DNA from: an uncultured Chloroflexia bacterium
Lineage (GTDB): Bacteria; Chloroflexota; Anaerolineae; Promineifilales; Promineifilaceae
DNA: 64,000 bases
Assembly (NCBI GenBank): GCA_963747345.1
Contig: CAVVFA010000030.1
Location: 265,910-329,909 of the forward strand
Direction of reading: 5' to 3'
Part shown: piece by piece, positions 1 through 64,000 of the stretch
Layout: each line of letters opens with the position of its first letter
Position numbering within the stretch: position 1 is the first letter of the stretch
The notes under the pieces: model-generated
Databases searched by the model: none
What the model was told of the DNA's origin: nothing
What the model saw: only the letters and a program-made list of their open reading frames with translations
Program-made: the position numbers and the translations under genes

Positions 1-796
1 TTTTGATACCGTGCTTGAATCAGAAAAGAGGATGGAATCCATCTACGGTGGCCCAATTGAAGACAAAGATATCCTTGAAATTGGCCCAGGCCAAGGCATG
101 ACACGAGCGTACTATTTTGGGCAGAAAAATCGGATTACCACACTCGATACAGATGTTATTGCGCGGGGAATAGATGTGCCAGCCTATTGGCAAATGCTGC
201 ATACAAATGGTATCGGACGAGTACTAAAGTCATTTGGGCGTGAACTCATCATAGGGCGCAAAGACCGATCAACATGGGCAGACATCATTGGCGCCAAAAA
301 GTTAACTGCGCCAGAAAATTTATATGGCGATATTTGCCAGGAAGTTCCCAAAGAAAACGCCTTTGATGTCGTGATGAGTTGGTCAGTTTTTGAGCATGTT
401 CCTGATCCAGACGCCGCATTAGACAATATTTTAAGAGCATTACGACCGGGTGGTATTTTTTATATCAGCTTACATCTATACACATCAAATTCTGGGCATC
501 ATGATATACGTGCTTTTACAGGCAATGAATATGCCTTGCCATTATGGGGCCACTTGCGGCCGTCTACCCAAGATATGATCACCCCTAGCTCTTATTTAAA
601 TGAATGGCGACTGTCACAATATCGGGAAACGTTTTCTGCAAAAGCGCCAGGCCATGTGGAAATTCTTGAGAAATTTGAACATCCAGAAGTATTTGGCCCC
701 GCGCTTCAAGGAGAACTTCGTGAAGAATTAGCCGATTACGATGACGATGAACTGCTTACCGTTAATGTTGTCTATATCGGTAAAAAACCGGAATAA
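1..796 (+). CDS. class I SAM-dependent methyltransferase (5-prime partial, reading frame open to window start)
   Basis: ORF 11-796 with no upstream in-frame stop; motifs LEIGPGQG (SAM-binding glycine motif), FEHV, LRPGG. Confidence 0.6.
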   Translation, partial: FDTVLESEKRMESIYGGPIEDKDILEIGPGQGMTRAYYFGQKNRITTLDTDVIARGIDVPAYWQMLHTNGIGRVLKSFGRELIIGRKDRSTWADIIGAKKLTAPENLYGDICQEVPKENAFDVVMSWSVFEHVPDPDAALDNILRALRPGGIFYISLHLYTSNSGHHDIRAFTGNEYALPLWGHLRPSTQDMITPSSYLNEWRLSQYRETFSAKAPGHVEILEKFEHPEVFGPALQGELREELADYDDDELLTVNVVYIGKKPE

Positions 797-838
797 TTCA
801 GACATTAAAAGTTGCTCAATTGAGAGCTAAAAGAAATG

Positions 839-877
839 AAAAAGCCTGCGGCGATAATCTCGCCGCAGGCTTTTTTG
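839..877. terminator. bidirectional Rho-independent terminator between convergent genes
   Basis: A-run, stem gcctgcggcga/tcgccgcaggc, then T6. Confidence 0.55.
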
Positions 878-904
878 TACCCAGATTTTATAGTGGAACA
901 GAAT

Positions 905-3152
905 CTAGCCGTGTTCTTTCAGTTTTGCCACGACTTTGTATGGCATGAGCGGAATCTCGTCGAACCAGATGCCCGTGGCATCATGCAGGGCGGCAATAAT
1001 GGCGGGAGCCAGCGGCAAGAAGGGCATTTCGGCCATGCCACGTGCCCCCCAGGGGCCAATCGGGTCTGGTATTTCCATGATGATGGATTCGACATGGGTG
1101 GGTATGTCTTTGATGCCAGGAATGAGGTATTGGCTCAAGTAAGGATTAAGAATGCGGCCATCTTTGAGCTGTAAATTTTCCATCAGCGCGTAGCCATGCG
1201 CTTGCACCACAGCCCCTTCAATCTGCCCTTCAACCAGCATGGGGTTGATGGCTTTGCCCACGTCATTGGCACAAACCACGCGGTCGATGCGGATGTGGCC
1301 GGTTTCCACATCTACCGTTAGCTCAACGGCTTCGGCAACATAACCATAGGCAAAGTTGGGCATACAAACGCCCGTTTCCGGGTCATAGGGTTGAGTCGGG
1401 AGGCGGAATATATTTTTCATGGGCGATGGCCGGGCGTTCCTCGTTTTGCCATTTCTCCAACGCTTTTTCGGCAGCCTGGCGAATGGAATTGCCTGCCATA
1501 AAGGTCATGCGCGAAGCCGAGACGGAGCCGGAATTGCCACTGCTGGCTGTGTCGGACATGTCGATTTCAACGAGAGCTACATCTACATTAACGGCCGTTG
1601 CTGCCATTTGTTTGAGCGCGGTGTGAGACCCTTGTCCCACCTCGGCGGCGGCGTGGTGCAAAATCACCTTCTCGATTTCTTTTCCGCCGTGTAACTCAAT
1701 AATCGCTTCACAATTCTCTGGAGCGCCAAAAGAAAAGCCAACATTCTTAAACGAACAGGCAATGCCTCGCCCTCTTTTTAACGATTGAGGATTAGAGACT
1801 AAAGATTGTACGCTGGAAAACTGTCCACCGTTCACTGTTAACTGTTCACTGTTAACTGATAACTGTTCACTGCCCCAGCCAACCCGTTCCGCACAAGTTT
1901 CAAGCACTTCGGTCAGACTGACGCCTTTGGGCATAGGCGTTTGCACGGTGAGCATACTGCCGTCTTTCAGGATATTTTTCAGACGTAGTTCAACGGGGTC
2001 GATGCCCAGCATTTCAGCCAGCTTGTTCATCTGGTTTTCGGCGGCAAATGCCCCTTGTGGGCCGCCAAATCCTCGAAAAGCACCGCCAGGCACGTTGTTG
2101 GTGGTGATGGCGTAGCTGTCGAGGTGGGCGTTGGGGATTTCGTAGGGGCCAGTGACCATGAGGTGGAAGTTGCCCAACACTTTGGTGCTGGTGTAGGCAT
2201 AAGCGCCACTATTCATGAACACTTCGGCGGAAACGGCCGTTATCATGCCATCATTTGTCGCGCCCCACTTTGTTTTAACCACCGCCTCGTGCCGTTTGTG
2301 ATGGCCGCGAATCGAATCTTCGCGGGACCAAACCATGCGCACAGGGCGGTCAATCCCTCGTTCATGCAAACGCATCGCCGCCAGCCCCAGCACAATCTGC
2401 AGTGACATATCCTCCCGTCCACCAAAGGCACCGCCAATGGCTGGATAGATGATGCGCACTTTCTCCAGCGGCAAACCCAAAGAGTGAGCTACTTGTTCCT
2501 GGTCTTCGTGTGTCCACTGCCCGCCAATTTCGATAGTAACGCGCCCTTCCTCATCCATATAACTGAGGCCCGCTTCTGGCTGGAGATACGCATGTTCCTG
2601 ATAAGGCAAGTGATATTCGCTTTCCACAACCACATCGGCTTCTGCCCAGCCAGCCTCCATATCTCCTTTGCGAATCTGATATTTCTTGAGGATATTGGTG
2701 CCATCAGCGCGGTTGACAATGACCTCATCCTTCATCGCCTCAAACATATCGGTGACGATGGGCAACTGTTCCCACTGAATCTGAATCTTGGCGCAGGCAA
2801 TAGCCGCCGCTTCTTCCGTTTCCGCCACGACGAGAGCCACATGGTCACATTCCCACAAGCTGATATCGCTGTAAGGTTTGGGGCTGCCGAGACCTACAAA
2901 AACGGGTTGATCTGGCACGATGAGGCCATATTCGTTGACAGGCACATCTTTTGCTGTGAAAACAGCAACAACACCAGGAACGGCTTCTGCGGCCGCTATA
3001 TCCATCGACAGCATACGGGCATGGGGTTGCTCGCTAAATAGCACTTTGCCATATAACAGGTTTTCTGGCGACCGGTCGCCAGAGTATTCAGCAAGCCCTG
3101 AAACTTTTCCTTTAGCATCCACACGCGGGATGGATTGGGTGTTAATTGTCAT
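905..3152 (-). pseudogene. xanthine dehydrogenase / aldehyde oxidase family molybdopterin-binding large subunit, split by apparent frameshift
   Basis: ORFs 1383-3152 (N-terminal hammerhead plus Mo-binding domains) and 905-1420 (C-terminal domain) overlap in different frames; 589+171 aa matches a normal ~760-aa subunit; frames join at the T5 run 1413-1417 (HEKYI / KNIFRLP). Confidence 0.7.
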
Positions 3153-3255
3153 AGAGTTCTCTCTGCTTAATACGAAACACGTGTGTGACGGTAAAAAATC
3201 TTAAAAACTGATAACCGTGACACCTTGAAGGTTGCCAACTTGTTCCAATGCCCGA

Positions 3256-3597
3256 CTATTCTTCATACGGGTTTTTTGAATGCGAATGAAGAGATGCTTC
3301 TCCTGTCCGCCGCCGTCCTTCCGGACTGGCAATCATAAATCCAAACATCAGGAATGATTGCATAATAACGACAACAAAGAGGATCAGAACTGCCATAATT
3401 ACCCAATTAGGAACCTGTCTAGGAAGACCCATACTGTAGAAAGTGCTGTATCTTAAAACGTTTGTGTCAAAGACATATTTCACTAAAAAGTAGGCAGCTA
3501 CAGTTGTGATTGCCAGCCAAATAAAGGCGATAATAGTTTTGCCTGTCATGCCTTGACGTGCTGCAGTTTCTTCATCTCTCTTCTTTTCAAGTCTCAT
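3256..3597 (-). CDS. small two-TM membrane protein inside the Mo-hydroxylase operon
   Basis: ORF with two hydrophobic helices; position between operon genes. Confidence 0.35.
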   Translation of the reverse strand: MRLEKKRDEETAARQGMTGKTIIAFIWLAITTVAAYFLVKYVFDTNVLRYSTFYSMGLPRQVPNWVIMAVLILFVVVIMQSFLMFGFMIASPEGRRRTGEASLHSHSKNPYEE

Positions 3598-3665
3598 AGT
3601 ACATCTCCAAAAATGGGTGTGGGGTGGCTTTGTAAGGCCACCAACCAGCCACAGCTATATCGGTT

Positions 3666-5105
3666 TTAGGATGCCGCTTCAGCCGCTTTTTCCACAGCCT
3701 CGATAATCTTGTAATAACCGGTGCAACGACATAAATTGCCAGCAAAGGCTTGTTGAATTTGAGCCAATTCTGGGGAAGGATTTTCTTCAAGCAGCATGGC
3801 GCCTGACATTAAAAAGCCAGGAATACAGTAGCCGCATTGCACAGCGCCCGTGTCGATAAAGGCTTGTTGCAGTGGATGAAGTGTGCCATTAGTCGCCAAG
3901 CCTTCGATGGTGGTGATGGTGGCGTTATGGGCACGGGGCGCTGGAACCAGGCAAGACATGACGGCCATGCCATCTAAAATAATGGTGCAAGCGCCACATT
4001 CGCCTTCAGCACATCCTTCTTTGGTTCCGGTGAGATAGCCTTCATCGCGCAGCCAGTGGAGGAGTGTTTTGTGTATGCCGCCAACGGCCGTTATCTTTTT
4101 ACCATTCACCGTTGCTGTAATCACCCCATCTTTATCATGACTAGCTGTAAACTCAGAGCCAGTGGGGAATTCGCCATGAGTATCGCCCCAGAGCATGGTG
4201 GGGGCTTGCGGCCAAGTGGTCCGTTCTGCCCCGTCACGCAGGGCGGCGAGGGCGCGTTTTGTGAGTACGCCCACCATTTCCGTGCGATAGACGGCTGGCC
4301 CGCGCACATCGTCGATGGGGGTGGCGGTGGCTGCCGCCAAGCGGGCGGCTTCGGCGATGGTTTCATCGGTCAACTGTTTGCCGACGAGATACGATTCTGC
4401 TTTGGGGGTGGGAATGATGGTGGGCGCGACACAGCCCTGGGTGATGGCGGCTTGTTTCACCGTTTCGCCATCCGCCTCAAAATCGAGAATCAGCGCCAGG
4501 TGGATGACGGAGATGGCCTGGGCACGGCGCAAGCCGAGTTTCACAAACACACCGCGAGCGGTGGCCGGCATGGGGGCAAAGCTGATGTCTACCAGCATTT
4601 CATCTGGCTGCATGACGGTTTTGCGCACGCCTGTGTAAAACTCGGAAAGCGGCACTTTTCTCTCCCCGTTGACTGAGGCCAGGGTGACGGTTGCATTTAA
4701 CGCCCACAGCGGCGAGATGGTGTCGTTGGCGGGGCTGCCGGTGATGATGTTGCCCGCCACGGTGGCGCGGTTGCGCAGCTGCGGCGAGGCAACTTCTCAG
4801 CAAGCCTGAGCCAGCGGGAGTGCTTGTGCCACCAGCAGCGGCGACGCGATGACCTGATTATGGGTCACGAGCGGGCCGAGGTGGATGGTGCCATCGTCGT
4901 CTTGGCTAATTTTGTTGAGGCCAGGGAGACGGGTGATGTCGATGAGCATGTGGCAGTTGCGGCGTTGTCCCCGTTCCAGTTCCAGAAGCAGGTCTGTTCC
5001 ACCAGCTACAAGTCGAGCAAAACGGCCGTTTTTAGCCAGCAGTTTCAAGGTTTCATCAAGGGTGGTTGGTGTTTCGTAACGTGAAATGGTGTGTGGTTGG
5101 TTCAT
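3666..5105 (-). pseudogene. fused FAD-binding (CoxM/XdhB-like) plus [2Fe-2S] (CoxS/XdhA-like) Mo-hydroxylase subunit interrupted by in-frame TGA
   Basis: ORF 4797-5105 (GGTDL FAD_binding_5 N-domain) and ORF 3666-4760 are in the same frame, separated by TGA at 4797-4799; downstream codons give [17 protein letters not shown] (conserved FAD-domain motif), then the CO-dehydrogenase flavoprotein C-domain and CxxGxCGxC...CGYC...CRCTGY ferredoxin motifs. Confidence 0.65.
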
Positions 5106-5184
5106 AGCTCAAGTATTCATTTAAGCGGCTCAGGTGTCAAGTGTTTTTGATAGGAAAATCGGGGCAGACGGTTGAAATCTTGGC

Positions 5185-5992
5185 TTAATTGCTCAGGCGT
5201 TTGCCTGTTCCTTGGCGGCGCAGCATGATGATTTCGGCCATGATGCTAATGGCAATTTCGTTGGGGTCTTCGGCGTTGAGTTCCAGGCCGATGGGAGAAT
5301 GAAAACGTGCCAAATCGGCTTCTGTGAGGCCATCTTCTTGCAGCAGGCGGATGGTTTCGGCCCAACGGCGGCGACTGCCCATCACGCCAATGTAGGGTGC
5401 GGGTGACTGGGCGAGGGTGGGCAGAATGTGGCGATCTACGGTTACATTGCGGGTGACGACGACGACGAATGTGTTGCCGCGTGATGGGGGCTGTTTTTTG
5501 CACGTCTTCAATGCTGCCGGGAATGTAGATGTCTGCTTCGGGGATGACGTCTGGCGAGACGAGTTCAGGGCGGTCGTCGCTGACGACGACGCGGTAGCCC
5601 ATCCATTTGGCGAGGCTGGCAACGGCTTGCCCCACATGGCCGCAGCCCAGCACCAAGACGGTGGCTGGCGGCTGATACCGTTCGCAATACACTTCTAGCT
5701 CGCCGCCGCATACGCCGGGGTCGCCGCGCTCGGCGTCGACGAGGGTGTAGGGGATGGTGCGCGGTTGTCCGTCTTGCAGCACTTCTTGGGCGATGGTGCG
5801 CACCCGTGCTTCTAATTCGCCGCCGCCGATTGTGCCACTGGAACGGCCGTTTTCGTAAAATATCATCTTGGCACCTGCATGGCGGGGGGTGGAGCCGCGT
5901 GTTTTGATGATGGTCGCCAGCACCACGGTTTCGCCAGCTTCTTGGGCGGCAAGGAGTTTAGCTACGATTTGGGGATTGGTATCGTTACTCAT
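5185..5992 (-). pseudogene. XdhC/CoxI-family Mo-cofactor insertion accessory protein, apparent frameshift
   Basis: ORF 5246-5992 has the XdhC_CoxI N-domain plus Rossmann start (LVLGCGHVGQA) then nonsense; ORF 5185-5637 in another frame carries the XdhC_C end (VVVTRNVTVD...YIGVMGSRRR...PIGLELNA...ISIMAEII); switch lies in the G5/T6 tract 5485-5500. Confidence 0.6.
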
Positions 5993-6143
5993 AAAAAATC
6001 ATTGAGGATTGAGACACCAGCCAGCGACCCAGCCAGTTCGTCCATCGGAACGTTGCAGGAGGAAAAAGGTTTGGGGGAATTGTTCTCCAGTCAATACAAC
6101 CTGGACTACCTCTTCTGTTGAGCCGACGATGGGTAAGGTGTAC

Positions 6144-6423
6144 TCAGCCTGGAAGGTCATTTGGTGGTCTTGCACAGGCGGGGTGGTCGGGGTGACCTAA
6201 AATGACGGATTCATTTCCAGCTATGGTTTTGCCACATTGGCCTCTGGCGGCACATTCTTCACTGCACACCAGGGTGCCTTGTTGTTGGGGAGCGCCTTCT
6301 ACAACGGGCGCTTCATCGCCGCCCCGACTACATCCCAAGACAACTAGCAGAAAAAAAAGAGCCAGCCCAAATAGGCTGACTACTGATTTGTGTTGATGCG
6401 GATGAATGAGAAACGGCCGTTTC
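6144..6423 (-). CDS. small Cys-rich lipoprotein (GTG start, about 93 aa)
   Basis: GGAGG 7 nt upstream of GTG; signal MKRPFLIH...LFFLLVVLGCS with lipobox; mature part has 4 more Cys. Confidence 0.3.
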
Positions 6424-6495
6424 ACGGAGCCTCCGATGATGATTTTCAATGAACTTTTTGTACGGTATTGTTCTGCTGTGTAAACTGCGGAGAAA

Positions 6496-6903
6496 TTAAC
6501 GCCAATCCCAGATGGCTTCCCCATCTAAGACACGCTGCACTTGTGTTGGGAAGGCCGTTGATTTTAACGGTTTGCTGATGAACCCATTAAAACCGGCGTC
6601 GCGGGCTTTTTGCACATCTTCTTCAAATGTACCGGCGGTGACGGCCACAACTTTTGCCCCAGCTAATATGGGATTACTTCTAACGGCTTCAAGCAGTTCA
6701 AAACCACTCCTTCCCGGCATATTAATGTCAACCAGAAACAGGTCTACTTGCGGCAGTTTGGGGGCAAATTCTAAGGCGGCATCGGCGGATTTGCGTGAAT
6801 AACATTGGTCAGCACCACCTAAGCGCAACAAATCCATCGTGACGAGCAGCGCGTTCGGGTCGTCTTCAACAACTATGATGTAAGCATCAGCTAGAGAGGT
6901 CAT
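6496..6903 (-). CDS. stand-alone response regulator receiver (CheY-like)
   Basis: IIVVEDD...DLFLVDINMPG...GFISKP receiver motifs. Confidence 0.75.
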   Translation of the reverse strand: MTSLADAYIIVVEDDPNALLVTMDLLRLGGADQCYSRKSADAALEFAPKLPQVDLFLVDINMPGRSGFELLEAVRSNPILAGAKVVAVTAGTFEEDVQKARDAGFNGFISKPLKSTAFPTQVQRVLDGEAIWDWR

Positions 6904-6990
6904 AAATTTTTAATCCAAAATATCAGATTTGATAGGTAATTTTATGTGGCGAGTGTATCAAAATAGAAGGGTATCATCAATGATTAAGCC

Positions 6991-8391
6991 CTAAGCGAGT
7001 TCAAGTAGGGGCAAAACGGCCGTTTCTTCTGCTTCATGAAGGGGAAGTGAAATGGTAAACGTACTACCTTTGCCTACTGTACTCGTAACGGTGAGCGATC
7101 CCCCGTGCCGTTCAATAAGATGTTTGGTAATGGGCAGTCCTAAACCAGTGCCAATCCGTTTACGGGCGGCCGTTTCATCAACCTGTCGGAACTCTTCAAA
7201 AATCGCTTGATGATATTCTGGCGGAATGCCAATACCGGTATCTTCAACCGAAATAGTAAGCGTTTTGGAGCTAGGGATGACACGCAAAGCTATATGGCCT
7301 TTTTCTGTATATTTCGCCGCATTGCCTAATAAGTTAATCAATGATTGCTTGATGCGCATTTGATCGACAGTTACAATCGGCCATTCATCAGGATATTCTC
7401 GCTCAAGCTCAATTTCGTAGTCTTTGTCTAACAACAAGCCTCGGGTACTGGTCATCGCCTCTTCGCAAATGTGATAGAGGTGTGTTTTTTCAAGGTGGAG
7501 CTTGAATTCACCCGATTCGATTTGAGCCATATCCAGCAAATCGTTCAAGACAGTCAATAAATGCCAGCCAGATTGTTCGATGCGTCCCAGGTAATCTTTT
7601 TGCCCATCAGTTACTACACCACGACCGCCCAAGGTTAAGATATGGGCAAAGTTTACAATGGAGTTCAAAGGTGTACGCAACTCATGACTGACGTTGTTCA
7701 TGAAGCGTGTACGCAAATCTCTTTCGCCAATGGCATCCTGCCGAGCTAAGTCCAGTTGACTGTTCATGAAGTTCAAACGGCCGTTTGTCATTCGTAATTC
7801 TTCTTGTGTGCTAAATAAATCATCACGCCGTTGTTGGGCACGCAAGTGTAAATGACTTGTCGATTCGACAGCAATTTGCCATTCAACTGCACTCAAGTAG
7901 GCAACCAAACTGAGCAAAAAGTTAATGGCGATGGGAGGTAAAAAATTGAGCAGTGTGTACACAGAGAGTTCGCCAATAAACCAGAAACCAATCATCATGA
8001 ATAATAAAGATAAACCCCAAGTAATAAAACCAGAGGATGGCGGTAAAATCATGCTGGAAATTATGATAAATAGACCGTAAAGATACGGATAGACACCTAT
8101 ACTATCTGGGTTATAATGGCTCATCATCACGAGTGTAATCATGACAAGATTGAGAATAGTAAAGATCCATCCACCCACTTCTTGATTGCCGCGCTTAATA
8201 AGGTTCCAGGCCACAACGATGCCAATTGGCCCCAAAATAGCATAAGCAAGAAACTGCCATCCATCTGCAAACCCGTATGTTACAGCAACTGCCAAACCGG
8301 TAAATATGATAATAATAGCAGTGACTGGGAAGATTATTTGACTGGAATCTGCACGTAGTTCTTGCCGGTATTCTTGATCCATAATGGCCAT
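6991..8391 (-). CDS. sensor histidine kinase with multi-TM N-terminal domain
   Basis: About 6 TM helices, H-box HELRTPLNSI, HATPase_c G-boxes (GTGLGL). Confidence 0.75.
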   Translation of the reverse strand: MAIMDQEYRQELRADSSQIIFPVTAIIIIFTGLAVAVTYGFADGWQFLAYAILGPIGIVVAWNLIKRGNQEVGGWIFTILNLVMITLVMMSHYNPDSIGVYPYLYGLFIIISSMILPPSSGFITWGLSLLFMMIGFWFIGELSVYTLLNFLPPIAINFLLSLVAYLSAVEWQIAVESTSHLHLRAQQRRDDLFSTQEELRMTNGRLNFMNSQLDLARQDAIGERDLRTRFMNNVSHELRTPLNSIVNFAHILTLGGRGVVTDGQKDYLGRIEQSGWHLLTVLNDLLDMAQIESGEFKLHLEKTHLYHICEEAMTSTRGLLLDKDYEIELEREYPDEWPIVTVDQMRIKQSLINLLGNAAKYTEKGHIALRVIPSSKTLTISVEDTGIGIPPEYHQAIFEEFRQVDETAARKRIGTGLGLPITKHLIERHGGSLTVTSTVGKGSTFTISLPLHEAEETAVLPLLELA

Positions 8392-8628
8392 TCTAACCTA
8401 TGGGAAACGTATCATCCGTTTATAGGGAGTGAATTTTTCATGAAGGCGTGTCCTGCTTCTTCCAAGAAATCCTTCCCCTATTTGTTACCTTGACGGTACC
8501 TTAACCCTTAAAATTCTTGTTAAGTCTTTCATTATATTAAATACGAATCTAAATTACAGCGGGAAAAGTGTACCAGTGGAGTCTCGTCATTTTTTTTGAA
8601 AGCGTCATCAATACAGCGTAACAAAAAC

Positions 8629-8670
8629 AGCAGCCCCGCAGTATCGAAAATTCTTGACACCGCGGGGCTA
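8629..8670 (-). terminator. putative terminator for the GT2/methyltransferase operon (minus strand)
   Basis: Stem agccccgc/gcggggct with a long loop, followed on the minus strand by GCTGTTTTTG. Confidence 0.35.
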
Positions 8671-8785
8671 CTTAAATGTTCTGTTTGTCTTGGTTGTGAG
8701 GTATCTTCTCAATATTCAGGTCTTTGCCGCGATCTATTGAGATGTCACGTTGTGAGGAGAGGATGTTAAAAACAAACGGCCGTTG

Positions 8786-9409
8786 TTACTTTTTGCGGGC
8801 CAGGGCCATTTGCCAGGGGAAGGAGTAGCCGTGCCAAAGGATATCAACAACACCGGAAAGCATTTGCCGGAAGGCTCGACCGCTGTAATTGTGAAGATGC
8901 TCTGGGTCATTTCCCCATTGTCCTATATGTTTGCCCCGTAGGAAATTTGCTCCCCGGAAGTATGGCTCATGAGGCACACTCATAATTAAATATTCTGATG
9001 AGACACGGGCTAATTCACGGACGCCAACGGCCGAGTCTGGGATATGTTCTAAAACTTCCAAGCAGGTGACTAAGGGAAACGAGTTGTCTGCGTAGGGTAA
9101 GGCGTGGATGTCGGCCACATTGGCCCGAAGTTGCGGAATGAGGTTGGCTCGTGACCATTGAATGGCCTCGAAGCTAAAATCTGCTCCGGTATAGTCGAGA
9201 TTTTGCCCTTGTCCCTGAAGAAATTCTAATAAGAACCCTTCGCCGCAACCAGCATCCAACATGCGGTTAACACCCGTCTGCTGAATTAAGCCCGCAATTT
9301 TCTGATGAAAATTCTGGATGAGGGCTGCTTGGTATTTGTTTGGATTTGTATGTTTTTGTAAATTGCCATGTCTTGCGTTGATTTGTTCTTCTTCTCTTGT
9401 CATTGCCAT
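8786..9409 (-). CDS. class I SAM-dependent methyltransferase (type 11-like)
   Basis: LDAGCGEG motif; 10-nt overlap with the upstream GT2 gene. Confidence 0.65.
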   Translation of the reverse strand: MAMTREEEQINARHGNLQKHTNPNKYQAALIQNFHQKIAGLIQQTGVNRMLDAGCGEGFLLEFLQGQGQNLDYTGADFSFEAIQWSRANLIPQLRANVADIHALPYADNSFPLVTCLEVLEHIPDSAVGVRELARVSSEYLIMSVPHEPYFRGANFLRGKHIGQWGNDPEHLHNYSGRAFRQMLSGVVDILWHGYSFPWQMALARKK

Positions 9410-10353
9410 ACTCGCCTGATGCTATATTCTTCGCCGGGATCATAGAGGTAGTAGCGCACCATTTCACCTAGCAAACCAATGGAGATTAATTGGAACCCCA
9501 ATATCATGCTGAGAATCCCGACAGTAAAAAGGGGTCTTGTGCCGATGGGGGGAATGTCGGCAGTGCCCATTAAGCGAAGAACCCATGAAATTGCAAAATA
9601 GATATTGATCAATACGCCGACCATAAAAACGGCTATTCCCGTCCAACCAAAGAGACGGAGTGGATTACGGGCGTAGCGCATCAAAAAGAGAACCATGATG
9701 AGATCCATAAAGCCACGAAAGGCTCGCCCTGTGCCATATTTTGATTCGCCTTTGTACCGTTCGTGATGGATAACGGGTTTTTCGACAACGCGGAATCCTT
9801 TCCATACGGCTAACAGGGGGACAAAACGGTGCAGATCGCTGTAGAGACGGATGCCTTTGATGACGCTGCGCCGATAGACTTTGAAGCCGCAGTTTAGGTC
9901 GTTGAATGTGGTTCCTGTTGATTTTGTAACGAGGTAGTTGAATAGTTTGGATGAGAGTTTCTTTTTTGACTGATCTTGTCGTTCGGTGCGCCAAGCGCTT
10001 ACGAGATCGTACCCTTTGTTTAGTTCGGCTATCATGGCTGGGATTTCGTCTGGGTCGTCTTGTAAATCGGCGTCCATGGTGATGAGGATGTCGCCTTCTG
10101 CTTGCTCGAAGCCAGCGACTAGCCCGGATGTTTTGCCGAAGTTGCGTCGAAATTCGATGATGCGGACGTGGGTTTTGTCTTGCTCGTATAGTTTTTCTAA
10201 CAGGGCCAGGGAATTATCGGTGCTGCCGTCATCAATGTAGACGATTTCGTAGGAAGGATCTAGCGGGATGAGAACGGCCGTTAATCGTTCATGCAATACC
10301 GCTAAATTTTCTTCTTCATTTAATAGTGGGATGATTACAGAGATTTCAGTCAT
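9400..10353 (-). CDS. GT2 polyprenol-phosphate glycosyltransferase (Dpm1/ArnC/GtrB-like) with C-terminal TM helices
   Basis: VIIPLLNEEENL...YIDDGSTD...DADLQDDP GT-A motifs; C-terminal hydrophobic segments. Confidence 0.7.
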   Translation of the reverse strand: MTEISVIIPLLNEEENLAVLHERLTAVLIPLDPSYEIVYIDDGSTDNSLALLEKLYEQDKTHVRIIEFRRNFGKTSGLVAGFEQAEGDILITMDADLQDDPDEIPAMIAELNKGYDLVSAWRTERQDQSKKKLSSKLFNYLVTKSTGTTFNDLNCGFKVYRRSVIKGIRLYSDLHRFVPLLAVWKGFRVVEKPVIHHERYKGESKYGTGRAFRGFMDLIMVLFLMRYARNPLRLFGWTGIAVFMVGVLINIYFAISWVLRLMGTADIPPIGTRPLFTVGILSMILGFQLISIGLLGEMVRYYLYDPGEEYSIRRVWQ

Positions 10354-10497
10354 AAGTAGGGTCGCAAAATACCAAGCAAGTTGTTAGATAAAGACGCTGG
10401 ATTCTACCATACGAATAAAGGGAAGCTAGGAAGAAGCGCGTTCACGCCCCCTCAAGTTTAGGAAGCGGAGGAGCGTGAACTTTTATTTGTAACGTGT

Positions 10498-11847
10498 TCA
10501 GGGTCGCCAGGGGATGGGTGGCACAACGGCCGTTTCTGCATAAGGCCCCGCCGCTAAATCATCAAAATACGCCTTCTCCAGCAGCAAGCTATATGAAAAG
10601 AGCGCATGTCCGGCCGTGCCAATATCCCGTGCCATCTGGATGCGTGCTGCGATTTCGTCAAACGAGCAGTAATGACCGCCGATGCCTGGAATGATATAAC
10701 GGCCGTTACTATCTGCTTCGAAATCCGCCACTAAAGTTCCCCATCGTTCTTGTGACCAATAAGGATTGTCATCTGGGCATACAGTGGTGCTACCCGGATA
10801 AATCATCGGCAAAATACCGTCTATCGTGCCATCTGCCAGCCATGCCTTTGAATCTTGATAATAAGAGGAGTAGCCTTCCTGGTACGCCTCCTCCCAACCC
10901 CACTCCGCTTTTTTCGTATGAACGGGCCACACCGCCGCTGATAGCCATAAATCTGGATGAGCCGTTAGCACTTCATCATAAATGCGTGCCACAAAATCAC
11001 TCACCTGTGCACGCTGCCAATCTTCATAACTGCTATAGCCAGCGGGGGCAGCCCCAAAACATTCGCCCGTTTCCGCCAAACTCACCGGATCGCAAGACAC
11101 ATAACTCTGAGCAAAACGAATACGATCGAGATGCAGCCCGTCTATTTCATATCGATCGGCAATGTCGTTCGCCACCGCAATGACATGATCCTCATGGAAT
11201 TCAGAGGCGGGTGCAGCCCACAAATATTGGTCTTCACCGCAAAAAACCTGGTTATCCATGAGCCACTGTAACCCGTTGACCACTTGCTCTTCGCCAACCG
11301 TCGTTGTGCCGTGTGCGGCGATGAGTTGATGGTAAAGTGGCGTGGGGCTGACAGTGGCATCGGGGATGGTACGGCATGAGGCTACCGGATACACATTCAA
11401 ATAAGCGTGCACCTGAAGACCTGATTCATGCGCCTTTTTAATCATATACGCCAGCGGATCACCCAATCCGTCCCATTCTGAACTAGGCGGCTGACCCAGG
11501 GCGCCATAATAGCCGCTGATTCGCTTGGCCCACGGTTCTATGTCTGAGTCGTAGTAAGCATCGGCTTCACCACGAATCTGGAAAAACAAAACGTTAAAAC
11601 CGGCAGCGGCGGCGTTTTGCACAATTTCATCAATTTTTGCTGGATGGGCACCATCCCATTCCGTCCAGTCAAAACGTGTCACCCATAATCCCCGGAATTC
11701 CGGTGGCGGTAGTGGCGCTGGTTTCACCACGATTGGCAAATAGATAAATTCAACAGAATCTTGGGCGGCTGTCAACCAAGCCCCCATCATGGAAATGACC
11801 AGCGTTGTTAATAAAGCCGCGAGTGTGATCAGTCGTCGTTTTGTCAT
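10498..11847 (-). CDS. secreted GHL10/DUF187 (YddW/YngK-like) glycoside-hydrolase-like protein
   Basis: N-terminal signal/TM; TIM-barrel-like composition; family assignment from recalled motifs only. Confidence 0.4.
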   Translation of the reverse strand: MTKRRLITLAALLTTLVISMMGAWLTAAQDSVEFIYLPIVVKPAPLPPPEFRGLWVTRFDWTEWDGAHPAKIDEIVQNAAAAGFNVLFFQIRGEADAYYDSDIEPWAKRISGYYGALGQPPSSEWDGLGDPLAYMIKKAHESGLQVHAYLNVYPVASCRTIPDATVSPTPLYHQLIAAHGTTTVGEEQVVNGLQWLMDNQVFCGEDQYLWAAPASEFHEDHVIAVANDIADRYEIDGLHLDRIRFAQSYVSCDPVSLAETGECFGAAPAGYSSYEDWQRAQVSDFVARIYDEVLTAHPDLWLSAAVWPVHTKKAEWGWEEAYQEGYSSYYQDSKAWLADGTIDGILPMIYPGSTTVCPDDNPYWSQERWGTLVADFEADSNGRYIIPGIGGHYCSFDEIAARIQMARDIGTAGHALFSYSLLLEKAYFDDLAAGPYAETAVVPPIPWRP

Positions 11848-11945
11848 GGTGTTCGTCCCTTGTTAGTACAAGCAATCTAGTTGCGCTACACCATACCGCA
11901 ACTGATCAACCAATCCCATGCAAAACCTGTTAATTTGAGAGGGAG

Positions 11946-11975
11946 ATTGTGGGAAAACGGCCGTTTTCCCACAAT
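11946..11975. repeat. 30-bp perfect palindrome ATTGTGGGAAAACGGCCGTTTTCCCACAAT centred on AACGGCCGTT
   Basis: Read directly; intergenic between GHL10 and gdhA. Confidence 0.7.
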
Positions 11976-12002
11976 AGACACCAGTTGCCAATTACCAAGA
12001 AA

Positions 12003-12038
12003 TCAAAAAAGCTCGGCACTCCAAAAAGTACCGAGCCT
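12003..12038 (-). terminator. Rho-independent terminator of gdhA
   Basis: Minus-strand hairpin ggctcggtac...gtgccgagc followed by T6. Confidence 0.5.
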
Positions 12039-12078
12039 CGTTTACAGTTGACTATTCACTGTCTCCGTTGACTGCTCG

Positions 12079-13329
12079 CTAAACCCAACCGCGCAGCCGC
12101 ACAGCCTGCGCCACGCGATCCACAGCAACCAGATACGCTGCCACGCGATTATTCACCTTCTTGATCTGTGCCATGTGATGAACATCATGGAACGCCTTCG
12201 TCATTTTTTGGTCAAGCCGTTCATACACCATGTCAGACGTCCAGTAATATTGGTAAGCATTTTGCACCATTTCCATGTAGGAGACAGTAACACCACCCGC
12301 ATTGCACAAGAAGTCTGGTAGTACGTACACCCCATTGTTAGCTAAAATCTTATCAGCTTCGGGTGTGGTAGGGCCGTTGGCAAGTTCCGCCACTATTTTT
12401 GCTTTAATGTGGGCCGCATTGCGACTGGTAATAACGTTTTCTAGCGCCGCAGGAGCCAACACCGTCACTTCCAGTTCTAACAGGGCGTCGTTAGAAATAT
12501 TGGTTGCCCCAGGGAAGTTGACGACAGAGCCGGTTTCTGCTTTGTGTTTTTTCACGGCTGGGGCATTTAAGCCATCCCAGTTAATAATACCACCGCGAGA
12601 ATCGCTGACAGCAACCACTTTCATACCTAACAACTCGTCTACCAGGGAATGATAGAAGGAACCTCCATTGCCATACCCTTGAATGGCACAAGTTGCCCCT
12701 TTTAACTGGATGCCCAATAAATTGGCAGCCTCCCGGGTGACGCAGATGCCGCCCCGCGCCGTGGCATCTTCTCGACCAGCAGAGCCGCCCAGAGCCAGGG
12801 GCTTGCCAGTAATGACGCCCGGTTCTCGATGGCCGACGAGTATTTCGTACTCATCCATCATCCACGCCATGATTTGAGGATTGGTGTATACATCCGGGGC
12901 GGGTACATCTTTAGTGAGGCCAATATAACGAGCAGCACAGCGCATGTAGCCCCGGCATAACCGTTCCAGTTCTGTTTGGGAGAGTTCGCGCGGGTTGCAA
13001 ACGACACCACCTTTTGCGCCACCTAAGGGGATATCGATAACGGCCGTTTTCCAAGTCATCCACGCCGCTAAAGCCCGCACGGTGTCGATGGTCTCTTCCC
13101 AGTGGAAGCGCAGGCCGCCTTTTGCTGGGCCACGGGCATCATTGTACTGCACACGATACCCACGAAACATGCGTGTTCGCCCGTCATCCATTTTCACCGG
13201 AATGGTGAAATGGAATTCGCGCATCGGTTCCCGCAGGAAGGCGTGCATATCTGGGTCAAGTTGTAAAATTTTAGCGGCCTCATCCAACTGTGCTTGTGCA
13301 ATTGCAAATGGATTTAGATTTTCGCTCAT
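12079..13329 (-). CDS. gdhA: NAD(P)-dependent glutamate dehydrogenase
   Basis: Glu/Leu/Phe/Val dehydrogenase family; GGAKGG motif; 416 aa. Confidence 0.85.
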
Positions 13330-13549
13330 TTGATTTTTCTCCTTTTTCTTCTCTGATGCTACCCGTTATTTTCAAAATGCCACAGGTGCATTCTGAAAGG
13401 CGCTATGAAGCGGAATGATGTCATGATTGTACATAATTTATCGAGAGGGCAAAACTAACAAATGTCACATCTCTACCCAATCAAAGACAGCTTTGGTAAA
13501 CTTCACCTTGATATTGTCTGTCATTTGGATTCTATAAATCGGGGATTGT

Positions 13550-14359
13550 ATGTTCAAACAACTCATTCCAGCCTTCTTCTTTAGCAGCTCAGTTGCTTCC
13601 CTGGCATTTTGGCGAGGGTCACTTTCTAAATCGGGCGTGGCGGGTGCCTTGCTTGTCGGCACGTTAACGTTTGGTCTCGGCGGCTGGTTTTGGGGAATAT
13701 TGTTAGGCATCTTTTTCATCAGTTCAAGTTTGCTCTCTCACTTTAAGGAATCTGAAAAGCGTCAAGCAGCAGAGAAATTTGAGAAGGGGCATCGTCGTGA
13801 TTTTGGGCAAGCCATGGCAAATGGCGGCACAGGCGCAATAATCGCCTTGCTGAACGTATTGCTGCCCTCCCCCGCCTGGTTTTTCATGTTTACTGGCTCC
13901 ATCGCCACGGTTACGGCCGATACCTGGGCCACTGAATTAGGCACCCTGAGCCAAAATCCACCACGTCTTATCACGACGGGCGAATCGGTGGAGGTTGGTA
14001 CATCGGGCGGTGTGTCTTTGTTGGGAACGGCCGTTTCCACGTTAGCAGGTCTCATCATTGGCCTGGCCGCCGGGCTGCTCGGCAAAAAATCAGTGTGGAA
14101 GATGGCCATCATCGGGGCATTCAGCGGGCTGGCGGGTTCTCTGTTTGACAGCTTACTGGGGGCGACCGTGCAACAAATCTATTACTGCGACACTTGCCAA
14201 AAAGACACCGAACGCAAAATCCATAAATGCGGCACAGAAACCCGCCAAATTCGCGGCTACGCCTGGCTCAACAATGACATGGTTAATTTGTTTGCATCGT
14301 TGATAGGCGGTGTTGTGGCTGTAGCCCTATGGTGGCTTTTACGAAATAAAAAAGAGTAA
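13550..14359 (+). CDS. DUF92/TIGR00297-family polytopic membrane protein (VTE6/polyprenol-kinase-like)
   Basis: Multiple TM helices; Gly-rich motifs; DSLLGAT motif. Confidence 0.45.
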   Translation: MFKQLIPAFFFSSSVASLAFWRGSLSKSGVAGALLVGTLTFGLGGWFWGILLGIFFISSSLLSHFKESEKRQAAEKFEKGHRRDFGQAMANGGTGAIIALLNVLLPSPAWFFMFTGSIATVTADTWATELGTLSQNPPRLITTGESVEVGTSGGVSLLGTAVSTLAGLIIGLAAGLLGKKSVWKMAIIGAFSGLAGSLFDSLLGATVQQIYYCDTCQKDTERKIHKCGTETRQIRGYAWLNNDMVNLFASLIGGVVAVALWWLLRNKKE

Positions 14360-14362
14360 ACA

Positions 14363-14426
14363 AGTTGCAGAGTGGCAAAGTTGCAGGGTAAAGACACCTT
14401 GCTACTTTGCCACCTTGCAACTCTGT
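14363..14426. repeat. imperfect palindromic repeat, family 2 (GTTGCAGAG / TGGCAAAG / CTTTGCTACTTTGCC modules)
   Basis: Related copy at 40417-40500; intergenic before the WD40 gene. Confidence 0.45.
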
Positions 14427-14438
14427 AACCTTTAACCT

Positions 14439-15368
14439 ATGAAAAAAGAAACTTGTCCAGCCGGTTTTAAGCTTCGGCATATTCTCAAAGCGAGTAATCG
14501 CGCGATTACTCGTATTGCTTGGTCGCCAAACGGCCGTTTACTGGCCTCTGCTTCCTATGATCAAACCGTGCGCCTCTGGAATACGGAAATCGGTAAGGAA
14601 CTGCGCGAGATTCTCGGGTACAGTGGTTCCGTTTTCACCGTCACCATAACCGCTGACGGCATCTATATGCTGTCAGCGTCTAAAAATTCGGTCAAGGTTT
14701 GGGATGTGGCGGGTGAAGACCGCCCACGAACCTTGCGGGGACACAAAGATTATGTGTATACCGTCGCTGTCACCCCAGACGGACGCACCGTGCTTTCTGG
14801 AGCTTATGATCAAACCATCAAATTATGGGATTTTGAGACTGGGGAAACGATAGCGACGATGCGGGGGCATAACGGCCGTGTCAACGACCTCGCCATTAGT
14901 GCCGACTCCCAAATTGCCTACTCCTGCGGTGGAGACAGCCTCATCAAGGTATGGAACCTCGACCAGCAGCGTGAAATCAACACCTTGCGCGGCCATACCG
15001 GCGAAATTCACGCCATCACCTTAAGCCCTGATGGCAGATTGCTTGCCTCAGCCGCTTACGACCACACCATTCGCCTCTGGGATACTGTCACGGGGCACCC
15101 CCTTACCAGCCTTGAAGCGCATACCAAGCCCGTTACTGGCGTTTCCTTTTCCGCAAATAACCAGTTTCTGGCCTCAAAATCGGCTGACGGTACTGTGCGT
15201 ATCTGGCGTTGTTCAGATTGGACAACCGTTGCCATTCTTGCTGAACCACATTCATCCTTTGCCTATTCCGCCATCGCCTTCCAACCGCAAGGCACTCAAC
15301 TCGCCACCTTAGGCGATAAAGACAAAGTTATTCGTATTTGGGATTGCGATTTTTCCGTTTGGGCGTGA
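14439..15368 (+). CDS. WD40-repeat protein (7 blades)
   Basis: Seven xxWD/WN repeats (RLWNTE, KVWDV, KLWDF, KVWNL, RLWDT, RIWRC, RIWDC). Confidence 0.8.
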   Translation: MKKETCPAGFKLRHILKASNRAITRIAWSPNGRLLASASYDQTVRLWNTEIGKELREILGYSGSVFTVTITADGIYMLSASKNSVKVWDVAGEDRPRTLRGHKDYVYTVAVTPDGRTVLSGAYDQTIKLWDFETGETIATMRGHNGRVNDLAISADSQIAYSCGGDSLIKVWNLDQQREINTLRGHTGEIHAITLSPDGRLLASAAYDHTIRLWDTVTGHPLTSLEAHTKPVTGVSFSANNQFLASKSADGTVRIWRCSDWTTVAILAEPHSSFAYSAIAFQPQGTQLATLGDKDKVIRIWDCDFSVWA

Positions 15369-15462
15369 TTCCAACTTCTGGTGGCTGATCCAATAGCCGT
15401 ACACAACCAAAAGTGATAGCATATCGCGCAGTGATAAGCGCACCCTATCTGTTTAGCATTCA

Positions 15463-16761
15463 ATGAAGGCCATGACCATTAGCAGTGATTTTCAAAACGA
15501 GTCACCCCAATCCGTCGATTTACTCGCCAGACGAAATCGCTTGTTGCGGTTGCTCAACAAAGCCAGCCAGGCACTGACCTCCACATTAGAAACAGAAGAA
15601 GTTTTAGAACGTCTCTTGCAAGTTGCCATTGAAATCATTGGTGCACACGGCAGTTCTGTTTGGCTGTGTCATGACGCGTATCCAGAACTACTGATATGCC
15701 GGGCGGCTTTCCACTCTGGTACGGGTGATAATGGCGGCGATGATGCCATGTTGGTGAATCAAATTTTAGAGCCAGGACAAGGCATTGCTGGTTGGACTGC
15801 GTTGACTGACCAGAGCACCATCGTTAATCAAGTTCAAGCGGATCCCCGCTTTTTCCCAAAAATAGACAAACGCAGTGGTTTTCATACGACCTCTCTGCTT
15901 GCGGTTCCCATGCGCGTTCAAGATAGGGTGATTGGCGTTTTAGAAGTCATCAACAAGCATAATGGCTTTTTTGATGATGAGGATTTGGCCGTGGCTGAAT
16001 CATTGGCGGCATCTGCTTCTATTGCTATTGAAAATGCGCGTCTGGTTGAGACGCTTCAATATCAAAAACAAGACCTGCAAGCCCAAAATGAAGAGCTAGA
16101 TGCCTTCGCTCATACCGTCGCCCATAATCTAAAAAGCCCCCTTTCCCGATTAGCTGGATTTGCCGAGCTGCTTATCATTGATGAGGATCATTTCACGGAT
16201 GAAGAAAAGAAAAACGTTAAGCAGCGCATCATCGACAATGCTTACCGCATGAATAGTATTGTGGATGAGCTCCTGCTTCTCTCTAGTGTGCGCAAAGCTG
16301 ATGTCACGTTACGGCCGTTATCCATGACTGATATTATCGATTCCACCATAGAGCGTGTTCAGTATCTCATCGACGAACACAAGGCCACCATCATCTTGCC
16401 CGAAACATGGCCGGCGGCGATGGGGCATGCGCAATGGATTGAAGAAGTGTGGGAGAATTATCTCACCAATGCGATGAAATACGGCGGTAATCCTCCGGTG
16501 ATTGGCCTTGGGGCGGAGAAGATTGAACATAGTATGGTTCAATTTTGGGTGCGTGATAATGGGCAAGGGATTCCTGCCGAGCAACAAACGTTTCTGTTCA
16601 CACCTTTCACGCGCTTGAATGAAGTGCGTATTAGTGGATACGGGCTGGGACTCTCGATTGTGCAGCGCATCATTCATAAATTAGGTGGCGCTGTCGGCCT
16701 GGAAAGTGAAGTGGGAAAAGGGAGTTTGTTCTATTTTACGCTGCCAGCACATGAAGAATGA
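15463..16761 (+). CDS. GAF-domain sensor histidine kinase
   Basis: GAF region, HisKA H-box (AHNLKSPL), HATPase_c (GYGLGLS). Confidence 0.75.
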   Translation: MKAMTISSDFQNESPQSVDLLARRNRLLRLLNKASQALTSTLETEEVLERLLQVAIEIIGAHGSSVWLCHDAYPELLICRAAFHSGTGDNGGDDAMLVNQILEPGQGIAGWTALTDQSTIVNQVQADPRFFPKIDKRSGFHTTSLLAVPMRVQDRVIGVLEVINKHNGFFDDEDLAVAESLAASASIAIENARLVETLQYQKQDLQAQNEELDAFAHTVAHNLKSPLSRLAGFAELLIIDEDHFTDEEKKNVKQRIIDNAYRMNSIVDELLLLSSVRKADVTLRPLSMTDIIDSTIERVQYLIDEHKATIILPETWPAAMGHAQWIEEVWENYLTNAMKYGGNPPVIGLGAEKIEHSMVQFWVRDNGQGIPAEQQTFLFTPFTRLNEVRISGYGLGLSIVQRIIHKLGGAVGLESEVGKGSLFYFTLPAHEE

Positions 16762-16808
16762 GGAGATTAGAGACTGGCATAATCTCCAATCTCTAATCTC
16801 CAATCTCA
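16762..16808. repeat. heptamer-based hairpin element (AGATTAG/AGATTGG family), locus A
   Basis: ggagattagaga-loop-tctctaatctccaatctc; immediately after the His-kinase stop. Confidence 0.55.
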
Positions 16809-16829
16809 ATTATGCATGTTCTTTTATAT

Positions 16830-19257
16830 TCATTCCTTATTTGTTTTTCTCCGGCGTAACCCCACCAACCCCGTCACAATAAATAACGGCATCAGCATGG
16901 CTGTCCCGCAGATACCACTGGTAAGGTCTGTGGCTTCTGGCTTTGCGCCAGGGGGTGATGGTTCGGGTTCGGTGTTGGCTGGTTGTGTCGCTGGGGGATT
17001 GGTAACGGCCGTTTCCCCCCCATCTCCCTCTTCCACCACTTCCACCTCAGTTGTCTCCGGCAGCACAATCGTCTCCGCGCCACCCGTTTCCACTATTTCA
17101 TACACCTGCCCTTCGTAGACCACCAGTACATTCTGTCCCAGCGCAAAGTATTGGCCTAGTTCTGGAGCAGCGGCGAGCAAATCGAAGTAGGTATCGGTGG
17201 CAAACCCGACCGGCTGCGGGTGTTTGTTTTTCAGGATCGAAGGTGGTGTCTGTGTAACGGCCGTTACGCCATACAAACGTCTTACTACCCACCAACTTAA
17301 CTGCCTCATCCACAGAGCCGTTCACATCCCCATCCGCCTTTTCCGCGCTCGGCAGCATCGTCGGTAAGGCCATCGGTGCTGCCGCTTCCGCCATATCGGC
17401 CGAGGCCGCTGCTTCATCCACAGCCTCGCTGCTCGGGGCAAAGAAACCACCCTCTTCCTCAGTCGGTTCCTCCGCGATTTCTTCCTCCACAATCACATTT
17501 CGCCCCGTTTGCGTGAAGATGTCATCTTCCTCAATAAGATAGCTGGTGTAGGGGGTGATAATGCCGTAGCGGATGCTCAAATTGACCACGCTCTGCACCA
17601 GTTCTGGATTATCCCCATGCAGCCGAATCTCACGCAGCAGATGGCCGATGGCCCGAGTCGCCCACAACCGCGGGATGAAATCATCGCCGCCGCGTGTGCG
17701 GAACAGATTGTCTTCATACACAAATTCCTGCGGCTCGCCGTTGACAATGCCTTTAAGCGTAATTGTCGCCGCCCCGCCGTCACGATACCGTCCCGTCAGC
17801 ACCAATTGATTGCCCGCAAACAGGTCTGGCAGCGTATCGGGGTACAGCTGCTCCACCACAATGCCGTCAAAATCCAGGCTGATGTCAGACAGCACCGGCG
17901 CACTGGCTTTGGCAAAGAAACTGCTCACTTCTTCGTCGATGGCCTCATGCGGGCGCACATAAGTCGTGGTGCCGCGATGGTTTTCCGCCAGCGCATCCAG
18001 CAAATTCGGGTCTACATCGTCGCCCACGCCAAAGACAAAAATGCGGGCATTACGGGGCATCGCCTGTGCCACAGCATCGAGCAGCAGCGGCGTCTCCACA
18101 ATGCCTTCGGTCGCCAGACCATCCGTTAAAAAGATGATGGTGGTGGGACGTTGGGGATCAAGCATAACGGCCGTTTCCAACAAAGCCTGACTAATATTTG
18201 TGCCACCAACCGCTTCCAAACTGTTGATGAAGCTGTCTACGCCACCCGGCTCGTCTGCCGAAACCAAATCTTGCTCATACAGGCGCACACCAGTCGAGAA
18301 CGGCACAATATTGAAGCGGTCTTCCGGGTTCAAATGCCCAACGACGTATCGCGCCGCCTCCTGTGCCTGCGCCATTTTCTCGCCTTCCATGCTGCCCGAG
18401 GTATCCATCACCACAATCACATCTTTGGCAATCACCTCGGCCACATCCACACTAGGCGCGACCAGCAGCGTGAAGAAACCATCCTGGTCTGCCTCTTTGT
18501 AACTGAGCAAATTCAGGCCAATATCTTCTGGCGAGACTGTGTAATACAGTTCAAAATCGGTGTCAGCGACCACATTGCTGTCTTCATACCCCGCCACTGC
18601 GTGAAAATCCCCGTCGCGGTTAATGGCAACGGCATGGCTGGGCGAATAAATGGCGCGAATCGCTTCGTCAGAAAAAATTTCCACGCGAATGCTCTGGTTT
18701 TCCAGCGGCGTGTTGGTATACAAGTCAGTTGATTGCGGATAGACGTAGTGGATGACGCCATTGTCAGCCGGCAGCACCTGCGTATATTCGATTTCCACGC
18801 GTCGCTCATCACGCGGCGGAATGGGGAAGACGTTGGCCTGGATGGCTTGCGTGCCCACGTATTCCAGCAGCGCCGGATCACGCAGTTGGCGCACGATTTC
18901 GTCGTAGATTTGACGCGCTTCCTCTTTCTCCAGGATTTTGGCTTCGATGGGCTGCCCATCCACCCACATGGTGAGTTGGTTCACCGCCGCCCCTTCAGGC
19001 AGCGGAAAGAGGTAAGTGCCTTCCAGCATCCAGTCGTTGTCGTTGACAAACAGCTGCTCGATGTGGGTGGTGGCAATCTGGTTGTCGATGGTGGTATTGA
19101 CGCGCTGGTATTCGATGGTCAAGCCGTTCATGTCCCACACAGGCGGCTCGATGGGCAGTGGTTCTGGAATGATGGGGTCGTCTTGGGCAACGGCCGTTCC
19201 CACCACACTCATCAAAATTACAAATAAAGTCAGGAATAACGCAATCGTTTTTCTCAT
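16830..19257 (-). pseudogene. secreted VIT plus vWA domain protein with C-terminal TM/basic tail; apparent frameshift near the 3-prime end
   Basis: Signal peptide; VIT region; vWA MIDAS motif (DTSGSM); the 719-aa ORF turns to nonsense after DPEKQTP while ORF 16830-17309 in another frame continues (GFATDTYFDLL... ending GLVGLRRRKTNKE); T5 run at 17227-17231. Confidence 0.65.
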
Positions 19258-19317
19258 GGCAAATGCCTCCTAAGCTGCTTGCTATGATTAAAAGACGTTG
19301 CAATAAAGAAAAAGGTT

Positions 19318-19363
19318 CCAGCGATTAACGATTAACGATTGGGGATTGACGATTGGGGCATTC
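19318..19363. repeat. direct tandem heptamers CGATTAA/CGATTGG x6
   Basis: cgattaacgattaacgattggggattgacgattgggg. Confidence 0.5.
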
Positions 19364-19399
19364 ACGGCAAAAAGCGCGAAGCAGGCAAAGATTCTGGTT

Positions 19400-19722
19400 T
19401 TTCTCTGCCAATTTTTGCAACGAATTACACGAATTAGGTAAAAGCGGGAAAGTTTTTGGAAATAAAATTGTGCAAAACCCGCTTTTCCTTGAAGGAAACC
19501 ACAATTTTGCGTGTTGGTAATTTTAAGAACTTTTTGTGGTTTACCTATCACTAATTTTGGGTTTAGGTAAACAGCAGAAAGTTTACTGAAGACCGGGACG
19601 CTAAAATCTGCGGTTTCCTTCAAGGAATCGGCAAGGTTTCGCATGATTTATTTTTGAAAATTTCTTGCCGATTCCCTAATTCGTGATAATTCGCGGAAAT
19701 TCGTTGCAAAAATTTCGGAACC
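19400..19722. repeat. nested inverted-repeat element (MITE-like or structured leader) in a 490-bp intergenic region
   Basis: Outer inverted repeat atttttgcaacgaatt...cacgaattagg / cctaattcgtg...aattcgttgcaaaaat; inner perfect 16-bp inverted repeat ttccttgaaggaaacc / ggtttccttcaaggaa. Confidence 0.4.
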
Positions 19723-19749
19723 CCAGCAAATCCTAAAGAACCAAAGAGT

Positions 19750-20697
19750 TTAATTTCGGGCTGGTGCATCTGGCAGCACCGTCACCACATGGCCGTATTC
19801 GAGGGTACGGGCATGGTTTACAGCGGCAGCGACGGCGGCGGCGGCAGAAGAACCGACTTCAATGCCTTCACACAACGCCAACATCTCTTGCATCGCATCC
19901 GCTTCTACGCGGGTGATGGTCATGGCGGCATCAGCCACTATCTCATTGTAGATGGCTGGGCGGATAGCCGTGGGCATATGCTTCAAACCTTTGATGCCCT
20001 CTTTGGCACTGGCTGGCTGGACGGCGATGTTTTTAATATCTGGGTTAAACGCTCGCAGCCGACGAGCTGTGCCTAGAAATGTGCCGCTGGAGCCTAAAAC
20101 CGCCACAAAATCGGTGACTTGGCCTTGCGTTTGCGCCCAGATTTCGGGCGCCATTGTTTCGTAGTACGCTTGCCAGTTGGCGGGATTGTCGTATTGACGG
20201 GCATAGAACAACGTGGGGTCGCTCTTGGCAATTTCGCGGGCGGCACGAATGGCCCCATCGGAGCCTTGGCTGCTGTCGGTAAGAATGACTTGCGCACCCA
20301 GGCCGCGCAGGTGGGAGATGCGTTCATCTCCAACGTTTTCTGGCACACACAGCAGCAGTTTGTAACCACGTGCTTTGCCGAGCAGTGCGTAAGCCATCGC
20401 CATATTGCCCGAGCTAGAATCGAGTATGGTCATGCCGGGCCATAGCTGCCCATTTTCTTCGGCGGTGCGAATAATGTGCAGCGCCGCCCGGTCTTTGACG
20501 GAGCCACTGGGATTAAACCATTCAGCTTTGGCATAGAGCTGCACGGTTTCTGGGAGATTGGCGGCAACGGCCGTTTGCTTCAAATGCAATAAGGGTGTGT
20601 TACCAACTTGGGCTTCTACGCTCAGTGGGGAATAGGAATAGATGTGTTTGGTGGTGAGTGAATTAAGCATGTGGGCAAGTATAGAAGCGGGATTCAC
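19750..20697 (-). CDS. PLP-dependent cysteine synthase family enzyme (CysK/CysM/CBS-like)
   Basis: SGSVKDRAA Lys-PLP motif; fold-type II. Confidence 0.7.
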   Translation of the reverse strand: MNPASILAHMLNSLTTKHIYSYSPLSVEAQVGNTPLLHLKQTAVAANLPETVQLYAKAEWFNPSGSVKDRAALHIIRTAEENGQLWPGMTILDSSSGNMAMAYALLGKARGYKLLLCVPENVGDERISHLRGLGAQVILTDSSQGSDGAIRAAREIAKSDPTLFYARQYDNPANWQAYYETMAPEIWAQTQGQVTDFVAVLGSSGTFLGTARRLRAFNPDIKNIAVQPASAKEGIKGLKHMPTAIRPAIYNEIVADAAMTITRVEADAMQEMLALCEGIEVGSSAAAAVAAAVNHARTLEYGHVVTVLPDAPARN

Positions 20698-20774
20698 GCA
20701 TTTCCAGCACCATGCAAAACATTCATGATTTTTATAGTATCTATAGATGATTTCTATATAATGCCGGTTTGGAG

Positions 20775-23618
20775 TTAAGCAATTTGGTGCAGAACGGCCG
20801 TTACCACCCCATCCAACGTCTGCATCCCCTCATTCACAACCACATCAATCGTCACTAGTGCCGCAATTTCAAGATAGACGGTTTCTGCCTTCATGCGCCC
20901 TTCCTGATCCATTGCCGGTTGGCTTTTGACAAAAGCGAGTAGTTTTTGGGCATCTGCCAGGTTGCCTTCACGCCCCCAAAGCTGCGCGAGGCTCACCAAG
21001 ACATCCAGCACCAACGGCGTCGCCTGCATCTCGTGGCCGATGGACAGCGCTTCTCGGATATACGCTTTTGCATCCGCCAGAGCCCCCTGGGCGATGGCGA
21101 CATTGGACAGCGTTTCTAACGAGCCAGCAATGCCCCATTGGAAGCCAAACTCACGCCAGACCAATACACTCTGTTCGCACAACTGCCGTGCCTCTTCATA
21201 GTGCCCCGACTGCCAATAAATATTGCCCAAATTGTTGGACAGCGCGGCTTCGCCCCAACGGTCGCCAATTTCTAGACAGAGGAGTAAGCCTTGTTTGTAC
21301 CAGGTCTCTGCTTGCGCATAGTTTCCGGAATCCCCAGCGATGTTGCCCAGATTTTTGTACGTCATGGCAATGCCTTGACGGTCGTCTAGTTTGCGGAAGA
21401 GGATGAGGCTTTGCTGGCACAACGTTTCCGCCGTGGCGTACTCGCCCAAGCGCCAAGAAATATTACCCAGTTCGTTAAGCCGCCGCGCTTTGTTGTGTTC
21501 GTCGCCGATACGGTCACAGATTTCCAGTCCATCTTGGTAGAACTGGCGGGCTTTGTCATACTCGCCTTGGTCGGCGGCGATGTGGCCGAGCGTGGCCAGG
21601 GCGCTCGCCATGCCGCCCACAAAGGGAATGATCTGGCACAGGGCTAAACTTTCTTGGCACCACTGTTCTGATTCTTCATACAGTCCTTGGCGGTAGGCGA
21701 TTCTGCCTAATAAATTGAGGGTGAACACAGTTTCGCGCTGCATGTGCACGCGGCGGAAGAGGGGCAAACTTTCTTCTAACAGGAGGCGTGCTTGCTCATA
21801 ACGGCCGTTTCGGTAAGCAAACTGCCCTTCGCGTGCCAACAATTTCCCCCAGAGTACATCATCCACGGCGTCACTGTTTTGGTCTCGTAATTGGCGCAAG
21901 TGGATAACGGCCGTTCCGAATAAGTCACGTCCTTCTTCCAACCAGCCACGCATGTCATAAAAATGAAAAAGGGTGTCGCAAGCCAGTTGCACCCACGCGA
22001 CTTGTTGTCGATTAAGCGCCCAATGCCAGGCCGCCCGCACATTGTCAATTTCTTGCCCGATTTCTTTTAGGATTTCGGCTTGTTGTGCGGGTTTTTGCTG
22101 GGGGTTTCGTTCGTGCAAAAAACGGGCAAAGTGGTGAGCGTGACTGTCGCAGGCTGAGACCATTTCGTCAGAAAACAGATCGTTTCCCACTAAGATATGT
22201 GGCTCTTTATTGAGCATTTCCACAGCAAACAGGCGTAGGAGTTCGTGCATTTCATACCGCGAAACGGCCGTTTCGCCAATGGCCGTTTCGCCACTCATTA
22301 TCTGTCCTTGCAAAAATGATTTATCAGCCAACTGCCCCAGCATGAAAAATGAAGTGTGGGAAACAGCCAGCGCATCTGCCCACCTAAAACCACCCCGGAA
22401 AACGGCCAAGCGACACACCACATGCTGCTCTTCCGCCGAAAGCAGCGCCCAGGAATAATCAAACACAGCCCGCAAAGAACGATGGCGGGGTGGAATATCC
22501 CGCCAATTGGTAGCCAGAAACTCAAAATTATGGGCAATTTCTTTGGCAATTTCTGCGCAGGTCAGCAGACGCGCCCAGGTTGCCGCGAGTTCAATTGCCA
22601 GCGGAAAGCCATCGACCAATTGGCAAATCTCAACAATTGCCGACTTATCCGCTTCTGCCAAGACAAAATCAGAACGGACATGGCGAACGCTTTGCACAAA
22701 AAGCTGAACGGCGCTGTACTGTTCAAAATCCAGATGGGGTTTTGCTGGTTCCGGCAGCATCCCCGTGACGCGCCGCATCGGGAACGACATGCCGCTGACT
22801 TCAAAGGCCCACTCGCCATGTAGATTGAGTCGTTCTCTGGAAGTGATCAGGAATTGCACCTGTGGGGCTTGACTAATAATGTCGGCTACCAATTGCGCTT
22901 CCATCATCAGGTGTTCAAAGTTATCCATTACCAGGAGCAGTCTTTTATCGCGGAGGTGGTTGATTAGTTGGGTATGCTGCGCGAGTCCATCGATGAAGGA
23001 AAAGTCGATGTTGTTGGCAATGGTGGAGAGGAGGAAATCGGGAGAAATCAGGGTGGCTAAGGGGACGAAGTAAACACCATCAGGAAAGAAAACGGCCGTT
23101 TCCTCCGCAGCTTGTAGCGCCAATCTTGTTTTGCCGATACCACCTGGCCCTATCAGGGTGAGAATACGGCAGTCGGGATCATGCAGTTGCGCCTGGATGG
23201 CAGCTAATTCTTCTTGGCGACCCACAAACGAGGTGGGCTGAATGGGTAAGAAGATGTTGGCGGCAACTGACGGCGTGGTGGTTGGGGAGAGAGGGGTTGA
23301 TGGGGAAACGGCCGTTTGAAATAGTTCGTCTAAAAACTGATTCGGTTGAGGATGCTGCGCACTCACCAAGAAGCGGGCTGCCCATTCATGCGAAAAGCCA
23401 CCCCGTTGCACGATCAAGCGTGTCAAATTCTCGACATCAGACGTTTTTGACGGTAAATGTCCTTTGCGCCAATACTCAATAGAAGAGCCGCCCTTCTTGC
23501 CTAATGCGTATCCTAAATTGTCTTGTACTGCTTGTAAACTTTTAGACTCTCGATGCCGAATCTGATAAACAGCTTCCGTTAACAGTCGGGCAAATGACTC
23601 GGCGGAGACGTTTGCCAT
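20775..23618 (-). CDS. STAND ATPase: XRE-like HTH plus NB-ARC P-loop NTPase plus C-terminal TPR array
   Basis: Start MANVSAES preceded by GGAGGG; Walker A GPGGIGKTRLAL; more than 10 TPR-like repeats at the C-terminus. Confidence 0.7.
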   Translation of the reverse strand: MANVSAESFARLLTEAVYQIRHRESKSLQAVQDNLGYALGKKGGSSIEYWRKGHLPSKTSDVENLTRLIVQRGGFSHEWAARFLVSAQHPQPNQFLDELFQTAVSPSTPLSPTTTPSVAANIFLPIQPTSFVGRQEELAAIQAQLHDPDCRILTLIGPGGIGKTRLALQAAEETAVFFPDGVYFVPLATLISPDFLLSTIANNIDFSFIDGLAQHTQLINHLRDKRLLLVMDNFEHLMMEAQLVADIISQAPQVQFLITSRERLNLHGEWAFEVSGMSFPMRRVTGMLPEPAKPHLDFEQYSAVQLFVQSVRHVRSDFVLAEADKSAIVEICQLVDGFPLAIELAATWARLLTCAEIAKEIAHNFEFLATNWRDIPPRHRSLRAVFDYSWALLSAEEQHVVCRLAVFRGGFRWADALAVSHTSFFMLGQLADKSFLQGQIMSGETAIGETAVSRYEMHELLRLFAVEMLNKEPHILVGNDLFSDEMVSACDSHAHHFARFLHERNPQQKPAQQAEILKEIGQEIDNVRAAWHWALNRQQVAWVQLACDTLFHFYDMRGWLEEGRDLFGTAVIHLRQLRDQNSDAVDDVLWGKLLAREGQFAYRNGRYEQARLLLEESLPLFRRVHMQRETVFTLNLLGRIAYRQGLYEESEQWCQESLALCQIIPFVGGMASALATLGHIAADQGEYDKARQFYQDGLEICDRIGDEHNKARRLNELGNISWRLGEYATAETLCQQSLILFRKLDDRQGIAMTYKNLGNIAGDSGNYAQAETWYKQGLLLCLEIGDRWGEAALSNNLGNIYWQSGHYEEARQLCEQSVLVWREFGFQWGIAGSLETLSNVAIAQGALADAKAYIREALSIGHEMQATPLVLDVLVSLAQLWGREGNLADAQKLLAFVKSQPAMDQEGRMKAETVYLEIAALVTIDVVVNEGMQTLDGVVTAVLHQIA

Positions 23619-23846
23619 TGTTTTAACCCTCCATTCCGAAAATTCGGAGTAAGTTCGGAATATTTTTCTACATACTCGGAGTAGGAACGTAATAGTATAG
23701 GATGATCTCCCCTGTGGCAATATAAAATTGCTTACGTTGGGCATATGCCCACACCTGCTAAGTTGATGAGGGAGCCACAGTTTAGTTTTCACCGTTTTGC
23801 ATGGCGTGAACCCCATTTTATTCTAGTAGGAGGAATAAAAAGACGT

Positions 23847-26800
23847 ATGTTGAAATCAAAAGGTATTCGTATTGTAGTTGTTCTGACCATTTTAGGGGCA
23901 GGCGCATGGCTGTTGTTTCAATCCAGCAGCTTGGCTCCGGAAACGGCCGTTCGTCAAGATGCTGTCCAGTTAGCCTTGGCCCCTGGTCGTCAAGATCGTG
24001 GTACCGGTATATCCGCCCCAGACGCAGATTCCCCATCCATCGTCCCCGGTGAGCCGGTTTCGCCAGTCGTTGTAGATATCAATTCAATCCCCAGCCGATC
24101 CGCAAATGTGGATCAACTCAGGCTGGCATATGAATCCGGGCAGATGGATTTGAGCGCCAACGAAGGCCCCGTGAGTGACGCTGCCTATCAGGCCCTGATT
24201 GATGCCTCCAAGAAGCAGGGTGTTGATACATCTGTGCAAAATTATGATGTGCAATCAAGAATGTTAAACCAAACCGATATCCAGCCCTTTGGCGTACTCG
24301 GCGCTGGAGTCAGTTTCAAAGCCATCGACTACACTCAATCATTGCAAGGCGTCCCGCCTGACCCCGATATCATGGTCGGTAAAGACCACGTGGTAGTGGG
24401 AGTCAACACCAGCTTCCAGGTGTTTAACAAAACGGGAACCAGCCTGATTGGGCCAACTTTATACGAAGATTTCTGGGGCAACAATTGTGCCACCGGAGCC
24501 AGCACCGTGGTGATGTTTGACCCCTATTCGGCTTATGATGAGGAAAACGGCCGTTACGTGCTAGGTATCACTGCCTACGACACCGCCGTCAATGGCGGCG
24601 ACAACGGTTGGGCCTGTATTGCCGTCTCCCAAACAGACAGCGCCACCGGGCAATGGTATCTCTACTCCTTTGATGGCAATCCAGGAACTGGCACAGATTA
24701 CTTCTTCGACTATCCCCATATCGGCATAGGCCAAAACGCCCTTTATCTTGGCTCCAACATGTTTGGCGCTTCCTTTGTGCGCAACCACATCCTCGCCTTT
24801 GAAAAAGATAAGATGTACGCTGGACAATCTGCAAACTCCGTCAAAATCAACGTGGGCAGCACTAACTTCACCTTACAGCCCGCCAAAATAAAAGGGTATC
24901 TAACGGGTGGCTGGCCCACCAACGCCAACGAACCTCATTACTTCGTTGATGCCCAATACGGCAACAATCAAAACACATTGACGGTCTGGAAATTCTCTGA
25001 TCCATGGGGAACGCCTTCCTTTACCCAGGCTGGCACAGTCACTGTCAACAGCTACAGCCTCACCGTCGATCAACCGCAGCTTGGCGGCAGCAACCTCCAG
25101 GGGAACGACAATCGCTTGCTCGACGTAGAATACTGGGGTGGCAAATTATGGGCGACCCATGCCGTTGGTTGTAACCCAGGGAGCGGCACCGTCAATTGTG
25201 TTCGCTGGTATGAAATCAACATCAGCAGCGGCACGCCCAGTCTCGTACAACAAGGCACCTTCTCCAGCAGTGGTGAATACCGCAGCTTCCCCGACCTGGG
25301 CGTCAATGCCTGTGGCGACATGATGGTTGGTTACACCAAGACAAGCAGCAGCATGTACCCTGGCGTCTATGTTGCCGGCCGTGAAGCCGCTGATCCAGTT
25401 GGGCAATTGAAATCTGAAACATTGGTTCACGCGGGTGAAGATTATTACACCGCCTACGACAGTGCCCCTCGTCGCTGGGGTGACTACACCGGTATGGCGT
25501 TGGATCCAGATGGGCGTACCTTCTGGTATCTCGGTGAATATTCCCGTAACCAGGCCACCGCCCGCTGGTCTACTTGGGTTTCTGCCCACACCTGGTCTGA
25601 CTGTAATCTTGGGCCAACACCAACCCCTGGCCCCACAGCCACAGCCACAAATACACCCTTGCCCACAAATACGCCTGGCCCCATCTCCTGTTTCACCTAT
25701 AACAGTGCAGATGTGCCAAAGAGCATTTCAACCAGTGGTACGCCTATTATTAGCTCTGTTCTCAATGTGGGCAGCGGCGGCACCATCGCTGATGTTAATG
25801 TCCTGAATTTGAATGGGACACATACCTACATTGGCGACTTAGACTTCAATCTGACCAGTCCGTCTGGAACACAAATACAAATCATGGCAAGTTCTTGCAC
25901 CAGCACTGACAACTTTAATTTGAATTTGGATGATGAAGCTGCCGCTGGCAGTTGGCCGTGTCCACCGGTTGGTGGCGGTACATACCGACCCAGCAATGCG
26001 TTGTCCGCTTTTGACGGGCAAAACAGCACTGGCACTTGGACTCTGCGCATTGATGATAATGCCAATTTGGATGGCGGCAGCCTAAACGGTTGGAGCCTTG
26101 AAATCTGTGCTGAGGGTACTGGCCCGGTTGCTACAAATACGCCCGTACCACCGACTGCCACAAATACGCCAGTGCCGCCAACCGCAACGAATACACCTTT
26201 GCCCACAGCCACCAACACCCCTGGCCCGACAGCAACTAATACGGTTATGCCCACCGCGACCAATACGCCAGTTTCTGGCGGCAGTGACGTGATCTACATG
26301 AGCTCATCTACAAACGGCAATGTTGGCTTCGCCTTCAATGATGAAGACATTGTGGCCTACGATACTGGTACTGGCACCTGGTCGCTGTACTTCGACGGCT
26401 CCGATGTTGGCGTCACAGGCGATATCAATGCCTTTTCGCTGTTGTCAGATGGGTCTATTCTCATGAGCTTTGATGCCACGACAACCGCAGGCGCGGCCGG
26501 ATCAGTGGATGATTCCGACATTGTGCAGTTCTTCCCCACTTCGACCGGCAGCAACACGGCCGGTACATTCAGCTTCTTCTTTGATGGTTCGGACGTGGGC
26601 CTGACGACAAATGATGAGGATATTGATGCCATAGCTATATCAACTGATAGTAAATTGGTAATTAGCACGATCGGAAATGTCAGCGTTTCCGGCGCATCAG
26701 GGGGAGATGAAGACCTGCTTATCTTCACGGCCTCAGCCTTTGGCTCTACAACCAGCGGCAGTTGGGCATTACACTTTGATGGCTCTGATGTAGCATTGAA

Positions 26801-27035
26801 TACGTCGAGCACTGAAGATGTTAATGGTGCCTGGATTGACAGTACCTCTGGTGCGGTTTATCTGACAACACTTGGCGCTTTCTCTGTTACCGGTGTGAGC
26901 GGTGACGGCGCGGACATATTTGCTTGTGCTGGCTCTTTTGGTTCAACCACAACTTGTGCTTTCAGCATGTATTGGGATGGCTCGGCCAATGGGTTTGCCG
27001 GTGAGGTCATGGACGCCTTTGATATCGTTCGTTAA
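23847..27035 (+). CDS. large secreted protein: unknown N-domain, proprotein-convertase P-domain, Thr/Pro-rich TNTP linkers, four C-terminal FDGSDVG repeats
   Basis: N-terminal TM/signal; P-domain (THTYIGDLDFNLTSPSGT...GTWTLRIDD...LNGWSLEIC); ATNTPxP linkers. Confidence 0.6.
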   Translation: MLKSKGIRIVVVLTILGAGAWLLFQSSSLAPETAVRQDAVQLALAPGRQDRGTGISAPDADSPSIVPGEPVSPVVVDINSIPSRSANVDQLRLAYESGQMDLSANEGPVSDAAYQALIDASKKQGVDTSVQNYDVQSRMLNQTDIQPFGVLGAGVSFKAIDYTQSLQGVPPDPDIMVGKDHVVVGVNTSFQVFNKTGTSLIGPTLYEDFWGNNCATGASTVVMFDPYSAYDEENGRYVLGITAYDTAVNGGDNGWACIAVSQTDSATGQWYLYSFDGNPGTGTDYFFDYPHIGIGQNALYLGSNMFGASFVRNHILAFEKDKMYAGQSANSVKINVGSTNFTLQPAKIKGYLTGGWPTNANEPHYFVDAQYGNNQNTLTVWKFSDPWGTPSFTQAGTVTVNSYSLTVDQPQLGGSNLQGNDNRLLDVEYWGGKLWATHAVGCNPGSGTVNCVRWYEINISSGTPSLVQQGTFSSSGEYRSFPDLGVNACGDMMVGYTKTSSSMYPGVYVAGREAADPVGQLKSETLVHAGEDYYTAYDSAPRRWGDYTGMALDPDGRTFWYLGEYSRNQATARWSTWVSAHTWSDCNLGPTPTPGPTATATNTPLPTNTPGPISCFTYNSADVPKSISTSGTPIISSVLNVGSGGTIADVNVLNLNGTHTYIGDLDFNLTSPSGTQIQIMASSCTSTDNFNLNLDDEAAAGSWPCPPVGGGTYRPSNALSAFDGQNSTGTWTLRIDDNANLDGGSLNGWSLEICAEGTGPVATNTPVPPTATNTPVPPTATNTPLPTATNTPGPTATNTVMPTATNTPVSGGSDVIYMSSSTNGNVGFAFNDEDIVAYDTGTGTWSLYFDGSDVGVTGDINAFSLLSDGSILMSFDATTTAGAAGSVDDSDIVQFFPTSTGSNTAGTFSFFFDGSDVGLTTNDEDIDAIAISTDSKLVISTIGNVSVSGASGGDEDLLIFTASAFGSTTSGSWALHFDGSDVALNTSSTEDVNGAWIDSTSGAVYLTTLGAFSVTGVSGDGADIFACAGSFGSTTTCAFSMYWDGSANGFAGEVMDAFDIVR

Positions 27036-27055
27036 TTTGTGACAGTGTACTAGAA

Positions 27056-27093
27056 TAAAAAAAGAGGGTCTCATGACGAGACCCTCTTTTTTG
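27056..27093. terminator. bidirectional Rho-independent terminator
   Basis: A7, stem agagggtctc/gagaccctct, then T6. Confidence 0.6.
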
Positions 27094-27111
27094 TCTGGCT
27101 TCGCAAGTTAT

Positions 27112-27757
27112 TTATTCAACGGGTTCGCCATTTTCCCCGCACAGGACAAAATTACCGTTTTGGTCTGTGTGGTATGTGTATTGTTCACCGCCGGTTTCAA
27201 TTGTGATTTGATAGCCTGGGGTGATAACTTGGGCATAGGCATAACCTGGAGCCGGACAGCCTAATGAACTGTCTCCCCATTCTTTCGCTTCTGTGCTGAC
27301 AACGGTAATCTCGCTTATGTCGCTGCCTAACCGTGTTGCTAAATCTTGGCTAATCAGATGAGCTGCGGCTACGGATTGGTCTGGCACGCCTGGTTTGGGG
27401 GCTTCTTGTGGTTGTCCCGCTCCGGGTTCTGAGGTGATAGCTGATAAGTCAACCTCGGCTGGATAAGCTGAACCGGTAATGATTCCTGAGGTTGTTTCCG
27501 CATTTTGATCAGGGTATGGATCGTAGGTGGCTGCGGGTAGTGCTGCACCTGGGTATGAGTCTTGTGGCTCTGGAGTTGGCGCATTGGCTGGGTAGGATTC
27601 GTCGGTGGCGGCTGGGGTTTTGGCGGCAACGGCCGTTTCCAGGGCAGATTTTGTCTCAGTAGCTTCCGGGGCGACGGTGGGTTCGCCCCCTCCGCTTGAA
27701 CAAGCGGCAAACACTAAAACGGTTATACTCATTACAAAAATGGTCAAATACTTCATA
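27112..27757 (-). CDS. lipoprotein of unknown function
   Basis: Signal MKYLTIFVMSITVLVFAAC (lipobox); Pro/Ala/Glu-rich linker; C-terminal globular part. Confidence 0.45.
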
Positions 27758-27906
27758 GGTTTCCTCCGTTCTGAAAATAAAACTCGATGTCGATTCAAGG
27801 TTCAACGACACCGCCTAGGATTCTAACATGGATAACGATCCAGCGAGCCTGTTTGTTCCAAACTATTCATTTTGACAAAGTGAGCAGAAATTTTTATAAC
27901 CATGCC

Positions 27907-28818
27907 ATGACTGATCGCAAACTATCGTTCCGATTATCACAGCAAATGCGCTGGCGGTTACTCCTACTGCCCTACGCTTTGGGTATCATCGTTCTTGTTG
28001 TCATTCCCGCGCTGTTTTCTTTTGGCCTCGCTTTTTTCCATTACGATGCCCTGTCGCCGCCTGTTTGGGCTGGCACGCTCAATTTCACCCTGGCCTATAC
28101 AGACGAGTTGTTTAGCCTGAGTATTCGCAATTCGTTGGCGCTGATTCTCATTCCGGTACCGTTGCGGTTGTTTGGTGCTTTTTTTCTGGCGCGATTGATG
28201 CAGAGAAACGGCCGTTTCCTCTCCTGGTTCCGATCTGCTGTGTATTTGCCCACGATTGTGCCGGGAGCTGCCTTTGCCCTGGCCTGGCTGTGGATTCTCA
28301 ACCCGTTGTATGGGCCGCTTAATTTATTTCTGGAAAGCATCGGTCTCAACGGCCCCGCCTGGCTTGTCGATCCCACTTGGGCGAAGCCAGGCTTGGTGCT
28401 GATGGCGCTGTGGCAAATTGGCGAAGGCTTCATCGTCAGTCTGGCGGCGCTGTATGACATTCCGGTTGATTTGGAAGATGCGGCGTGTATTGATGGCGCG
28501 GGTTCCTGGGCGACACTGCGCCACATCATCCTGCCCATCATCGCCCCCATTTTGCTCCTGCTCACCTTCCGCGACGCCATCTTCACTTTCCAGGAATCGT
28601 TCACCCACATTTATTTGATGACCGAAGGCGGCCCCTACTACGCCACCTTCACCTTGCCCTTCTTTATTTATGAGCAAGGTTTCGACCTACGCGCCTTTGG
28701 CACAGCCAGCGCCGCTCTGTGGGTGATGTATGCCATCACCGGCCTGATTGTGGTGGCGCTTTACATCATCGCCAAGCAGTGGAACATCGGCACGACGGAG
28801 GATTCGCTTGTCCTCTAG
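27907..28818 (+). CDS. ABC sugar transporter permease (MalF/UgpA-like)
   Basis: 6 TM helices; EAA loop EDAACIDGAGSWATLRHIILP. Confidence 0.75.
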   Translation: MTDRKLSFRLSQQMRWRLLLLPYALGIIVLVVIPALFSFGLAFFHYDALSPPVWAGTLNFTLAYTDELFSLSIRNSLALILIPVPLRLFGAFFLARLMQRNGRFLSWFRSAVYLPTIVPGAAFALAWLWILNPLYGPLNLFLESIGLNGPAWLVDPTWAKPGLVLMALWQIGEGFIVSLAALYDIPVDLEDAACIDGAGSWATLRHIILPIIAPILLLLTFRDAIFTFQESFTHIYLMTEGGPYYATFTLPFFIYEQGFDLRAFGTASAALWVMYAITGLIVVALYIIAKQWNIGTTEDSLVL

Positions 28819-29668
28819 TAATCAACGGTGGCTCGGTCTGGAGACCGGCCGCAGCAAAGGATTTAGGCAATTGGGCATCACCTTACTGCGTGTATTCGCG
28901 GCAATTCTTTTACTACTGCCGCTGTTGTTTATGGTGACGACATCACTCTATCCCCCAGGCGAGCCGCTGCCAACGACGCTGCGCCTTTTGCCTGCCCGTC
29001 CCACATTTGCCAATTATCAGCGCATCTTTGAACTGCTGCCGCTGTGGCGCTATACCTTCAATTCGCTGGTCGTGGTGCTGTTGGCCGTGCCGATTACGTT
29101 GGTGGTCAGTTCGTGGGCGGGACTGGGCATGGCGCGGCTGTCTCGGCCAGCACAGCGGCGTTGGATTGTGATTTCGCTGGCGGTGCTCATGGTTCCCGGC
29201 ATCGCGTTGTGGTCTACCCGCTTTTTGCTCTACCGCACGCTGGGCTGGTACGACACGGTGTGGGCGTTAGTCGCCCCCGCCTGGATGGGAACCAGTCCCT
29301 TTTACATCCTCATGTTTTACCGTGCCTGCCGCCGCATTCCGTCAGCCCTGTTTGACGCGGCGCTGATTGATGGTGCAGGTGTGCTGCGCATCTGGTGGTC
29401 GATTATTTTACCGATGGCTCGCACAACGGCCGTTGGTGTAGCCCTCCTCACGTTTGTTTTTTACTGGGGCGACTTCATCAGTCCCCTACTCTATCTGCGC
29501 ACGGGGGACAAATACACTTTGCCCGTTGCCCTGCAAACCTTGCAGCAGCTCAGCCGCTCCGACTGGTCGCTCATGCTCGCCGCCGCCGTCTGGACGATGG
29601 CGATCCCCATTTTGCTGTTTTTGCTGCTCCAACCTGTTTTTAATAGAGGTCAAAGAGAAAGTTCATGA
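28748..29668 (+). CDS. ABC sugar transporter permease (MalG/UgpE-like); start uncertain (possibly TTG near 28871)
   Basis: EAA loop DAALIDGAGVLRIWWSIILP; 6 TM helices. Confidence 0.7.
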   Translation: MWWRFTSSPSSGTSARRRIRLSSSNQRWLGLETGRSKGFRQLGITLLRVFAAILLLLPLLFMVTTSLYPPGEPLPTTLRLLPARPTFANYQRIFELLPLWRYTFNSLVVVLLAVPITLVVSSWAGLGMARLSRPAQRRWIVISLAVLMVPGIALWSTRFLLYRTLGWYDTVWALVAPAWMGTSPFYILMFYRACRRIPSALFDAALIDGAGVLRIWWSIILPMARTTAVGVALLTFVFYWGDFISPLLYLRTGDKYTLPVALQTLQQLSRSDWSLMLAAAVWTMAIPILLFLLLQPVFNRGQRESS

Positions 29669-29712
29669 TTAACGATTTACGATTCAGAGGATTAATGATC
29701 AACGTATTAAAG
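29665..29712. repeat. GATT-heptamer direct repeats overlapping the 5-prime end of the solute-binding-protein ORF
   Basis: atgattaacgatttacgattcagaggattaatgatcaacg. Confidence 0.4.
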
Positions 29713-31017
29713 ATTAGTGCGTATCGCTGGCCTAAAATCTTTAATCTTCAATTTTTAATCTTAATTTTTTTATTTCTCACAGCTTGTACGAGCCAACCTA
29801 CGCAAGAAACCATCTCCTTCATGGTGTTTGGTGATCCGGCAGAATACAACGCCTACAAGGAACTGGTGGATGCGTTTAACGGCAGCCAGGCAGAGGTGGT
29901 GGTGGAGTTAACCCACGTGCCATCGCCCAAAGAGTACCGCACGCGGCTGGTGACGGAGTTTGCCGCCGGCACACCATCCGACGTAACGCTGATGAACTAT
30001 CGCCGCTACGCCAGTTTTGCCGCCAATGATATGCTCGCGCCGCTTGGCCCGTTTTTGGCAGAAAGTGATCTCATCAGCCTGGAAGATTTTTACCCCGTGG
30101 CGACGGATGCCTTCATGTGGCAAGGGGAACTGATGTGCATCCCGCAAAACATTTCCAGTCTGGTGGTGTATTACAACGAAGATTTATTTGATGCCGCCGG
30201 ACTCCCCTATCCGGCTGACAAGTGGACGTGGGCTGAGTTTGTGCAAACGGCCGTTTCCCTCACTCGAGACACCGACGCAGACGGCACCATCGACCAGTAC
30301 GGGCTCGGCATTGAACCCTCTCTGTTCCGGCTGGCTCCGTTTGTGTGGCAAAACGATGCGCCCATCGTCGATGATGACGTGCAGCCCACCCGCCTCACAT
30401 TGACGCGCCCCCCGTCACTGGCGGCATTTCAATGGTTCACCGACCTGCATAACGTGCATGGCGTCGTGCCGGGGCGCGTAGAAGAAGCCGCGCAGGACAG
30501 CGAAAGCCGCTTCCTGGCCGGAACCACCGCCATGTACCTCAACAGTCGGCGCGGCGTGCCAACCTACCGCGAAATCGACTCGTTCACCTGGGATGTGGCC
30601 TCACTGCCGAACAACAAAACATCTGCGGGCATTCTCCACTCCGACGCCTACTGCCTCTCGCAAACAACCGTCAACAAAGAAGCGGCGTGGCAGTTTATCG
30701 AATTTGCGAATTCAGTTGAAGGGCAAACCATCATTGCCGGTTCAGGGCGAACCGTGCCGTCGCTCATCGCTGTGGCTCAGTCTGACGCCTTCTTAAACCC
30801 CAGCCAGCCGCCCAGCCGCGCCCACGTGTATCTGGACAATGCCAGCGTGATGCGGCGCGTGCCTGTCATCAGCACCTGGGAAGAAATCGAAAGTGTGGCC
30901 GACGAGGAAATCGAACGCGCCTTCTACGGCGACATCACTGTCGAAGAAGCCGCAAATCTGGCTTTCTGGCGTACGGAGGAATACTTTTTTATGGGGGAAA
31001 CGGCCGTTACTCGTTAA
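29665..31017 (+). CDS. ABC transporter extracellular solute-binding lipoprotein (family 1); start may be the second ATG at 29695
   Basis: ATGA overlap with the upstream permease; lipobox FLTAC; the 5-prime end overlaps a GATT-heptamer repeat. Confidence 0.7.
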   Translation: MINDLRFRGLMINVLKISAYRWPKIFNLQFLILIFLFLTACTSQPTQETISFMVFGDPAEYNAYKELVDAFNGSQAEVVVELTHVPSPKEYRTRLVTEFAAGTPSDVTLMNYRRYASFAANDMLAPLGPFLAESDLISLEDFYPVATDAFMWQGELMCIPQNISSLVVYYNEDLFDAAGLPYPADKWTWAEFVQTAVSLTRDTDADGTIDQYGLGIEPSLFRLAPFVWQNDAPIVDDDVQPTRLTLTRPPSLAAFQWFTDLHNVHGVVPGRVEEAAQDSESRFLAGTTAMYLNSRRGVPTYREIDSFTWDVASLPNNKTSAGILHSDAYCLSQTTVNKEAAWQFIEFANSVEGQTIIAGSGRTVPSLIAVAQSDAFLNPSQPPSRAHVYLDNASVMRRVPVISTWEEIESVADEEIERAFYGDITVEEAANLAFWRTEEYFFMGETAVTR

Positions 31018-31103
31018 TCAATTGAAACCCTGCCACAAGGTAATGCCCGACTAGAACCTTAAATTCTAATCGGGCAGTTTAGAAATTTGGGGCTAAACGG
31101 CCG

Positions 31104-32897
31104 TTATCCCCCAACTTCTCCATTATCAACAGGCTGGGGCTGTGTCTTTTCCAGGAGCATCAAACCCATCAAGCCATCGATCATGCCTGTGCCGCTGCCA
31201 TTACCACTCACCGACACATCCGGCACAATGCGCACACCCTGGTCGCCCACAATCTGCATCATTTGCAACGTGGTATAGCCATGTGTTCCCAGTGCGTTTA
31301 CACCATCACGATACGCTTCTGCTTTGGCCTGACCCGTCCGCCGAATGGCTTCTGCCTCACCAGCCGCGCGTAACTTCGTCGCTTGCGCTTCACCGCCAGC
31401 CCGTTTAATGGCTGCCTGCGCTTGCAGTTCCGCAATCTGCACCCCTTGTTCAGACGTTACCATGTCCCGTTGAATATCTGCCAGGGCGGTGGCGCGAACC
31501 AGGTCTTGCCGTTCGTCTTGGGCCAGCTTTTGCGTTTCGTATGTTTTACGCTCTTCTTCCGCAATCTTGCGGTTGGTTTGCGTGAGCATCAGTTCATCAG
31601 GCGGGGTGATATCACCCAGAAGCGTGTCCAAAGCCTGCACGTCGTACGCGCTGATGGCGCGACGGATATGGTCGGTGGCTTCTTCCTGGCGCTCACTACG
31701 GGCGCTCAAGAAGTCCAGCACCGTATATTCCTGAGCCGAGTTGCGGAAGTAGTTGCCCACAATCGGCTGCAACACATGGTCTACCAGATTTTGCACCGAG
31801 CCGACCCGCGAAATCACCTTGGGCGCTTCAGGCGCACCGATGTGGATAATTTGAGCCACGTCCAGATTGAAGGCGAAACCATCCTTTGACCGTACAGTTA
31901 TGGGCGACAGATGCGCGTCATACTTGTGCGCTTCGGTGCGTCCGGCCCAATTGAGCACGATGTTGGTGGTGGGAACCAGTTCCACTTTCATGACACGGGT
32001 GTTGATGGGGTGCTTGCCGGGATACAACGGCGTTACCCACACACCTTTATGGCCTGGATCAACCAGATTGCCGTGCTTGAAGCCGTCGCCGCTCACATCC
32101 ATGTGGGCTTTACCCACGAAGGCGATGACGATGCCCACATGTCCAATCGGAATTTCAGTCATCGGGAACTGTTCCACATGGACAAACCAGGGGTTCAAGT
32201 TCCAGGAACCGGAAAGTAACACATCTTCTTGTAAGCCACGCCGTCCACCGTTGTTAAGGAAGGTTTGCGCATCCTGGAAGCTGTTATGATCCTGTATGAT
32301 GGGACCAGCGATTTCGCCATTATCAATAGGCTGACCGTCTAAAGTAGTGACAATACCCACTTTGTCTGGCTCGATTTGATAGACGAGCAAATCACGGGCA
32401 GGCATGTTGTGCTTATCCGCATTGTCGGTGCTAATGACAGTAAACAGTGCCGGGTTGATGCGGTAGGTACCAGCCGTGAGAATCGCCAACTGCCGCCCTT
32501 GCTCGCCACCGTTCATCAAGAATTGGGCGGCATCCTGGAAGTTATGACTTTCCACCACTTTGCCTAAGATGCGATGGGCGGGCGTCGGACTGCCATCGGC
32601 AGCGACGACCAGTCCAATTTGACCTTGCGGGATGATGGTAACGGCCGTTTTCTTGACAGTGAATCGCCAGGGATAAAAGCCAAAATGCCAGCCAGGAGCC
32701 AGGGTTTGTGCCTGATAACCCGCCTCGCCTTTGAGGGCGATATGCCGCCCAGGAGGCAGCCGGGGGCCGAACTTTTTAATGACGACGCCGACTTCGCGTT
32801 CATTGATAACCACCAGGCCTAACAAGGATTTGCTGAAGAGCAAAAGAATGAATAGGCCGACTAATACAATACCCATAACCGTTAAAAACGTTACCAT
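31104..32897 (-). CDS. flotillin-like SPFH/band-7 protein (FloT/YqiK family)
   Basis: Start MVTFLT with GAGGA; N-terminal TM; SPFH domain; C-terminal EA-rich coiled coil (AELQAQAAIKRAGGEAQA...). Confidence 0.65.
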   Translation of the reverse strand: MVTFLTVMGIVLVGLFILLLFSKSLLGLVVINEREVGVVIKKFGPRLPPGRHIALKGEAGYQAQTLAPGWHFGFYPWRFTVKKTAVTIIPQGQIGLVVAADGSPTPAHRILGKVVESHNFQDAAQFLMNGGEQGRQLAILTAGTYRINPALFTVISTDNADKHNMPARDLLVYQIEPDKVGIVTTLDGQPIDNGEIAGPIIQDHNSFQDAQTFLNNGGRRGLQEDVLLSGSWNLNPWFVHVEQFPMTEIPIGHVGIVIAFVGKAHMDVSGDGFKHGNLVDPGHKGVWVTPLYPGKHPINTRVMKVELVPTTNIVLNWAGRTEAHKYDAHLSPITVRSKDGFAFNLDVAQIIHIGAPEAPKVISRVGSVQNLVDHVLQPIVGNYFRNSAQEYTVLDFLSARSERQEEATDHIRRAISAYDVQALDTLLGDITPPDELMLTQTNRKIAEEERKTYETQKLAQDERQDLVRATALADIQRDMVTSEQGVQIAELQAQAAIKRAGGEAQATKLRAAGEAEAIRRTGQAKAEAYRDGVNALGTHGYTTLQMMQIVGDQGVRIVPDVSVSGNGSGTGMIDGLMGLMLLEKTQPQPVDNGEVGG

Positions 32898-33070
32898 GTT
32901 GATAATCCTCTTGACGCACACAAAATAGAGACCGGCTTGCTGCTGCGCCATCCAGGCAAACCGAAATACGCTGCCAGCAACGACACAGGTCAGTTTGGAT
33001 ACCCGCCTTCGCGGGTATGACAGACATGGGATGACTGTGTTGTTTCTGCTAGCTAGCAGAATATAAAAAT

Positions 33071-33088
33071 GTGAAACGGCCGTTTCAC
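33071..33088. repeat. 18-bp perfect palindrome GTGAAACGGCCGTTTCAC
   Basis: Read directly; intergenic. Confidence 0.65.
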
Positions 33089-33358
33089 ACCAAAACAGAG
33101 TGATATAGGGGTTTCTAGGTGAGCGTTACGCTCAGGGAGGGAAGGAAAAAAGTTGGTTGCTATTCATAATCCACCACCACCGGGGCTGTTACTATCTTGC
33201 TGATTCTCACGTCAAGCCCCTGTCGACGAGAGGAATATTGATGCTTATAATTAGGTGGGAAGAAAATAATGCTTCGACCCATATACGGGGAATATTAGCA
33301 ATATTCCCCGATAATGTCAATATATTCCGGTCTGATTCCAGCACGACCCCTTTTTTAT

Positions 33359-34402
33359 ATGACTGAATCACTTGCTACCACATCCGCTAGCGTCTTGATT
33401 GTAGATGACAATCCGGTGAATTTGCGCTTGCTTATTCGTATTTTGACCGATATGGGTCATAAAGTGCGTCCGGCGAAGAACGGCCGTTTAGCCCTCGACT
33501 CTGCCCAATCTGCCCCACCCGACCTGATTATGCTCGACATCATGATGCCGGAGATGGACGGCTTTGAAGTACTGCGCGAACTCAAGCGAGACCCCAACCT
33601 GCGCGATATTCCGGTACTCATCATCTCCGCGTTGGATGACATGCCCAGCGTGGTCAAAGGCATCAAACTCGGCGCGGACGATTACCTGCCCAAACCATTC
33701 GAGCAAATCTTGCTGAAAGCCCGCATCGAAGCCTGTCTGGAGAAAAAATCGCTGCGTGACCGCGAAAAAGAGTATTTACAGCAAATTGAAGCGGAGAAAA
33801 AGCGAGCAGACGAACTGCTGCATGTTATCCTGCCCGACCCGGTAGTGGCGGAATTGAAGGCCACGAATCAGGTGCAGCCGCGTCTTTACCAAAATGTGGC
33901 TGTCATGTTTGCCGATGTGGTCGGTTTTACGCCCTACAGCGAAAGCCATTCGCCACAGGATGTCATCAGCAATTTGCAAACAATGGTTGAAGCATATGAA
34001 ACGATTGCCCTGGCATACAAGCTGCAAAAAATCAAGACGATTGGGGATGCCTTCATGGCAACGGGCGGCCTGCTCGTGCCCATGGAGAATCCGGTGGCGC
34101 AGTGCATCGCGGGCGGCCTGGAAATGATTGAGATGATGCACACCTTACCCGCCCAATGGCAGGTGCGCATTGGCATCCATGTGGGGCCGGTGATGGCGGG
34201 CATTGTGGGGCACCGGCAGTATTTGTTTGACGTGTGGGGGGATACGGTGAACACGGCGCAGCGCATCGAAAGTCATGGGCAGCCGGGGGCGATCAACTTG
34301 AGTCGGGCGGCTTTTGCACAGGTGGATGGGGGGATAACGGCCGTTGCTATCCATACCATCCCCGTCAAAGGCAAAGGCTCCCTGGAAATCATTCAAATCT
34401 AA
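33359..34402 (+). CDS. response-regulator receiver fused to class III adenylate/guanylate cyclase
   Basis: REC (VLIVDDN...IMLDIMMPEMDG...KP) then cyclase homology domain (FADVVGFT...KTIGDAFM...GIHVGPVMAGIVG). Confidence 0.75.
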   Translation: MTESLATTSASVLIVDDNPVNLRLLIRILTDMGHKVRPAKNGRLALDSAQSAPPDLIMLDIMMPEMDGFEVLRELKRDPNLRDIPVLIISALDDMPSVVKGIKLGADDYLPKPFEQILLKARIEACLEKKSLRDREKEYLQQIEAEKKRADELLHVILPDPVVAELKATNQVQPRLYQNVAVMFADVVGFTPYSESHSPQDVISNLQTMVEAYETIALAYKLQKIKTIGDAFMATGGLLVPMENPVAQCIAGGLEMIEMMHTLPAQWQVRIGIHVGPVMAGIVGHRQYLFDVWGDTVNTAQRIESHGQPGAINLSRAAFAQVDGGITAVAIHTIPVKGKGSLEIIQI

Positions 34403-34427
34403 AACACAATCACTATGGTTCGTAATT

Positions 34428-34820
34428 CTATTCTAGTTGTGTCCAGCCTTTGTGTTCTTTACCAATTTGCAAAGCTCCAAAAAGAAGAAGTGCGCTTAAA
34501 AAACCAGAAATTGATGAAACAAAGCTTAGTCCCGTCAGCAAACTTGTAATAAATGACAGAAAAGTTGTTGCCACAAAGCCCCAGAACCCCCATTTCTTCC
34601 AACGAAACAAGGCGATTACGAAGATGATTCTCAGAATATTATCAAGTATAAAGTATGGAAATAACCAGACTGGTATGTTTGGATCAATCTCTCTGGCAGT
34701 TAGACTATTGCATAAATTGAATAGGATAAATAATGAATTTCCAAACAATAAAAAAACCAACCAAGCTGTAAGAAATTTATGCCTAATTTTTTGTGTCGTC
34801 ATGTACCGGCTCCTTTCCAA
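34428..34820 (-). CDS. AT-rich cargo gene: small 4-TM membrane protein
   Basis: ORF in an AT-rich insert between duplicated eamA tails. Confidence 0.4.
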   Translation of the reverse strand: MERSRYMTTQKIRHKFLTAWLVFLLFGNSLFILFNLCNSLTAREIDPNIPVWLFPYFILDNILRIIFVIALFRWKKWGFWGFVATTFLSFITSLLTGLSFVSSISGFLSALLLFGALQIGKEHKGWTQLE

Positions 34821-34840
34821 GAATTAATTTAATTTTAACT

Positions 34841-34977
34841 TATTCACTACGTCTCGTCAGCACCACCAACCCCGCGAACAACAGGCCAATCCCCAACCAG
34901 GCTAGTGGCTCCAATGATTCGCCCACCACGAAAATACCCAAGAGGGCTGCGGTTAACGGTTCGGCTAGGGTGAGGGA
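34841..34977 (-). repeat. eamA 3-prime-tail copy 1 (encodes SLTLAEPLTAALLGIFVVGESLEPLAWLGIGLLFAGLVVLTRRSE*)
   Basis: Translated by hand; peptide identical to the resident eamA C-terminus apart from about 17 synonymous changes; no palindrome at its edge. Confidence 0.65.
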
Positions 34978-36329
34978 ATGGTTCGTTTTTGACAATTATC
35001 TTCGCCGGGGAAATTAAATGGCGCACTTTCAGAATCAACTTGTGGCCCAACAAAGTTAACATCAATAGGAATTTGCTTATAGCTTTTATCCAGCGCATCA
35101 AATAAATAAAAATCCTCATTCGTGCGAAGCAAGAGTTGATCTACACTGCCTACCGCATGGACTTCATCAATTGGACCTTCTGGGAAATCAGCGGCAAAAA
35201 AAGAATCGAAAATAGATCCACTTTCTATATCTACCCAATAGATGTGCGTGGTGGTTGTGAAATTTTGCCATTCTCGACCTGCAAATACCAATCGTGTCTC
35301 ATCTAAACTCCACCAAATGTTGTCACCAGTTATTCCGCCAAAATCGCTTTCCGTCGGACTCACTTGATATAAACTGTTTGTGCTTGTATCAACAATATCA
35401 ACCCATCCGATGCCAGTTTCTCCTTGATCTTTACTTTGATAACCAGCATAAGCCACATAACGGCCGTTAGGAGACCAGACAATGTACTGAATCCCAATCT
35501 TCTCCGTATGAAATGTTAATTGCTCACGCACATCACCATCAGGGGACGTCCGAAAGAGTTGTGTGAGGCCATCTTCATCTACATGTTTAAATGCAAGCCA
35601 CTGACTGTCTGGAGACCAAGCAAACGTATATGCCTTACCATCAGCTGTTAAAATCTGCGGGTTGCTCGAATCGGCTAGGTTTACAATGCCAATATCTGTG
35701 AATTCCGCGTCTTCATAATACTGTTCGCCATATAAAATGTTATAAGCCAACCACTTCCCATCAGGGGATAGACGGGTCACTTCATTGTAGGCTCCTTCTG
35801 GTGAAAGCAATATTTCCCAATCCAAATCTGGTTTTTGCCAAACAATATCTCCATTTAGATTAACTAAACCCTGACTCGTGTAGATTTGACATCCATCTCC
35901 ATACCAAAGATCGCCAAATGGATGATCTATTTTCCCTCTAACTTGCCGTACATTAGCATTGCCAATATCTAAAATGGCTACAAAATCCCCCTGATCATCA
36001 AAATTACGGTAGCCGACTAGCGGGCCTTTCAAGAAAGCGCTTTCACCATCAAAATTTTCGCTTTTGACCTGATCTGGTATTACTTGTTCTGTCACAGGGG
36101 TCATTGTTTCTATTACTGGCGTGTTATGAATTAAAGTTGAAGTTGGCTCAGGTATCTCCGTAATTGTTTCCATTGGGGTATTCTCTGAAATTCCAGCCGG
36201 ATGCGTCGCTGTTGGCTCGGGGTTCTTTGTTTCAACATCTGTCGCTGTACAAGCAGCAAGAATAAAAATGATAATAAATAGAATTTTTCCGCTAAAAAAT
36301 TTTATCTGGTTATTGATGGAAAACTTCAT
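34965..36329 (-). CDS. AT-rich cargo gene: TolB-like beta-propeller lipoprotein
   Basis: Lipobox ILAAC; repeated WSPDG/WSPNG blades; the 3-prime end runs into repeat copy 1. Confidence 0.55.
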   Translation of the reverse strand: MKFSINNQIKFFSGKILFIIIFILAACTATDVETKNPEPTATHPAGISENTPMETITEIPEPTSTLIHNTPVIETMTPVTEQVIPDQVKSENFDGESAFLKGPLVGYRNFDDQGDFVAILDIGNANVRQVRGKIDHPFGDLWYGDGCQIYTSQGLVNLNGDIVWQKPDLDWEILLSPEGAYNEVTRLSPDGKWLAYNILYGEQYYEDAEFTDIGIVNLADSSNPQILTADGKAYTFAWSPDSQWLAFKHVDEDGLTQLFRTSPDGDVREQLTFHTEKIGIQYIVWSPNGRYVAYAGYQSKDQGETGIGWVDIVDTSTNSLYQVSPTESDFGGITGDNIWWSLDETRLVFAGREWQNFTTTTHIYWVDIESGSIFDSFFAADFPEGPIDEVHAVGSVDQLLLRTNEDFYLFDALDKSYKQIPIDVNFVGPQVDSESAPFNFPGEDNCQKRTIPSP

Positions 36330-36378
36330 GCGTTGTTCATCCTCGTTAGCTTTACTATTCAGTTCTATTCATTCCGAT

Positions 36379-36525
36379 TATTCATTACGTCGTGTCAGCA
36401 CCACCAGCCCCGCGAATAACAGGCCAATGCCCAACCAGGCCAGCGGCTCCAGCGATTCACCCACTACGAAAATGCCTAAGAGGGCGGCGGTTAACGGTTC
36501 GGCTAGGGTGAGGGAAACGGCCGTT
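36379..36525 (-). repeat. eamA 3-prime-tail copy 2 ending in AACGGCCGTT (36516-36525)
   Basis: Same 46-aa peptide (one change, S to N) with many synonymous differences; upstream in-frame TGA shows it is an orphan tail. Confidence 0.65.
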
Positions 36526-36591
36526 GCCACTCATACCATCCCCGTCAAAGGCAAAGGCTCTCTGGAAATCATCCAAATTCAATCACCGTAA
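36526..36591 (+). repeat. duplicate of the REC-adenylate-cyclase 3-prime tail (TAVATHTIPVKGKGSLEIIQIQSP*), fused to eamA-tail copy 2 at the palindrome
   Basis: Compare 34346-34402 (TAVAIHTIPVKGKGSLEIIQI*); differences mostly synonymous. Confidence 0.6.
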
Positions 36592-36846
36592 ATATTTTAA
36601 TAGGGTGAAAAAAGATGAAATCATCGTTATCAAACCGCCAAAGAAAAATAATAATGCAAACAGGTATGATAGCAATTTTGAAACATCAGACTCAGCCCAA
36701 CCTTTCGGAGCTAATGGTCTCTGACGATTTTCTCTTTCCCAAAATTCATCCCATTTTTTCGTATCTTTCAGCATCTTATAGACTAAGAAACAGCCAATGC
36801 TGAATGCAATTATTGAGATAATTAGCGGAAAAATTACGTCAATCAT
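36583..36846 (-). CDS. AT-rich cargo gene: small 2-TM membrane protein
   Basis: ORF only; hydrophobic N- and C-terminal segments. Confidence 0.35.
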   Translation of the reverse strand: MIDVIFPLIISIIAFSIGCFLVYKMLKDTKKWDEFWERENRQRPLAPKGWAESDVSKLLSYLFALLFFFGGLITMISSFFTLLKYLR

Positions 36847-36880
36847 GATCTTCTACCTCTAAAATCAAACTGTGATTTCT

Positions 36881-37793
36881 TTATTCACTACGCCTAGTCA
36901 ATACCACCAGCCCCGCGAATAACAGGCCAATCCCCAACCAGGCCAGTGGCTCCAATGATTCGCCTACCACGAAAATGCCCAGGAGAGCGGCGGTTAACGG
37001 TTCGGCTAAGGTGAGGGAAACGGCCGTTGCTGAACTCACCGTCTTCAACCCAATTGTAAACAGCAAATAAGCACAAGCCAACGTGATCACGCCCAAATGG
37101 AGCGATACCACAAACCCGCTTGGCTCCGTTAGCCAGCTCATATCCAATACAAAGCAGAGCGGCAGCATCAACAGCGCCCCCAGGCCAAAAACGACTCCCG
37201 CAACAACGGTAGACGGCCGTTCTCCGACCAAGAATTTACTGGCAATGGTATACACCGCATACGCCGCGCCTGCGCCCACCGCCAACAGCATCCCGCCCAC
37301 ATCGACCTGAATGCTTTGGCCGCCGCCGATGAGCAGCGTGCAGCCCACAATCGCCAAACCTGTCGGCAATCGCCCACTGCCGCCCCGGCCACGTCCGAAA
37401 CACGATCCAGGTCAGCAATCCGGCCATAATCGGCGAACTACCGATGCCCACAATCGTGCCCATCGCCACGCCTGCTCGCGCCACACCCGCAAAAAACAAA
37501 AGTTGATAGCCCACCATCCCCAATACAGCCAAAACCAACGGCACAATCGGCCATCGACCGCCGTGCCGCCAGCCGCCACGCGCAAACATCAAGCCTGCCA
37601 ACAGCGCCCCGCCCAGCACCATCCGCACCGTTCCCACCGCCAGCGGCGATGTGCCGGCTGGCGCAAAGGTTTGGGCCGTGCCAGTGGTCCCCCACAGTGT
37701 TGCGGCTAATAAAACAAACCAGGCGCCTGAGATTGTGCGGGATTTTGCGGCCATTAAAAGACTGAGATTGAAGATTGGAGATTGGGAGACCAA
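36881..37793 (-). pseudogene. DMT-superfamily (EamA-like) transporter, apparent frameshift between the two EamA domains; its last 46 codons are tail copy 3 (36881-37028)
   Basis: ORF 37236-37793 (EamA domain 1) degenerates after IMAGLLTWIVF; ORF 36881-37369 in another frame carries EamA domain 2; switch at 37370-37400 (C4/G-rich). Confidence 0.6.
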
Positions 37794-37820
37794 TCTCTAA
37801 TCTCCAATCTCTAATCTCTC
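37763..37820. repeat. heptamer-based hairpin element, locus B
   Basis: gagattgaagattggagattgg-gaga-ccaatctctaatctccaatctctaatctc then T5; overlaps the hydrolase stop. Confidence 0.55.
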
Positions 37821-38636
37821 TTTTTCTAGCCAGTTTTGAATGGTTTCAGCAACCAGTAACGGCCGTTCCATGGGCAGCATGTGGCCTAAATCCGCCATCT
37901 CTACAAAAGTGGCTGACGGTTGTAGTTCTTGCCACAACTGCCAGGAATCGGGGAACAAGGTGTCTGATTTCGTAGCACGAATCGCCAGGGTGGGCTGTGT
38001 CACCTGCGGAATGCGCTCCCACACGGAAAGTGGGAGTCGGGCATAAACACGGGCTTCCCACTCACGTGGATAGGTTAAGACAAACTCGCCGTTCTCTTCA
38101 TGTATGCCATTGTTAACATAATCCCACAACACGGCGTCGGACCAGCGCTCAAAAACAGACTTGACTCTGAAATGGTCAAACGCCGCCTGCCGCGACTGCC
38201 AACGATTGCGCCGGTTCAAGGCTCGCAGCACAAAGGGCTGTTCTGCCGCTTTGTCAGGATGGGCGGCGGCCAATTGCAAAATCTGCGGCGGCAAAAACAC
38301 CGGTTCGATCAGCACGATGGCGCGGAACAAATCAGGGCGCTGCACAGCGGCATACATCGTCGCCACCGCCCCCAGCGAATGTCCCATGCCGATGACATCA
38401 CGCAAGCCTTCCTGGTCGAAGAACTGAATCAAATCGTCAGTGAAATCCTGCCAACTGGTTAGTTCATCGGGATTGGCTGTGGGGCCATAACGGCCGTTGT
38501 TTCATCGCCAGCACGTGATAATTTGCCAGAAATGGCTCCATAAATTGCTGATAACAGGCAGGTGGATACGCGTTGGCGTGGGCAAAATGGAGCAGCGAAC
38601 CGCTGCCCCCGAAGTCTACAAAAGGAATGGAAAACA
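37797..38636 (-). pseudogene. alpha/beta-hydrolase fold protein (about 280 aa) with a frameshift inside an AACGGCCGTT palindrome
   Basis: N-part in frame a (MFSIPFVDFGGSGSLLHFAHANAYPPACYQQFMEPFLANYHVLAMKQR), C-part in frame b (GRYGPTANPDELTSWQDFTDDLIQFFDQEGLRDVIGMGHSLGA...); frames switch at 38489-38498. Confidence 0.55.
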
Positions 38637-38696
38637 TGGGGAATTGTTAATTGTAAATTGCCAATTGTCAATGAAAAAATGTATATCTGTTAACTT

Positions 38697-39317
38697 GTGT
38701 ATGAGAAACCGGACTTGACATTTGAGAAACCATCGGCAACCCTATATCATCTCGTGAACACAAGTGATTTGAAACCCATCTCTAACTTCTGCGTAAAGGC
38801 ACTTATCAACAGCTTGCCGCACAAACTACCGGTAACTGATTACCGAAAACTGATTACCCAAAATGGTGACATGATGACACAAGACCAAGAACCCATCCGC
38901 ATTATTATCGAGGAAGAAGACATTCCGCTGATGCCCGAAGACAAAAATCGACGGGGTCCAGATGTTAAAGGCGCGGCTCAAAATGCAGCCAACAGTGCGG
39001 GACAAGTGGCAGGCAGTACCGCCAAAAAAGCCTGGGATAGTGAATCACGCAAGAAAGTAACGGGAACCGTTTCTCGAGGTGTGGCCTCGGTCACAGCCAA
39101 GAGCAGCAAAGCCATCGCCAACAAAACAGCCGACATCATTGAGCAGCAAACCCGCCAACAAGTGGAAGCCATGCAGGCCCGCGCTCAAGAAATCGACTGG
39201 AAGGCGGAAGCACAAAAAGGAACCGCGACCGGATTGAAATGGCTCAGTCAACAAGTAAGCGAACTGTCTAACCGCTTCACAACACCCACTGAAAAAGATC
39301 CCCCAAAGAATCCATAA
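38697..39317 (+). CDS. hypothetical protein (possibly starting MMTQDQEP at 38870); Ala/Lys/Gln-rich
   Basis: ORF only. Confidence 0.3.
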   Translation: MYEKPDLTFEKPSATLYHLVNTSDLKPISNFCVKALINSLPHKLPVTDYRKLITQNGDMMTQDQEPIRIIIEEEDIPLMPEDKNRRGPDVKGAAQNAANSAGQVAGSTAKKAWDSESRKKVTGTVSRGVASVTAKSSKAIANKTADIIEQQTRQQVEAMQARAQEIDWKAEAQKGTATGLKWLSQQVSELSNRFTTPTEKDPPKNP

Positions 39318-39406
39318 AAACAGCCTCTTTATCCAGCTTAATCAAGTTCCGTTCACTTCTCACTAATTTTGATTGGACACAGGGTGGCAAGCAATTGAAA
39401 TCTGAA

Positions 39407-39808
39407 TCAGGTGGCAGCATAAGGACGATCTTGCCACAACTGTAGGCATACAGCCGCACCCAGCCCCACTTCTGCGAAGAGGACGATGCCCAGTATGAAC
39501 CAAAATCGGGCAGACGCTGACAGCGTGATGAAGCTGAAAGATGAAAGAACATTTGCAGGCAGCCAATTCAAATTCACGATGCCCAAAGTGGCAAAAATTA
39601 CCACTAACAGCAAGGTAATCATTCCCCCAAAACACAAAGCCAACGCAATGTCTAAAAACTGTAACTGAAATCGCTCTGGCTGAGGGCGCGGTTGGGCTTC
39701 AACTTGTAGCATGATGCGATTCACCAGTCCCGGAGGTAAAGCCACCTGCGGGTAGCTTTGCAACACCTCGTCAATCATTGATTCTGTACGTTGATTGTCA
39801 TCGTTCAT
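39407..39808 (-). CDS. putative membrane anti-sigma factor
   Basis: Overlaps the 3-prime end of the ECF sigma gene; single TM after a cytoplasmic N-domain. Confidence 0.45.
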   Translation of the reverse strand: MNDDNQRTESMIDEVLQSYPQVALPPGLVNRIMLQVEAQPRPQPERFQLQFLDIALALCFGGMITLLLVVIFATLGIVNLNWLPANVLSSFSFITLSASARFWFILGIVLFAEVGLGAAVCLQLWQDRPYAAT

Positions 39809-40358
39809 AGGATTCTTCCAGATCTTCAAGTTTTTCCCGCAGTAAACGCCTGGCTCGATAAATGCCTGTTTTAACGGTGCCTAAGGGCATTTCTGTAACT
39901 TCGGCGATTTCTGTATAGCTCATTTCTTGCAGGTGGCGCAAGGTAATTAACAGCCGGTAACTCTCTGGTAAATTATCGATGGCATTGTGCAATGATAACT
40001 TGATTTCTTCAGAGAGCAGATCGGTTTCGATGGCAGCACGAGTATCAGGAAGGGTAACGGCCGTTTCCGTATCCAGCGCCAATAGTTCAGTTTTTAAGCG
40101 GGGCAGTCTGTTGTAACAAAGATTTATGACAATGCGATACAGCCAGGTGCTGAACTGCGCCTTTGCCTGAAATCGGGGTAATCCCTGCCACGCACGCATA
40201 AACGCTTCTTGTGCCACATCTTCAGCCTCTTGTGGGCTGTTTAATGTGCGGAACGCCAGATTGTAAACGAGGGCAGCGTGCATCGTTACCAACGCCTCAA
40301 AGGCGCTTGTATCGCCCTGTCTGGCCTGTTTGATCAACGCTTCTTCATCCTGACTCAC
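39798..40358 (-). CDS. ECF-family RNA polymerase sigma factor
   Basis: Sigma-70 region 2 (LVYNLAFRTL...EDVAQEAFMRAW) and region 4 (SYTEIAEVTEMPLGTVKTGIYRARRLLR). Confidence 0.8.
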   Translation of the reverse strand: MSQDEEALIKQARQGDTSAFEALVTMHAALVYNLAFRTLNSPQEAEDVAQEAFMRAWQGLPRFQAKAQFSTWLYRIVINLCYNRLPRLKTELLALDTETAVTLPDTRAAIETDLLSEEIKLSLHNAIDNLPESYRLLITLRHLQEMSYTEIAEVTEMPLGTVKTGIYRARRLLREKLEDLEESYER

Positions 40359-40416
40359 AAAATCACACTGTTCCTTACTGTATTAGACAATGATTATCTA
40401 AAAAAGTTTCAATGAG

Positions 40417-40500
40417 GGGCAAAGTGGCAAGGTTGCAGAGTTTTAAGGTGGTAGTGTGACCAGGTTACTTTGCTACTTTGCCCCCTGGCAACCCTGCCAC
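40417..40500. repeat. imperfect palindromic repeat, family 2, second copy
   Basis: ggcaaagtggcaaggttgcagag ... ctttgctactttgccccctggcaaccctgccac. Confidence 0.45.
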
Positions 40501-40580
40501 TTCTCAAATCTGTGAAACTTTTTCTACACAGTACGGTCTAATTTAGTGAAAGGCTCAAAAATATCAGGTCGGAGGTTTAC

Positions 40581-40739
40581 ATGAAGGATTTTATTGAAAC
40601 GTTAGCCATTCTGCTTTCACTCGCATTAATTGCGAGTCCGGTGATTGGCTATGCTATTTTTAACCGCTATCTAAAACGAAAAGAAACGGCCGTTCTCGAA
40701 GAGTATGGCCTTATTTCCAAAAAGGAGAAACAATCATGA
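40581..40739 (+). CDS. 52-aa single-TM peptide (below the ORF-track cutoff), ATGA-coupled to the next gene
   Basis: MKDFIETLAILLSLALIASPVIGYAIFNRYLKRKETAVLEEYGLISKKEKQS, translated by hand. Confidence 0.25.
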   Translation: MKDFIETLAILLSLALIASPVIGYAIFNRYLKRKETAVLEEYGLISKKEKQS

Positions 40740-41161
40740 ATGACGCCATTGAAGCACTTGCCATTGGTCTTTCAGTTACAATGATTTTTAGCATTCCCTT
40801 TGCATTCTTCGCGTTTATGCGCTATTTGCGCTACAAGGAAACGATTGCCTTAGCTGAACGAGGTCTGCTGCGCCCCCAACGCCAAAACAATGACCGGCAA
40901 ACGACAAAATGGGGCTTTGTCATCTCAGCCGTGGGTTTGGCGTTCACCTGTGGCTTATGGCCCATAGGTTTTATGGGTGACGCCCCTAAATTCCCGTTAG
41001 GTTTTGGTCCCTGGATGTTAATCGGCCTGCTGCCCTTATTTTTTGGCATCGCCCTCATTTGCATCGGCGAACTCAACAGAGAAGATCGTCTAGCAGAGGA
41101 TGCAATTGACCAGATAGATCCGATCCCACCGCACAAAACGGGAGGGGTACCCTATGAATAA
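40736..41161 (+). CDS. 3-TM membrane protein of unknown function
   Basis: ORF plus hydrophobic segments. Confidence 0.35.
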   Translation: MNDAIEALAIGLSVTMIFSIPFAFFAFMRYLRYKETIALAERGLLRPQRQNNDRQTTKWGFVISAVGLAFTCGLWPIGFMGDAPKFPLGFGPWMLIGLLPLFFGIALICIGELNREDRLAEDAIDQIDPIPPHKTGGVPYE

Positions 41162-41360
41162 TCGCTGGTTTGCAGAAGCAGAAGAAGGTATCCGTTATTT
41201 TCTGGGAATGATCCAGGATATGTTTTTCACCTTCCAGAAAAAAGTCATCAAGTAACAAAAAGGGCTGATAAATTCAGCCCTTTGTTACGTCGTACAGTTA
41301 TTCAGACATACCACTCCGCAAGCGATCTATAGTCGCCGAAATTGTATATCTTGATTGTTT

Positions 41361-42575
41361 TTATTTGCGATCTAGCACCACGATACCAGGCAGGTCTTTG
41401 CCTTCCAACAGTTCCAGGCTGGCGCCGCCACCGGTGCTGATGTGGGTCATTTGGTCGTCAAGGCCAGCTTTGCGCACGGCCGCCGCAGAATCGCCGCCAC
41501 CAATCATCACTTGCACACCATGTTTGGTCAGGTCAGCCAAAAGCAGTGCCAAAGCGTTGGTGCCTTTGGCAAAGGTGTCAAATTCAAACACACCCATGGG
41601 GCCATTCCAGATAACAAGTTGGGAACCTTGCAGTTCTTCGTTGAATTTTTCCAGCGTGTCGGGGCCAATGTCTAAAGCCATTTCATCTGCTGGAATTCCC
41701 CACACAGAAACGGTGGTGGCTGGAGCATCAGCCGAAAATTCGGGAGCCACAACCACGTCCAACGGCAAAACGATGCGATTGGCAGCCATTTCCATGAGCC
41801 GTTTGGCTTCTGGCAGGGCATCTTCTTCCACGAGGGAGGTGCCGATCTGGTGGCCTTGGGCTTTCAGGAATGTGTTTGCCATGCCGCCACCGATGAGAAT
41901 TTTATCGGCCGTTTTCAGCAGATTTTCGATGAGTTTGATTTTGTCGGAGATTTTAGCGCCACCCATGATGGCAATGTAGGGATGGGCAGGATTGGTAACG
42001 GCCGTTCCCAGCGCATCCAACTCCTTCCCCATTAAGAACCCAGCCACAGCCGGGCCACCTTTGGCACGAATAGCTTTAGCCGCACCTTCCGTGCTGGCAT
42101 GAGCGCGGTGCGCAGAGCCAAACGCATCACCCACATACACATCAGCCAAGTCAGCCAATTGTTGGGAAAGCTCTTCGTCGTTCTTTTTTTCGCCAGGTTC
42201 AAAGCGTGTATTTTCCAGCAAAATAACATCACCGGGCTGCATAGCAGCAACGGCGGCTGTCACCTGCGAGCCAACCACCTCGTCCATCTTCAGCACGGGG
42301 CGACCCAACAACTCGCTCAATTTCACAGCCACCGGCCCCATCGAAAATTGCGTGTCTTCTGCTGACTTAGGACGACCCAGGTGTGAACAGAGAATGAGCG
42401 CTGCGCCATTGTCGAGCAAGTAGTTGAGGGTTGGCAGGGCTGCTTGAATGCGGTTGTCATCGGTTACATAGATGTCGTCGTTGGGGTCTTTGCTGCTCAG
42501 AGGCACGTTAAAATCCACGCGCACAAGAACCTTCTTGCCATTTACATCAATATCTTGAATCGTTTTTGTTTTCAT
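41361..42575 (-). CDS. pgk: phosphoglycerate kinase
   Basis: Full-length PGK homology (VLVRVDFNVP..., hinge and C-domain motifs). Confidence 0.9.
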   Translation of the reverse strand: MKTKTIQDIDVNGKKVLVRVDFNVPLSSKDPNDDIYVTDDNRIQAALPTLNYLLDNGAALILCSHLGRPKSAEDTQFSMGPVAVKLSELLGRPVLKMDEVVGSQVTAAVAAMQPGDVILLENTRFEPGEKKNDEELSQQLADLADVYVGDAFGSAHRAHASTEGAAKAIRAKGGPAVAGFLMGKELDALGTAVTNPAHPYIAIMGGAKISDKIKLIENLLKTADKILIGGGMANTFLKAQGHQIGTSLVEEDALPEAKRLMEMAANRIVLPLDVVVAPEFSADAPATTVSVWGIPADEMALDIGPDTLEKFNEELQGSQLVIWNGPMGVFEFDTFAKGTNALALLLADLTKHGVQVMIGGGDSAAAVRKAGLDDQMTHISTGGGASLELLEGKDLPGIVVLDRK

Positions 42576-42741
42576 GAATCAATCCTTCTTGAAGAGATTT
42601 ATCTGAGTATTTCTAATATGAATGGGGGTATGAAATACATCAATTTAATTGTTTATATTGCAGAGTGTTTCCAGCAGAAAACTATATAACGAATCTGCCT
42701 TGTTTGCTAGTGACGATTGTCACTTTTTTTGAATTAGTTTT

Positions 42742-43077
42742 CTATTGACCCGATTCGTATTTGATAACCTGCACTTTTTCTACTGTGATGAGACCGTTTG
42801 TCACTGCTTCGTCAAGGAAGGGCAGGATGCGCTGGATATATTCTTCGCTGTCCACAATCTCAATGATAAGGGGGGCATCGAGTGATAAGCGTAAAAATTT
42901 GGTCGTATGAATCTTGCTGCGTGGGCCAAAACCAGAAATGCCTCGGATAACAGTCGCCCCCGCTAATTCTAGCTCTTTGGCTTTGTGGATAATTGCCTCA
43001 TAAAGCGGTTTCCCCTGGTACTTATCAGACTCACCGATGAAGATGCGTAATAGTTGCCCTTGTTCATGCAGTTTCAT
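42742..43077 (-). CDS. DUF190 (PII-like) protein commonly paired with CrcB
   Basis: 111 aa; directly downstream of crcB. Confidence 0.6.
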   Translation of the reverse strand: MKLHEQGQLLRIFIGESDKYQGKPLYEAIIHKAKELELAGATVIRGISGFGPRSKIHTTKFLRLSLDAPLIIEIVDSEEYIQRILPFLDEAVTNGLITVEKVQVIKYESGQ

Positions 43078-43090
43078 ATGCCAGACTCCT

Positions 43091-43480
43091 CTACCCGCCG
43101 CGCAGCGTGACAGTCAGGTAATTTGCCAAAGCCATCCCCACAAACACAAAAACGATACCGAGGACGGTGCTGGCGATGATGTTGAGAAAAGCGATGCCAA
43201 ACTGCCCATCGCGCAGCAGATTTACATTTTCTAAGGCATAGGTTGAGAAGGTTGTGAATGCACCTAGCCCACCCACAAGAATGAGAACCCGTAAGTTGGG
43301 CGATATTGCCATCTCTTCAAATAATTGAGAGAGAAACCCAATCAGAAAGCAGCCAATCATATTGACAACGAGGGTTCCCCAGGGGAAATTTTGCCCTAAT
43401 ACATTATAAGCGATGCCAGAAATGACAAAGCGCAGTATGGCACCAATGGCACCCCCTACGCCGATTGCGACGAATTGCAA
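43091..43480 (-). CDS. crcB: fluoride ion channel CrcB/Fluc
   Basis: 4-TM 129 aa; GGxGAxxRY-like N-terminus; TFSTY motif region. Confidence 0.8.
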   Translation of the reverse strand: MQFVAIGVGGAIGAILRFVISGIAYNVLGQNFPWGTLVVNMIGCFLIGFLSQLFEEMAISPNLRVLILVGGLGAFTTFSTYALENVNLLRDGQFGIAFLNIIASTVLGIVFVFVGMALANYLTVTLRGG

Positions 43481-43495
43481 GGTTGTTCCTCCATA

Positions 43496-44656
43496 TTATC
43501 TTCCTTGCCCCAATGATAAATACCGGTCATTAGCGCCGGAGGAATCGGGACTGAAAAAGAGCATCAAATCTTTTGTTTGTTCAGGGACGGATAGCACGAT
43601 CCAGCCATCTGCTTCACCACCAGGGTATAGATTGTAATCGAGTGCTGGAGCCGGATCTACAACAGAGGCTGGCTTAAACTCGTTGCCTGAGTTTGTGCGA
43701 ATTGAGAATGGGGAATAAGAAATATTATCCCCTTCATCGTCAAGGCCGATATAGCGGGCATTCAGTTTAACCATGATGTATTCTTTGCCCGTTTCTGGTG
43801 GATCATTGAACTGGTTTGTTTCCAGGATTTGCTTCCACGCTTCTTCCCCTTTGACGACATCAATAACGCTAATTTGCCAATCTTCGCCTGTGGCGGTCTG
43901 CCCAAAAGGAACGGGCTGTTCGGGGTCTGTCCCTAAATCGGTACGGGTGATGTTGACCATTGCTTCGTTAAACGGGATGCTTGTATTTGCTTCTAGCGCT
44001 ACATAGACGGGCGGATATTCGTAGTCGCCAATATCAAACACAAGCATGAGATTGTCTTCGTTTTCTTGAATGACGAAGGTGTCCCATCCTTCATATTCAG
44101 TGCGTGCTGGTACGCTGCGCTCTAACCAGGGGTCTTGAGATATGAGGTCGTTTTCGTGCGAGTAATATTTTATGAGTGCATCACCAGTGAGGCCGTAAGC
44201 TAAAAACTGTTCTTCTGTGAGGTTGTTGTTTTTGATGCGTAGTTTTACGTTGAGGTATTCTTCTCCAGGGGAAGGCAATTGGTTATGGGGATGGGCTTTA
44301 TGAAGCGTTTGCCAAGCCTGTTCACCTCGTTCCATTTCTAACAGTTCAATTGTCCATTGGTGTTCGTTGACGATACTGCCAGGGGGCAAGGGATTGACGC
44401 GGGTTTGTCCTGCAATTTCTTGTGGGGTTTCTGGGCTGTTATCGGCGTTGGTGAAAGGGACGAGTTCTGCAATGGTGGTGGCGATACTCGGGTTTTGCTC
44501 GTTTTCTGGGGTGTCGTCGCTGGGCTGTTGTGCTGCCTGCCGTCCTAGCTGATAGGCAAAGAAGGTGAAGATTAAAAGTAGGAGTAGGAAGAAGGTGATG
44601 AGGATAATGATGAAAAACGGCCGTTTATCCAAAGAAGTTCCATGTTTTGCACTCAT
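43496..44656 (-). CDS. membrane-anchored protein with two DUF4352-like Ig-fold repeats
   Basis: N-terminal TM; two about 130-aa repeats (EYLNVKLRIKN... / EYIMVKLNARY...). Confidence 0.45.
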   Translation of the reverse strand: MSAKHGTSLDKRPFFIIILITFFLLLLLIFTFFAYQLGRQAAQQPSDDTPENEQNPSIATTIAELVPFTNADNSPETPQEIAGQTRVNPLPPGSIVNEHQWTIELLEMERGEQAWQTLHKAHPHNQLPSPGEEYLNVKLRIKNNNLTEEQFLAYGLTGDALIKYYSHENDLISQDPWLERSVPARTEYEGWDTFVIQENEDNLMLVFDIGDYEYPPVYVALEANTSIPFNEAMVNITRTDLGTDPEQPVPFGQTATGEDWQISVIDVVKGEEAWKQILETNQFNDPPETGKEYIMVKLNARYIGLDDEGDNISYSPFSIRTNSGNEFKPASVVDPAPALDYNLYPGGEADGWIVLSVPEQTKDLMLFFSPDSSGANDRYLSLGQGR

Positions 44657-44670
44657 AATAAATCATTACC

Positions 44671-45342
44671 TCAGGGCAAACAAACTACCTGCGTTTCGTA
44701 AATGGCGTTGTTTGCTAAAGGATTGAGCGCCCAAAATTGGTCTAACGTGATACCGGCGCTGGAACTGAATCCCAACGGGGTATCCCCTTCTATCGCCACA
44801 GCCGTTTGATGTCCAGGGCAATAAGCGGGATTAGCGACAGGTATCGACAGCGTATTGCCTACGACCATCTCCGTTGAGGAAATGCCAAAACGCGCCATAA
44901 GCGGGATCGATGTGGTGTAGAGCCTTGCCAAACTGTAGAGGGTATCGTTGCCCGTGACGGTGTGGTAGACAAAAGTATACATGTCTGCGGAGGGAACGGC
45001 CGTTGCTGGAATAGGCGTTATCGTGGGCGGCGGCGGCGGCTCAGGTGTGTTCGTCAGCACAATCTGCTCCGCTGGTTGCTCAACCTGAGGCTCTACAACG
45101 AACGTTTCTCCCCCCGTTCCCTCTTGTGAAACAAGAATAACTTGATCTTCCGGTACTGGATTCACCACAATCTCCTGCCCTTCTACGACCACAGTGTATG
45201 AATTGTCTGGTGGGCGACGCTGCAAATACATCACCGTCAGAAAAACACCAAACGCCATCAAAATGGCTAAAATAATAATCGTGATCAACACATAAGGTTT
45301 TACTTCTGTTTGTTGCATAGCGTTTCCAAGATAGTAGGTCAA
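44671..45342 (-). CDS. membrane-anchored LysM-domain protein with Pro-rich linker
   Basis: TM then LysM (YHTVTGNDTLYSLARLY...GNTLSIP). Confidence 0.55.
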   Translation of the reverse strand: MTYYLGNAMQQTEVKPYVLITIIILAILMAFGVFLTVMYLQRRPPDNSYTVVVEGQEIVVNPVPEDQVILVSQEGTGGETFVVEPQVEQPAEQIVLTNTPEPPPPPTITPIPATAVPSADMYTFVYHTVTGNDTLYSLARLYTTSIPLMARFGISSTEMVVGNTLSIPVANPAYCPGHQTAVAIEGDTPLGFSSSAGITLDQFWALNPLANNAIYETQVVCLP

Positions 45343-45520
45343 CCGTGACTTGCCTCGATAATAACAGTCACCATAAATTTATGTTACACTTGTCATAAGA
45401 TAATAGCAAGCAAGAAAATAGTCAGGGGAGCACTCATATCAACCGTCCACCCATTTCACATGAACCAGCAAATCCGCCACACCCTACTCGGTTTTGCCCA
45501 CTTTCAAGAAGGAGTAATCC

Positions 45521-46675
45521 ATGATCTATCAACGAGAAGAAAAAGAAATCATTGAAAAAAACAGCCTCGCCCCCTATGCGCTCAAAAGTTATGCGTCCAA
45601 AGGGCGCATCCATGAGGAAAATGAGTCAACCAGCCGGACTGCGTTTGAACGAGACCGAGATCGCATTATTCATACCACTGCATTTCGTCGGCTGGAATAT
45701 AAAACTCAAGTTTTCGTTTTCTATGAAGGAGACCATTACCGCACCAGACTCACCCACACGCTAGAAGTAGCCCAACTCGGCCGTTCTTTGGCACGTGGGT
45801 TAGGTTGTAATCAAGACCTCACAGAAGCTATTTGCCTCGCTCACGACCTGGGTCATGCCCCCTTTGGACACGCTGGCGAGCATATCCTCAACCAACTTAT
45901 GGCCGAATATGGCGGCTTCAACCACAATACGCAAAGCTACCGCGTTGTCACTGAATTGGAACACCGTTACCCGCAGTTTAACGGGCTTAATCTCACCTAC
46001 GAAACCCGCTCTGGCATGATCAAACATGAAACAGCCTATGACAAAAGTGATGCCACTGGCTACGAGCCGGAAAAACGCGCCTCTCTGGAAGCCCAAATTT
46101 CCAATCTGGCAGATGAAATCGCTTACAACGCCCATGATTTAGATGATGCGCTGAGAGCGGGGTTATTTACCCCCCAAGATTTAGAGGAACTAACCATTTG
46201 GGGGGAACTGACCGATTCTGTGAGTTGGCAAAACGAGGCATCCCTTTCTGATATTTGCCGCCATGAAATTATTCGAGAGTTGATCGGCCGTTCCATCAGC
46301 AATGTGCTTACCTACACGTCAAACAATTTGGAAACTCACCAACTCGATACTCCTGAAAAAATTCAAACTCATTCCGAAAATATTGTGGGGTATTCAGAAG
46401 AATTTGGGAAAAAGATTCAGCAGCTTAAAAGCTTTTTGTATCAGCATATGTACCGTCATTATCGGCTTATGCGGATGCAGTTTAAGGCAGAGCGGTTCAT
46501 TTCAGAGATGTTCAATGTCTACCTGAGTGATCCACGTATGCTGCCAGATACGGCTCAAGCGAATCTGGAAACAATACCACTCCCGCGTGTCATCACAGAT
46601 TATATCGCCGGCATGACAGACCGCTATGCCCTGGATGAATGGAAGAAGATTTTCGACCCGTATGAACGGACTTAG
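45521..46675 (+). CDS. dgt: dGTPase-like HD-domain deoxynucleoside triphosphate triphosphohydrolase
   Basis: HD motif HDLGHAPFGH; GGAGTAA ribosome-binding site. Confidence 0.75.
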   Translation: MIYQREEKEIIEKNSLAPYALKSYASKGRIHEENESTSRTAFERDRDRIIHTTAFRRLEYKTQVFVFYEGDHYRTRLTHTLEVAQLGRSLARGLGCNQDLTEAICLAHDLGHAPFGHAGEHILNQLMAEYGGFNHNTQSYRVVTELEHRYPQFNGLNLTYETRSGMIKHETAYDKSDATGYEPEKRASLEAQISNLADEIAYNAHDLDDALRAGLFTPQDLEELTIWGELTDSVSWQNEASLSDICRHEIIRELIGRSISNVLTYTSNNLETHQLDTPEKIQTHSENIVGYSEEFGKKIQQLKSFLYQHMYRHYRLMRMQFKAERFISEMFNVYLSDPRMLPDTAQANLETIPLPRVITDYIAGMTDRYALDEWKKIFDPYERT

Positions 46676-46695
46676 GATTTTTCGTATCCATTCAG

Positions 46696-46800
46696 ATCCC
46701 TCGTTCCACACTCCGCGTGGAATGAGGGGTTGGACGCTCTGCGTCGAGGCGAACGCGGAGCGTTCGGGCAGGCATTCCCACGTAGAACGTGGGAACGAGA
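46696..46800 (+). ncRNA. candidate structured RNA: three consecutive hairpins closed by an outer stem (tentative)
   Basis: ttccac-actccgc-gtggaa; gacgctctgcg...cgcggagcgttc; ttcccacg-tagaa-cgtgggaa; outer ctcgttcc...ggaacgag. Confidence 0.25.
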
Positions 46801-46840
46801 AGGGGGTGAATGGTTACGATTTTTCTGTGGGTTAAACGAA

Positions 46841-46877
46841 AAAGCCGCGCTCAATGATAGAATTGAGCGCGGCTTCT
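46841..46877 (-). terminator. Rho-independent terminator for the minus-strand gene ending at 46906
   Basis: Stem aagccgcgctcaat/attgagcgcggctt; T5 on the minus strand. Confidence 0.5.
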
Positions 46878-46905
46878 AAAAGTTGTTTGAAATGCTAACT
46901 GTTGG

Positions 46906-47983
46906 CTAGAAGTCTAGCGTATCGTCATCATCCATAGCTTGGCCGTCTTGTTGAAGCTGTTCAACGCGTCCTTCAATATCGGCCGCATAATCACCTTCTT
47001 TACGCCAGACATGGAACTTAATAGACAAGCGGTCGAAATAACTTTCAGGCGGTTGTTCAGCTTCGTTGCCATACTCAATCTCAGTGACAATGGCATTCAA
47101 GATAAGAGAAACGGTTTCCAAAACAACAGTTTCCCCTTCACGAGCCAAAATTTGCTCGGTACCCTTCGTCGCCAGCTTTGCTTTGAGCCCTTCATCATGG
47201 AAAGCATGTTCGCTCATCAGAATTTTGGTTCGGGTGCGGATGTCATTTTTATCGAACAGCCACACTTCAAATGCGGTGACATTTTTCGGTGTATCTGAGC
47301 CAAGCGATTCTGCAATGGCAATACCACAGTCGCCCAAGAACTCTTGCCCTTCATTTTCAATGGGGAACGAGTATTCAAACCGATCATCCCCACGAACGTA
47401 CGTGCTGTCTACACTAGCAATGGGTGTGGTTTCTGCACCGTGGTCTGTATCTGCTACCGGCGCCACATCAGGCATGGCCTGGGATGACTCAGATGATGTC
47501 AAGGCATTTCGGCGGTTAAGCACAAAAATGATGGCACCTATCAAAACAAGCAGCAGCAGCCCCAAGAGGAATATAGGAACCAGGCTGTTGCTTTCGCCTT
47601 CTTCCGCAGCAGTTGCTTCCTCACCTGTTGTAACGGGAGCCGCCCCAATATCAGCGCAACCTACGCCATTAACAACAGCTGCGGATGCATTTAAGCGTGC
47701 CTGTTCTGCCGGATCGGTTGAACGCGAAGCCAGATCACATGTTGCCTCAACGCCAGCCCATCCACCTAAAGCTTCTTGCACTTTTTGCGTATTACCATCA
47801 AAGGAATACGCATCGGCAACTGCCCTTACGTAACATCTTGATATGGTTGTGCGAATGCATTGGGGGTAGCCTCATCCCACTGAACAGGGAACAACCCCAA
47901 CCCAACACAACCAGACCAATCACCAGGCCAAGGACAAAAACGACTAACAATGAAATTGCGGGATTTTTGCGAACAAAATCCAT
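46906..47983 (-). pseudogene. two-TM membrane protein with an acidic C-terminal cytoplasmic domain; apparent frameshift in the N-terminal region
   Basis: ORF 47798-47983 (MDFVRKNPAISLLVVFVLGLVIGLVVLGW...) and ORF 46906-47781 in another frame; the 291-aa frame stays protein-like for about 30 codons upstream of its GTG; switch about 47815-47850. Confidence 0.4.
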
Positions 47984-48279
47984 GTGTCACCTACCTTACT
48001 AGCTCATGAATGAGACGACATAGTGACATCCCCTCTGCATTTTGTAGTTTACCATAACAGAATCCCCAGTCAAGTTATGTTTAATTGTTTCCACGAGTGA
48101 ATGGTTTCCTTCTCTCTTTTGCCTGTGGTATACTTTTTCCGATTCGTAGCGATACAGGCGTCTTGGGAGAGACTCAGAGTTTAAATGTATGCCATGCATA
48201 ATTACTCGAGGTGAATTTCTTGGTCTCTGGTTAGCCGCTTCAATTATAATAGGTAGGTATCCCCATTCCATCAGGAGAT

Positions 48280-49206
48280 TTGAAGGTGAAGCATTTTCTG
48301 AGCATTGCAGACTTAACCTCCGACGAACTACAGAATTTATTAGATTTAGGCATGTCGCTAAAAGCCGAACTGCGCGAGGGTGGGAACAAACCCGTCTTAA
48401 AAGGTAAGAATTTAGCACTTGTTTTCATGAAACCTTCGTTACGAACGCGCGTTTCTTTTGAGATTGGCATGGTGCAATTAGGCGGGTACGCTTTCTACCT
48501 ATCTCCGGCAGAAATAAAACTGGGCGGGCGCGAAAGTGTGCCAGATGTGGCGCGTGTCTTATCTGGTTATGTGGATGGGGTGATGGCACGAGTTTTTGAC
48601 CACCAGCACATTCTTGATTTAGCTGAATATGCCTCTGTTCCCATTATCAATGGCTTGTCTGATTATAATCATCCGGCACAAGGGCTCACTGATGTTTTCA
48701 CTATTTTGGAAGTGAAAGGGAAAACGGAAGGGCTTAAAGTGGCGTATGTGGGTGACAGTAATAATGTGACGCGGTCGCTTATGTTTGGGGCGATGAAGCT
48801 GGGTATGCACATGACGATTGCCTCACCGCCGGGCTATAGCTTTAATGAGCAAGACTTAGCTGAAGCGAGAGCGATGTCCACGTATGGCGCGACTGTTGAG
48901 ACGTTTGATGATCCGATAACGGCCGTTGCCGATGCAGATGTGATTTATACAGATGTATGGACGAGTATGGGGCAAGAAGAAGAAACAGAGCGACGATTGA
49001 AAGTATTCCCACCGTTTCAGGTGAACCAAGCCCTGGTCAACACAGCCAAGCCAGATTGTATTGTAATGCACTGTCTTCCGGCCCATCGTGGCGAAGAAAT
49101 CACAAACCAAGTTGCAGACGGACCAAACTCCGTCATATTCCAACAAGCAGAAAATCGGCTGCACGCCCAAAAAGCCATCTTGGTTAAATTAATGGCAGGC
49201 AGTTAA
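48280..49206 (+). CDS. argF: ornithine carbamoyltransferase
   Basis: SLRTR carbamoyl-phosphate motif; HPAQ; DVWTSMG; [10 protein letters not shown]. Confidence 0.85.
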
Positions 49207-49253
49207 TTCAAGAAAAGTGATAATCAGTCTAGTAGTACCGTGGAGATTCGTGA

Positions 49254-51542
49254 ATGGCAAATAATCGAGCACGCTACGAAGAAGCGTTAAATCGGGGACA
49301 TTCCTATAGCTGGGATCAACGCTATGAAGAGGCTATTCAAGCCTTTGAAATTGCTGCCAGTGAAGAGTCCCATGAGCCAGCCCCGTATGCCGGGCTAGGT
49401 ATGGCTTACCTGGAACTAAAAAACCTGCAAAAAGCGCTAGAAAACTACAAACTGGCCGCTAAATATTCAAAAGGCGAAGTTATCTACTTGCGTGAAGTTG
49501 CTCGCGCCCAAGAAAGCCTCGGCTTATTTGAAGAAGCTGGCAAAACATACATGGCTATTGGTGAGATTGAACTAACCCGGAATCACCTCGAAGAAGCTAT
49601 GAACAACTGGCATCTTGCTATTCGCTTGGAGCCTGATTTATTGCGTGCCCACCAGCGTCTCGCCTCCATCTATCAACGGCAAGGCGCAGTGCGTAATGCT
49701 ATCCAAGAATACTTAGCCATTGCCCGCATTTTGCAAGGCCAGGGAAGTAACGAGAAGGCGTTGCAGGCGTGTCAATTAGCCTTGCAATTAGACCCGCGCA
49801 ACCCAGATATCCTGACAGCCATCGAATTAGTTAAGCAAGGCGAACCCATCTTTCGTGATGCCCAAACCAAAACTGGGGGCAAACCCAAACCGAAAGCGGG
49901 CAGTGGGCTCTTGAACCGTGTTTCATTGGAGACGGTTCAAGCCGCTAAAGATTGGAAGCCAGACGCCCACGTTGTCGAAACTGTTGCACCCGTAGAAGAA
50001 GCAAAACAAACGGCTATGGAAGAATTGGCTGGTGGCTTGTTTGGGGATGATGATAGTGAGGAAATGCTTACCCCCGCCGTCTTAGAAAGAGGGCATTTGA
50101 TTAGCCTGGCGCTCGATTATCAACGGCGAGGGATGGTTAATGAGGCGATAGATGCCTATGAAAAAGCATTGGCCTCTGGTTTGTCAGGGGCGGCGGCGCA
50201 CTTCAATCTGGGATTGCTTTATCAGGATAAATTGCGCTTTGAAGATGCCATTCATGAATTTGATATTTCGGTTCAAGATAAAGAATATCGCTTAGCCAGC
50301 TATTTTGCTTTGGGTGAGTCTTATCGGGCGCGTGGATTGTTGGATGAATCGATTGAAAATTTCATCAATGTGCTAAAAATCGTTGATATGCGGACGGTGC
50401 GACACGATCAAGCAGATCGGCTGATTGAGTTGTATGAAAACCTGTCTGATGGATTAATGACGCAAGGCGAAAAAGATAAGGCCACAGATTTTGCGAACTC
50501 GTTGGTGGAGTTCCTCAGCCAGAAGGGGTGGGAAGACAAGGTCAAGGAAGCTCGGAAACGGCTTGATACGATTTCTGATGCGGGCATGATGATTTTGGGC
50601 GATGTGCTCACGGCCGGTTCTGAGCAAGTGCTTGAATCATTGTTCCTTAGCCAGGAATATGCACGGCGTAATATGTATAACACGGCTATCGAAGAGACTT
50701 TCCGTGCTATCCAATTGTCGCCAGATTATTTGCCGGCGCATGTGCAGTTGGGTGAAGTATTAGCGCATCAAGGGCGGATGGAAGTAGCGGCGTCTAAATT
50801 TTTTATGATTGGTGATACGTATAAGGCTCGCGGCGATATGAATGGCGCTATTCTCTCTTATGAGAAGGTGCTGGATATTATGCCGCTTGATTTATCGGTG
50901 CGGGCGCGGTTGATTGATTTGTTGAAGCAACAAGGCCAGATTGACCATGCGCTAGAGCATTATATGGCGATGGGGGATGCGTATTATCAACTAGCGCAAG
51001 TTGATAAGGCGCGTGATACCTATAAAGAAGCCCTGCGCCTTGTGCCGCGAGGTGACGATCAAGATCAATCCTGGAAGCGTCGAATTTTGCGGGCGATTGC
51101 GGAGATTGATATTCAACGATTCCAATGGCAGCGTGCCCTTCCGTCTGTGCAGGAATTGCGTGAATTAGAGCCGGATGATGAATGGACGGCGATTACGTTG
51201 ATTGATTTGTATTACAAATCGGGACAGCCGAATAATGCGGTTAAGGCGCTGGACCAATATTTGATGCAGTTGGTGCGTAAGGGACGCGGCGTCAAAGTTA
51301 TTGGTATTTTGGAAGATATGATTGAACAACGGCCGTCTGATCCCAATTTGGCGGATCGTTTGGTACGTTTGTATTTGCAGCAGAAACGGCAGCAGGATGC
51401 GGTGGCGGTGTTGGATAAGTTGGGCGAAGCGCAGTTAGAAGCGGGTGATAATGCAGTGGCGGTGATTACGATCGAGAAGATTCTGAAGCTGAATCCGCCT
51501 AATAAAGCCAGTTATGAACAATTGTTGAAGCAGCTCAGATAA
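49254..51542 (+). CDS. tetratricopeptide-repeat protein (762 aa)
   Basis: More than 12 TPR-like units throughout. Confidence 0.7.
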   Translation: MANNRARYEEALNRGHSYSWDQRYEEAIQAFEIAASEESHEPAPYAGLGMAYLELKNLQKALENYKLAAKYSKGEVIYLREVARAQESLGLFEEAGKTYMAIGEIELTRNHLEEAMNNWHLAIRLEPDLLRAHQRLASIYQRQGAVRNAIQEYLAIARILQGQGSNEKALQACQLALQLDPRNPDILTAIELVKQGEPIFRDAQTKTGGKPKPKAGSGLLNRVSLETVQAAKDWKPDAHVVETVAPVEEAKQTAMEELAGGLFGDDDSEEMLTPAVLERGHLISLALDYQRRGMVNEAIDAYEKALASGLSGAAAHFNLGLLYQDKLRFEDAIHEFDISVQDKEYRLASYFALGESYRARGLLDESIENFINVLKIVDMRTVRHDQADRLIELYENLSDGLMTQGEKDKATDFANSLVEFLSQKGWEDKVKEARKRLDTISDAGMMILGDVLTAGSEQVLESLFLSQEYARRNMYNTAIEETFRAIQLSPDYLPAHVQLGEVLAHQGRMEVAASKFFMIGDTYKARGDMNGAILSYEKVLDIMPLDLSVRARLIDLLKQQGQIDHALEHYMAMGDAYYQLAQVDKARDTYKEALRLVPRGDDQDQSWKRRILRAIAEIDIQRFQWQRALPSVQELRELEPDDEWTAITLIDLYYKSGQPNNAVKALDQYLMQLVRKGRGVKVIGILEDMIEQRPSDPNLADRLVRLYLQQKRQQDAVAVLDKLGEAQLEAGDNAVAVITIEKILKLNPPNKASYEQLLKQLR

Positions 51543-51577
51543 CGACAGTGTGGCAGCAAATTTTTCTATAGACGAGG

Positions 51578-51608
51578 GGCTTGGTAACGGCCGTTACCGA
51601 GCCTTTTT
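51578..51608 (+). terminator. Rho-independent terminator built on a 16-bp palindrome GGTAACGGCCGTTACC
   Basis: ggcttggtaacggccgttaccgagcc followed by T5. Confidence 0.55.
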
Positions 51609-51719
51609 ATTACCCCCCGATTAGGGTTTCCGAAAACAGAGGCACTCCACCACGATTAGGGTAAAATATGGGGTGCAATACAAGCGCACAAAAATAGTTT
51701 AACCTGGATAGGCATCATT

Positions 51720-52535
51720 TTGCTCGATACAATCTTTAATTACCCCTTGAACATCACCTGGCTTGATGTAATCGATATATTGCTCGTAACCTTCATTATT
51801 TTCGGGCTATTTATGCTTATCCGAGGCACGCGAGCTGTGCAAATGCTGCGTGGCTTTATCCTATTGGGGTTTCTTATCTTTCTGGTGGCTCGGTTTTTGC
51901 TGAGTTCTGTCATTGAACTACCCGCCTTTACCTTGCTGGTAAAAACAACCTATCCCATCTTGCTGCTTTCTATTCCCGTCATCTTTCAACCGGAAATCAG
52001 ACGTGCTTTAGAGCAGTTGGGGCGCACGGGCAGCATTAAACGGTGGTTTCGGCGAAACGAGATCAGCCCCATCATTTATGATGTGAAAGATGCGAGTTTG
52101 CGCCTTTCACAACGGCGTCATGGGGCGTTAATCGTCTTTGAAAAAGATACTGGTTTGCAAGAGTACATCGATACTGGTATCTTGATGAACTCTGAGGCAT
52201 CGCCAGAACTGTTGCTCACTATATTCAACAAAAACACAGAACTCCACGACGGCGCTGTGATTATTCAGGGGAATCTCATTGCCGCTTCGGCGTGTGTGAT
52301 GCCGCTTTCCACCAGCAGCTTATCAGACAGCCAGATGGGGTTGCGCCACCGCGCCGCGTTGGGAATCAGTGAGGTGAGTGATGCGGTGGCGGTTGTCGTG
52401 TCTGAAGAAACGGGTCAGGTCTCTATTGCCCATAACGGCCGTATCATCCGCAAACAAGATCCGTCACGATTAGATGAGCAGCTAGATGCGTATCTGCAAA
52501 ATAGCGGGCGAAAGAGGAAAAAAACGAAAAAATGA
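51720..52535 (+). CDS. cdaA: diadenylate cyclase (c-di-AMP synthase) CdaA
   Basis: 3 N-terminal TM helices; DisA_N motifs DGAVII and GLRHRAALG. Confidence 0.8.
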   Translation: MLDTIFNYPLNITWLDVIDILLVTFIIFGLFMLIRGTRAVQMLRGFILLGFLIFLVARFLLSSVIELPAFTLLVKTTYPILLLSIPVIFQPEIRRALEQLGRTGSIKRWFRRNEISPIIYDVKDASLRLSQRRHGALIVFEKDTGLQEYIDTGILMNSEASPELLLTIFNKNTELHDGAVIIQGNLIAASACVMPLSTSSLSDSQMGLRHRAALGISEVSDAVAVVVSEETGQVSIAHNGRIIRKQDPSRLDEQLDAYLQNSGRKRKKTKK

Positions 52536-54040
52536 ACACATTTCGACGCTTCCTCTCCAAACTCGCGATATTTATCTTATCGCTGCTGCTGGCTATGCTC
52601 ATCTGGATAATTGCCTCTCAAGAAAATGACCCGACTTTGCTCCAATCCTTCCAGCTTCCAGTCGATATTGTAGGCAAACCAGAAGATAGTAATCTTGACA
52701 TATCGACTGAGACCATCATTGTCGTTGTGGAAGCATCCTCTTCTGTGATGCAGACACTTGGCCCAGACAATTTTTCGGCCGTTATTGATTTAAGAGATGT
52801 GGTTGTAGGTGAAGAAGTTGCTTTGCCTGTAACCGTCAACACAAAAACATCCGGTGTTTCTATCAACTCCCATTCACCAGAAACAGTTGATGTGCTTTTG
52901 GAACAGTTAGTGACGAGAGATGTGCCGGTTGTTTTGGATATCCGTGGCAGCGTTGCCCGTGGACACACGCAAGGGGATGCGTTGATTGATCCGGCGGTTA
53001 TCACGGTTGTGGGCACAGCCGAACAAGTGGAACCGCTGAATGCTGCCCGCGTCACCGTCTTTCTAAACAATGTGCGTGATACCTTTACATCGATGCCCTT
53101 CCCTGTTTTTTATGATCGGCAGGGGCAGATTGCGAGTGTCAGCGGCCTGGATAAGGTCAGCGCAGAATCGGTGGCTGTCACGATTCCCGTCCAGGAATCT
53201 GCCGATTTTGCGGAGAAGATTATTGATGTGGACTGGAGCGGCTCTCCAGCCGACGGCTATCGACTGCTGAGTATCAATGTGGATCCGCCCAGTGCGCTTT
53301 TGCAAGGTTCCCCCTCACGGTTGAATGCCTTGACCCAATTGACCACGGAACCCATTGATATTACTGGGCTAACAGAAACGTTTGCACAGCCGGTTACGTT
53401 GGAGCTGCCAACCGGTATCACGCTGGATGCGGTGCAAGGGTATACGGTGACGGTGGAGATTGAGCCGATTTTGACAACGGCCGTTTACAATCGCCCCATA
53501 GAATTCCAAGGAATAGAGACAGGCATGGATGCCATCGCCACCCCTGAAGAAGCCCGGGTAGTCTTGTTTGGCCCATTGCCCATCCTTGATTCCCTGACAG
53601 AAGACGAGGTACACGTTACCGTCGATGCCTTTGGCCTTGTTACTGGCACCTACAGCCTGGAACCTGTCGTCACTTTCCCAGAGCGAGGGCTGGAACTGCG
53701 CTCCATCCAACCCCCGCTGATCACCGTCGAGATTACGCCGACAATGACCAATACCATTACCAATACAGAAACATCACGCCTTTACGATGGCGTAAAAATG
53801 GCGCGTACTGAGTTTAGTAGCCATCTAAAAATCACTTCCTTACCAGCAATGACCCGCTTCGGCAGCCAGACCGATCCCCTCTCCCTTTGGGGGAGGGTTA
53901 GGGTGGGGGCATTCGCGGAACTTATTTATAGACGATTACCTGTCGAAGCACCCCATCCAATCACACCTATAGTGAGCACACCGAGAATTATCGCCAACTG
54001 GGTCTGTGCCTTACCAAAAGAGAATAATTATGAGTTATAA
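52532..54040 (+). CDS. cdaR: CdaA regulatory protein CdaR (YbbR-repeat protein); C-terminal about 100 aa atypical
   Basis: ATGA coupling to cdaA; N-terminal TM; four YbbR-like repeats. Confidence 0.65.
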   Translation: MNTFRRFLSKLAIFILSLLLAMLIWIIASQENDPTLLQSFQLPVDIVGKPEDSNLDISTETIIVVVEASSSVMQTLGPDNFSAVIDLRDVVVGEEVALPVTVNTKTSGVSINSHSPETVDVLLEQLVTRDVPVVLDIRGSVARGHTQGDALIDPAVITVVGTAEQVEPLNAARVTVFLNNVRDTFTSMPFPVFYDRQGQIASVSGLDKVSAESVAVTIPVQESADFAEKIIDVDWSGSPADGYRLLSINVDPPSALLQGSPSRLNALTQLTTEPIDITGLTETFAQPVTLELPTGITLDAVQGYTVTVEIEPILTTAVYNRPIEFQGIETGMDAIATPEEARVVLFGPLPILDSLTEDEVHVTVDAFGLVTGTYSLEPVVTFPERGLELRSIQPPLITVEITPTMTNTITNTETSRLYDGVKMARTEFSSHLKITSLPAMTRFGSQTDPLSLWGRVRVGAFAELIYRRLPVEAPHPITPIVSTPRIIANWVCALPKENNYEL

Positions 54041-55397
54041 ACCCTTAGTCGCCCTCGTTGGACGTCCCAACGCAGGCAAATCAACCTTATTCAACCGCAT
54101 CGTCGGACGGCGGCTTGCTGTCGTTTCCGAAGTGCCTGGAACCACCCGCGACCGGCTGTACGCCGACTCCGAATGGGCGGGCAGCGTCTTCACCGTCGTC
54201 GATACCGGCGGCATCGAAGTGACCGAAGGCTGGCAGACCGAGCCGTTGTCCGAAGACTCCGTACTCTTCCTGCCTGCGATTCGCACCCAAGCGGCCATCG
54301 CCATCCAAGACGCCGATGTCATCGTGCAAGTGGTAGATGGCCGAGCGGGCATCACCGCCGCCGACCAGGAAGTCGCCGATATTCTGCGCCAGACGAAAAA
54401 GCCCGTTATCATCGCCGCCAATAAACTGGAATCCATCAATAGAAGAGACGATGCTTACGAATTCTATGAATTAGCCTTGGGCGAAGTCTTTGCCGTCTCT
54501 GCGCTGCATGGCAGTGGCACCGGCGATTTGCTCGATGCCATCACCGAGGCCATCCCCTTTGTTCCCGAAGAGGATGAAGATGACGATACCATCAAAATCG
54601 CCATCCTGGGCAAGCCCAATGCCGGCAAATCGACCCTGCTCAACAAACTCATTGGTGAAGAACGGGCTATCGTCAGCCCCATTGCTGGCACAACCCGCGA
54701 TGCCATCGATACCAAGCTCACCTTTGAGGGACAGGAATTTACGCTTATCGATACCGCCGGTATTCGCCGTCCCGGCAAGATTGACCCCGGTGTGGAAAAA
54801 TACAGCGTTCTCCGGGCCATCAAAGCGTTGAGCCGTGCCGATATTGCCTTGCTGCTCATTGATGCCGAAGCGGGCATCACCGCCCAAGATACGCATATTG
54901 CGGGGATGCTCACGGAAGAAAACTCCGGTGTTATCGTGCTGGTGAACAAATGGGATGCCGTCGTTAAAGACTCGTTTACGATTTATGATTATGAAAAAGA
55001 GTTACGTGAGGCGTTGAAGTTCATTCCGTACGCGCCCATCATCTTCATTTCTGCTAAAACGGGCAAGCGCGTCGAGAAGATTTTGCCTAAAGCGTTGGAA
55101 GTTCAAGAAACGCGCCACCAGCGCATCCCCACCTCTGAGTTGAACAAATGGATGCGTGACGTGATCACCGTGCATCCACCGCCCAGTCATAATGGCTTGC
55201 GCGTCAAGTTTTTCTACACGACCCAAGTTACCACCGCCCCCCCGACGTTTGTGATGTTTGTCAATAAACCAGAATGGGTGCATTTTAGTTATCAACGGTA
55301 CCTGGAAAATAGACTGCGGGAAGAATATCCGTTTGAAGGCTCTCCCATGCGCCTTGTTTTTAGAGCGAGAAGCGAAGACCGCTTCGATACCAAATAA
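54030..55397 (+). CDS. der: ribosome-assembly GTPase Der/EngA
   Basis: Two G domains (GRPNAGKST, GKPNAGKST) plus KH-like C-terminus. Confidence 0.85.
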   Translation: MSYKPLVALVGRPNAGKSTLFNRIVGRRLAVVSEVPGTTRDRLYADSEWAGSVFTVVDTGGIEVTEGWQTEPLSEDSVLFLPAIRTQAAIAIQDADVIVQVVDGRAGITAADQEVADILRQTKKPVIIAANKLESINRRDDAYEFYELALGEVFAVSALHGSGTGDLLDAITEAIPFVPEEDEDDDTIKIAILGKPNAGKSTLLNKLIGEERAIVSPIAGTTRDAIDTKLTFEGQEFTLIDTAGIRRPGKIDPGVEKYSVLRAIKALSRADIALLLIDAEAGITAQDTHIAGMLTEENSGVIVLVNKWDAVVKDSFTIYDYEKELREALKFIPYAPIIFISAKTGKRVEKILPKALEVQETRHQRIPTSELNKWMRDVITVHPPPSHNGLRVKFFYTTQVTTAPPTFVMFVNKPEWVHFSYQRYLENRLREEYPFEGSPMRLVFRARSEDRFDTK

Positions 55398-55410
55398 TAT
55401 ACTTGTTTGC

Positions 55411-55444
55411 AGACCTCCGAGGTTTTAAAAACCTCGGAGGTCTT
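55411..55444 (+). terminator. perfect 14-bp inverted repeat hairpin after der
   Basis: agacctccgaggtt-ttaaaa-aacctcggaggtct. Confidence 0.45.
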
Positions 55445-55475
55445 TGTAGAACGAGAAAGAGAAAAGGCTACAGCA

Positions 55476-56552
55476 ATGGCTGATCAATCCAATCAAATTA
55501 ATGATTATTACGTACAAACCCGACCTGGTTTAGAAGAAATCGCCTGGTTAGAAATTCGAGATATGCTGCCGTATGCTAAATTTGGCGAATATCTATTTGC
55601 CAAAGAGCAAAATGGCGTCGTCACCTTTTCTTATAAGGGGAATATGGCCGATGTCAATCAACTGCTGACCAGTGAAGATGAGTTTTTGCAAGCGCTGTCG
55701 ATACCCAAGCTGTCTCGGGGACGGCAAGATTTGGCTATGATTCAGGAAGCTGTGGCAAAAGGTGAAGAATTTGGCCGCGCTACCAACCAGTTCTTGCGCT
55801 TCCGACAGTTTAGCCACCCGCCATCGTACCGCGTCATTTGCCGGAAGTTTGGCACGCATGAGTATCGCCAATCTAATGTGGAACAGGTTGTTCTTGATGC
55901 GATGATGAAGCGCTATCCACGTTGGCAGCCCATTACCGATGGGCCGCAGGTGGAATTGTGGATCAACTTGCTCGGCTCTCAATTGTTGTGTGGGTTCCGC
56001 ATCACGGACAAAGGCATGAAAAAGCAGCATAAACTGCGCAAAGCCTCGCCTAGTTCGCTGCGCCCATCCGTGGCGGCCGCGATGGTGGGGCTGACGCAGC
56101 CAGATGATGATGATGTCTTTCTGGATCCGTTTTGTGGGGATGGCATTATGTTGCAAGAGCGAAAGCTGTTTGGCAATTATGCCCATTTATGGGGAGCCAA
56201 TGAGGGTATCAGCCAGGTTTCAGTTGCTGAAATGAACCTGGCTTCCAAGAAAAGCAATCGGCTCTCGACGGACATCACGTTGGCGACTTGGGTCAATTTG
56301 AAGCTGCCTTTGGAAGATGAGTCGGTAGACAAGATTGCGACCAACTTGATGGAAGTGGAGATGGATTTGGGTTCTGTTTTCAAGGAAATTGGGCGTGTCT
56401 TAAGGCCGGAGGGAACGGCCGTTATCCTCAGCAGTGAATACGACAAAATCAAAGACACCATCCGCTACCGTCCCGAACTGGAAATCATGACCGGCTACTC
56501 CGTCAAACCCGCCAGCCAGTGGGGTCGGATTTACATCATCAAACGCAAATAG
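55476..56552 (+). CDS. THUMP-domain RNA methyltransferase (RlmL/Trm-like)
   Basis: THUMP-like N-terminus; DPFCGDG SAM motif. Confidence 0.65.
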   Translation: MADQSNQINDYYVQTRPGLEEIAWLEIRDMLPYAKFGEYLFAKEQNGVVTFSYKGNMADVNQLLTSEDEFLQALSIPKLSRGRQDLAMIQEAVAKGEEFGRATNQFLRFRQFSHPPSYRVICRKFGTHEYRQSNVEQVVLDAMMKRYPRWQPITDGPQVELWINLLGSQLLCGFRITDKGMKKQHKLRKASPSSLRPSVAAAMVGLTQPDDDDVFLDPFCGDGIMLQERKLFGNYAHLWGANEGISQVSVAEMNLASKKSNRLSTDITLATWVNLKLPLEDESVDKIATNLMEVEMDLGSVFKEIGRVLRPEGTAVILSSEYDKIKDTIRYRPELEIMTGYSVKPASQWGRIYIIKRK

Positions 56553-56559
56553 AAAAACT

Positions 56560-56617
56560 GAGATTGGAGATTAGAGATTGGAACGTGAAGCAATCTCCAA
56601 TCTCTAATCTCCAATCT
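56560..56617. repeat. heptamer-based hairpin element, locus C (21-bp perfect stem AGATTGGAGATTAGAGATTGG)
   Basis: A-run, stem, 10-nt loop, stem, then a T-rich stretch. Confidence 0.6.
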
Positions 56618-56622
56618 TATTT

Positions 56623-57931
56623 ATGAAAGTTTACCTCCACAGCATCGGCTGCCGCCTGAACCAGAGCGAAATCGAGACCATGGCCCGCCAGCTTCTTGCC
56701 GCCGGACATGAGATTGTCACAGAAACGGCCGTTGCCGATAAAGTCATCATCAACACCTGCGCCGTCACCGCCGAAGCCGCCAGCGACGCCCGCAGTCATG
56801 ACGCGGCGCATCCACCGCCAAAACGACGCCGCCGAAATTCTGCTCACTGGCTGTTACGCCACCATCGCCCCCGACGAACTGGGTAAAGTGGCCGGAGCCG
56901 GACGCATCGTCCTCAACAAAGACAAAGCTAACCTCGTGCCCCTGCTCGACCCCAAAGCCCGCATCGACCTGCCCCTGTTTGACCAGGAACCCGTCATGCG
57001 CGAATTTTTGGCAGGCACGGCGGGCAATACCCGCGCCTTCATCAAAGTGCAGGATGGCTGCAACAACAAATGCACCTTCTGCGTCACCACGATTGCGCGA
57101 GGCGAAGGCCAAAGCCGCCACTTGGGCGACATCATCGCCGAAATTCAGGCGCTGACCACCGCTGGCTACCAAGAAGCGGTGCTTTCAGGCGTGCATATGG
57201 GCAGTTATGGCTACGATTTTGGCAACCGAGCTGGACTGATGGAACTGGTGCAGGCCATCCTCGACCACACCGACATCCCCCGCTTGCGCCTCTCCTCGTT
57301 GGAACCGTGGGACATTGCGCCCGGCTTCTTTACCCTGTGGCAAAACCCGCGCTTGCTGCCCCATCTGCACATGCCCCTGCAATCTGGTTGTGACCGCACG
57401 TTGCGGCGCATGGCGCGGCGTACCAATCAGGTCAGCTTCCGTGAACTGGCTGACGCCGCCCGCGCCCACATCCCCGACCTCAACCTGAGCAGCGACATCA
57501 TCGTCGGTTTCCCTGGCGAAACGGAAGATGAGTTCCAAACCAGTCTTGATTATGTGCGTGAGATTGGTTTTTCGCGGCTGCACGTCTTCACCTACAGCCA
57601 GCGCCCCGGTACGGCCGCCGCCACCATGCCCGACCAGATTCCAGGCCCCGTCAAAAAAGAGCGCGTGCAGCGCATGATTGCCCTGGGCAACGAGATGAGC
57701 CTCGCCTTCCACCAGCAGTACGAAGGCAAAACGATGAATGTGCTCTGGGAAAGCAGTGTCGGTGCGAACAGCCACGGCCTGCGCTGGGTGGGCTACACGG
57801 ACAACTACATCCGCGTCAACGGACACGGCCCTGCTGATTTGTTTAATAGGGTGACGACTGTGAGGTTGGAAAACGCGAGGGTTGATGGCATGGATGGCGT
57901 GATTTTAGGTAAGGGCCAGGCAATCGTGTAA
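56623..57931 (+). pseudogene. MiaB/RimO-family radical-SAM methylthiotransferase, apparent frameshift after the N-terminal MTTase domain
   Basis: ORF 56623-56886 (MKVYLHSIGCRLNQSE...IINTCAVTAEAASDARS then nonsense); ORF 56696-57931 in another frame (...ILLTGCYA..., CNNKCTFC radical-SAM motif, TRAM end); switch at 56775-56800. Confidence 0.7.
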
Positions 57932-58048
57932 AACCGTTGCCACGCAGAACCTTTTCATCACCGATTGCCTTACCCGCGTGGTAATCGAGCGACGTGATGC
58001 GTGAAATGGCATCGCGTTTGGCATAGAACATACCCCATCGCATAGCTC

Positions 58049-58666
58049 TTACTCGTCTTCCTCAAATACCTGCGTGGTAAAGATAAACAAGTCAGCGGTG
58101 CGCCAGGCATCAGGGCGTAAGCCGGCCTTGCGGCAAATGGCTTCCAGGTATTCATCCCGCGACCAGCCAAACATGCCCGGCACTTGCGGCAGCAGCAAGC
58201 CCCGCTTTTGGCCGCCGACGATAACGAGACCGTGTACGCCTAACTCAATCTCTTCGATGTGGGTAACGGCCGTTAACGCCGAGAGGATCGAGATTTCAAT
58301 GTGGAGGGTGGGCAGCTCAACGGCCGTTACCGGTGGAAACCTCGGATCACGCAGCGCCGCCTTCACCGCCATCACCGGCACTAACTCAATCAGCCGTTCA
58401 TCCGCAGTCATATGGCCGATGCAGCCGCGCAGCCGGGCGGCAGTATCGGGGGGCAGGCCAGGCTGCCAGCGGGTGCGCAGCGTAACAAATACCCCCGCTT
58501 TCTGCTGAAGAATGGGGTCATCTGTTTGTGACGGAGGAAACCGCTTGGCTTGCAGGTAATAGCCAATTGCTTCACGCGCTAAAACAAGCAGCTCACGCTG
58601 CTGCGCGTCGTTCAATGTCAAAATAGGGTGGGGAACTGCCTGGGATTCACTTTCTGTGCTTGTCAT
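58049..58666 (-). CDS. AMMECR1-domain protein
   Basis: About 200 aa with the conserved RGCIG motif. Confidence 0.6.
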   Translation of the reverse strand: MTSTESESQAVPHPILTLNDAQQRELLVLAREAIGYYLQAKRFPPSQTDDPILQQKAGVFVTLRTRWQPGLPPDTAARLRGCIGHMTADERLIELVPVMAVKAALRDPRFPPVTAVELPTLHIEISILSALTAVTHIEEIELGVHGLVIVGGQKRGLLLPQVPGMFGWSRDEYLEAICRKAGLRPDAWRTADLFIFTTQVFEEDE

Positions 58667-58930
58667 TGCTCACCTTCCTTCGCACAAAAATATTGTAGCA
58701 CAGAAAGCAATCAGCCTTCTTCTTGAATTTGCTCTTTCCGAGTCGTATACAAAGTCCGCCTTCGCGGACTAAAAACAGCCGGATTGAGAATTGCTGTTTT
58801 GCTCCCCCGCTTTTGACGCCAATTTTCCTCACTGTTATACTCCTCGCTTGCTGGAAAGTAGTCGAGGTGTCACAACATGTGGGAGTCAACGACCACAAAT
58901 CAACACCCAGCAATCAATTGAGGCAGAATA

Positions 58931-60373
58931 ATGGCAAAACAAGACAAACTCACCCCGCGCAGCGAGGATTTCAACGAATGGTACAACACCGTCGTGCAAA
59001 AAGCGGATATGGCCGACTATGGGCCAGTGCGTGGCACGATGATCGTCAAGCCCTATGGTTGGGCTTTGTGGGAAAATATACAAGGCGCGTTAGACAGCCG
59101 CTTTAAAGCCACAGGTGTGCAAAACGCCGGCTTCCCCATGTTTATCCCCATGAGCTTCTTGCAAAAAGAAGCGGCCCATGTGGAAGGCTTTGCCCCTGAA
59201 CTCGCCGTCGTCACCATTGGCGGTGGGCAGGAACTGGCAGAACCTCTCGTCGTCCGTCCCACCTCGGAGACGATGATTGGACACGCCTACTCCAACTGGA
59301 TTCAGAGCTACCGTGATTTGCCGATGCTGCTCAATTTGTGGAACAGTGTTGTCCGCTGGGAACTGCGCACCAAGCTCTTCCTGCGCACCCTGGAATTCTA
59401 CTGGCAAGAAGGCCACACCGCCCACGCCACCGCCGAAGAAGCGGATGAACGCACCCGCCTGATGCTGGATGTGTACACCGACTTTGCTGTCAACGAAGCG
59501 GCCGTGCCTGTGATTCCTGGTATTAAATCAGATATGGAACGGTTTGCTGGGGCCAACGAAACCATGACCATTGAAGCGATGATGGGCGATGGCAAAGCGC
59601 TGCAATCGGGTACTTCTCACAATTTGGGCGAAAATTTTGCCAAAGCGTTCGATATTCAATACCTCGATAAGAACAACGAATTGCAAAATGCGTGGACAAC
59701 TTCCTGGGGTTTGAGTACCCGCTTCATCGGCGCCATTATCATGACGCATGGTGACGACCACGGCTTGATTTTGCCGCCCCGTTTGGCTCCTTATCAGACA
59801 GTGATTGTGCCGATTTACAAGAATGATGAAGAAAAAGAAGCCGTTCTCGAAGCGACCAATCGCATTCAGCAAGAACTCATTGCCGCTCATGTTCGTGTTA
59901 AAGTCGATGACCGCGAAAACTTGACCCCTGGCTTCAAGTTCAACGACTGGGAAATGCGCGGCGTACCAACCCGCATTGAAATCGGCCCGCGTGATGTGGA
60001 GAAGAATTCGGTGGCCTTAGCCCGCCGCGATATTCCAGGACGGGATGGCAAGCAGTTTGTGTCGCAGGATGGCATTGCGCAAACGGTGGCTGATTTGCTG
60101 GTGACGGTGCAGCAAGCACTCCTGGATCGGGCGACCAAATTCCGTGACGACAATACGCATGACGTGGACAACTATGATGATTTCAAAACGGCCGTTTCCA
60201 CAGGATTTGCTCGCGTGTGGTGGGCAGGAGACAGCGCCGAAGAGACCCAGGTCAAAGAAGAAACCAAAGCCACCATCCGCTGCTTCCCCATCGACCAGCC
60301 CGGCGGCACAGGCACCTGTTTCTTCACCGGCAAACCAGCTGATAGAATCGCCATCTTTGGCCGCGCTTATTAA
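58931..60373 (+). CDS. proS: prolyl-tRNA synthetase, archaeal/eukaryal-type (no INS editing domain, about 480 aa)
   Basis: Class II motifs; length and N-terminus typical of the arch/euk-like ProRS found in some bacteria. Confidence 0.8.
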   Translation: MAKQDKLTPRSEDFNEWYNTVVQKADMADYGPVRGTMIVKPYGWALWENIQGALDSRFKATGVQNAGFPMFIPMSFLQKEAAHVEGFAPELAVVTIGGGQELAEPLVVRPTSETMIGHAYSNWIQSYRDLPMLLNLWNSVVRWELRTKLFLRTLEFYWQEGHTAHATAEEADERTRLMLDVYTDFAVNEAAVPVIPGIKSDMERFAGANETMTIEAMMGDGKALQSGTSHNLGENFAKAFDIQYLDKNNELQNAWTTSWGLSTRFIGAIIMTHGDDHGLILPPRLAPYQTVIVPIYKNDEEKEAVLEATNRIQQELIAAHVRVKVDDRENLTPGFKFNDWEMRGVPTRIEIGPRDVEKNSVALARRDIPGRDGKQFVSQDGIAQTVADLLVTVQQALLDRATKFRDDNTHDVDNYDDFKTAVSTGFARVWWAGDSAEETQVKEETKATIRCFPIDQPGGTGTCFFTGKPADRIAIFGRAY

Positions 60374-60379
60374 AACAAA

Positions 60380-60435
60380 AGATTAGAGATTGGAGATTTG
60401 GGATCGATAATCTCCAATCTCTAATCTCTAATCTC
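60380..60435. repeat. heptamer-based hairpin element, locus D
   Basis: agattagagattggagat-loop-atctccaatctctaatct. Confidence 0.6.
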
Positions 60436-60445
60436 AGGTATTTAT

Positions 60446-62177
60446 ATGAAACTTTCACGAGCATTTGGCAAAACATTACGAGAAGCACCGGCCGACGCCG
60501 AACTAGCCAGCCATCAACTCCTCATTCGAGCAAATTACGTACGGCCGATTGGGGCGGGTATTTACGTATTTATGCCATTGGGCTACCGTGTCATCCGCAA
60601 AATTTGGGAGATTATGGCGCAGGAGATGGATGCCATCGACGGGCAGGAAATGTGGATGCCCAACCTGAATCCGGCGGCGCTGTGGCAGGCAACCGGGCGC
60701 TGGGACACGGTAGATGTGCTCATGAAAGTGAAAGCGGGCGGCGGGCGTGAATATGCCCTGTCAGCTACTCACGAAGAAGTAGTGACGGAACTGTGCCTGC
60801 GCGACATCGAAAGTTACCGTGATTTGCCGCGCATGATCTACCACATCAGCAAGAAGTTCCGGGATGAACCGCGTGCGCGTGGCGGCTTGCTGCGCCTGCG
60901 TGAGTTCATCATGAAAGACGCCTACACCCTCGACCCCGACGAAGAATCCTTCGACGCCTATTATCCCCAGATGCTCCAGGCGTATTACAATATTTTTGAA
61001 CGGGTTGGCACACCCGCTGTCGCCGTGCAAGCCGATACCGGCAGTATGGGCGGCAAAACCTCGCACGAGTTTGTTGTGCCGCACGAAGAAGGCGAAGATA
61101 CCTACATCGCCTGTACCGAATGCGATTATGCGGCTAATGTGGAAGCGGCCGAATTCGTGCGTGAAGGTGACAAACCGGCTGAGTTGGCCGAGTTGGTCAA
61201 AGTCGCCACGCCGGATTGCAAGACAATTGCGGATGTGGCGGCGTTTGTGGGTGTCGAGACGAACCAGACGGTGAAGGCTGTCTTTTTCTGGCGGTGGCCG
61301 TTAGGAGAAAGTGAGGAGAAACGGCCGTTTCGTATTCATACTTGTGCGCGGCGATTTAGATATCAACGAAATCAAACTCATCAATGCGTTGGGCGGCGGG
61401 CAGCTTCGTGCCGCCACCGAGGAAGAAATTCGGGCGGCGGGAGCAGAACCGGGCTACGCCTCAGCCATTGGCTTGGACATCGCCCAAGATTTTGAGCAGC
61501 CAGGCGTGTTTGTCATGGCCGACACCTCCATTGAGGCAGGTGGCAACTTCGTCGTGGGCGCAAATGATGCTGGCTATCATTTCACCGGAGCCAACTACCC
61601 GCGCGACTTCGCCGTCAGCCAAATTGCTGACATTGCCCAGGCGGATACGGGACACAAATGTCCCCACTGCGGCGCGGCAATCGAAGCACGGCGCTGCACG
61701 GAAGCGGGACACTGTTTCAAACTAGGCACCCGTTACTCTGACCCGACTGGTGCTACTTTCCTCGATGAAAATGGCAAGCCACAACCCATCTTCATGGGCT
61801 CATACGGCATTGGGCTAGACCGGCTGATGGCGACGATTGTGGAACAACATCATGACGAACAGGGCATTGTCTGGCCGGATGCGGTCGCGCCGTATCAAGT
61901 TCATTTGCTCCATCTGGGCAAGGGCGACGACGTGAAAGAAGCGGCGGATAACCTGTATGCGGAACTACGCCAGGCTGGTTTGGAAGTGCTGTACGATGAC
62001 CGCGAAGCCAGCGCGGGTGTGAAGTTTAACGATGCGGATTTGATGGGGCTGCCTTGGCGCGTGACGGTTGGTGGACGTGGACTGGCGCAAGGTACGGTCG
62101 AAGTGAAGCGCCGTAATCAGGAAGATCGTGAATCCGTGCCGTTGGCCGAGTTAATTTCTTTTCTCAAATCAGCGTAG
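60446..62177 (+). pseudogene. proS: prolyl-tRNA synthetase, bacterial-type (with INS region), apparent frameshift inside an AACGGCCGTT palindrome
   Basis: ORF 60446-61495 (MKLSRAFGKTLREAPADAE...) becomes nonsense after KAVFFW; ORF 61311-62177 in another frame continues (...GRFVFILVRGDLDINEIK... anticodon-binding end); switch at 61317-61330. Confidence 0.7.
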
Positions 62178-62355
62178 CTATTTGATCTTAAGCTGAAACT
62201 CCATTTTTATCCTCAATCATGTTATTTCCATAAAGGTTGGCTTTTTTGCAAAGCCAATCTTTATTTGGATATTCCTCTGGTCTTTTGATAAATTATTAGG
62301 CACAATCTGGTTGTAGGTTGATTGCCCCGCTTCTTTAATTTTGGATACTGCATAA

Positions 62356-64000
62356 ATGGATAGCCCACGACTCTCACTTTTGCTTATATCTGCTGATGCC
62401 CAACTCGCTGACGAGTGGGTGGCGATGCTGCAACAGTCTGTGCCGATGGTTGAGGTGGTGTTTGTGGTGGAAACGGCCGTTTCCCTTCCCCAAGCTCTAG
62501 AAAAACTCAACCACGCCCCCTGATGTGGTTTTGCTGTATAGTGATGACGAGTTGGAGATAACGGCCGTTGTTGACCAGTTCCCCCACGCCCCAATTATTC
62601 TCATTACAGATAACGACGACACCCAAACTGAGTCAATGGCACAGACCTCGGTGGTAACTGATGTTTTGCCACGAGCGCAACTCACCGCGCCGCTGTTTGT
62701 GCGTGTGTTGTACCATGCGTATCAAGTGCGCCACTATGCCACTATCCGAGACAAAGCGCGTGAGCATCGTCAGATTTCTGAGGCGCTATTGCGGGCGGGT
62801 GTGGAGATGAATGCCATCCTGAATTACGATGAGATGCTGGATAGCATATTAAAATATGCAGCTTATTTCTTCCCCTACGATATGGCAACCATCATGCTCG
62901 TAGAGGAAGACTTGGTGCGCATTGAACGGCTGCGGACGGCTGATGTAGACAAGTCGGTGCAATGGGCGATGGAAAAAGCTGCGAATACGATATTCTCCCT
63001 TGCCGAGACTCGGAATTTGAGAGAAGTTGTGGAAAACGGCCGTTATCTTATCATTCCAAACATCGACAACTACCCAGATTGGATCCATATTCGATCCGAT
63101 TTTTACATTCGTTCATGGATAGGTGTTCCTTTAATTGTAAAGGGGCAGATCATGGGCATCTTAACGCTAGACAGCCTGCGGCCAGATGTCTATCAAGATG
63201 ATGATGGACAGATGTTGGCGGCATTTGCGGCCCAGGCGGCATTGGCTTTGCATAATGCCCATATCCACCAAAACCGTCAGCGAGAGGTTTCAGAATTATC
63301 AGCGCTTCATGCCATTGCCCAGACCAGCACAGAAGCCATGACGGTGGATGAACTGCTTACCCGCTGTACGCAGATTGTCGCTGAGAAACTATACCCGGAC
63401 AGCTTTGGCTTTATTCTCGTCAACGATGATGGTGTTACTATGAGTGCCCATCATGCGTTTCATAACCGTCTGCCAGTCTTGCATCCTAAAAAACTGCCGA
63501 TTGGCACGGGCGTGGTCGGCCAAGTTATTCAAATGGGGCAAATGCGCCATGTTTCTGATATTCGAACGGATACAAAATATGCGGATATTGTGGCGCATAC
63601 ACATTCAGAGTTATGTGTGCCATTGCAGGTGCGGGGGCAAATAATTGGCGCTATTAATGCGGAAAGCATTTTGTTTGGTGCCTTTACCGAAGCAGATGAA
63701 CGGTTCCTGGTGGCCTTGTCGCAGCAATTAGCGACTGGGATTGAACGAATTCAACTGCTGGAAGCGGAACGTAAAAATCGAGAAGAGGCAGAAAAATTAC
63801 GTGATGCAGCCGCTTTTTTGACGACATCATTAGATTTGGAGCAAGTTTTTAACAATATTTTGAGCAGGTTGGAGGAAGTTGTACCGCATGATAGCGCTTC
63901 TGTGATGTTGCGGCATGGAGAAGAATTGGTGATTGTCGCCGCACGCGGTTTTGCAGAGCCAGGCAGGCTTATAGGCCAGAGCTTTCAGGCTAATTTGCTT
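62356..64000 (+). CDS. multi-GAF sensor protein with N-terminal receiver-like domain (3-prime partial); apparent frameshift at C5 62516-62520
   Basis: Hand translation: MDSPRLSLLLISADAQ...LNHAP(P)DVVLLYSDDEL... then at least two GAF domains; open to the window end; missed by the ORF track because there is no stop. Confidence 0.5.

Follow-up and report, generated by a model that had tools for sequence, protein, structure and literature searches.

Adjacent genes for E-type and P-type prolyl-tRNA synthetases, probably an old two-gene operon of an Anaerolineae lineage

Until now, the coexistence of two prolyl-tRNA synthetase (ProRS) architectures within a single bacterium has been characterized in Bacillus, where the two genes are unlinked. 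Bacillus thuringiensis possesses a P-type enzyme, ProRS1, together with an E-type enzyme, ProRS2 (Ivanesthi et al., NAR 2024, PMC11229370). In Bacillus both enzymes are expressed and both charge bacterial-type tRNAPro (G72/A73), the E-type being the more stress tolerant of the two, and most Bacillus species retain both types (PMC11229370). The criteria used here for the E-type, namely the lack of an INS domain and the presence of a C-terminal extension domain with a conserved terminal Tyr, are taken from the same work (PMC11229370), while the P-type was recognized by a catalytic core into which an INS (tRNA_edit) domain, about 180 residues long, is inserted. Profile and Pfam domain searches of a 64-kb stretch of Chloroflexota DNA, hereafter the window, identified both architectures side by side in one genome, as the original prediction had it. 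B. thuringiensis ProRS1/ProRS2 is the closest precedent for this arrangement, in which the same two architectures are present in one genome, and in 12 related loci as well. The present case differs from it in belonging to the phylum Chloroflexota, in the adjacency of the two genes and in their single conserved promoter. We consider the locus to be probably an old two-gene operon of an Anaerolineae (Ardenticatenaceae/Promineifilaceae-like) lineage, the frameshift seen in its second gene being most probably an assembly error.

The first gene, proS-I (58931 to 60373, + strand), is intact and encodes an E-type (archaeal/eukaryote-like, Thermus-like) ProRS of 480 aa, assigned through TIGR00408 and ProRS-C_1. 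The whole protein scores 540.8 bits against TIGR00408 (proS_fam_I), which is above the equivalog cut-off of 437, and tRNA-synt_2b, HGTP_anticodon and ProRS-C_1 are its only domains, with no editing domain separating motif 2 from motif 3. The alignment of ProRS-I with the bacterial E-type ProRS of Thermus thermophilus (PDB 1h4q/1hc7; 609.7 bits against 1h4q) extends over the full length, and the two share domain order and the C-terminal Tyr, the ProRS-I end ...FGRAY being aligned with the terminal Y of 1h4q. The C-terminal domain of the Thermus enzyme has four Cys positions, three of which are occupied by other residues in ProRS-I (HCGDKAC versus WAGDSAE and GFCVRCG versus GTCFFTG, Thermus first); the four Thermus cysteines are presumably Zn ligands. 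Database clusters sharing 80% identity or more with ProRS-I number over 120, and those with a name are nearly all Chloroflexota, one being labeled Actinomycetales. A dual system of the B. thuringiensis type would have the E-type as its additional, separately acquired copy. In the Chloroflexota pair the E-type is better conserved than the P-type and is present in other Chloroflexota classes too, and therefore it is not obviously the "extra" one.

The second gene, proS-II (60446 to 62177, + strand), had been described as a classical bacterial ProRS of about 580 aa with an INS region, an assignment that holds, with the length corrected to 576 aa after repair of the frameshift. Its 5' part (60446 to 61320, + strand, frame 2) encodes motifs 1 and 2 and the start of INS, and belongs to a 349-aa open reading frame (60446 to 61495) matching positions 1 to 281 of NF006625 with 361.6 bits. 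The 3' part (61322 to 62177, + strand, frame 0) encodes the remaining INS editing domain, motif 3 and the anticodon-binding domain, and the frame from 61311 to 62177 matches positions 284 to 558 with 301.8 bits. The Pfam domains are tRNA_edit at 48.7 bits and HGTP_anticodon at 80.1 bits (3' part), with tRNA-synt_2b in both parts. As deposited, proS-II offers no single uninterrupted frame above the NF006625 cut-off of 558, given the scores of its two fragments, but upon deletion of one A the 576-aa product reaches 674.2 bits. The repaired protein displays the P-type layout, with the core interrupted by INS (tRNA_edit) and the anticodon-binding domain at the C terminus. It matches end to end, tRNA_edit insertion included, the P-type enzymes with INS (Staphylococcus aureus 5znj, at 471 bits; Enterococcus faecalis 2j3l; Pseudomonas aeruginosa 5ucm; TIGR00409/NF006625). 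Compared with these enzymes, it has a variable loop of 0 to 8 residues, which alignment with the orthologues places at the start of the INS core, and it is out of frame in this assembly. The 5' part can be aligned with the intact orthologue in a close relative, locus L001. ProRS-II is less than 50% identical to anything beyond Anaerolineae, and the closest cluster outside the clade, at 48% identity, is named Anaerolineae/Chloroflexota.

When we inspected related genomes, the tandem was found intact in 12 further Anaerolineae (Ardenticatenaceae/Promineifilaceae-like) loci (L001, L003, L004, L005, L007, L009, L010, L086, L091/L092, L094, and L095), and at least 14 contigs are shared by the lists of ProRS-I and ProRS-II homologues. 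Across nine genomes the pairwise identities of the two proteins correlate with r = 0.96, their neighbor-joining (NJ) trees are congruent, and the two genes co-diverge down to 77%/68% identity. Both genes, and each half of proS-II taken separately, have dN/dS values of 0.04 to 0.09; the two genes are similar in GC and GC3, with values inside the range of the genes of the window, and a lineage-specific palindrome is found in both. By these sequence-level measures, proS-I and proS-II are shown to have been inherited together, each under strong purifying selection, and neither of them looks recently acquired. The original prediction held that both genes being intact and stably paired would speak for a stable functional partition rather than for displacement, and this is largely what the relatives display, at the level of the clade.

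The defect in proS-II is a +1 insertion at 61319 to 61321 (+ strand), AAA where the orthologues imply AA, as deduced from three-frame translation and orthologue alignment. The extra A in GAGAAACGG was located against the short-loop orthologues P0126-P0128 (..LGxEEE-NGRF..), and the site coincides with the 5' edge of one copy (61320 to 61329) of AACGGCCGTT, an iterated palindrome. This single nucleotide is the sole defect in the gene. Against L001, dN/dS is 0.044 before the shift and 0.047 after it (dS 0.6 to 0.9); thus neither several lesions nor a dN/dS tending towards 1, the marks of a pseudogene, were found, in a test that cannot resolve a very young lesion. Six more genes in the 64 kb carry one +1 insertion each, those for a MoCo subunit (about 1423), XdhC (about 5494), EamA (about 37367), a hydrolase (about 38482), an MtaB-like protein (about 56788) and a GAF sensor (about 62506), which makes seven shifts in total, all of them insertions. 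The sites were detected by Pfam partial-domain evidence combined with single-base repair, and removal of one base gave full-length Pfam matches in five out of five tested genes, the sixth being seen directly in the alignment with L001. Two codon-usage scans for frame switches had too little power, picking up the MtaB-like case or a false one and nothing else.

The seven shifts are grouped in three regions (0.9 to 6 kb, 37 to 38.5 kb, and 56.7 to 62.5 kb), a grouping that fits a locally unpolished assembly, although it could alternatively reflect real decay, e.g., three lesions in one xanthine-dehydrogenase-like operon. Since the window harbors seven +1 insertions and selection on proS-II is not relaxed, the frameshift is probably an assembly error, and the organism then most likely has an intact 576-aa ProRS-II. 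The frameshift announced in the original prediction is thus indeed present, but it does not serve as evidence of displacement, and the case is a warning: the "pseudogene" signal that suggested a displacement in progress is most likely a +1 indel error, one among many in this assembly. A scan of JGI metagenomes for the exact pattern of the junction, with or without the extra A, gave no match, and blastn of all fetched loci against the window yielded no further syntenic stretch able to check the other frameshifts.

We deem it unlikely that the frameshift is real, i.e., that a very recent inactivation of the P-type copy has left the charging of tRNAPro in this strain to the E-type enzyme alone, as the first step of the loss seen at the locus in some relatives. 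In line with such an event, the frameshift stands in the deposited contig, where the 349-aa fragment is called as a gene, and ProRS-II is lacking at the locus in some close relatives, namely, L011 (the sister of the window and L001 in the ProRS-I tree), L006, L008, and L087-L090, from which it follows that real loss of the gene does occur in the clade. Moreover, the extra A converts GAACGGCCGTTTC to the perfect 14-nt palindrome GAAACGGCCGTTTC, as would be produced by quasi-palindrome templated mutation. However, a gene in true decay is hard to reconcile with just one lesion flanked by the low dN/dS values given above, and with the same +1 lesion type in six unrelated genes of the window. It would also need a pseudogene-rich genome, though relatives keep these genes intact.

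Far less probable is the idea that one ProRS is a resistance or self-protection copy directed against a ProRS-targeting natural product of this organism or its neighbors. Second aminoacyl-tRNA synthetase (aaRS) copies can give resistance, and natural ProRS inhibitors exist (PMC11229370, PMC5388404), but the Pfam matches in the 64 kb include no NRPS, PKS or other biosynthetic cluster, and the inhibitor cluster that the original prediction suggested looking for nearby was not among them. The pair is vertically inherited across the clade, its distribution is not sporadic and carries no HGT signal, and it has a housekeeping-type promoter from which the two genes are presumably co-transcribed. In place of the features of resistance or self-immunity paralogues of the mupirocin IleRS2 or AgnB2 type, we found vertical co-inheritance and native composition, with no cluster in the 64 kb.

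Recent horizontal acquisition of one gene with displacement of the ancestral one, the other scenario originally put forward, is more improbable still. The two architectures are deeply divergent, with only about 30 to 35% identity over their shared C-terminal part, and the second gene is out of frame, but against a recent transfer stand the intact tandem in 12 loci, the co-divergence with congruent trees, the same composition, the lineage-specific palindrome common to both genes, the nearest ProRS-II outgroups, which are Anaerolineae, and the E-type ProRS of other Chloroflexota classes. Neither a recent acquisition nor a resistance gene, the pair is old and common to relatives, and divergent aaRS types in adjoining genes need not mean recent transfer. 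Equally hard to credit is a functional split, with ProRS-II made as two assembling polypeptides or with the +1 shift corrected by ribosome or RNA polymerase at the A-run: translation might conceivably restart at the GTG at 61311, which is preceded at three bases by AGGAG, and the break falls in the variable loop of the INS domain, but the Shine-Dalgarno spacing of this GTG is too short and AAA is no known slippery site, and programmed frameshifting or a functional split gene was rejected because the same lesion type affects six other, unrelated genes and no relative is split, all 120+ ProRS-II homologue clusters being single proteins of about 575 to 585 aa.

Returning to the proposed two-gene operon, a conserved promoter of the sigma-70 type is predicted at 58813 to 58841 (+ strand); it reads TTGACG-17 nt-TATACT, has a TG extension and scores 10/12. 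The 64-kb window contains a single match to the pattern TTGACGC-N13-TGNTATACT, and so does each of 21 related loci; in all of these the match precedes the first ProRS gene, and the spacer between the two genes has none. The 5' leader of about 90 nt (58842 to 58930, + strand) contains no recognizable riboswitch or T-box: a search at the Rfam gathering thresholds returned nothing, and at E <= 1 over 58600 to 60500 only chance-level miRNA/CRISPR matches appeared. A T-box- or riboswitch-controlled aaRS gene was rejected on this Rfam result. Conservation of the leader sequence does not extend beyond the closest relatives, L001 and L002.

The spacer between proS-I and proS-II (60374 to 60445, 72 nt) holds (AGATTAG/AGATTGG)n inverted repeats, and the hairpin of this dispersed heptamer repeat (60380 to 60434, + strand), identified by folding and repeat count, has a folding energy of -32 kcal/mol (z = -7.05), in agreement with the hairpin originally noted there. 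The repeat family has 19 matches at five places in the window, four of which are multi-copy clusters, against an expected 0.35. Relatives hold other, genome-specific hairpin elements at the same position of the spacer, which is just 11 nt long in L086 and L007. REP-type intercistronic hairpins stabilize the upstream part of an operon mRNA, as in malE-malF of Escherichia coli. The element described here resembles them in being a dispersed repeat that folds into a strong intercistronic hairpin, which no U-tract follows, and in having analogues in the spacers of relatives; unlike them, it is a heptamer array and not the REP consensus, and its effect on mRNA stability is putative.

In the mechanism that we propose, the conserved sigma-70-type promoter would drive a transcript whose first cistron encodes the Thermus-like E-type ProRS without an editing domain and whose second cistron encodes the P-type ProRS with its INS editing domain, while the stable REP-like hairpin between them would set relative expression by shielding the upstream mRNA segment. 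Both proteins would be active prolyl-tRNA synthetases with partly different properties, possibly in stress tolerance or inhibitor sensitivity, by analogy with B. thuringiensis ProRS1/ProRS2. Cis-editing of Ala-tRNAPro would come from the P-type enzyme, the E-type being without editing. Co-transcription, enzymatic activity and any division of labor between the two ProRS are thus what we infer for the operon, and specialization is a plausible reading by that analogy.

A bolder proposal, which we advance only tentatively and regard as somewhat doubtful, is that the two types are an obligately co-transcribed pair that has stayed together from the last ancestor shared by an order-level clade of Anaerolineae onward, in which case their roles would be non-redundant. 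One such role could be Ala-tRNAPro editing, supplied by the P-type enzyme and lacking in the E-type; alternatively, the enzymes may be distinguished by the tRNAPro isoacceptors that they use or by how well they tolerate stress or inhibitors. No tRNAPro gene, and no tRNA gene at all, is present in the 64-kb window. A conserved Chloroflexota operon with both types would lend itself well to the question of why two isozymes that are non-homologous in architecture persist, be it for editing, stress tolerance or inhibitor tolerance. In the lineages whose locus has a lone proS-I or a lone proS-II (L083/85/93 versus L087-90), the pair might have been resolved reciprocally. Lone-gene loci occur in the genomes GCA_020634455.1, GCA_016710325.1 and GCA_020634565.1 versus GCA_048499655.1 and GCA_015075765.1. 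Two histories would fit them, one lineage with split loci or a reciprocal loss: the two lone-gene clades hold the same position in the two trees, and a homologous 64-aa gene, together with the promoter, is found at both kinds of lone-gene loci.

The window holds a further example of a dual P-type/E-type prolyl-tRNA synthetase (ProRS) system. The E-type (archaeal/eukaryote-like) gene, proS-I, is an intact ORF of 480 aa (58931-60373, plus strand), and the P-type (bacterial) gene, proS-II, starts at 60446 on the same strand, after a spacer of 72 nt directly 3' of proS-I. ProRS-I matches the NCBIfam equivalog TIGR00408 (proS_fam_I) with 540.8 bits (cut-off 437), and a profile search of the protein identified the class-II core, the anticodon-binding domain and the C-terminal ProRS-C_1 domain, and found no editing domain. 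Among solved structures, that of the Thermus thermophilus enzyme (1h4q) is its best match, at 609.7 bits, and the two align end to end, including the terminal Tyr. In residues ~425-480 (60200-60373), ProRS-I has non-Cys residues at three of the four positions occupied by Cys, the presumed Zn ligands, in the C-terminal domain of the Thermus enzyme (HCGDKAC and GFCVRCG in T. thermophilus versus WAGDSAE and GTCFFTG in the aligned ProRS-I), and a Zn site may be missing from ProRS-I. proS-II is split between a 5' ORF of 349 aa (60446-61495, plus strand), whose residues 1-282 cover positions 1-281 of the family model NF006625, and a 3' ORF in another frame (61311-62177, plus strand), which covers positions 284-558 and contains the tRNA_edit (INS) and anticodon-binding domains. 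The original prediction of both ProRS types in tandem is therefore borne out by family models, domain content and coordinates, and that of a second gene out of frame by the two ORFs matching consecutive stretches of NF006625.

Upstream of proS-I lies a promoter, TTGACG-17 nt-TATACT with a TG extension (58813-58841, plus strand). The 64 kb has a single copy of the pattern TTGACGC-N13-TGNTATACT, as does each of 21 related loci, where it always precedes the first ProRS gene by 40-190 nt, lone ProRS-II loci included; it never occurs in the spacer between the two genes of the window or of these loci. Since a single promoter precedes the first gene, none lies in the spacer, and the two genes are 11 nt apart in the related loci L086 and L007, we infer from these sequence features that proS-I and proS-II form an operon. 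An Rfam search found no T-box or other Rfam leader upstream. The predicted heptamer hairpin between the genes is present (60380-60434, plus strand; fold -32 kcal/mol, z = -7). Its heptamer family has 19 matches in the window against 0.35 expected, and the intergenic AGATTGG/AGATTAG arrays, mostly inverted so as to form long hairpins, also lie at 16781-16806, 37765-37817 and 56561-56617, with one further single near-match. The same family is found in L095, and different families occupy the proS spacer of other relatives. Genome-specific repeats in this spacer form hairpins of -38.9 (L003), -58.7 (L095) and -13.2 (L009) kcal/mol. REP-element hairpins protect the mRNA of the upstream cistron; by analogy, the spacer hairpin would protect proS-I mRNA and reduce the amount of ProRS-II relative to ProRS-I. 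In place of the hairpin, L001 (7551-7952) and L091/L092 (6527-6940) carry a small PDDEXK_3 gene between inverted GGACACGGAT-type repeats, which resembles the insertion of a small mobile element.

The frameshift of proS-II is present in the sequence but, as a true lesion of the gene, is probably artefactual. The close relative L001, with an intact ProRS-II, is 96% identical in ProRS-I and 85% identical in proS-II at the DNA level; one compensating indel pair aside, the alignment has a single gap, of 23 nt, in a variable loop. In the same 90% cluster, the loop is either long (proteins of 584-585 aa) or short (575-578 aa), the short form reading ..LGxEEE-NGRF... At the shift, the window reads GAG GAG AAA CGG CCG TTT, and deletion of one A (AAA at 61319-61321) gives GAG GAG AAC GGC CGT TTC, i.e., EENGRF, an exact match to the short form. 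The repaired ProRS-II (576 aa) reaches 674.2 bits against NF006625, above the cut-off of 558, and can be aligned with S. aureus ProRS over the full length. The shift is the sole lesion in the gene, and dN/dS is 0.044 upstream versus 0.047 downstream of it.

Each of six other window genes also has a single +1 insertion (approximate positions given): on the minus strand, those encoding a MoCo-dehydrogenase large subunit (~1423), XdhC (~5494), an EamA transporter (~37367) and an alpha/beta hydrolase (~38482), and on the plus strand, those encoding an MtaB-like methylthiotransferase, a radical-SAM enzyme (~56788), and a GAF sensor just downstream of proS-II (~62506). A CoxM-like FAD subunit gene has an in-frame TGA (4797-4799, minus strand). 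Removal of one homopolymer base at the inferred site gave full-length Pfam matches in all five genes tested (XdhC_C from 1-44/125 to 1-125/125; UPF0004 from 1-57 to 1-91/98), and the sixth +1 case was seen directly by alignment with L001. A true, very recent inactivation of proS-II would agree with the grouping of the lesions in three regions of the window and with the loss of the gene from the locus in some relatives; however, we deem it unlikely, since seven single insertions in ~55 genes, all in the same direction and each the sole lesion of its gene, together with selection without relaxation, argue for a systematic error in assembly or polishing. In the EamA gene, the C-terminal ~50 codons are also duplicated ~500 nt downstream (36381-36530 and 36884-~37030, minus strand), with an 89-aa hydrophobic ORF between the copies (36586-36852), an arrangement suggestive of an insertion that duplicated its target.

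Over nine genomes, pairwise identity in ProRS-I tracks that in ProRS-II (r = 0.96), the neighbor-joining trees of the two proteins have the same topology, and both genes have dN/dS values of 0.04-0.09 when compared with three relatives. Their GC/GC3 values (0.54/0.62 for proS-I and 0.56/0.60-0.63 for proS-II) fall inside the range of 24 other window genes. Among 1.84 billion cluster representatives searched, nothing beyond ProRS-II's own cluster exceeded 54% identity, and the next cluster, at 48%, is again named Anaerolineae/Anaerolineales/Chloroflexota. Because of these identities, congruent trees, selection, composition and nearest outside cluster, the pair is judged to have a long shared history, co-inherited since the ancestor of this clade, and neither gene has the appearance of a recent acquisition. 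The correlation, the tree congruence, the like composition and the Anaerolineae outgroup contradict the recent horizontal displacement of an ancestral gene which had been proposed.

ProRS-I matches >120 database clusters at 80-100% identity, the named ones almost all from Chloroflexota (Anaerolineae, Ardenticatenaceae or Promineifilaceae), and the repaired ProRS-II matches >120 clusters at 71-92% with the same names; at least 14 contigs, several just 3.6-12 kb long, are common to both lists. Direct inspection identified the I-then-II tandem with an intact ProRS-II in L001, L003, L004, L005, L007, L009, L010, L086, L091/L092, L094 and L095, while other loci carry ProRS-I alone (L006, L008, L011, L087-L090) or ProRS-II alone (L083-L085, L093). 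No P-type gene was found within 7 kb of more distant E-type loci (66-72% identity; other Chloroflexota classes, Acidobacteriota and others). In many relatives, a conserved, divergently oriented gene of 64-66 aa (MAYS..NSK..TY.LH..DT.LKNGRTQTIYFFAKE...), with no Pfam match on record and absent from the window, lies ~300 nt 5' of the first ProRS gene, whether I or II (L083 4507-4701, L085 4433-4630, L086 3034-3234, L087 4511-4705, L089 4519-4713 and L093 3405-3602, all minus strand). An rplS-64aa-promoter context is common to tandem (L086/L007/L095) and lone ProRS-II loci (L083/L085/L093), and lone ProRS-I loci (L087-L090) have a FAA_hydrolase-64aa-promoter context; in their respective gene trees, the lone-I and lone-II clades branch at the same point. 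The lone loci may have arisen by splitting of the operon, together with duplication of the module of 64-aa gene and promoter, or else by reciprocal loss.

The other reading in the original prediction, a resistance duplicate, is contradicted: the ~45 window ORFs annotated with Pfam have housekeeping or regulatory roles (PGK, OTCase, Der, GDH, ABC transport, sensor kinases, TPR/NB-ARC proteins and a xanthine-dehydrogenase-like operon), and no natural-product biosynthetic genes, nor a cluster making a ProRS inhibitor, are among them. The observation of the pair stands, and the interpretation offered for it is partly supported: recent displacement and resistance are contradicted, and specialisation is possible.

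Bacillus thuringiensis has two such enzymes, ProRS1 (P-type) and ProRS2 (E-type), each constitutively expressed and specific for bacterial-type tRNAPro; ProRS2 has the higher tolerance of heat, H2O2 and DTT and is more halofuginone-tolerant than typical E-type enzymes; both genes are kept in most Bacillus species, and the E-type occurs in ~22% of bacteria (Ivanesthi et al., NAR 2024, PMC11229370). The window pair likewise combines both types in one bacterium but differs in its phylum and in its physical linkage, shared conserved promoter and clade-wide co-inheritance, the last three being new over the Bacillus case. From family membership and selection, we infer that the genes would encode two active isozymes, of which the P-type would add cis-editing and perhaps a different robustness; specialisation of the pair is possible.

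A 10-nt palindrome, AACGGCCGTT, is present in 61 copies in the 64 kb against 0.04 expected, about one per kb, in genes and spacers alike (e.g., 1590, 5021, 38489, 58265, 60187, 61320 and 62472). It resembles the cyanobacterial highly iterated palindrome HIP1, and a literature search gave no description of it. The palindrome is also common in 19 related loci, including L001-L004, L006, L083-L085 and L091-L093, and 75 loci of other lineages lack it. Of the seven frameshift sites, two are ≤5 nt from a copy (proS-II at a copy edge, the hydrolase 4 nt away), with roughly 2% expected per site by our estimate; methylation-linked base-calling errors or palindrome-templated mutation could account for this.
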